Positions 1 through 64,000 of a stretch of 64,000 nt of DNA are shown one piece after another (within the stretch, counting starts at the first letter, position 1; each line of letters begins with the position of its first letter). A program made the position numbers and the translations under genes. Below the pieces are notes generated by a model. The model was given only the letters and a program-made list of their open reading frames with translations. It was not told the DNA's origin and searched no databases. This DNA is from Eledone cirrhosa (taxonomy: Eukaryota), in assembly GCA_964016885.1 (NCBI GenBank), contig OZ024754.1, positions 36,642,001 to 36,706,000 on the forward strand, read 5' to 3'.

Positions 1-31100: not shown

Positions 31101-31510
31101 TCGTGCCACATATGAGGCTGTGTCCCCATTAGTGCTTTGGAAACCACAAGCAGTCACTAATAAAAGGGGGCACAAGCTCTCCTATCCCAATTTGCTGGCC
31201 ACTGCCATCATGCTACCTATGAGGCTGTGTCCCCATCAGTGCTTTGGAAACCACAAGCAGTCACTAATAAAAGGGGGCACAAGCTCTCCTATCCCAATTT
31301 GCTGGCCACTGCCATCGTGCCACATATGCGGCTGTGTCCCCATTAGTGCTTTGGAAACCACAAGCAGTCACTAATAAAAGGGGGCGCAAGTTTTCCTATC
31401 CCGATGTCATCTCCAGAGATTCTGGTATTGAAATCCAGGATTTGACAACGGCAATGAACGACAGACCCACGTGGAGATCAATTGTTGAGTCGATTTCGGC
31501 TGAGGCCGCC

Positions 31511-31546
<36 letters not shown>
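28185..31546 (+). mobile_element. 5'-truncated RTE-clade LINE 3' end with (TGA)n tail, containing an internal tandem array
   Basis: With the array collapsed it reads LLQRLQNISCRHLTLKEIYASFPLISVVVRKRRVRFAGHCHR...VLWKP...RGRKFSYPDVISRDSGIEIQDLTTAMNDRPTWRSIV...*, a typical RTE C-terminus. Confidence 0.85.
28289..31403 (+). repeat. 29-copy 107/108-bp tandem array derived from RTE coding sequence
   Basis: Units start at 28289, 28396, 28503 ... 31297. The 12 units starting 28503-29691 carry one extra C (108 bp). Confidence 0.97.
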
Positions 31547-31876
31547 GCAAATGGAGCGAAGAAAGCTCCCTCAAGCAAATGTTTCGGTCCAGAAATAAAA
31601 GTCCGGTAAGGCAACGTGGTCTGGTAAGACAACATAAAGGAAAATGTTCCTTTCTCGGAAGAAAAGTGGGGGAAAAGTTAAACAATTACTTTGAATGCAA
31701 GAATGAGTAATAAACAAAAAGGTGGAAGAATAAATGTAGAGGAAAAAAAACAAGTGTGGAGCTCTTCTTTGAAACTTCATCAGTTGAAATATTCGGGATT
31801 ATCAATTTTGTATTTCGATTTAGCATATGCTTCATCAGACATAGGGAAGGGTTATTATCTGTATATAAAAAAACAT

Positions 31877-31916
<40 letters not shown>

Positions 31917-31955
31917 CACGTGCTGTTGAAATGTTGGGTAAATATTCTATGGCGG

Positions 31956-32344
31956 TCGGCCGCGAAGAGATTGCTGTCGTTTATTTATCTAATATTTCTT
32001 CATAGGTGCCTTTTAATCTTATGGCCTGGTCTAATTGATTTTTTATGTGGTTGATTATGCTAATTGGGAGAGGAAATGGTGTATATATATTATCAAATGA
32101 TTCTTTGGACATACTTTATAGTATATAGAGGAAATGGTGTATATATATTATCAAATGATTCTTTGGACATACTTTATAGTATATAAAGTATGTCCAAAGA
32201 ATCATTTGATAATATATATACACCATTTCCTCTCCCAATTAGCATAATCAACCACATAAAAAATCAATTAGACCAGGCCATAAGATTAAAAGGCACCTAT
32301 GAAGAAATATTAGATAAATAAACGACAGCAATCTCTTCGCGGCC

Positions 32345-32346
<2 letters not shown>
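31956..32346. repeat. Long palindrome (~165-bp arms) with an internal 58-bp direct duplication, between TA tracts
   Basis: tcggccgcgaagagattgc... pairs with ...gcaatctcttcgcggccga. agaggaaatggtg occurs at 32069 and 32127. Confidence 0.93.
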
Positions 32347-32425
<79 letters not shown>

Positions 32426-32547
32426 TCAGGACCTAGGTGTCGAAACAGGCGGAGCTCAGCCGTCGGGGTGGGTCATGAATCTTTTCATATTACCCACTCT
32501 ACTACCCCAAGTATCGAGTACTCTGGTGGGTTATGGTCCACCTGGAT

Positions 32548-32667
32548 ACAACAAAGCAAACAATACAGTACAATGAAGATGGCAGCGATGATGAGGAACA
32601 GAGTCCACTGGAGAGAACTCGTCCATGGATCTTGGGAGTTTTACCCGCCCTAGATAGATAGATAAAT
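32548..32667 (+). mobile_element. Extreme 3' end of an RTE-like LINE with (TAGA)n tail
   Basis: Translates MKMAAMMRNRVHWRELVHGSWEFYPP*, with the M.xR..WR.LV motif. The tail is split by the Tx1 insertion. Confidence 0.65.
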
Positions 32668-32896
32668 TTCTATTTATTTGCCACGAGGGCACAAAAGAAG
32701 GGGACATTTACACAGTGGGGGAGTTTACATAAATCGAGTAAAGAAAAAAGGAATAACAATAATAATATAACAATAAAAAGTCCTCAAAAGGGAGGGGGCG
32801 TGTTGGGGATTGCACATACCCCCGAAAAGTGTGCAACTCTTTTCGCGGGGGAAGCCCAGAGAGGAGGCGCTCCCCCTTTCCTCTTCACTTCTTCAC

Positions 32897-35800
32897 CTAC
32901 AGAACAATGTAGAGAGAAGGCCCATTTACACGGGCCATTCTCGCTTCTTTCACCCACCTTTCATAAAACTGTCTGGGACCAAGCACTTCTCTCTCCATCC
33001 TGATTCTTCTTCCGAAGTGGTATCGGAAGAAGTAAACCAGGTGATGGCCGGAGAGAGAGTCACCCGACCTCAGACCTTTCAGGCGCGTCCACCACACAAC
33101 CTCTTTCATCATGGCTATTACGCACAGAAAGACCGCCTCTGCTTCATTTCTGAAGGGAGGAGGCGGCTTGATGTTCACCACAGACTCGGCGGTTAATCGA
33201 ATCGGCGCCACACGCGACAGCAGTCGTTCGACGTAGCCCCACAGATCGGCAACGCCCGGGCAGTGTACCAGTTCATGCGCAACGGTTTCCTCGTCGCGCA
33301 CGCATCTGGGACAGATCTTTTTCGCGGGATCCCTGCCCGGGCGCCCGTGTCTGTAGAGCTTTTCTCGAACGGGCAGAGCCCCCCGGTAACACTGCCAGGC
33401 TAGGGACCTCTGGAAGTTGTCCATGGGTCCCGGGCCGAAAGTTCTACCGAACAGGCTGGCCGGTTCGTCCTCCTCCATGCCTAGCGACTCTCCAAGGGTG
33501 TCGTCGCCCCTGCTAGCCACCAACCCTCTATAGAATGTCGAGGTGGATTCTCCACTGACAGTCGGGTCCGCTTGCCAGATAGCCGTGAGCGCCTGGGCAC
33601 ACTCAGTGTGCCAGTTGCCCAGTTTTCTCGGTCTTTGCTTCACCCAGGATTGCAGTTCGGTGAGCGAGACGAGCTGTGGGAAGGCTCGCCTCACAAACGG
33701 GGCCCACACCGGCTGACCGTTGAGGAATACCTGTAGATGCCGTAGCCTCAATGCGTGCCTACGCATCAACAGCCACGGCATACCCAGCCCTCCTTTCGAA
33801 GGGTGCTGGCAGCAGATGGATCTCCTCACCATGGGAGGCCGCTTCTTCCAGAGGAACTGGAAGAGTATGCGTTCCATGATGGTGAGCTTTTCCTTGGGGC
33901 AAGGCACGACGGTCAGGCGGTAGTAGATGACGGACGCTATGTAAGCGTTCGTCACCTCCGCCCGACCTTTCAGTGATAGTTTGCACTTGGCCCACTTCTG
34001 GGTCAGCGCAAACACCCTGCTCGTCACCTCGCCCCAATTCTTCTCCACCTGGAGGTCCGGTCCGAACCAGACCCCGAGCAGCTTCACCGGGCCCTCCGTC
34101 CACCGCCCGACGACACCGTCTAACGGCATCGGTTTGCCCCTCCACGTTCCGAGTTGCAAACCGACTGACTTGTCCTGGTTCAGCTTAGCCCCCGTCAGCC
34201 TTTCGTATTCCTCCAGTAGGGTGGCGATCGCCCCGATTTCCGAGGCGTCCGCCACCATTACTGTTACGTCGTCGGCATAGGCCGAGACCGCTTTGTGCAA
34301 TCCCGGTTCCAGGGGTATGCCCCGCAGCAACTCCAACTTCCGCAGCAGTGGCTCGAGAGTCAATACGTACAGAAGGGAGGAGAGGGGGCACCCCTGTCTG
34401 ATGGATCGGGTGATTTGAAACGGCTCCGAGAGGTAGCCGTTTACTTTAATCCTAGAGTAGATGTTGCCACTGTGCATGGCAGAAATCCAGCCCCTGAAAA
34501 CGGGTCCGAAGCCCGCCGCCGCTAGCACCGCATCCAGGTAACCATGGTCGACCCTATCGAACGCCTTAGATTGATCCAAGTTGATCAGGGCCCCACCAAA
34601 GCCGGGTTCGTAGCCAACCCTCTCTATGATGTATCGCATGAGGTGGAGGTTGTCGTGAATGGACCTGGACGGGATAGCGCATGTCTGCGCGTTTCCCACC
34701 AAACCACCCACCACAAGCGCCAACCTCTTCGCCAACACCTTGGCCAAAATCTGTAACTCTGCATTCAGCAGAGTTATGGGCCTAAAGTTACTTAAGTCGT
34801 CCCCCTTGCTCTCGTCCTTCCTCACTAGCGTGACCACGCCCTTGGTCACAGAACAGGGAATTCTCCCGTTCTGTTGCCAGTTGCAATAGACAGCCTCGAG
34901 GAGTTCGGAGAACAAGACCGGCATAGCTAAATAAAGTTCGTATGGTAGACCATCGAGACCCGGGGATTTGCGTCTGCTGCATTGGCTGAGCGCTTCCCCG
35001 ATTTCAGTGGCTGTGATTGGCCTTTCGCAGCACTCCGCTTCGCCGCTCGAAAGACGCGGTAGACCGTCGAGGTATGGACGGAAGTCCACATCCCCGTCCG
35101 GCCCCCCGCCACCTCCGAACAGTCGAGCAAAGTGCCTTTGAAAGGTCTCGCACATTCGCTCAGGTTCAAGGATCACCCGTCCATCCTGGTCTCGCAAAGA
35201 CCGAATGGTGGATTTAATCCCACTCTTGGCTTCTGTCACGCGGGCCCAGCTAACAGCTTTGGTCCCCTCGTTTCCTAAAGCACGTATTTTACTTCGGACA
35301 ACGCAGCCTTCGTGCTTCGCGTCAAAGAACTGGCTCAATGCCGTTCTCGTCGCTAACACTCTGGCTACGTCTCCGCTCCTAATCGCCTCTTCTAGTTTAT
35401 CTGTTAACTCCCTTTCCCTCCTATTTCTATTCGCCGCTAGTTCCTTACTGTAACCTATCGAACTTACTCTAATCTCTCTCTTTAGAGATATCCACCACCT
35501 ACTATTGACGATCGCTCCCGTCAACCGCATCTTAACTAAGCTACTAATCCGGTTTCTGTAATCTTTCTTTGTCGGTAAGGACAAGTTCATCTTCCAGTAA
35601 CCGGGACCCTGTCTATGCGTTCTATCAAGGTTGACCACGCAGGTCACTAATTTGTGATCTGAATAGCCAACCATGATCAGTTCTGGACAACTAAATACGT
35701 CCCTATCCTTACTCCTAACCAAAAACCTATCTAGGTACGATCTAGATTGTCCACTGCGGTTTGCCCAGGTCCAGGTTGGCGCAGTTGGACAATCTAGTCG

Positions 35801-36332
35801 AAATCTATCGACCAGGTCGAATCGATCGAGTAACCCCTTGAGGCTGCTACACCCCCCTCTATCGGGACATGCCCCTGCATAGTCCCAACGCGCATCTAGG
35901 ATTCCATTCCAGTCCCCCACTAAAAGCAGGGAACGCGACGTTCCTAGAAAAGTCTCCAGACGTTGGAAGAAGTCGGCTCTTTCCGCCCCGAAGGGAGCAT
36001 AAAGACCGACCAGTCTGAAAGCCCCGCCTTCACCGCCTCCGACGTCCAGCACCAGTAATCGACCCCCCGGGTCCGAGTGAACAATCTGTACGTCGAGAGT
36101 CAGACGTTTATCCAGCAGTACGGCAACTCCCCCCCCCCCCCCCGCCTCCGGGTTGACAGAGAGATGCGTGCATCTCAAAGTCATCGAAGGCGGGCGCCAG
36201 CTGTCTCACGCTGCTGATCCGACTCTCGCAAACAACCATCACATCTATACTTTGTGACCTGAGGTCACTTAGAAGCTTTGCTTGCTTCCAAGCTGAGCCC
36301 AGGCCACGCGCGTTCAAACAGCCAACTCTCAA
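32897..36332 (-). CDS. LINE ORF2: APE endonuclease, reverse transcriptase and C-terminal zinc finger (one frameshift in the C15 run at 36129-36143)
   Basis: APE motifs: CLNARGL, VCES, GGVAVL, VGDWNG, YLDRFL, SDHK. RT motifs: KSPGLDG, FRPITLLN, DQSKAFDRV, RQGCPLS, AYADD. Zinc finger: CPRC...ETVAHELVHC. Joins track ORFs 36108-36332 and 32897-36184. Confidence 0.95.
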
Positions 36333-36337
36333 TTGAT

Positions 36338-38176
36338 CTATTTTGGTGTTGAAAGTGAAGAAAGAAAAGCACTTACCTCTCCGGGTTGCGTAATTTCCAT
36401 GGCATCAGGTGTGTTGGGTGGAGGGATGTTTTGTGGTGGTGTGGGGGTACACGTGTGTGGTGGGGTTGGGGTATTTGGAGTTGTGTCAGGGAGAGGGGCG
36501 GTTATGGGGAAATCTTTCAAGAGGACGCGATTCAACGGTTTTAAACAGGGGGGGGGGCTCACGTCCCGTCTAAATTGTTCTTTTAAGGAACGATAAAGGT
36601 CCAGAGGGACCTTTATCATTTTTAAATGGGTGAAGTTCTCTGTTGAGATAAAGTTTGGCCCTTCGGTCTGCACCATAGGGTTATTGTTTATTAATTTAAC
36701 CAGTTTTTTGTTTTCTTTATTTATATATGTGTATTGCAACGTCTTTTTTTGTGATGCTGTCAATGTTTCGGAGAGGGGAGGCGCAGATTTATTTTTGTTT
36801 GTTGAGGGTGGGGTGTTTTTGATTGGAGTTGGTGTTTGTGTGTGGGTTATTTGTGGTGTGCTGGGTGTGTGTTTTCTTTTTTTTCTTTTAACTTGTCTGA
36901 AGGCTTCTCCTCCTTCTTCTTCAGAAGTTGGGGGAAACTCTTCAGCGCTAGGTGGGAGGGACGTGTTGTGTGGTTGTTTTTTTTTTGCGGGAGGGGTAGA
37001 TTTGTTACTGTTTTTTTTATTATTTGTTTGGAATGGGTTTTGTGGTGGTGGTGGTGGTAATGTTTGTGTCGTGCTTGTGGTTGGTGATGGTGGTGGTGAT
37101 GTTTGTGTTGTGGTTGGTGGTGGTGATTTTTGTGTCGTGCTTGTGTTTGGTGCTGGTGGTGGTGATGTTTGTGTTGTGTTTGTGGTTGGTGGTGTCTGTA
37201 TTTTGTTTGCTGTGTGTGGTATTAGTGTATTTTTGGAGGTGGGTGGTGCTGGTGTACTGTTTGTGGTGGGTGTGGGCAATAGTCCTTTTTGGGGGATACG
37301 TTTCGGGCAGTTAGCCTTAACGTGTCCCCTTTCCATGCATAAATAGCATGCTGGTCTTCTCCCCTCTACAATTATGTCTATTGGGGTAAGGTCATCCAGC
37401 CAGATGCGATCCGGGATTTGTGCTATTCTTTCGGGCCTCATTTGGACTAGTATGTCGAGGCCCATTCCCAGGAACGCATCTCCAGTTGCCTTCCCCATTG
37501 ACAGCATAGTGTCTTCGCCCATATCAATGAAGCCAGCAATAGCCCACCAGAAGTCCATTGTGGGCAGCATTGTTTTTACTTTTACTCTCTGTGTTCTTCT
37601 ACCCATGTAGGAGGGATAGAAGCTATATGTTGTCGACGAGAGTGGGCTTAGGGAAAGCTTCTCCGCCGTTTCTTTGTCTCTTGTTAGGACCGAAATGCTG
37701 CCATAGAGTCGGTCCTTTCGTATGAAGAGAATATTCTTCATATAGTCTTTTAGGACTAACTCTATTTCCATTTGGCTGGGCTGTGCTGGCTTTCTTGTCT
37801 GGTTCAGTATAGTTCTGTATAGAACTGTGTTTTCTGCTCTGGCTTTCTTGAATTCTGGGGGGGAGTTAATGGAAAACATTCCGTTCTCCCCCAAAACAAT
37901 GTGTTTCTTTGCTTCGGCCAGTTTTTCTCTGGCGGCAGTTAGGTCAATTGGTGTGTATGTAATGGATTGTTTTGTTTTCTGGGCGAAAGTTGCCCTGTCG
38001 TTATTTGTATTATTTTCTGTTTGTTTGTTTTCTGTTTGCTCATTTTCCTTAACATTTGTTTTTTCATTTTGTTTGTTTGTTTCAATGTCTAATTTTGTTG
38101 TAATTATTTTTTGTTCTTCAGACTTGGGGGGCGTGGCAGAGCTAATGGCAGACATGTCTGCCATCTTTTCCGCCAT
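36338..38176 (-). CDS. LINE ORF1: nucleic-acid-binding protein with CCHC zinc knuckle and Pro/Thr-rich repeats
   Basis: CYLCMERGHVKANC knuckle preceded by VEGRRPA, basic KRKKRK, first ATG at 38176. It lies directly upstream of ORF2. Confidence 0.9.
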   Translation of the reverse strand: MAEKMADMSAISSATPPKSEEQKIITTKLDIETNKQNEKTNVKENEQTENKQTENNTNNDRATFAQKTKQSITYTPIDLTAAREKLAEAKKHIVLGENGMFSINSPPEFKKARAENTVLYRTILNQTRKPAQPSQMEIELVLKDYMKNILFIRKDRLYGSISVLTRDKETAEKLSLSPLSSTTYSFYPSYMGRRTQRVKVKTMLPTMDFWWAIAGFIDMGEDTMLSMGKATGDAFLGMGLDILVQMRPERIAQIPDRIWLDDLTPIDIIVEGRRPACYLCMERGHVKANCPKRIPQKGLLPTPTTNSTPAPPTSKNTLIPHTANKIQTPPTTNTTQTSPPPAPNTSTTQKSPPPTTTQTSPPPSPTTSTTQTLPPPPPQNPFQTNNKKNSNKSTPPAKKKQPHNTSLPPSAEEFPPTSEEEGGEAFRQVKRKKRKHTPSTPQITHTQTPTPIKNTPPSTNKNKSAPPLSETLTASQKKTLQYTYINKENKKLVKLINNNPMVQTEGPNFISTENFTHLKMIKVPLDLYRSLKEQFRRDVSPPPCLKPLNRVLLKDFPITAPLPDTTPNTPTPPHTCTPTPPQNIPPPNTPDAMEITQPGEVSAFLSSLSTPK

Positions 38177-38754
38177 GCTGCCAAGAAAGAAATTTTTCGG
38201 CAAAATAGATATTTATTTTACCCCCTAAAAAGGGGGTAAATGCAAAAATGTTTCCCTAAATAACAGGGGTTAGTGTTCCAAATGTGTTGCACTAAAAAAT
38301 TTATCCGGTACTTACAATAGTAAGGGTAAATCCCGATGGAATAGCGGAGCCGATGCGAAGCGTGTCTTACTCTATCAAGATAGATAGATAAATAGATAGA
38401 TAGATAGATAGATAGATTGTGATATGAACTACATATAGCAGCATTGAATATCAGTTTAGGAAGTTAAAATGAAATTTATGGGAAACAGCTGGAACTCACG
38501 TTATCAAGACTAATGTATTTGCAAATAAATGTAAGTAAAGTATCGCCTTAAGGTTTTTTCTCTTTTTTTTTGCCTTCTGTTTAAATGTTCTTTCTCTCTC
38601 CTTTTTTCCTTCCCCATCAACTTAAGAAAGTTATTGACGCGCTGGGGATATACATATTGTCTTTAATGCGTTGAAATGTCCGAGACGTCCAGCAGACAAC
38701 TGAAGAGGAGATCTGTCCCTTATTTGTGCTTTCCTTTTATTTCTCTCTCTCTGT

Positions 38755-38823
<69 letters not shown>

Positions 38824-38881
38824 CATTTTCCTCTCTACTATTTGTTTATATATATAAAATATTATATATATGTGTGTGTGC

Positions 38882-38928
<47 letters not shown>

Positions 38929-39055
38929 AAATAGTAGAGAGGAAAAAGATTTTTTTCGGTAGAAAATGCTGAAGGGATTCTTTCAGTATAATATCAAAAC
39001 ATACATTTATTTATTTTCTACATTCCATATATATATGTATCTATCTATCTATCTA

Positions 39056-39283
<228 letters not shown>

Positions 39284-39379
39284 CCCACTCTCAAGTGTGA
39301 ACCTAATACTAACACTTTGTACTGCACTCTTCGTTATTGATTTTGTTTTCTGTTTTAACTTATATATATATATTTAACT

Positions 39380-39529
<150 letters not shown>

Positions 39530-40344
39530 CATACATACATACATACATACATACATTCATACATACATACATACATACATACAAACATACATACATACAT
39601 ACATACATACATACGTACCTACATACGTACATACATACATACATACATACATACATACATACATACATACATACATACATACGTACCTACATACGTACAT
39701 ACATACATACATACATACATACATACATACATACATACATACAGACATACATACAGACATACATACATACATACATACATACATACGTACCTACATACGT
39801 ACATACATGATGGCTGCCCCCTCGTTATCGAGTATGGCCATTGCACAAGAAAAAAAAATAAATAAAATAAAATAAATAAAATAAAATAAAATAAAATAAA
39901 ATAATAATAATAATAATAAATAAATAAATTTAAAAAAAAAAGAAATATATATATATATATATACATACATAGATATATACATACACACATACATACACAT
40001 ACACACACACATATACATACACACACACATACATTAATAACGTACATACATACATACATACATACATACATACATACATACATACATACATACATACATA
40101 CATACATACATACATACATACATACATACATACATACATGCACTCTGTTTTGTTTATGGAGCAGTTTATTTCTATAGCTAGAAATAATTAATTACATATA
40201 TATTCTTTCTTTTTAAAGCAAAATTATCTTTTATATACAGGCGGAACAAAAGGAAACAAAAAAATACGAGAGAATTGAATAGTGAAAGCTATGTAGCTTG
40301 TTAACCCTTTTCAATTATATTTGGAAACTTAAACTATAAATAAA

Positions 40345-40800
40345 TAATTAGATATATATATATATAAATAAATCTATATATATGTATCTATATAAATTTA
40401 TATATATATATGTATAAATAATTATATATATATATAAATAAATCTATATATATGTATCTATATAAATTTATATATATATATGTATAAATAATTATATATA
40501 TATATAAATAAATCTATATATATGTATCTATATAAATTTATATATATATATGTATAAATAATTATATATATATATAAATAAATCTATATATATGTATCTA
40601 TATAAATTTATATATATATGTATAAATAATTAGATATATATATATAAATAAATCTATATATATATGTATCTATATAAATTTATATATATATATGTATAAA
40701 TAATTAGATATATATATATAAATAAATCTATATATATGTATCTATATAAATATATATATATATATATGTATAAATAATCAGATATATATATAAATAAATC
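40345..40800. repeat. ~66-bp AT-rich minisatellite
   Basis: ataaataatta...aaataaatctatatatatgtatctatataaattt repeats about 7 times. Confidence 0.88.
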
Positions 40801-40938
40801 ATTCTTTTTCCTTCTTTACTTAGAAAAAGATTGCAGCAAAAACGATAACTTAAACTGTTCCAGTTTTTACTTTCTGTTGATATTTATTTGTTTTATATTT
40901 AGTTTTATAATGTATGTATGTATATATATATATATGTT

Positions 40939-40969
<31 letters not shown>

Positions 40970-41028
40970 GTGTATGTGTGTGTGTATACATACATGCATA
41001 TATATATATATATATATACATACATATA

Positions 41029-41098
<70 letters not shown>

Positions 41099-41258
41099 AT
41101 TATTTAAACAAATATTATTATTTAAAACAATTATTATTATTTATATATATATATATTTATTTATATATATACATATATATATACATATATAACTATTTAT
41201 ATACAGAATAAAACTAAATAAATAAATATATATATATATTTGTATATATATATATATA

Positions 41259-41287
<29 letters not shown>

Positions 41288-41289
<2 letters not shown>

Positions 41290-41872
41290 GGTGGCTGCCA
41301 ACTCGTTTTCGAGTACGGCCACTACTTTATATCCATGTAGGAGAACCCCTACCGATGCGCTGAACGAGTGTGACTTTTTAGTCCAGCCAGCGACTTGAAA
41401 ACTCTGGTACAAACACTACACTTGTGACAATTACTGACACATAGTGCTGGGCCCATGGTACCATGTGACGACAAGTGCAGAGAGATCTCCAGATATAAAG
41501 CAATGCCTGTGCCGTGAAGCTTTTATAGTGAGCAAAGGCACTGCACAAAGCCAGTCCCACTCTCTTAACCAAGATGATATTTACCAAAAAGAAGAACAAG
41601 TCAACATCATTGGATACCATCAGAGTTGCAGGTGTTATATCAGAGTTTTCCTTCTCCTAGAATTCTGCCTTGACAAAGGCTAAGGGGTCATCTCTCCCGG
41701 TGATTTTGGATGGCCATTGACTCTTAAGAGCTCCTTTGCCCTTTGACAGGTTTTGTTTTTAGTCCTGCAGGATGTCCAAAGTCACCCTCCTCACCAAGAA
41801 ACCTTGGTGGGGTTGCCAGTTTAGTCGCCAACGACCCGACCATGGGACAGGTTGTACTGGGATACATATATA
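41288..41872. mobile_element. Unclassified ~580-bp interspersed element between TA tracts
   Basis: A block richer in GC than its flanks. Its left end (atggtggctgccaactcgttttcgagtacggcca) matches 39807-39845. Confidence 0.55.
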
Positions 41873-41879
41873 TATACAT

Positions 41880-41984
<105 letters not shown>

Positions 41985-42146
41985 TATATATAACTATAAA
42001 TATATATATACATATATATATATTGATATATTTGGGGGAGGTCATGTTAACAATATTATCAATAGAAAGAAACACACGCACCATATAATTTTCACTTTAT
42101 CTTTATTGTTCGTTATATATTATATAAATAGATAAATAAATAAATA

Positions 42147-42197
<51 letters not shown>

Positions 42198-42203
42198 GAA
42201 AAC

Positions 42204-42244
<41 letters not shown>

Positions 42245-42630
42245 CCTTTTTAAAAAAGACAAATTTTGAAAGATACATAAATTAAAATAGAGACAAAGTA
42301 AATTTATGAAACCATAAAATAAAAATAAAAGGAAAATTAAAACTATTTATTTTAAAATAAATACAATGACAATATTGAAATATAAATAAAATGAGATCAA
42401 AACCGCCATTGCTGAGAAAATAACAATTTAACGACATTTTCACATCTCGCTTAAAAAACATTGAGGAGACGAAACGAACAATATATAGAACCTTGATGAA
42501 ATGTGGTGAACTAGAAAAATATGTGAAAGGTTATTTATTCAGTATGACCCTGTTTAAAATATATATGTATATATGTATATATGTATATATGTATGTGTGT
42601 GTATATATATGTGTATATATATATATATAT

Positions 42631-42679
<49 letters not shown>

Positions 42680-42692
42680 ATGTATATATATA

Positions 42693-42756
<64 letters not shown>

Positions 42757-42878
42757 TATATATATTCTATTCTATTCTATTCTATTATATTATTTAATTA
42801 TGTTCATACAACGATATTTTACTGCACACACACATACATACACACACACATATATATATATATATATGTATGTGAGTA

Positions 42879-42919
<41 letters not shown>

Positions 42920-43003
42920 TTCATGAATAGATAAGACACACACAGAGTTACAAAAACATACATACGTTTATATGTGTGTGTGTGTTTGTGTGTCCCGTGT
43001 TTG

Positions 43004-43071
<68 letters not shown>

Positions 43072-43221
43072 CGTATAGAAGATTAAAATTAATTTAAACT
43101 GCCTTTGATATGAGCTGAATAAGTAATACTAACCTATTCTTATGATGTATAGCTTTAACAAACAAATTGAAGAGATAAGCAATAAACAATAGATCGGCTG
43201 ATCTGAATTTTCGGATGACAA

Positions 43222-43490
43222 ATAAACGGGAGGACAACTGGAAGAGGGCGCTGGGCGCTAGCTCTAGGGGTCAGGGTGACCGAGGTTTCTGTGGGCTTTC
43301 TCTACGAGTAATCTTTGGAATTGCCTCATCTTTGGGGAATTTTTTTATGTTTGGGTTTTGTAAAATATTTATTTTCTTAATCTCTGTTATAAATTTTATT
43401 CTACACAAAAAAAGACCCCCACAATGTATCGTCCTGTACTGTCTTTAATGTCTCCTTAATGTGAGCCCTTTGTGGCTGATAAAGAAAGTA
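43222..43490 (+). mobile_element. 3' UTR remnant of a Tx1-related LINE
   Basis: The end aatgtctccttaatgtgagccctttgtggctgataaagaaa resembles the full element's aatgtccccttcttttgtgccctcgtggcaaataaatagaaa. Confidence 0.55.
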
Positions 43491-43545
43491 TTTGTAGTAT
43501 TATTATTACCATTTACTATTAATATTATTATTAAGGGAGAAAAGG

Positions 43546-44694
43546 AGGTGGATTGGGAGTATCGGTAGAGGGTCGGACGCCGTGCTTTGACGCATAGAGT
43601 TACGGCCCTTGCCATTCTGAGTTCAAATCCCGCCGAGGTTAACTTTGCCTTTCATCCTTACGGGGTCGATAAAATAAAGTACCAGTAATGCACTGGGTAA
43701 TTGCTGGCCTTGTTCCAAAAGTAGAAACAATTATTATTAAGGGAGGTGGATTGGCAGTATCGGTAGAGCTTCAGACACCATGCTTTGCAGCATAGAGTTA
43801 TGGCCGTTCATGATCTAAGTTCAAATCCCGCCGAGGTTAACTTTGCCTTTCATCCTTATGGAGGTCGATAAAACAATGTACCAGTCACGCACTGGAGTCG
43901 ATTTAATCGACTTTCCCCTCCCCAAATGACTGGCCTTGTGCCTATATAAGAACCCATTATTATTTTCATCCTTACGGGGTCGATAAAATAAAGTACCAGT
44001 AATGCACTGGGTAATTGCTGGCCTTGTGCCTAAAGTAGAAACAATTATTATTATTATTGGTGGTCGACAAGAGAAGACATGTTTCTTGGAGTCTCCGTGA
44101 GTTTGTAAATTTGAGTTGTTTTTTATTTGGAATTGTATTTGATTTTGCTGCAAAGGGTTCATAGGACTTCCCTCTGTACCCCGTGGAAGGTTGACGGGAG
44201 CAAAACTCCACCTGGAAATGTCGGTGGGTTTGCAGCTCGGCACCTAGAGAGGCAAGTCTATGCCGTCCAACAGTGTCGTCAGGTGCTGGACGGACGGACG
44301 GACTGGTAAAGTGCCTCGAGGTTAGGTTCGGACTAGACCACGAGGTGGATAAGACTTGGGACGAGGTTACGAACAGGGTAACTACTCTCACCCATAAAAG
44401 GGCCGAGAGGAAGCTGGCTCTGAAATATCGGTTGGAGTTGGCAAACGCCTACATCGCGTCTGTCATCTACTACCGCCAGACGGCCGTGCCTTGACACCGT
44501 TCACGCCTCACCAAAATGGAGCGGCTCCTCTTCAACTTCTTGTCGAGGGGACAGGTTCCGTTAGTGAGGCGGTCAATCTGCTTTGCCTTTCATCCTTACG
44601 GCGTCGATAAAATAAAATACCAGTCATGCACTGGATCGATTCAATCGACTTTCCCTTCCCCCAGAATTTCTGGCCTTGTACCAAAGTAGAAACA

Positions 44695-44732
<38 letters not shown>

Positions 44733-45454
44733 GAGGGCGATGGATTGGCAATATCGGTAGAGGGTCGGACGCCATGCTTTGCAGCATAGAATTACGTCCC
44801 TTTTTGATCTGAGTTCAAATCCCGCCGAGGTTAACTTTGCCTTTCATCCTTACGGGGTCGATAAAATAAAGTACCAGTAATGAACTGGAATAATTACTGA
44901 CCTTGTGCCAAAAGTAGAAACAACTAATTTTATAATACACCTGCTGAGGTTAGCTTTGCTTATCATCCTTACGGGGGTCGATAAAATAAAGTACCAGTAA
45001 AACACTGAGATAATTGCTGGCCTTGTGCCAAAAGCAGAAACAATTATGATTAGTCATTATAACCACTATTTTCCCTCCTTTCAAATTTCAAGCAAACAAA
45101 AGACAGACAGACAGATTATATCCTGATTTGTATATAATACCCTCTCTTGATTTCATTTTATCTTATTTTATAATGTATTATTATACTATATTATGTATTG
45201 TTTTCGAGGTGAAATCACCATTGTGTAAAGGTTTAGAGCCTATTGTCCATTTCTTTACAAGAGAGCTTTACTCAGTAAGTAACAAAAATCTAATTGATGC
45301 GTTTTGCTTCAGGAAGAAGAAAAAATCGATGGGATTTATTTATTAGTCATTTTATATATTAATTAAAAATTGCTTTTGTAATTTTCTGTCTCTTCTGCTT
45401 CGGGTTTTATCTTTTGTTTTTTCTCGGTCGTTGTATCGTAATCTCCCCCCCCCC

Positions 45455-45523
<69 letters not shown>

Positions 45524-46620
45524 CCTCTTAATTATTGATTTGCGGTCTAGAGTTACGGTCCTTTACGGTCTGAGTTCAAATCCCGCCGAGGTTAACTTTG
45601 CCTTTCATCCTTACGGGGTCGATAAAATAAAGTACCAGTAATGTACTTTGGTAATTGCTGGCCTTGTGCCAAAAGTAGAAACACCTAATTTTATAATACA
45701 CCTGCTGGGATTAGCTTTGCTTATCATCCTTACGGGGTCGATAAAATAAAGTACCAGTAATGTACTGGGATAATTGCTGGCCTTGTAGAAACAATTATTG
45801 ATTTGTGCCCTTGCCCACACTCTGGTTTCTGATACAGGCACAGGGTCAACAATTTTAAAAAAGATGAAGGGCAAAATTAACCTCGGTTGAATTTGAACTC
45901 TGAAAGTAAAGGGAAATAACTCTATGCCGCAAATCATGTTGTCCGACGCTCTACCCATACTGCCAATCTACCGCCATAACACATATAAAATAATTGTTTC
46001 TACTATTGGCACAAGGACAGAAATTACCCAGTACATTACTGGTACTTTATTTTATCGACCCCGTAAGGATGAAAGGCAAAGTTAACCTCAGCTGGATTTG
46101 AACTCAGACCAGAAAGGACCGTAACTCTATGCTGCACAGCATGGTGTCCGACCCTCTACAAATACTGCCAATTCACTGCCCTCATACATATAAATTAATA
46201 CAACCACGCACAAAAACATATGAATACATTATATCTCTATGAATTGGCAGTATCGGTAGAGGGTTGGACGCCATGCTTTGACCGCATAGAGTTACGGCCC
46301 TTGCCATTCTGAGTTCAAATCCCACCGAGGTTAACTTTGCCTTTCATCCTTACGGGGTCGATAAAATAAAGTACCAGTAATGAACTGGGATAATTACTGA
46401 CCTTGTGCCAAAAGTAGAAACAACTAATTTTATAATACACCTGCTGAGGTTAGCTTTGCCTATCATCCTTACGGGGTCGATAAAATAAAGTACCAGTAAA
46501 ACACGGAGATAATTGCTGGCCTTGTGCCAAAAGTAGAAACAATTATGATTAGTCATAAAATAAAGTACCAGTAATGTACTGGGTAATTGCTGGCCTTGTG
46601 CCAATAGTAGAAACAATTAT
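43546..46620. mobile_element. Dense cluster of about 10 full or partial main-family SINE copies (mostly +; minus-strand copies at ~45845-46180)
   Basis: Repeated GAGTTCAAATCCC / CATCCTTACGGGGTCGATAAAATAAAGTACCAGT blocks, several with tandemly duplicated tails. Confidence 0.9.
44189..44582 (+). pseudogene. Decayed internal ORF2 fragment of a relative of the Tx1 element
   Basis: LTGAKL...SVGLQLGT*RGK...ANAYIASVIYYR...MERLLFNFL...VRRSIC aligns by eye to ORF2 of 32897-36332, with stops and frameshifts. Confidence 0.88.
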
Positions 46621-46727
46621 ATCTCTATATATGTATGTATGTAAAAGGTAAACAGATATAACAACACAATCGGTACAGTATATGGAAGGTATATATTAGG
46701 TTAACGCTTGAAATAGCGGGAAGCGGG

Positions 46728-46763
46728 TCTTAACGTTTCGGACGCTAGTTCTTCATCAGAAGA
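46728..46763 (-). ncRNA. Minimal hammerhead-like motif
   Basis: Minus strand: TCTT-CTGATGA-AGAACTAGCGTCC-GAAA-CG-TT-AAGA. Stem II is weak. Confidence 0.45.
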
Positions 46764-47057
46764 AAGAATGAGAAATAAAATAGATTGAAGGGACGGGCGG
46801 GTTGTAATTGGAAAGTGTGTATGTGTTGAACCGCTGTTCGTCCACTTCGGCGACGACAGTTCCAGTTCGTTTGATCAATAGAACAGCCTTCTAGTGAAAT
46901 TAACGTGCTAGTGGATGAACATTCCACTGACACGTGTACCCATAACCTAATTCTCAATGAAATTCAGAATGACAAGGCTGACCCATTGGTTAAAGTTACA
47001 ACTATTAAGATAGACATCATCACAAACATCATATATACTGTATATATATAGTTATAA

Positions 47058-47548
47058 CTACCACCACCAACAACACCACCACCACAACGCCACCACCACC
47101 GCCACCACCAACACCACAACGCCACCACCACCACCGCCACCACCAACACCACAACAACCATCACCTACACTACCACCACCATCACCACCACCACCAGTAC
47201 CACCACCACCACCATCACCATCACTACTACCACAACCACCACCACCTCCACCACCACAACGCCACCACCATCGCCACCACCAACACCACCACAACCATCA
47301 CCTACACTACCACCACCATCACCACCACCACCAGTACCACCACCACCACCATCACCATCACTACTACCACAACCACCACCACCACCATCACCACCGCCAC
47401 CAGTACCACCACCACCGCCACTACCACCACCACCAGTACCACCACCACCACCACCACCACCACCACCATCACCACCATCACCACCAGCACCACCACCATC
47501 ACCACCACCACCACCACCACCACCACCACCATCATCACTACCACAACC
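47058..47548. repeat. (ACC)n-rich trinucleotide repeat
   Basis: Directly visible. Confidence 0.93.
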
Positions 47549-47817
47549 AGGATCGCAGAGGAAGATATGAATGTCTTACATGATATAAAGGCAGATGCTG
47601 CTATTCAACTTCCGGTTGTTGGTTTTGACTTCCTGTTAGTCCCCCACGAGTTCTAAACGTTTCATTGTTCGTATGAAAGTTTTAGTTAATAGCACATATA
47701 ACAAAAGGCTTATTTCACTTAAACGAGGATTATCTGACTTATGCAAAGCCACCTATACACTTACATATACACGGAAACATATATATACATACACGTAACC
47801 CTTCCCTCTTATGTATA

Positions 47818-47906
<89 letters not shown>

Positions 47907-48120
47907 ATATGAATATATATTTATATATATTTATTTATATATATTCACACACACATACATATGCATGTACATAAAAACATTTTGCGATATAATTGTATTC
48001 GTATGTACGTATATATATATATATACATATACATACATATACATACATATATATACATATATATGTATATATATATATACGTATGTATATATATATAGAC
48101 ATATCTATGCATATATATAT

Positions 48121-48484
<364 letters not shown>

Positions 48485-48524
48485 TACATACATACATACA
48501 TGAACACATGTATGTATGTATGTA

Positions 48525-48562
<38 letters not shown>

Positions 48563-48984
48563 TACATACACACATACATGCATACATGTATTGTATATAG
48601 GTGTGCGTGCATGTTTATTTGCTTATGCATGCGTGTGTGTGTGTGTGTATGTGTGTCTGTTTGTGTGTGTCTGTTTGTGTGTGTCTGTGTGTGTGTGTCT
48701 GTTTGTGTGTGTGTGTGTATGTATAGTGATGTAGGAGTGTATGTGGACGGACGCCAGTGCTAATTTGTATGTATTTGATAGCATTAATTACTAAACAAAC
48801 AGTTTCTTTCTATAGCTTTACTTATCAATATAAATAAATTTAGTGATTAATGAAAACAAAAGGCTTATTTCAAATTCATCTGCCGAGAACAAAGAACACA
48901 AATATTAAACCGCATTGTAGCTGTCTGGTGTATATTCTTAATTTCGTCACTTATTACTCACAAAGACGCGTGGACTAGTGGTTT

Positions 48985-49310
48985 GGGCTGTTGTACTGGA
49001 AGAGCACAGCAAAGATAGAGAGACGGTAGAACGCTTTCCACCGGAGGTGCCCGCGAAGGATCCTTCGTGTGTCCTCACGTGACCGAGTACGAAACGAGGA
49101 AATCCTGTGGAGAGCCGAGTCGTGGACGTTGCAGAGGGAGGTTACGGAGCGGCGGTGCCGCCTGTCTGGCAGGCCATATTCTGCGCCTGCCCCACGAACG
49201 ACACTCGAAAACAGCGATGAACTGGACTCCACCTGGCGGCAAACAGAAGCGGAGTTGACCCAGGGTTCATCTGGCGACGATCATTCCAAAAAGACCTGAT
49301 GGCAGACCAG
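48985..49310 (+). pseudogene. Decayed RTE LINE C-terminal fragment
   Basis: AFHRRCPRRILRVSSRDRVRNEEILWRA...RRCRL / AGHILRLPHERHSKTAMNWTPPGGKQKRS, frameshifted. Confidence 0.8.
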
Positions 49311-49649
49311 ATCTCTTTTGCCCTTGGTCCCCCACACTGCTGGTTTCCTCCGAAAACTCGGAAAGACAGCGATCCGCTTTGAAGAGGGAGCCCCGTGAGG
49401 TGGGGTAGCTGTTGCAGTGGAATGTCTCTGGCTGTTTTTACGTTTTGTCCGCGGGGTGCGGCTGAAGTACCGCCTTGACTGGTATAATGACTGCCCCCCC
49501 CCCCCCTCACTCTCCCTTTATTTCACCGCTTCATCCATCTTTCCTTTTCTCCTTTCAATTTATATTTTTCCTTTTTCTTTTCTGTTACTTTTTTTTTTTA
49601 GTGTGCTTTGTTTTTATTAGATACTACACACCAGAGGTTCTCAAATAAC

Positions 49650-49695
<46 letters not shown>

Positions 49696-49738
49696 TTGAA
49701 TAAATAAAACAAAACAAACACAGTGGTGCAAAAGCATC

Positions 49739-50356
<618 letters not shown>

Positions 50357-50624
50357 AGAGAGATTTTCGTGTAAAAATGTGTATAGAAATGATGGAACAG
50401 CTGTAGTACGGTCACATATTCAGTATATATCGAGTACGTGTTGTCTTAACAAAGGCCTCCCTCACGTAAAATACAAAAAATGTTTTTAAATCAAACATAG
50501 ATTACGGTTCAGTAATTTCTCATAGCTAAACATATGGTGATATTCACATGACGTGGCACTCTAGAATGACTGGCAGGTAGAGGCCCCTATACACACCCAC
50601 ACACACACACCTACATATACACCT

Positions 50625-50725
<101 letters not shown>

Positions 50726-50744
50726 TATATATATATATATATGA

Positions 50745-50860
50745 AACGAAGGAAATGTGGTAAGGAACCAGGTGGACCATAACGCACCAAAGTACTCAAT
50801 ACTTAGGGTAGTAGAGTTTGTAATAGGAAACGGCTTGAGCTCAGCCGTCGGGTCCTACTC
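50745..50860 (-). mobile_element. Family B copy with most of one hairpin arm missing
   Basis: The same tail joined at taataggaaacggcttgagctcagccgtcggg. Confidence 0.8.
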
Positions 50861-51173
50861 ATATATATATATATGTATATATGAAAAACGTAAAATAAGA
50901 AAAGTATAGTAATTAACTTACTTACTTCAATTACTTAAAATGTTCTTATTTTACGTTTTTCATATAATTGTTCTGCATCCCCTTGCATTGAACCACAATG
51001 TTACTAAGACAAAACCTATATATTTGCTTGCACAGGTATACATCTGTATATATATGTTGGTAGATATACTAATTCTTTATATATGTATATTCCCCACCAG
51101 CACCCCACTCTCAAGAGCGTGAAACTAATAAACCTTTGTTCGTACTGCCTCTCTGTTCCCCTTCAATTTTTTT

Positions 51174-51223
<50 letters not shown>

Positions 51224-51397
51224 TGGTAGCGGGTGGTGTATTGACTAAGGATCCAATGTCGGAAAACCAATGCAATATCGGAAAACCAAAGCGGTGGATA
51301 AAGGATTAACATATATATATGTATGTATATATATATATATATACATATGTATATATATATTAATACACACACACACACACATATATATATATTATAT

Positions 51398-51455
<58 letters not shown>

Positions 51456-51788
51456 ATTCAAAATATTAATAAATGAATACGTTCACATAATCAAAATATA
51501 TGTTTTATTATATATATTTCGGAGGTATTGTGCTGTTTTTTCTGTACGTCCTCATCAGATAAAATATATGAATTGATGTATGACATACGTCAACTGTCTT
51601 GATGGTCCAATTCCAGTATTGGCAGTGCTGGAATTGGACCATCAAGACAGTTGACGTATGTCATACATCAATTCATATATTTTATCTGATGAGGACGTAC
51701 TGAAAAAACAGCACAATACCTCCGAAATATATATAATAAAACATATATTTTGATTATGGGAACGTATTCATTTATTAATATTTTGAAT
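51456..51788. ncRNA. 333-bp palindrome with a type I hammerhead in each arm (minus 51498-51569, plus 51675-51746)
   Basis: Plus arm: stem I ATATATTTTAT/ATAAAACATAT, CTGATGA 51686-51692, stem II GGAcGTA...TACcTCC, GAAA 51724-51727, palindromic TATATA, then TA. Confidence 0.82.
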
Positions 51789-51789
51789 A

Positions 51790-51867
<78 letters not shown>

Positions 51868-51870
51868 AAA

Positions 51871-51919
<49 letters not shown>

Positions 51920-51926
51920 CATATAT

Positions 51927-53732
51927 ATTGGAATAAATGCTCTGAAATAGCGATATATATGTGAATATAGACATAGAATATTCGAAAATATTCTGTATGT
52001 TTATAATAAACATTTTGAAGACCTAATCGCTATAGAATAGAATACGTCACGTATTACAATTAGATTCTCGATAAAAGCAAGGGAAGTAATCTACGCGTTT
52101 CATTCTCGTTAGAAATCATCAGGACTACATATCCAGTGCTTTTATCGAGAATGACACAGCTAGAGACTTATAGAATACTTAGCTGTGTACAGGAACTGGT
52201 TTGAAAGAGCGGTTGCCGGTCCGGCAGAAATTAGAAATTGGAATAAATGCTCTGAAATAGCGATATATATGTGAATATAGACATAGAATATTCGAAAATA
52301 TTCTGTATGTTTATAATAAACATTTTGAAGACCTAATCGCTATAGAATAGAATACGTCACGTATTACAATTAGATTCTCGATAAAAGCAAGGGAAGTAAT
52401 CTACGCGTTTCATTCTCGTTAGAAATCATCAGGACTACATATCCAGTGCTTTTATCGAGAATGACACAGCTAGAGACTTATAGAATACTTAGCTGTGTAC
52501 AGGAACTGGTTTGAAAGAGCGGTTGCCGGTCCGGCAGAAATTAGAAATTGGAATAAATGCTCTGAAATAGCGATATATATGTGAATATAGACATAGAATA
52601 TTCGAAAATATTCTGTATGTTTATAATAAACATTTTGAAGACCTAATCGCTATAGAATAGAATACGTCACGTATTACAATTAGATTCTCGATAAAAGCAA
52701 GGGAAGTAATCTACGCGTTTCATTCTCGTTAGAAATCATCAGGACTACATATCCAGTGCTTTTATCGAGAATGACACAGCTAGAGACTTATAGAATACTT
52801 AGCTGTGTACAGGAACTGGTTTGAAAGAGCGGTTGCCGGTCCGGCAGAAATTAGAAATTGGAATAAATGCTCTGAAATAGCGATATATATGTGAATATAG
52901 ACATAGAATATTCGAAAATATTCTGTATGTTTATAATAAACATTTTGAAGACCTAATCGCTATAGAATAGAATACGTCACGTATTACAATTAGATTCTCG
53001 ATAAAAGCAAGGGAAGTAATCTACGCGTTTCATTCTCGTTAGAAATCATCAGGACTACATATCCAGTGCTTTTATCGAGAATGACACAGCTAGAGACTTA
53101 TAGAATACTTAGCTGTGTACAGGAACTGGTTTGAAAGAGCGGTTGCCGGTCCGGCAGAAATTAGAAATTGGAATAAATGCTCTGAAATAGCGATATATAT
53201 GTGAATATAGACATAGAATATTCGAAAATATTCTGTATGTTTATAATAAACATTTTGAAGACCTAATCGCTATAGAATAGAATACGTCACGTATTACAAT
53301 TAGATTCTCGATAAAAGCAAGGGAAGTAATCTACGCGTTTCATTCTCGTTAGAAATCATCAGGACTACATATCCAGTGCTTTTATCGAGAATGACACAGC
53401 TAGAGACTTATAGAATACTTAGCTGTGTACAGGAACTGGTTTGAAAGAGCGGTTGCCGGTCCGGCAGAAATTAGAAATTGGAATAAATGCTCTGAAATAG
53501 CGATATATATGTGAATATAGACATAGAATATTCGAAAATATTCTGTATGTTTATAATAAACATTTTGAAGACCTAATCGCTATAGAATAGAATACGTCAC
53601 GTATTACAATTAGATTCTCGATAAAAGCAAGGGAAGTAATCTACGCGTTTCATTCTCGTTAGAAATCATCAGGACTACATATCCAGTGCTTTTATCGAGA
53701 ATGACACAGCTAGAGACTTATAGAATACTTAG
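51927..53732 (-). mobile_element. Tandem array of 5.8 identical 310-bp units, each with a type I hammerhead ribozyme (non-LTR retrozyme-like)
   Basis: Units start at 51927, 52237, 52547, 52857, 53167 and 53477. The minus strand reads GTAGTC-CTGATGA-TTTCTAACGAGAAT-GAAA-CGCG-TA-GATTAC at 52086-52128 and every +310. Confidence 0.9.
52086..52128 (-). ncRNA. Type I hammerhead ribozyme (first of six; others at 52396, 52706, 53016, 53326, 53636)
   Basis: Complete core CUGAUGA/GAAA/GUA, 6-bp stem I, TTCT/AGAA stem II with AACG loop, palindromic CGCG stem III. Predicted cut between 52092 and 52091. Confidence 0.88.
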
Positions 53733-53734
53733 GA

Positions 53735-54063
53735 CTATGTCTATATTCACATATATATCGCTATTTCAGAGCATTTATTCCAATTTTTAATTTCTGCCGG
53801 ACCGGCAACCGCTCTTTCAAACCAGTTCCTGTACACAGCTAAGTATTCTATAAGTCTCTAGCTGTGTCATACTCGATAAAAGCACTGGATATGTAGTCCT
53901 GATGATTTCTAACGAGAATGAAACGCGTAGATTACTTCCCTTGCTTTTATCGAGAATCTAATTGTAATACGTGACGTATTCTATTCTATAGCGATTAGGT
54001 CTTCAAAATGTTTATTATAAACATACAGAATATTTTCGAATATTCTATGTCTATATTCACATA
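53735..54063 (+). mobile_element. Inverted 1.06-unit copy of the 310-bp repeat, with a hammerhead on the plus strand (53893-53935)
   Basis: Reverse complement of the unit, terminally redundant (ctatgtctatattcacata at both ends), with two substitutions relative to the array. Confidence 0.92.
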
Positions 54064-54064
54064 C

Positions 54065-54097
<33 letters not shown>

Positions 54098-54100
54098 AAA

Positions 54101-54214
<114 letters not shown>

Positions 54215-54224
54215 ATATAATATA

Positions 54225-54274
<50 letters not shown>

Positions 54275-54278
54275 TATG

Positions 54279-54314
<36 letters not shown>

Positions 54315-54327
54315 AATATATATTATA

Positions 54328-54380
<53 letters not shown>

Positions 54381-54405
54381 TTTATATATATATAATATAT
54401 ATATG

Positions 54406-54466
<61 letters not shown>

Positions 54467-54469
54467 TTT

Positions 54470-54552
<83 letters not shown>

Positions 54553-54576
54553 TATGTGTATGTATTAATATTAATA

Positions 54577-54693
54577 TTCTGAGTTCAAATCCCGCCAAGT
54601 TTAACTTTGCCTTTCATCCTTACAGGGTCGATAAAATAAAGTACCAGTAATGTACTGGATTAATTGCTGGCCTTGTACCGAAAGTAGAAACAA
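54577..54693 (+). mobile_element. 5'-truncated main-family SINE
   Basis: B box, body and tail are present; the A box is missing. Confidence 0.85.
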
Positions 54694-54712
54694 GTATAGC
54701 CAACTGTGCGTT

Positions 54713-57700
54713 GTTAACTATTCAGCCATGCCTGAGATTGAACCCAAGCCCTCATAGTTGGGAGGTGACCTTCTTAACCTCTCAACCATGCCTGGGATTG
54801 AACCCAAGGTCTCATAGTTGGGAGGCGACCTTCTTAACCTCTCAACCATGCCTGGGATTGAACCCAAGGTCTCATAGTTGGGAGGCGACCTCCTTAACCT
54901 CTCAGCCATGCCTGGGATTGAACCCAAGGTCTCATAGTTGGGAGGCGACCTTCTTAACCTCTCAGCCATGCCTGGGATTGAACCCAAGGTCTCATAGTTG
55001 GGAGGCGACCTTCTTAACCTCACAGCCATGCCTGGGATTGAACCCAAGGTCTCATAGTTGGGAGGCGACCTTCTTAACCTCACAGCCATGCCTGGGATTG
55101 AACCCAAGCCCTCATAGTTGGGAGGCAACCTTCTTAACCTCTCAGCCATGCCTGAGATTGAACCCAAGCCCTCATAGTTGGGAGGCGACCTCCTTAACCT
55201 CTCAGCCATGCCTGGGATTGAACCCAAGGTCTCATAGTTGGGAGGCGACCTTCTTAACCTCACAGCCATGCCTGGGATTGAACCCAAGCCCTCATAGTTG
55301 GGAGGCAACCTTCTTAACCTCTCAGCCATGCCTGGGATTGACCCAAGGTCTCATAGTTGGGAGGCGACCTCCTTAACCTCTCAGCCATGCCTGAGATTGA
55401 ACCCAAGCCCTCATAGTTGGGAGGCGACCTTCTTAACCTCTCAACCATGCCTGGGATTGAACCCAAGGTCTCATAGTTGGGAGGCGACCTCCTTAACCTC
55501 TCAGCCATGCCTGGGATTGAACTCAAGGCCTCATAGTTGGGAGGCGACCTCCTTAACCTCTCAGCCATGCCTGGGATTGAACCCAAGGTCTCATAGTTAG
55601 GAGGCGACCTCCTTAACCTCTCAGCCATGCCTGGGATTGAACTCAAGGCCTCATAGTTGGGAGGCGACCTTCTTAACCTCTCAGCCATGCCTGGGATTGA
55701 ACCCAAGGTCTCATAGTTGGGAGGCGACCTCCTTAACCTCTCAGCCATGCCTGGGATTGAACTCAAGGCCTCATAGTTGGGAGGCGACCTTCTTAACCTC
55801 TCAACCATGCCTGGGATTGAACTCAAGGCCTCATAGTTGGGAGGCGAACTTCTTAACCTCTCAGCCATGCCTGGGATTGAACCCGTCCCTCATAGTTGGG
55901 AGGCGACCTTCTTAACCTCTCAACCATGCCTGGGATTGAACTCAAGGCCTCATAGTTGGGAGGCAACCTTCTTAACCTCTCAAACATGCCTGGGATTGAA
56001 CCCGGCCCTCATAGTTGGGAGGCGACCTTCTTAACCTCTCAGCCATGCCTGGGATTGAACCCGTCCCTCATAGTTGGGAGGCGACCTTCTTAACCTCTCA
56101 ACCATGCCTGGGATTGAACTCAAGGCCTCATAGTTGGGAGGCGACCTTCTTAACCTCTCAACCATGCCTGGGATTGAACCCGGCCCTCATAGTTGGGAGG
56201 CGACCTTCTTAACCTCTCAGCCATGCCTGGGATTGAACCCAGCCCTCATAGTTGGGAGGCGACCTCCTTAACCTCTCAGCCATGCCTGGGATTGAACCCG
56301 TCCCTCATAGTTGGGAGGCGACCTTCTTAACCTCTCAGCCATGCCTGGGATTGAACCCAGCCCTCATAGTTGGGAGGCGACCTTCTTAACCTCTTAGCCA
56401 TGCCTGGGATTGAACCCAAGCCCTCATAGTTGGGAGGCGACCTTCTTAACCTCTCAACCATGCCTGGGATTGAACCCAAGCCCTCATAGTTGGGAGGCGA
56501 CCTTCTTAACCTCTCAACCATGCCTGGGATTGAACCCAAGCCCTCATAGTTGGGAGGCGACCTCCTTAACCTCTCAGCCATGCCTGGGATTGAACCCAGC
56601 CCTCATAGTTGGGAGGCGACCTTCTTAACCTCTCAGCCATGCCTGGGATTGAACCCAGGCCTCATAGTTGGGAGGCGACCTTCTTAACCTCTCAGCCATG
56701 CCTGGGATTGAACCCAGGCCTCATAGTTGGGAGGCGACCTTCTTAACCTCTCAGCCATGCCTGGGATTGAACCCAGGCCTCATAGTTGGGAGGCGACCTT
56801 CTTAACCTCTCAGCCATGCCTGGGATTGAACTCAAGCCTCATAGTTGGGAGGCAACCTTCTTAACCTCTCAACCATGCCTGGGATTGAACTCAAGCCTCA
56901 TAGTTGGGAGGCGACCTTCTTAACCTCACAGCCATGCCTGGGATTGAACCCAGGCCTCATAGTTGGGAGGCAACCTTCTTAACCTCTCAACCATGCCTGG
57001 GATTGAACTCAAGCCTCATAGTTGGGAGGCGACCTTCTTAACCTCACAGCCATGCCTGGGATTGAACCCAGGCCTCATAGTTGGGAGGCGACCTTCTTAA
57101 CCTCTCAGCCATGCCTGGGATTGAACTCAAGCCTCATAGTTGGGAGGCAACCTTCTTAACCTCTCAACCATGCCTGGGATTGAACTCAAGCCTCATAGTT
57201 GGGAGGCGACCTTCTTAACCTCACAGCCATGCCTGGGATTGAACCCAGGCCTCATAGTTGGGAGGCGACCTCCTTAACCTCTCAGCCATGCCTGGGATTG
57301 AACCCAGGCCTCATAGTTGGGAGGCGACCTTCTTAACCTCTCAGCCATGCCTGGGATTGAACCCAAGCCCTCATAGTTGGGAGGCAACCTTCTTAACCTC
57401 TCAGCCATGCCTGGGATTGAACCCAGGCCTCATAGTTGGGAGGCGACCTTCTTAACCTCTCAACCATGCCTGGGATTGAACCCGTCCCTCATAGTTGGGA
57501 GGCGACCTTCTTAACCTCTCAACCATGCCTGGGATTGAACTCAGGCCTCATAGTTGGGAGGCGACCTCCTTAACCTCTCAGCCATGCCTGGGATTGAACT
57601 CAAGGCCTCATAGTTGGGAGGCGACCTTCTTAACCTCTCAGCCATGCCTGGGATTGAACCCAGCCCTCATAGTTGGGAGGCGACCTTCTTAACCTCTCAG

Positions 57701-59371
57701 CCATGCCTGGGATTGAACCCAGCCCTCATAGTTGGGAGGCGACCTTCTTAACCTCTTAGCCATGCCTGGGATTGAACCCAAGCCCTCATAGTTGGGAGGC
57801 GACCTTCTTAACCTCTCAACCATGCCTGGGATTGAACTCAAGCCTCATAGTTGGGAGGCGACCTTCTTAACCTCTCAGCCATGCCTGGGATTGAACCCAG
57901 CCCTCATAGTTGGGAGGCGACCTTCTTAACCTCTCAGCCATGCCTGGGATTGAACCCAGCCCTCATAGTTGGGAGGCGACCTTCTTAACCTCTCAACCAT
58001 GCCTGGGATTGAACTCAAGCCTCATAGTTGGGAGACGACCTTCTTAACCTCTCAGCCATGCCTGGGATTGAACCCAGCCCTCATAGTTGGGAGGCGACCT
58101 TCTTAACCTCTCAACCATGCCTGGGATTGAACTCAAGCCTCATAGTTGGGAGGCGACCTTCTTAACCTCTCAGCCATGCCTGGGATTGAACCCAGCCCTC
58201 ATAGTTGGGAGGCGACCTTCTTAACCTCTCAGCCATGCCTGGGATTGAACCCAGCCCTCATAGTTGGGAGGCGACCTTCTTAACCTCTCAACCATGCCTG
58301 GGATTGAACCCAAGCCCTCATAGTTGGGAGGCGACCTTCTTAACCTCTCAGCCATGCCTGGGATTGAACTCAAGCCTCATAGTTGGGAGGCAACCTTCTT
58401 AACCTCTCAACCATGCCTGGGATTGAACTCAAGCCTCATAGTTGGGAGGCGACCTTCTTAACCTCTCAGCCATGCCTGGGATTGAACCCAGGCCTCATAG
58501 TTGGGAGGCGACCTTTTTAACCTCTCAGCCATGCCTGGGATTGAACTCAAGGCCTCATAGTTGGGAGGCGACCTTCTTAACCTCTCAACCATGCCTGGGA
58601 TTGAACCCAGGCCTCATAGTTGAGAGGCGACCTTCTTAACCTCTCAACCATGCCTGGGATTGAACTCAAGCCTCATAGTTGGGAGGCGACCTCCTTAACC
58701 TCTCAACCATGCCTGGGATTGAACTCAAGGTCTTATAGTTGGGAGGCGACCTCCTTAACCTCTCAGCCATGCCTGGGATTGAACCCAAGCCCTCATAGTT
58801 GGGAGGCGACCTTCTTAACCTCTCAACCATGCCTGGGATTGAACCCAGGCCCTCATAGTTGGGAGGCGACCTTCTTAACCTCTCAGCCATGCCTGGGATT
58901 GAACTCAAGGCCTCATAGTTGGGAGGCAACCTTCTTAACCTCTCAGCCATGCCTGGGATTGAACTCAAGCCTCATAGTTGGGAGGCAACCTTCTTAACCT
59001 CTCAACCATGCCTGGGATTGAACTCAAGCCTCATAGTTGGGAGGCGACCTCCTTAACCTCTCAACCATGCCTGGGATTGAACTCAAGGCCTCATAGTTGG
59101 GAGGCAACCTTCTTAACCTCTCAGCCATGCCTGGGATTGAACGCAAGCCCTCATAGTTGGGAGGCGACCTCCTTAACCTCTCAGCCATGCCTGGGATTGA
59201 ACTCAAGGCCTCATAGTTGGGAGGCGACCTCCTTAACCTCTCAGCCATGCCTGGGATTGAACGCAAGCCCTCATAGTTGGGAGGCGACCTCCTTAACCTC
59301 TCAGCCATGCCTGGGATTGAACGCAAGCCCTCATAGTTGGGAGGCGACCTCCTTAACCACTCAGCCATGCC
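54713..59371 (-). repeat. 59/60-bp satellite (~78 copies) of a tRNA-like Pol III promoter unit
   Basis: Minus-strand unit GGCATGGCTGAGAGGTTAAGAAGGTCGCCTCCCAACTATGAGACCTTGGGTTCAATCCCA, with A box TGGCTGAG(A/T)GG and B box GGTTCAATCCC. Confidence 0.93.
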
Positions 59372-59856
59372 GGAGTCTAGCCCTCCAGGGATATAAACAG
59401 GTTGGATGTGTGACAGATCACAAGGTTTGGGGGGGGGGGGGGGAGAAGCGCAGCAATCTCTCGGCACGTGCCAGTTATTTGTTTAACTGGCGTTGTCTAA
59501 AACCCGCCCTCACCACCACCACCACCCGACACCACACAGAGAGCCACCCTTAACACCCTCATCATCAACTCCACTACACACATTACCACCACCTACACCC
59601 ACCTGCCATCTGATGGTATTACACCTCGCACCACTGGGCCTTCACCCCACTCCCCCGTTAGAGCAAATAAACCACAAACAAAGCGTTGTTTGTCTTTACC
59701 TACTTAATATTTCTCTCCCCCTCTCTCCCCCCCCTCTCTCTCTCTCTCTCTCCCTCTTCATCTATCTCTCTCCCTCTATCCCTCTATCTATTTATCTATC
59801 TCCCTCTCTATCCCTCTATCTATTTATCTCTCTCTATCTCTCCCTCTCTATCTGGT

Positions 59857-60703
59857 AGTGGAGGTGGTGGTGGTGGTGGTGGTGCTAGTGGTGGTGGTGG
59901 TGGTGGTGGTGATGTTGGTGGTGGTGGTGGTGGTGTTGTTGTTGTTGTTGGTGGTGTTGTTGGTGTTGGTGGTGGTGGTGTTGTTGTTGGTGGTGTTGGT
60001 GGTGTTGGTGGTGGTGTTGTTGGTGTTGGTGGTGGTGGTGTTGTTGGTGTTGGTGGTGGTGGTGTTGTTGTTGGCGGTGTTGGTGGTGTTGGTGGTGGTG
60101 TTGTTGTTGGTGGTGGTGGTGGTGTGTTGTGGTGGTGGTGGTGCTAGTGGTGGTGGTGGTGGTGGTGGTGATGTTGTTGGTGGTGGTGGTGGTGTTGTTG
60201 TTGTTGGTGGTGTTGTTGGTGTTGGTGGTGGTGGTGTTGTTGTTGGTGGTGTTGGTGGTGTTGGTGGTGGTGGTGTGTTGTGGTGGTGGTGGTGGTGGTG
60301 TTGTTGGTGGTGTTGGTGGTGTTGGTGGTGGTGGTGGTGTTGTTGGTGTTGGTGGTGGTGGTGTTGTTGGTGTTGGTGGTGGTGGTGTGTTGTGGTGGTG
60401 GTGGTGGTGTTGTTGGTGGTGTTGGTGGTGTTGGTGGTGGTGGTGCTGTTGGTGTTGGTGGTGGTGGTGTGTTGTGTTGGTGGTGGTGGTGTTGTTGTTG
60501 TTGGTGGTGGTGGTGGTGGTGGTGGTGTTGGTGGTGGTGGCGGTGTTGTTGTTGGTGGTGTTGGTGGTGGTGGTTGTGTTGTTGTTGGTGTTGGTGTTGG
60601 TGTTGGTGTTGGTGTTGGTGGTGTTCTTGGTGGTGGTGTTGGTAGTGTTGGTGTTGGTGGTGGTGTTGTTGGTGTTGGTGGTGGTGGTGGTGGTGGTGTT
60701 CTT

Positions 60704-60746
<43 letters not shown>

Positions 60747-60805
60747 CTGTTATTGCTGTTGTTGTTGTTTTTCTTGTTGCTTTTGTTGTTGGTGTTGTTG
60801 TTGTT
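59857..60805. repeat. (GGT/GTT)n trinucleotide repeat
   Basis: Directly visible. Confidence 0.95.
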
Positions 60806-61038
60806 TAGCCCAAGGTCAAGCCCGGTGCAGCAAACATACCTGTAATCAAAGGACGTACTCATTAATTCCTGATAGTTGGAATATATACTCAACGTCTCTT
60901 CCATTGCTATAGATGTGTGTGTATGTGTATGCATGTGTGTGTGTGCGCAAGTGTATGTGTGTGTGTGCGCGCGTGTATGTGTGAGACATTTACAGGAGAT
61001 TTCGCTGCTATTTCTAGCAGGTAAAATTATAATATACA

Positions 61039-61137
<99 letters not shown>

Positions 61138-61157
61138 TATATATATATATATATATA

Positions 61158-61339
61158 TAACAAAGGAATTGTGGTAAGGAACCAGATGGACCATAACGCA
61201 CCAGAGTACTCAATACTTAGGGTAGTAGAGTGGGAAATAGGGAAAAGTATGACCCCCGACGGCAGAGCTCAAGCCGTTTCGACGGCTATTTCTGGAAATA
61301 GCCGTCGGCTTGAGCTCTGCCATCGGGGTCATACTTTTT

Positions 61340-61343
<4 letters not shown>
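61158..61343 (-). mobile_element. Diverged family B element with terminal hairpin
   Basis: Same tail as the other family B copies; hairpin at 61238-61343. Confidence 0.85.
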
Positions 61344-61389
<46 letters not shown>

Positions 61390-61395
<6 letters not shown>

Positions 61396-61604
61396 CAATA
61401 TTAATAAATAGAAAATATAGTATAAACTTAACAGTATAAGCTCGCTTATACTGTTAAGTCTACGCTAGGCTATGTCAATATCTTAACACTAAATATTATA
61501 TTTTCTCTGATGAAAGCACACTAAAATGTTGTGTCCTTGAAATACGTATAATACAATAAATATGGTATTATAAAGATATTTTCCATTTATTAATATTGTT
61601 AATA
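61390..61604 (+). mobile_element. Element with 28-bp inverted ends, an internal hairpin and a hammerhead-like core
   Basis: Ends tattaacaatattaataaatagaaaata / tattttccatttattaatattgttaata; CTGATGA 61507-61513; GAAA 61539-61542 followed by TACGTA. Confidence 0.65.
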
Positions 61605-61698
61605 TTAATAATACTCTCGAAAAATACTGTAGAGTGCTTCAAATCTTTTATAAAATTAACTTTGTTGAATGATAATCAACAAACAATATAACTCATTG

Positions 61699-61795
<97 letters not shown>

Positions 61796-62069
61796 GGAAG
61801 CAGAAAATTGCTTATTGTGATCCAGTTCGTGGTTAAGAAAGTCAGTTTCATGGACGGTTTCAACGTACGGTTAGGGGTAATTCCACAAGTTTGTAAGAAT
61901 TCCGTTCAATCTTGGAGTATAAAGTATAAAAAAGAAAACACAGGTAAGCATTAAGAGAAGGATTTTATCCAGGTATTTACGACCGTTTCATTGGTAAGTG
62001 CAACCTTATAATGCTATACTGCAAACAGCAGCTACTCAATGATAATTGTTGTTCACGTCCAAATTTTCA

Positions 62070-62120
<51 letters not shown>

Positions 62121-62429
62121 CGTTAGGTGGGCTCTCTCATGGGTACTTTGTGATAGGGGCTTGTGTGCGAGTAGGCGGAGGCGGAGGGGGTCCTTTATTA
62201 TTGTATGGTGATGAAGGAATTGTGTTTAAGCTAGCTGGCTACTTCGGTACATTGTAAAAAGAGGCAGTGCATGAGTTGACTGGGTCCTTCATGAATGTTT
62301 ATTGTTGAAGGGGTGTGGTGGTGGGGTGGGGTGGGGGGTTCTTCTTGAGGTTGAGAAGTTGTTTCAGCTAGCTAGGCTCCTTCATGTGTGCTTGGTGATA
62401 GAGGGAGGATTTTAACGTGTGTGGAATAT

Positions 62430-62790
62430 GAATACACGCACACACACACACACGCACAAACACATAAATATACTCGCACACACACACACACACACGCACG
62501 CACGCACACACACACAGACACACACACACACACGCACACACACACACACACACAAACACATAAATATACTCGCACACACACACACACACGCACGCACACA
62601 CACACAGACACACACACACGCACGCACATACACACACACACGCACACACACACACACACACAAACACATAAATATACTCGCACACACACACACACACGCA
62701 CGCACACACACACAGACACACACACACGCACGCACATACACACACACACGCACACACACACACACACACATACACGCACGTACACATACA
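62430..62790. repeat. CA-rich ~100-bp minisatellite
   Basis: caaacacataaatatactcgc recurs three times. Confidence 0.85.
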
Positions 62791-63087
62791 TAGAGCACAG
62801 AAGCGAGCTGGTATTTTATCAAACTGGTTTATTCCCTTCTTGTCACTGTTTGAACAATAGGCCCAATACTCCATCCCCTGTAATATATTTTCAATTACCT
62901 TTCAGAATTCGGCACCCTTAAAGTGGATTTCGGTCTCGTCATGATCCTAACGACTAAACTGCTTTGTGCAAACATTGGGTACTCACAAACCTTTCACAAA
63001 GCTTACCATGTCAAGCAGGTTTTGAACAAAGGGCCGAGTTAATTATAGTTTCTTCTATTTCAACTATTGATTGTGGAGAGGAAAAAG

Positions 63088-63578
63088 GCGGTGAATCGGC
63101 AGACTTATTAAAACCCCGAATAGAGTGCATTACGGCATTCGTACTCTCTGGGGCATTCTCTGCTCCCTGAGTTCAAATCCCGCCTGGGTCAACTTTGTCT
63201 TTCATCCTTTTATTATTTTGATTGGTGGATTGGCAGTGTCGGTAGAGGGTCGGACGCCATGCTTTCCAGCATAGTTACGTCCCTTTACGATCTGAGTTCA
63301 AATCCCGCCGAGGTCGACTTTGCCTTTCATCCTTACGGGGTCGATAAAATAAAAGTACCAGTAATGCACTGGGTAATTGCTGGCCTTGTGCCTAAAGTAG
63401 AAACAATTATTTTGATAAAAAAATAAGTACCAGTCTAGTACTCAGTTCGATTCTTCCTCTATAGCTCTTTCTCACTTCCTCTCTTTCACTTTCTATCACT
63501 TCTCTGGTAGGATTGAAGAAATCTTCTGTGTTCAGACCTGGAGAGGTATGGGCTCCGCCAGGCTTACAATGCTAATGA
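63088..63578 (+). mobile_element. Old long-tailed SINE interrupted by a younger main-family SINE (63223-63405)
   Basis: ATTATTTTGAT is duplicated at 63212-63222 and 63406-63416 around the inner copy. Confidence 0.8.
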
Positions 63579-63580
63579 AA

Positions 63581-64000
63581 CACCACATGTCACACCACAT
63601 GAAACACCACATGCCACACCACATGAAACACCACATACCACACCACATGTCACACCACATACCACACCACATACCACACCACATACCACACCACATACCA
63701 CATGTCACACCACATGAAATACCACATCCCACACCACATACCACACCACATGCCACACCACATACCACACCACATGCCACACCACATACTACACCACATA
63801 CCACACCACATACCACACCACATGCCACACCACATACCACACCACATACCACACCACATACCACACCACATACCACACCACATGCCACACCACATACCAC
63901 ACCACATACCACACCACATGCCACACCACATGAAACACCACATACCACACCACATGTCACACCACATACCACACCACATACCACACCACATACCACACCA
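63581..64000. repeat. 10-bp satellite (CACCACATAC)n running off the window
   Basis: Directly visible. Confidence 0.95.

Follow-up and report, generated by a model that had tools for sequence, protein, structure and literature searches.

Two-armed, multi-lap retrozyme insertions in Eledone cirrhosa carry a Penelope-type end signature and were probably copied from one RNA

The window is a 64,000-nt stretch of the Eledone cirrhosa genome (assembly GCA_964016885.1, contig OZ024754.1, positions 36,642,001 to 36,706,000), and positions below are counted from its first letter. It contains a hammerhead-repeat insertion made of an array and an inverted copy that lie head-to-head between (TA)n flanks. 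The array, arm A, occupies 51927-53732 with its sense on the minus strand; its 1806 nt equal 5.83 units of 310 nt, with zero mismatches to the unit over the full length. If phase 1 is the base immediately 3' of the predicted cleavage site, the 5' end of arm A is at phase 220 and its 3' end at phase 165, one of two fixed sites (A) described below. A 2-nt filler, GA at 53733-53734, forms the 5'-to-5' junction with arm B. This inverted copy (53735-54063, plus strand) is 329 nt or 1.06 units long, starts at phase 116 and ends 3' at the other fixed site (B, here phase ~130-139). Two private substitutions set it apart from the unit: C>T at 53787 (phase 168) and T>A at 53871 (phase 252). Only the outer end of arm A carries the stretch between sites B and A (51927-51957, minus strand), which corresponds to the 'tail' of Penelope-type elements as the available text of PMC11167929 and PMC8557442 describes it.

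The (TA)n target tract, read from the sequence, covers 51793-51926 on the left and 54065-54557 on the right. A 12-nt target-site duplication surrounds the whole insertion: 51917-51928 is identical to 54061-54072 (both plus strand), with a single informative base, a C, and its copies overlap arm A by 2 nt and arm B by 3 nt. The C at 54064, an apparent third difference of the inverted copy, is part of this duplication. Because the duplication flanks both arms together, the window insertion is one event. The mapping confirms the layout given in a preliminary description of this DNA, namely an array and an inverted 1.06-unit copy that meet head-to-head at 53732-53735 and run with their outer 3' ends into (TA)n. 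It also agrees that no end coincides with a predicted cleavage site (the end phases are 165, 220, 116 and ~134), and that the inverted copy is in another phase and has two substitutions, the direct units being identical. Such a layout is far beyond chance, and many other loci have it with differing junction phases. The window junction is an ordinary family member, and its value sits in the family-wide pattern.

Each unit contains a predicted type I hammerhead core whose stems could be mapped: a stem I of 6 bp, a stem II of 4 bp with a U-U mismatch at its base, and a palindromic stem III of 2 bp. Cleavage is predicted at six sites in arm A, on the minus strand after 53642, 53332, 53022, 52712, 52402 and 52092. 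The innermost of these hammerheads lies at 53636-53678 (minus strand), and that of arm B at 53893-53935 (plus strand), with cleavage after 53929. Since stem III has only 2 bp, cleavage would need a dimeric fold, and cofolding predicts one. An Rfam search of the unit returned zero hammerhead matches, for the innermost copy as for the rest, and miRNA-like matches under the gathering scores. The unit folds better than 100 of 100 shuffles (z -3.8), and none of 35 fixed variants falls in the 11 core ribozyme bases. It is non-coding, with no open frame above about 60 codons, and is without the reverse transcriptase (RT) and GIY-YIG endonuclease frame of an autonomous Penelope-like element. With G+C at 107/310, one type I hammerhead core per unit, and dispersed non-coding tandem units inside the 150-450 bp and below-50% GC ranges, the family shares these features with metazoan non-LTR retrozymes.

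The same (TA)n tract holds a second, unrelated hammerhead family at 51381-51863, also as a head-to-head inverted repeat; this family has 908 candidates. By eye, both its arms in the window end at the same short site, and at loci L126 and L135 one arm is about 95 nt longer. Elsewhere in the window there is a LINE-type frame of 1101 codons (32897-36205, minus strand) with endonuclease, RVT_1 and zf-RVT matches, and there are tandem arrays at 54742-57670 (59-60 bp units), 28289-31402 (107 bp) and 6614-8484 (22 bp).

In the 3.0 Gb genome the 310-nt family has 16,013 cleavage-site motifs. The forward strand alone holds 831 A and 859 B outer ends, which corresponds to roughly 1,700 insertions. We studied two sets of loci. 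Set 1 consists of 37 loci chosen by BLAST, blind to their ends, and set 2 of 47 loci, covering all pattern-matched ends in C1 1-73 Mb plus one additional locus. Before counting we removed L110 (a second copy of the L093 insertion), L047 (a complex repeated segment of ~6.4 kb with unit pieces inside it) and small extra segments of L068 and L106, and set-1 arms above 4,500 nt were trimmed to their outermost 4,500 nt. Two arms are present at 69 of the 84 loci (33 in set 1, 36 in set 2). The remaining 15 have one arm only, including one that runs beyond the extracted sequence and one that runs into an N gap. The median arm is 3.9 units long and the longest 27, and at 51/65 loci both arms are longer than one unit. 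The two-armed layout is the rule of the family and no artefact.

One apparent regularity was rejected. About 20 set-1 loci seemed to carry 'one scar per insertion' at phase 168, but this is an ascertainment artefact, because the BLAST query itself carried the variant. The variant is absent from every internal set-2 lap, and its 31 matches genome-wide, at 18 loci, all fall within set 1. We also observed a diverged relative of the unit (~76% identical) at L169 2273-2850, which is two-armed, has similar ends and contains an atypical ribozyme-like core.

Each of the two arms of an insertion has its own fixed site for the outer 3' end, and these sites, A and B, are separated by about 35 nt. Site A is at phase 165 in 45/63 loci; site B is at phase 130 in 27/63, and in another 16/63 it is not separable from the TA flank up to phase 139. 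In set 1, 66 of 70 outer ends are at A or B, and the two-armed loci comprise 29 with A+B and 4 with one atypical end. All 36 two-armed loci of set 2 are A+B. Taken together A and B are paired at 65/69 two-armed loci, and the combinations A+A and B+B do not occur in either set. A hand count over C1 1-73 Mb gave 37 A and 43 B ends, among which 32 pairs diverge, every one of them A-B and none A-A or B-B; ends of this region left without a partner were also taken into the sampling, one of them already belonging to set 1.

The inner 5' ends behave differently from the fixed outer ends: they are uniform in phase (Rayleigh p 0.89 and 0.19 for the two sets), and 0/130 lie within 5 nt of the cleavage site. 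Fixed outer ends combined with random inner ends point to Penelope-type internal initiation, and the fixed ends are no argument against retrotransposition. The preliminary description expected start and end phases to be random and took shared fixed termini as evidence against its mechanism. Its expectation holds for the inner 5' ends and fails for the outer 3' ends.

Outer ends adjoin (TA)4 in 138/153 cases. At 17 of 63 loci an informative interruption of the tract lies beside the A end, and it is repeated beside the B end in 7/17 and absent there in 10/17. In this strict test of target duplication the null mean is 0.57 and the null maximum 4 in 2,000. A looser test gives 17/63 against a shuffled mean of 6.7 and a maximum of 13; we rely on the stricter one. 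Together with the head-to-head arms and their outward 3' ends, the duplication supports the earlier proposal of priming from both strands of a TA target. The proposal of multi-lap copying round a template likewise gains support, as the 0/130 inner ends near the cleavage site and the absence of any cleavage site adjoining (TA)n among the 16,013 motifs indicate an unbroken template.

The junctions between the arms (n=67, L059 and L068 excluded) contain fillers or unassigned bases in 26 cases, some of them because exact extension halted at a variant. The 41 filler-free junctions show microhomology of at least 2 nt in 27 cases, where 18% is expected. At the inner junction of L084 a 272-nt unrelated GC-rich sequence has been captured (1349-1620). 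The junctions of L061 and L065 contain reiterated short templated fillers, which we take to resemble polymerase-theta end joining.

The insertions show the signature of Penelope-type integration: a head-to-head inverted 5'-truncated copy (69/84), a tail at one end, and a (TA)n target with a duplication. An intact Penelope-like element of 1240 codons in the same genome has the same head-to-head layout, with two fixed ends (a tail) ~57 nt apart, paired A+B in 3/3 pairs where both ends could be read and again in L166. From its RT, cysteine-linker and GIY-YIG motifs we presume this element to be of Penelope/Neptune-like type. Searches of the Penelope-like proteins of this genome gave no Pfam family, and PDB gave only a weak GIY-YIG match (E 0.26). 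A search for a helper element among two Penelope-like families showed no homology of the 310-nt unit to either of them. The 1240-codon family, seen at L166 3452-7171 (G000 C11) and L136-L171, is young and abundant, its tail lies within the first codons, and its terminal repeat carries a hammerhead-like motif. The second Penelope-like family, with an 830-codon frame, occurs at G000 C6:49529182-49561957 as five tandem copies spaced ~6.65 kb from one another, with an opposed copy after them, and thus forms an autonomous multi-unit head-to-head array.

Next, we compared the two arms of each insertion at diagnostic sites, using arms of at least 330 nt and 13-14 haplotypes per set. The arms match at 29/30 loci in set 1 and 19/21 in set 2. 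Shuffled arm pairs give mean matches of 5.2 and 2.5, with maxima of 13 and 8 in 10,000. The three unmatched loci are the window locus, L045 and the mosaic L101, where arm A has phase 276 changed from A to G in its two inner laps and arm B has G throughout; template switching, gene conversion or editing in time could each account for this. In the window, the double-substitution sequence of arm B occurs once genome-wide, at this locus. At the background rate, an arm of 329 nt would carry two singletons with p ~0.025, which is unremarkable across dozens of loci, and the simplest account of the substitutions is that they arose as errors during copying or by mutation afterwards.

Since the arms match at 48/51 loci and the genome has the double variant nowhere else, the earlier suggestion that the second arm copied a slightly different molecule is unsupported. 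Dual priming on two different RNA molecules, in the sense of the available text of PMC2837659, would account for the window arm at its p of ~0.025, for the differing arms of L045 and L101 and for arm lengths that are independent of each other. It would be viable only if one haplotype dominated the pool of each cell, given the matching arms despite 13-14 haplotypes per set, and we regard it as improbable. That the arms have identical haplotypes would also follow if only one arm had been retrotransposed and the inversion arose by snap-back self-priming (on an antisense template, as in the parts of PMC3846280 available to us) or by DNA fold-back with later tandem expansion. The arms of L037 and of L049 indeed meet at a palindrome, their phases being equal, and the variant of L049 is symmetric about its junction. 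However, the two inner ends lie within 20 nt of each other in phase at only 7/29 and 6/36 loci, where chance gives 3.8 and 4.8, and a fold-back cannot yield a fixed, different second outer end together with a target duplication. As a rule it is therefore rejected, the inner-end phases being no closer than chance; a few palindromic junctions could still fit, and we hold this origin of the insertions to be very improbable. An assembly or polishing artefact, through fold-back chimeric reads or collapsed repeats, can be set aside almost entirely. The window junction was unseen in raw reads, but the two raw Hi-C runs were without any unit read and so constitute no test. At dozens of loci the junction phases are specific to the locus, the ends fall at the fixed sites A and B, and target duplications, microhomology and private haplotypes are seen; a coding element has the same layout.

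Both arms were thus likely copied from the same RNA molecule, and a monomeric circle seems a fairly probable template in most events. The identical haplotypes could also stem from two copies of one parental transcript. The closest alternative keeps the Penelope-type double initiation and dispenses with the circle: the template would be a linear multimeric transcript that comes from a parent array and stays uncleaved, and the two RTs would start within one and the same unit. The weak stem III favours it, and so does PMC11167929, in whose available text unprocessed RNA serves as the predominant substrate and no reads end at the cleavage site. Further, L060 has the same 3-nt deletion, in register, in the first-copied lap of both arms and only there, which makes a strict monomeric circle impossible at that locus and fits one shared multimeric RNA. 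Against it, 17 variant positions at 12/65 loci are private among the sampled loci and fixed in all laps of both arms, which needs a bottleneck of one unit. In the stretches covered in register only 3/78 lap-specific variant positions, a single event, are common to both arms. Arms also reach 27 units, although later duplication may add laps: L083 and L042, two long arrays, contain periodic variants, which indicates that DNA-level duplication contributed some of the laps afterwards. On balance we find the linear multimer unlikely. Arm lengths are uncorrelated (rho 0.02 and 0.21) and so give no support for two RTs moving in step. The fixed variants lean towards A>G (9, against 3 T>C; p 0.035, or p 0.016 against singletons), which weakly suggests a sense RNA stage with editing. 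Phase 1, which directly follows the predicted cut, is altered in individual laps of L064 (3/15) and L083, possibly through errors at a ligated junction.

The reading that we consider probable, as a whole and from sequence, is that of a non-LTR retrozyme insertion whose two head-to-head arms were made by a Penelope-like RT/endonuclease that primed on both (TA)n strands and copied one RNA, probably a monomeric circle. Its firmest part is Penelope-type priming from both target ends, in which we have high confidence. Arrays would be transcribed, cut by their hammerheads and closed into 310-nt circles. Both target strands would then be nicked ~10-15 nt apart, as the target duplication suggests. One target end would start at A (phase 165) and the other at B (~phase 130), as the footprint records; both ends at the same site were never seen in the examined loci. 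How many laps each RT makes, displacing strands as it goes, would be random and independent of the other RT. Finally the cDNA 3' ends would be joined at random phases via microhomology of 2-5 nt or short fillers, again a step seen as a footprint. Runs X1, X2, X10 and X12, which have different organism codes, each contain one closed 310-nt contig of the family, a form that fits a circle or a tandem array alike. Three of these four also show traces of host repeats, and the contigs are compatible with carry-over. Run X5 has 6,447 contigs matching the region, some of them B-end junctions to (TA)n.

Cervera and de la Pena (2020, available text of PMC7229834) propose that retrozyme circles are copied into tandem cDNA by RTs that probably belong to Penelope-like elements. 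Li, Clavereau and Pollet (2026, bioRxiv 10.64898/2026.07.22.740005) tie retrozymes to terminal repeats by homology and, in the part available, call the mechanism unresolved; mobilisation by Penelope-like elements via circular RNA is proposed in these sources. The metazoan non-LTR retrozymes described there share with our family the ~300-nt non-coding tandem units, the low GC and one type I hammerhead each. Their published arrays are head-to-tail only, as far as the available text goes ('inverted' has 0 matches in that of PMC7229834), and insertion ends are not analysed in it, whereas here nearly all insertions have two opposed multi-lap arms and two fixed ends.

Endonuclease-bearing (EN+) Penelope-like elements are described with an inverted 5'-truncated copy and a tail of 30-40 bp at one end (available text of PMC8557442 and PMC3846280), with which the 35-nt offset between A and B agrees. 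The accessible portion of PMC11167929 reports two internal RT start sites that bracket the tail, nicking and extension of both target strands, a predicted dimer, and uncleaved RNA as the main substrate in vitro. These elements resemble our family in the head-to-head layout, the tail at one end, AT-rich or (TA)n targets, duplications of ~10 nt and ends unrelated to the ribozyme cut. In contrast to them, the family is without an ORF and both its arms are multi-lap concatemers, and the tail, optional in what is available of the Penelope papers, is here an almost constant feature through the A and B pairing. That the junction phases are random speaks against the model of antisense self-priming in PMC3846280. 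L1 twin and dual priming, both defined in the available part of PMC2837659, are alike in that both target ends prime and that an inverted junction with microhomology and a target duplication result. L1 twin priming, however, gives non-overlapping pieces with an internal deletion, whereas our insertions have no poly(A), a second site that does not vary, and arms whose sequences overlap completely. Twin priming, which the preliminary description had invoked, is in its L1 form excluded by the last two features. Non-autonomous Chlamys elements such as MRC1 (PMC8557442) are also Penelope-type and form multicopy head-to-tail insertions, but their clade is without canonical hammerheads, and a two-armed multi-lap rule is not described in the available text. 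We found no description of two-armed multi-lap retrozyme insertions with paired Penelope ends in the open full-text literature, supplements aside; two figures may be relevant to this point, that of the life cycle in PMC7229834 and that of genomic ends in PMC11167929.

The available sources leave two questions unsettled: by what route retrozymes get into genomes, and what makes Penelope elements produce inverted head-to-head copies that are tailed at one end. The insertions of this family, young, polymorphic and multi-lap, preserve for more than 1,000 events where copying started, which template was used and how the ends were joined. Testable predictions follow from them: A ends should pair with B ends, the two arms should share a template, and a 310-nt circle should yield multi-lap cDNA. 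More tentatively, and somewhat short of what we would call probable, Penelope integration in general may be an asymmetric two-headed reaction, in which a dimeric RT-endonuclease engages both nicked target ends at a pair of defined sites in a single RNA; with a retrozyme circle as template, each head would do rolling-circle reverse transcription, with mutual strand displacement. If this is true, the Penelope tail, the head-to-head inversion and the retrozyme arrays would share one mechanism, without antisense self-priming.
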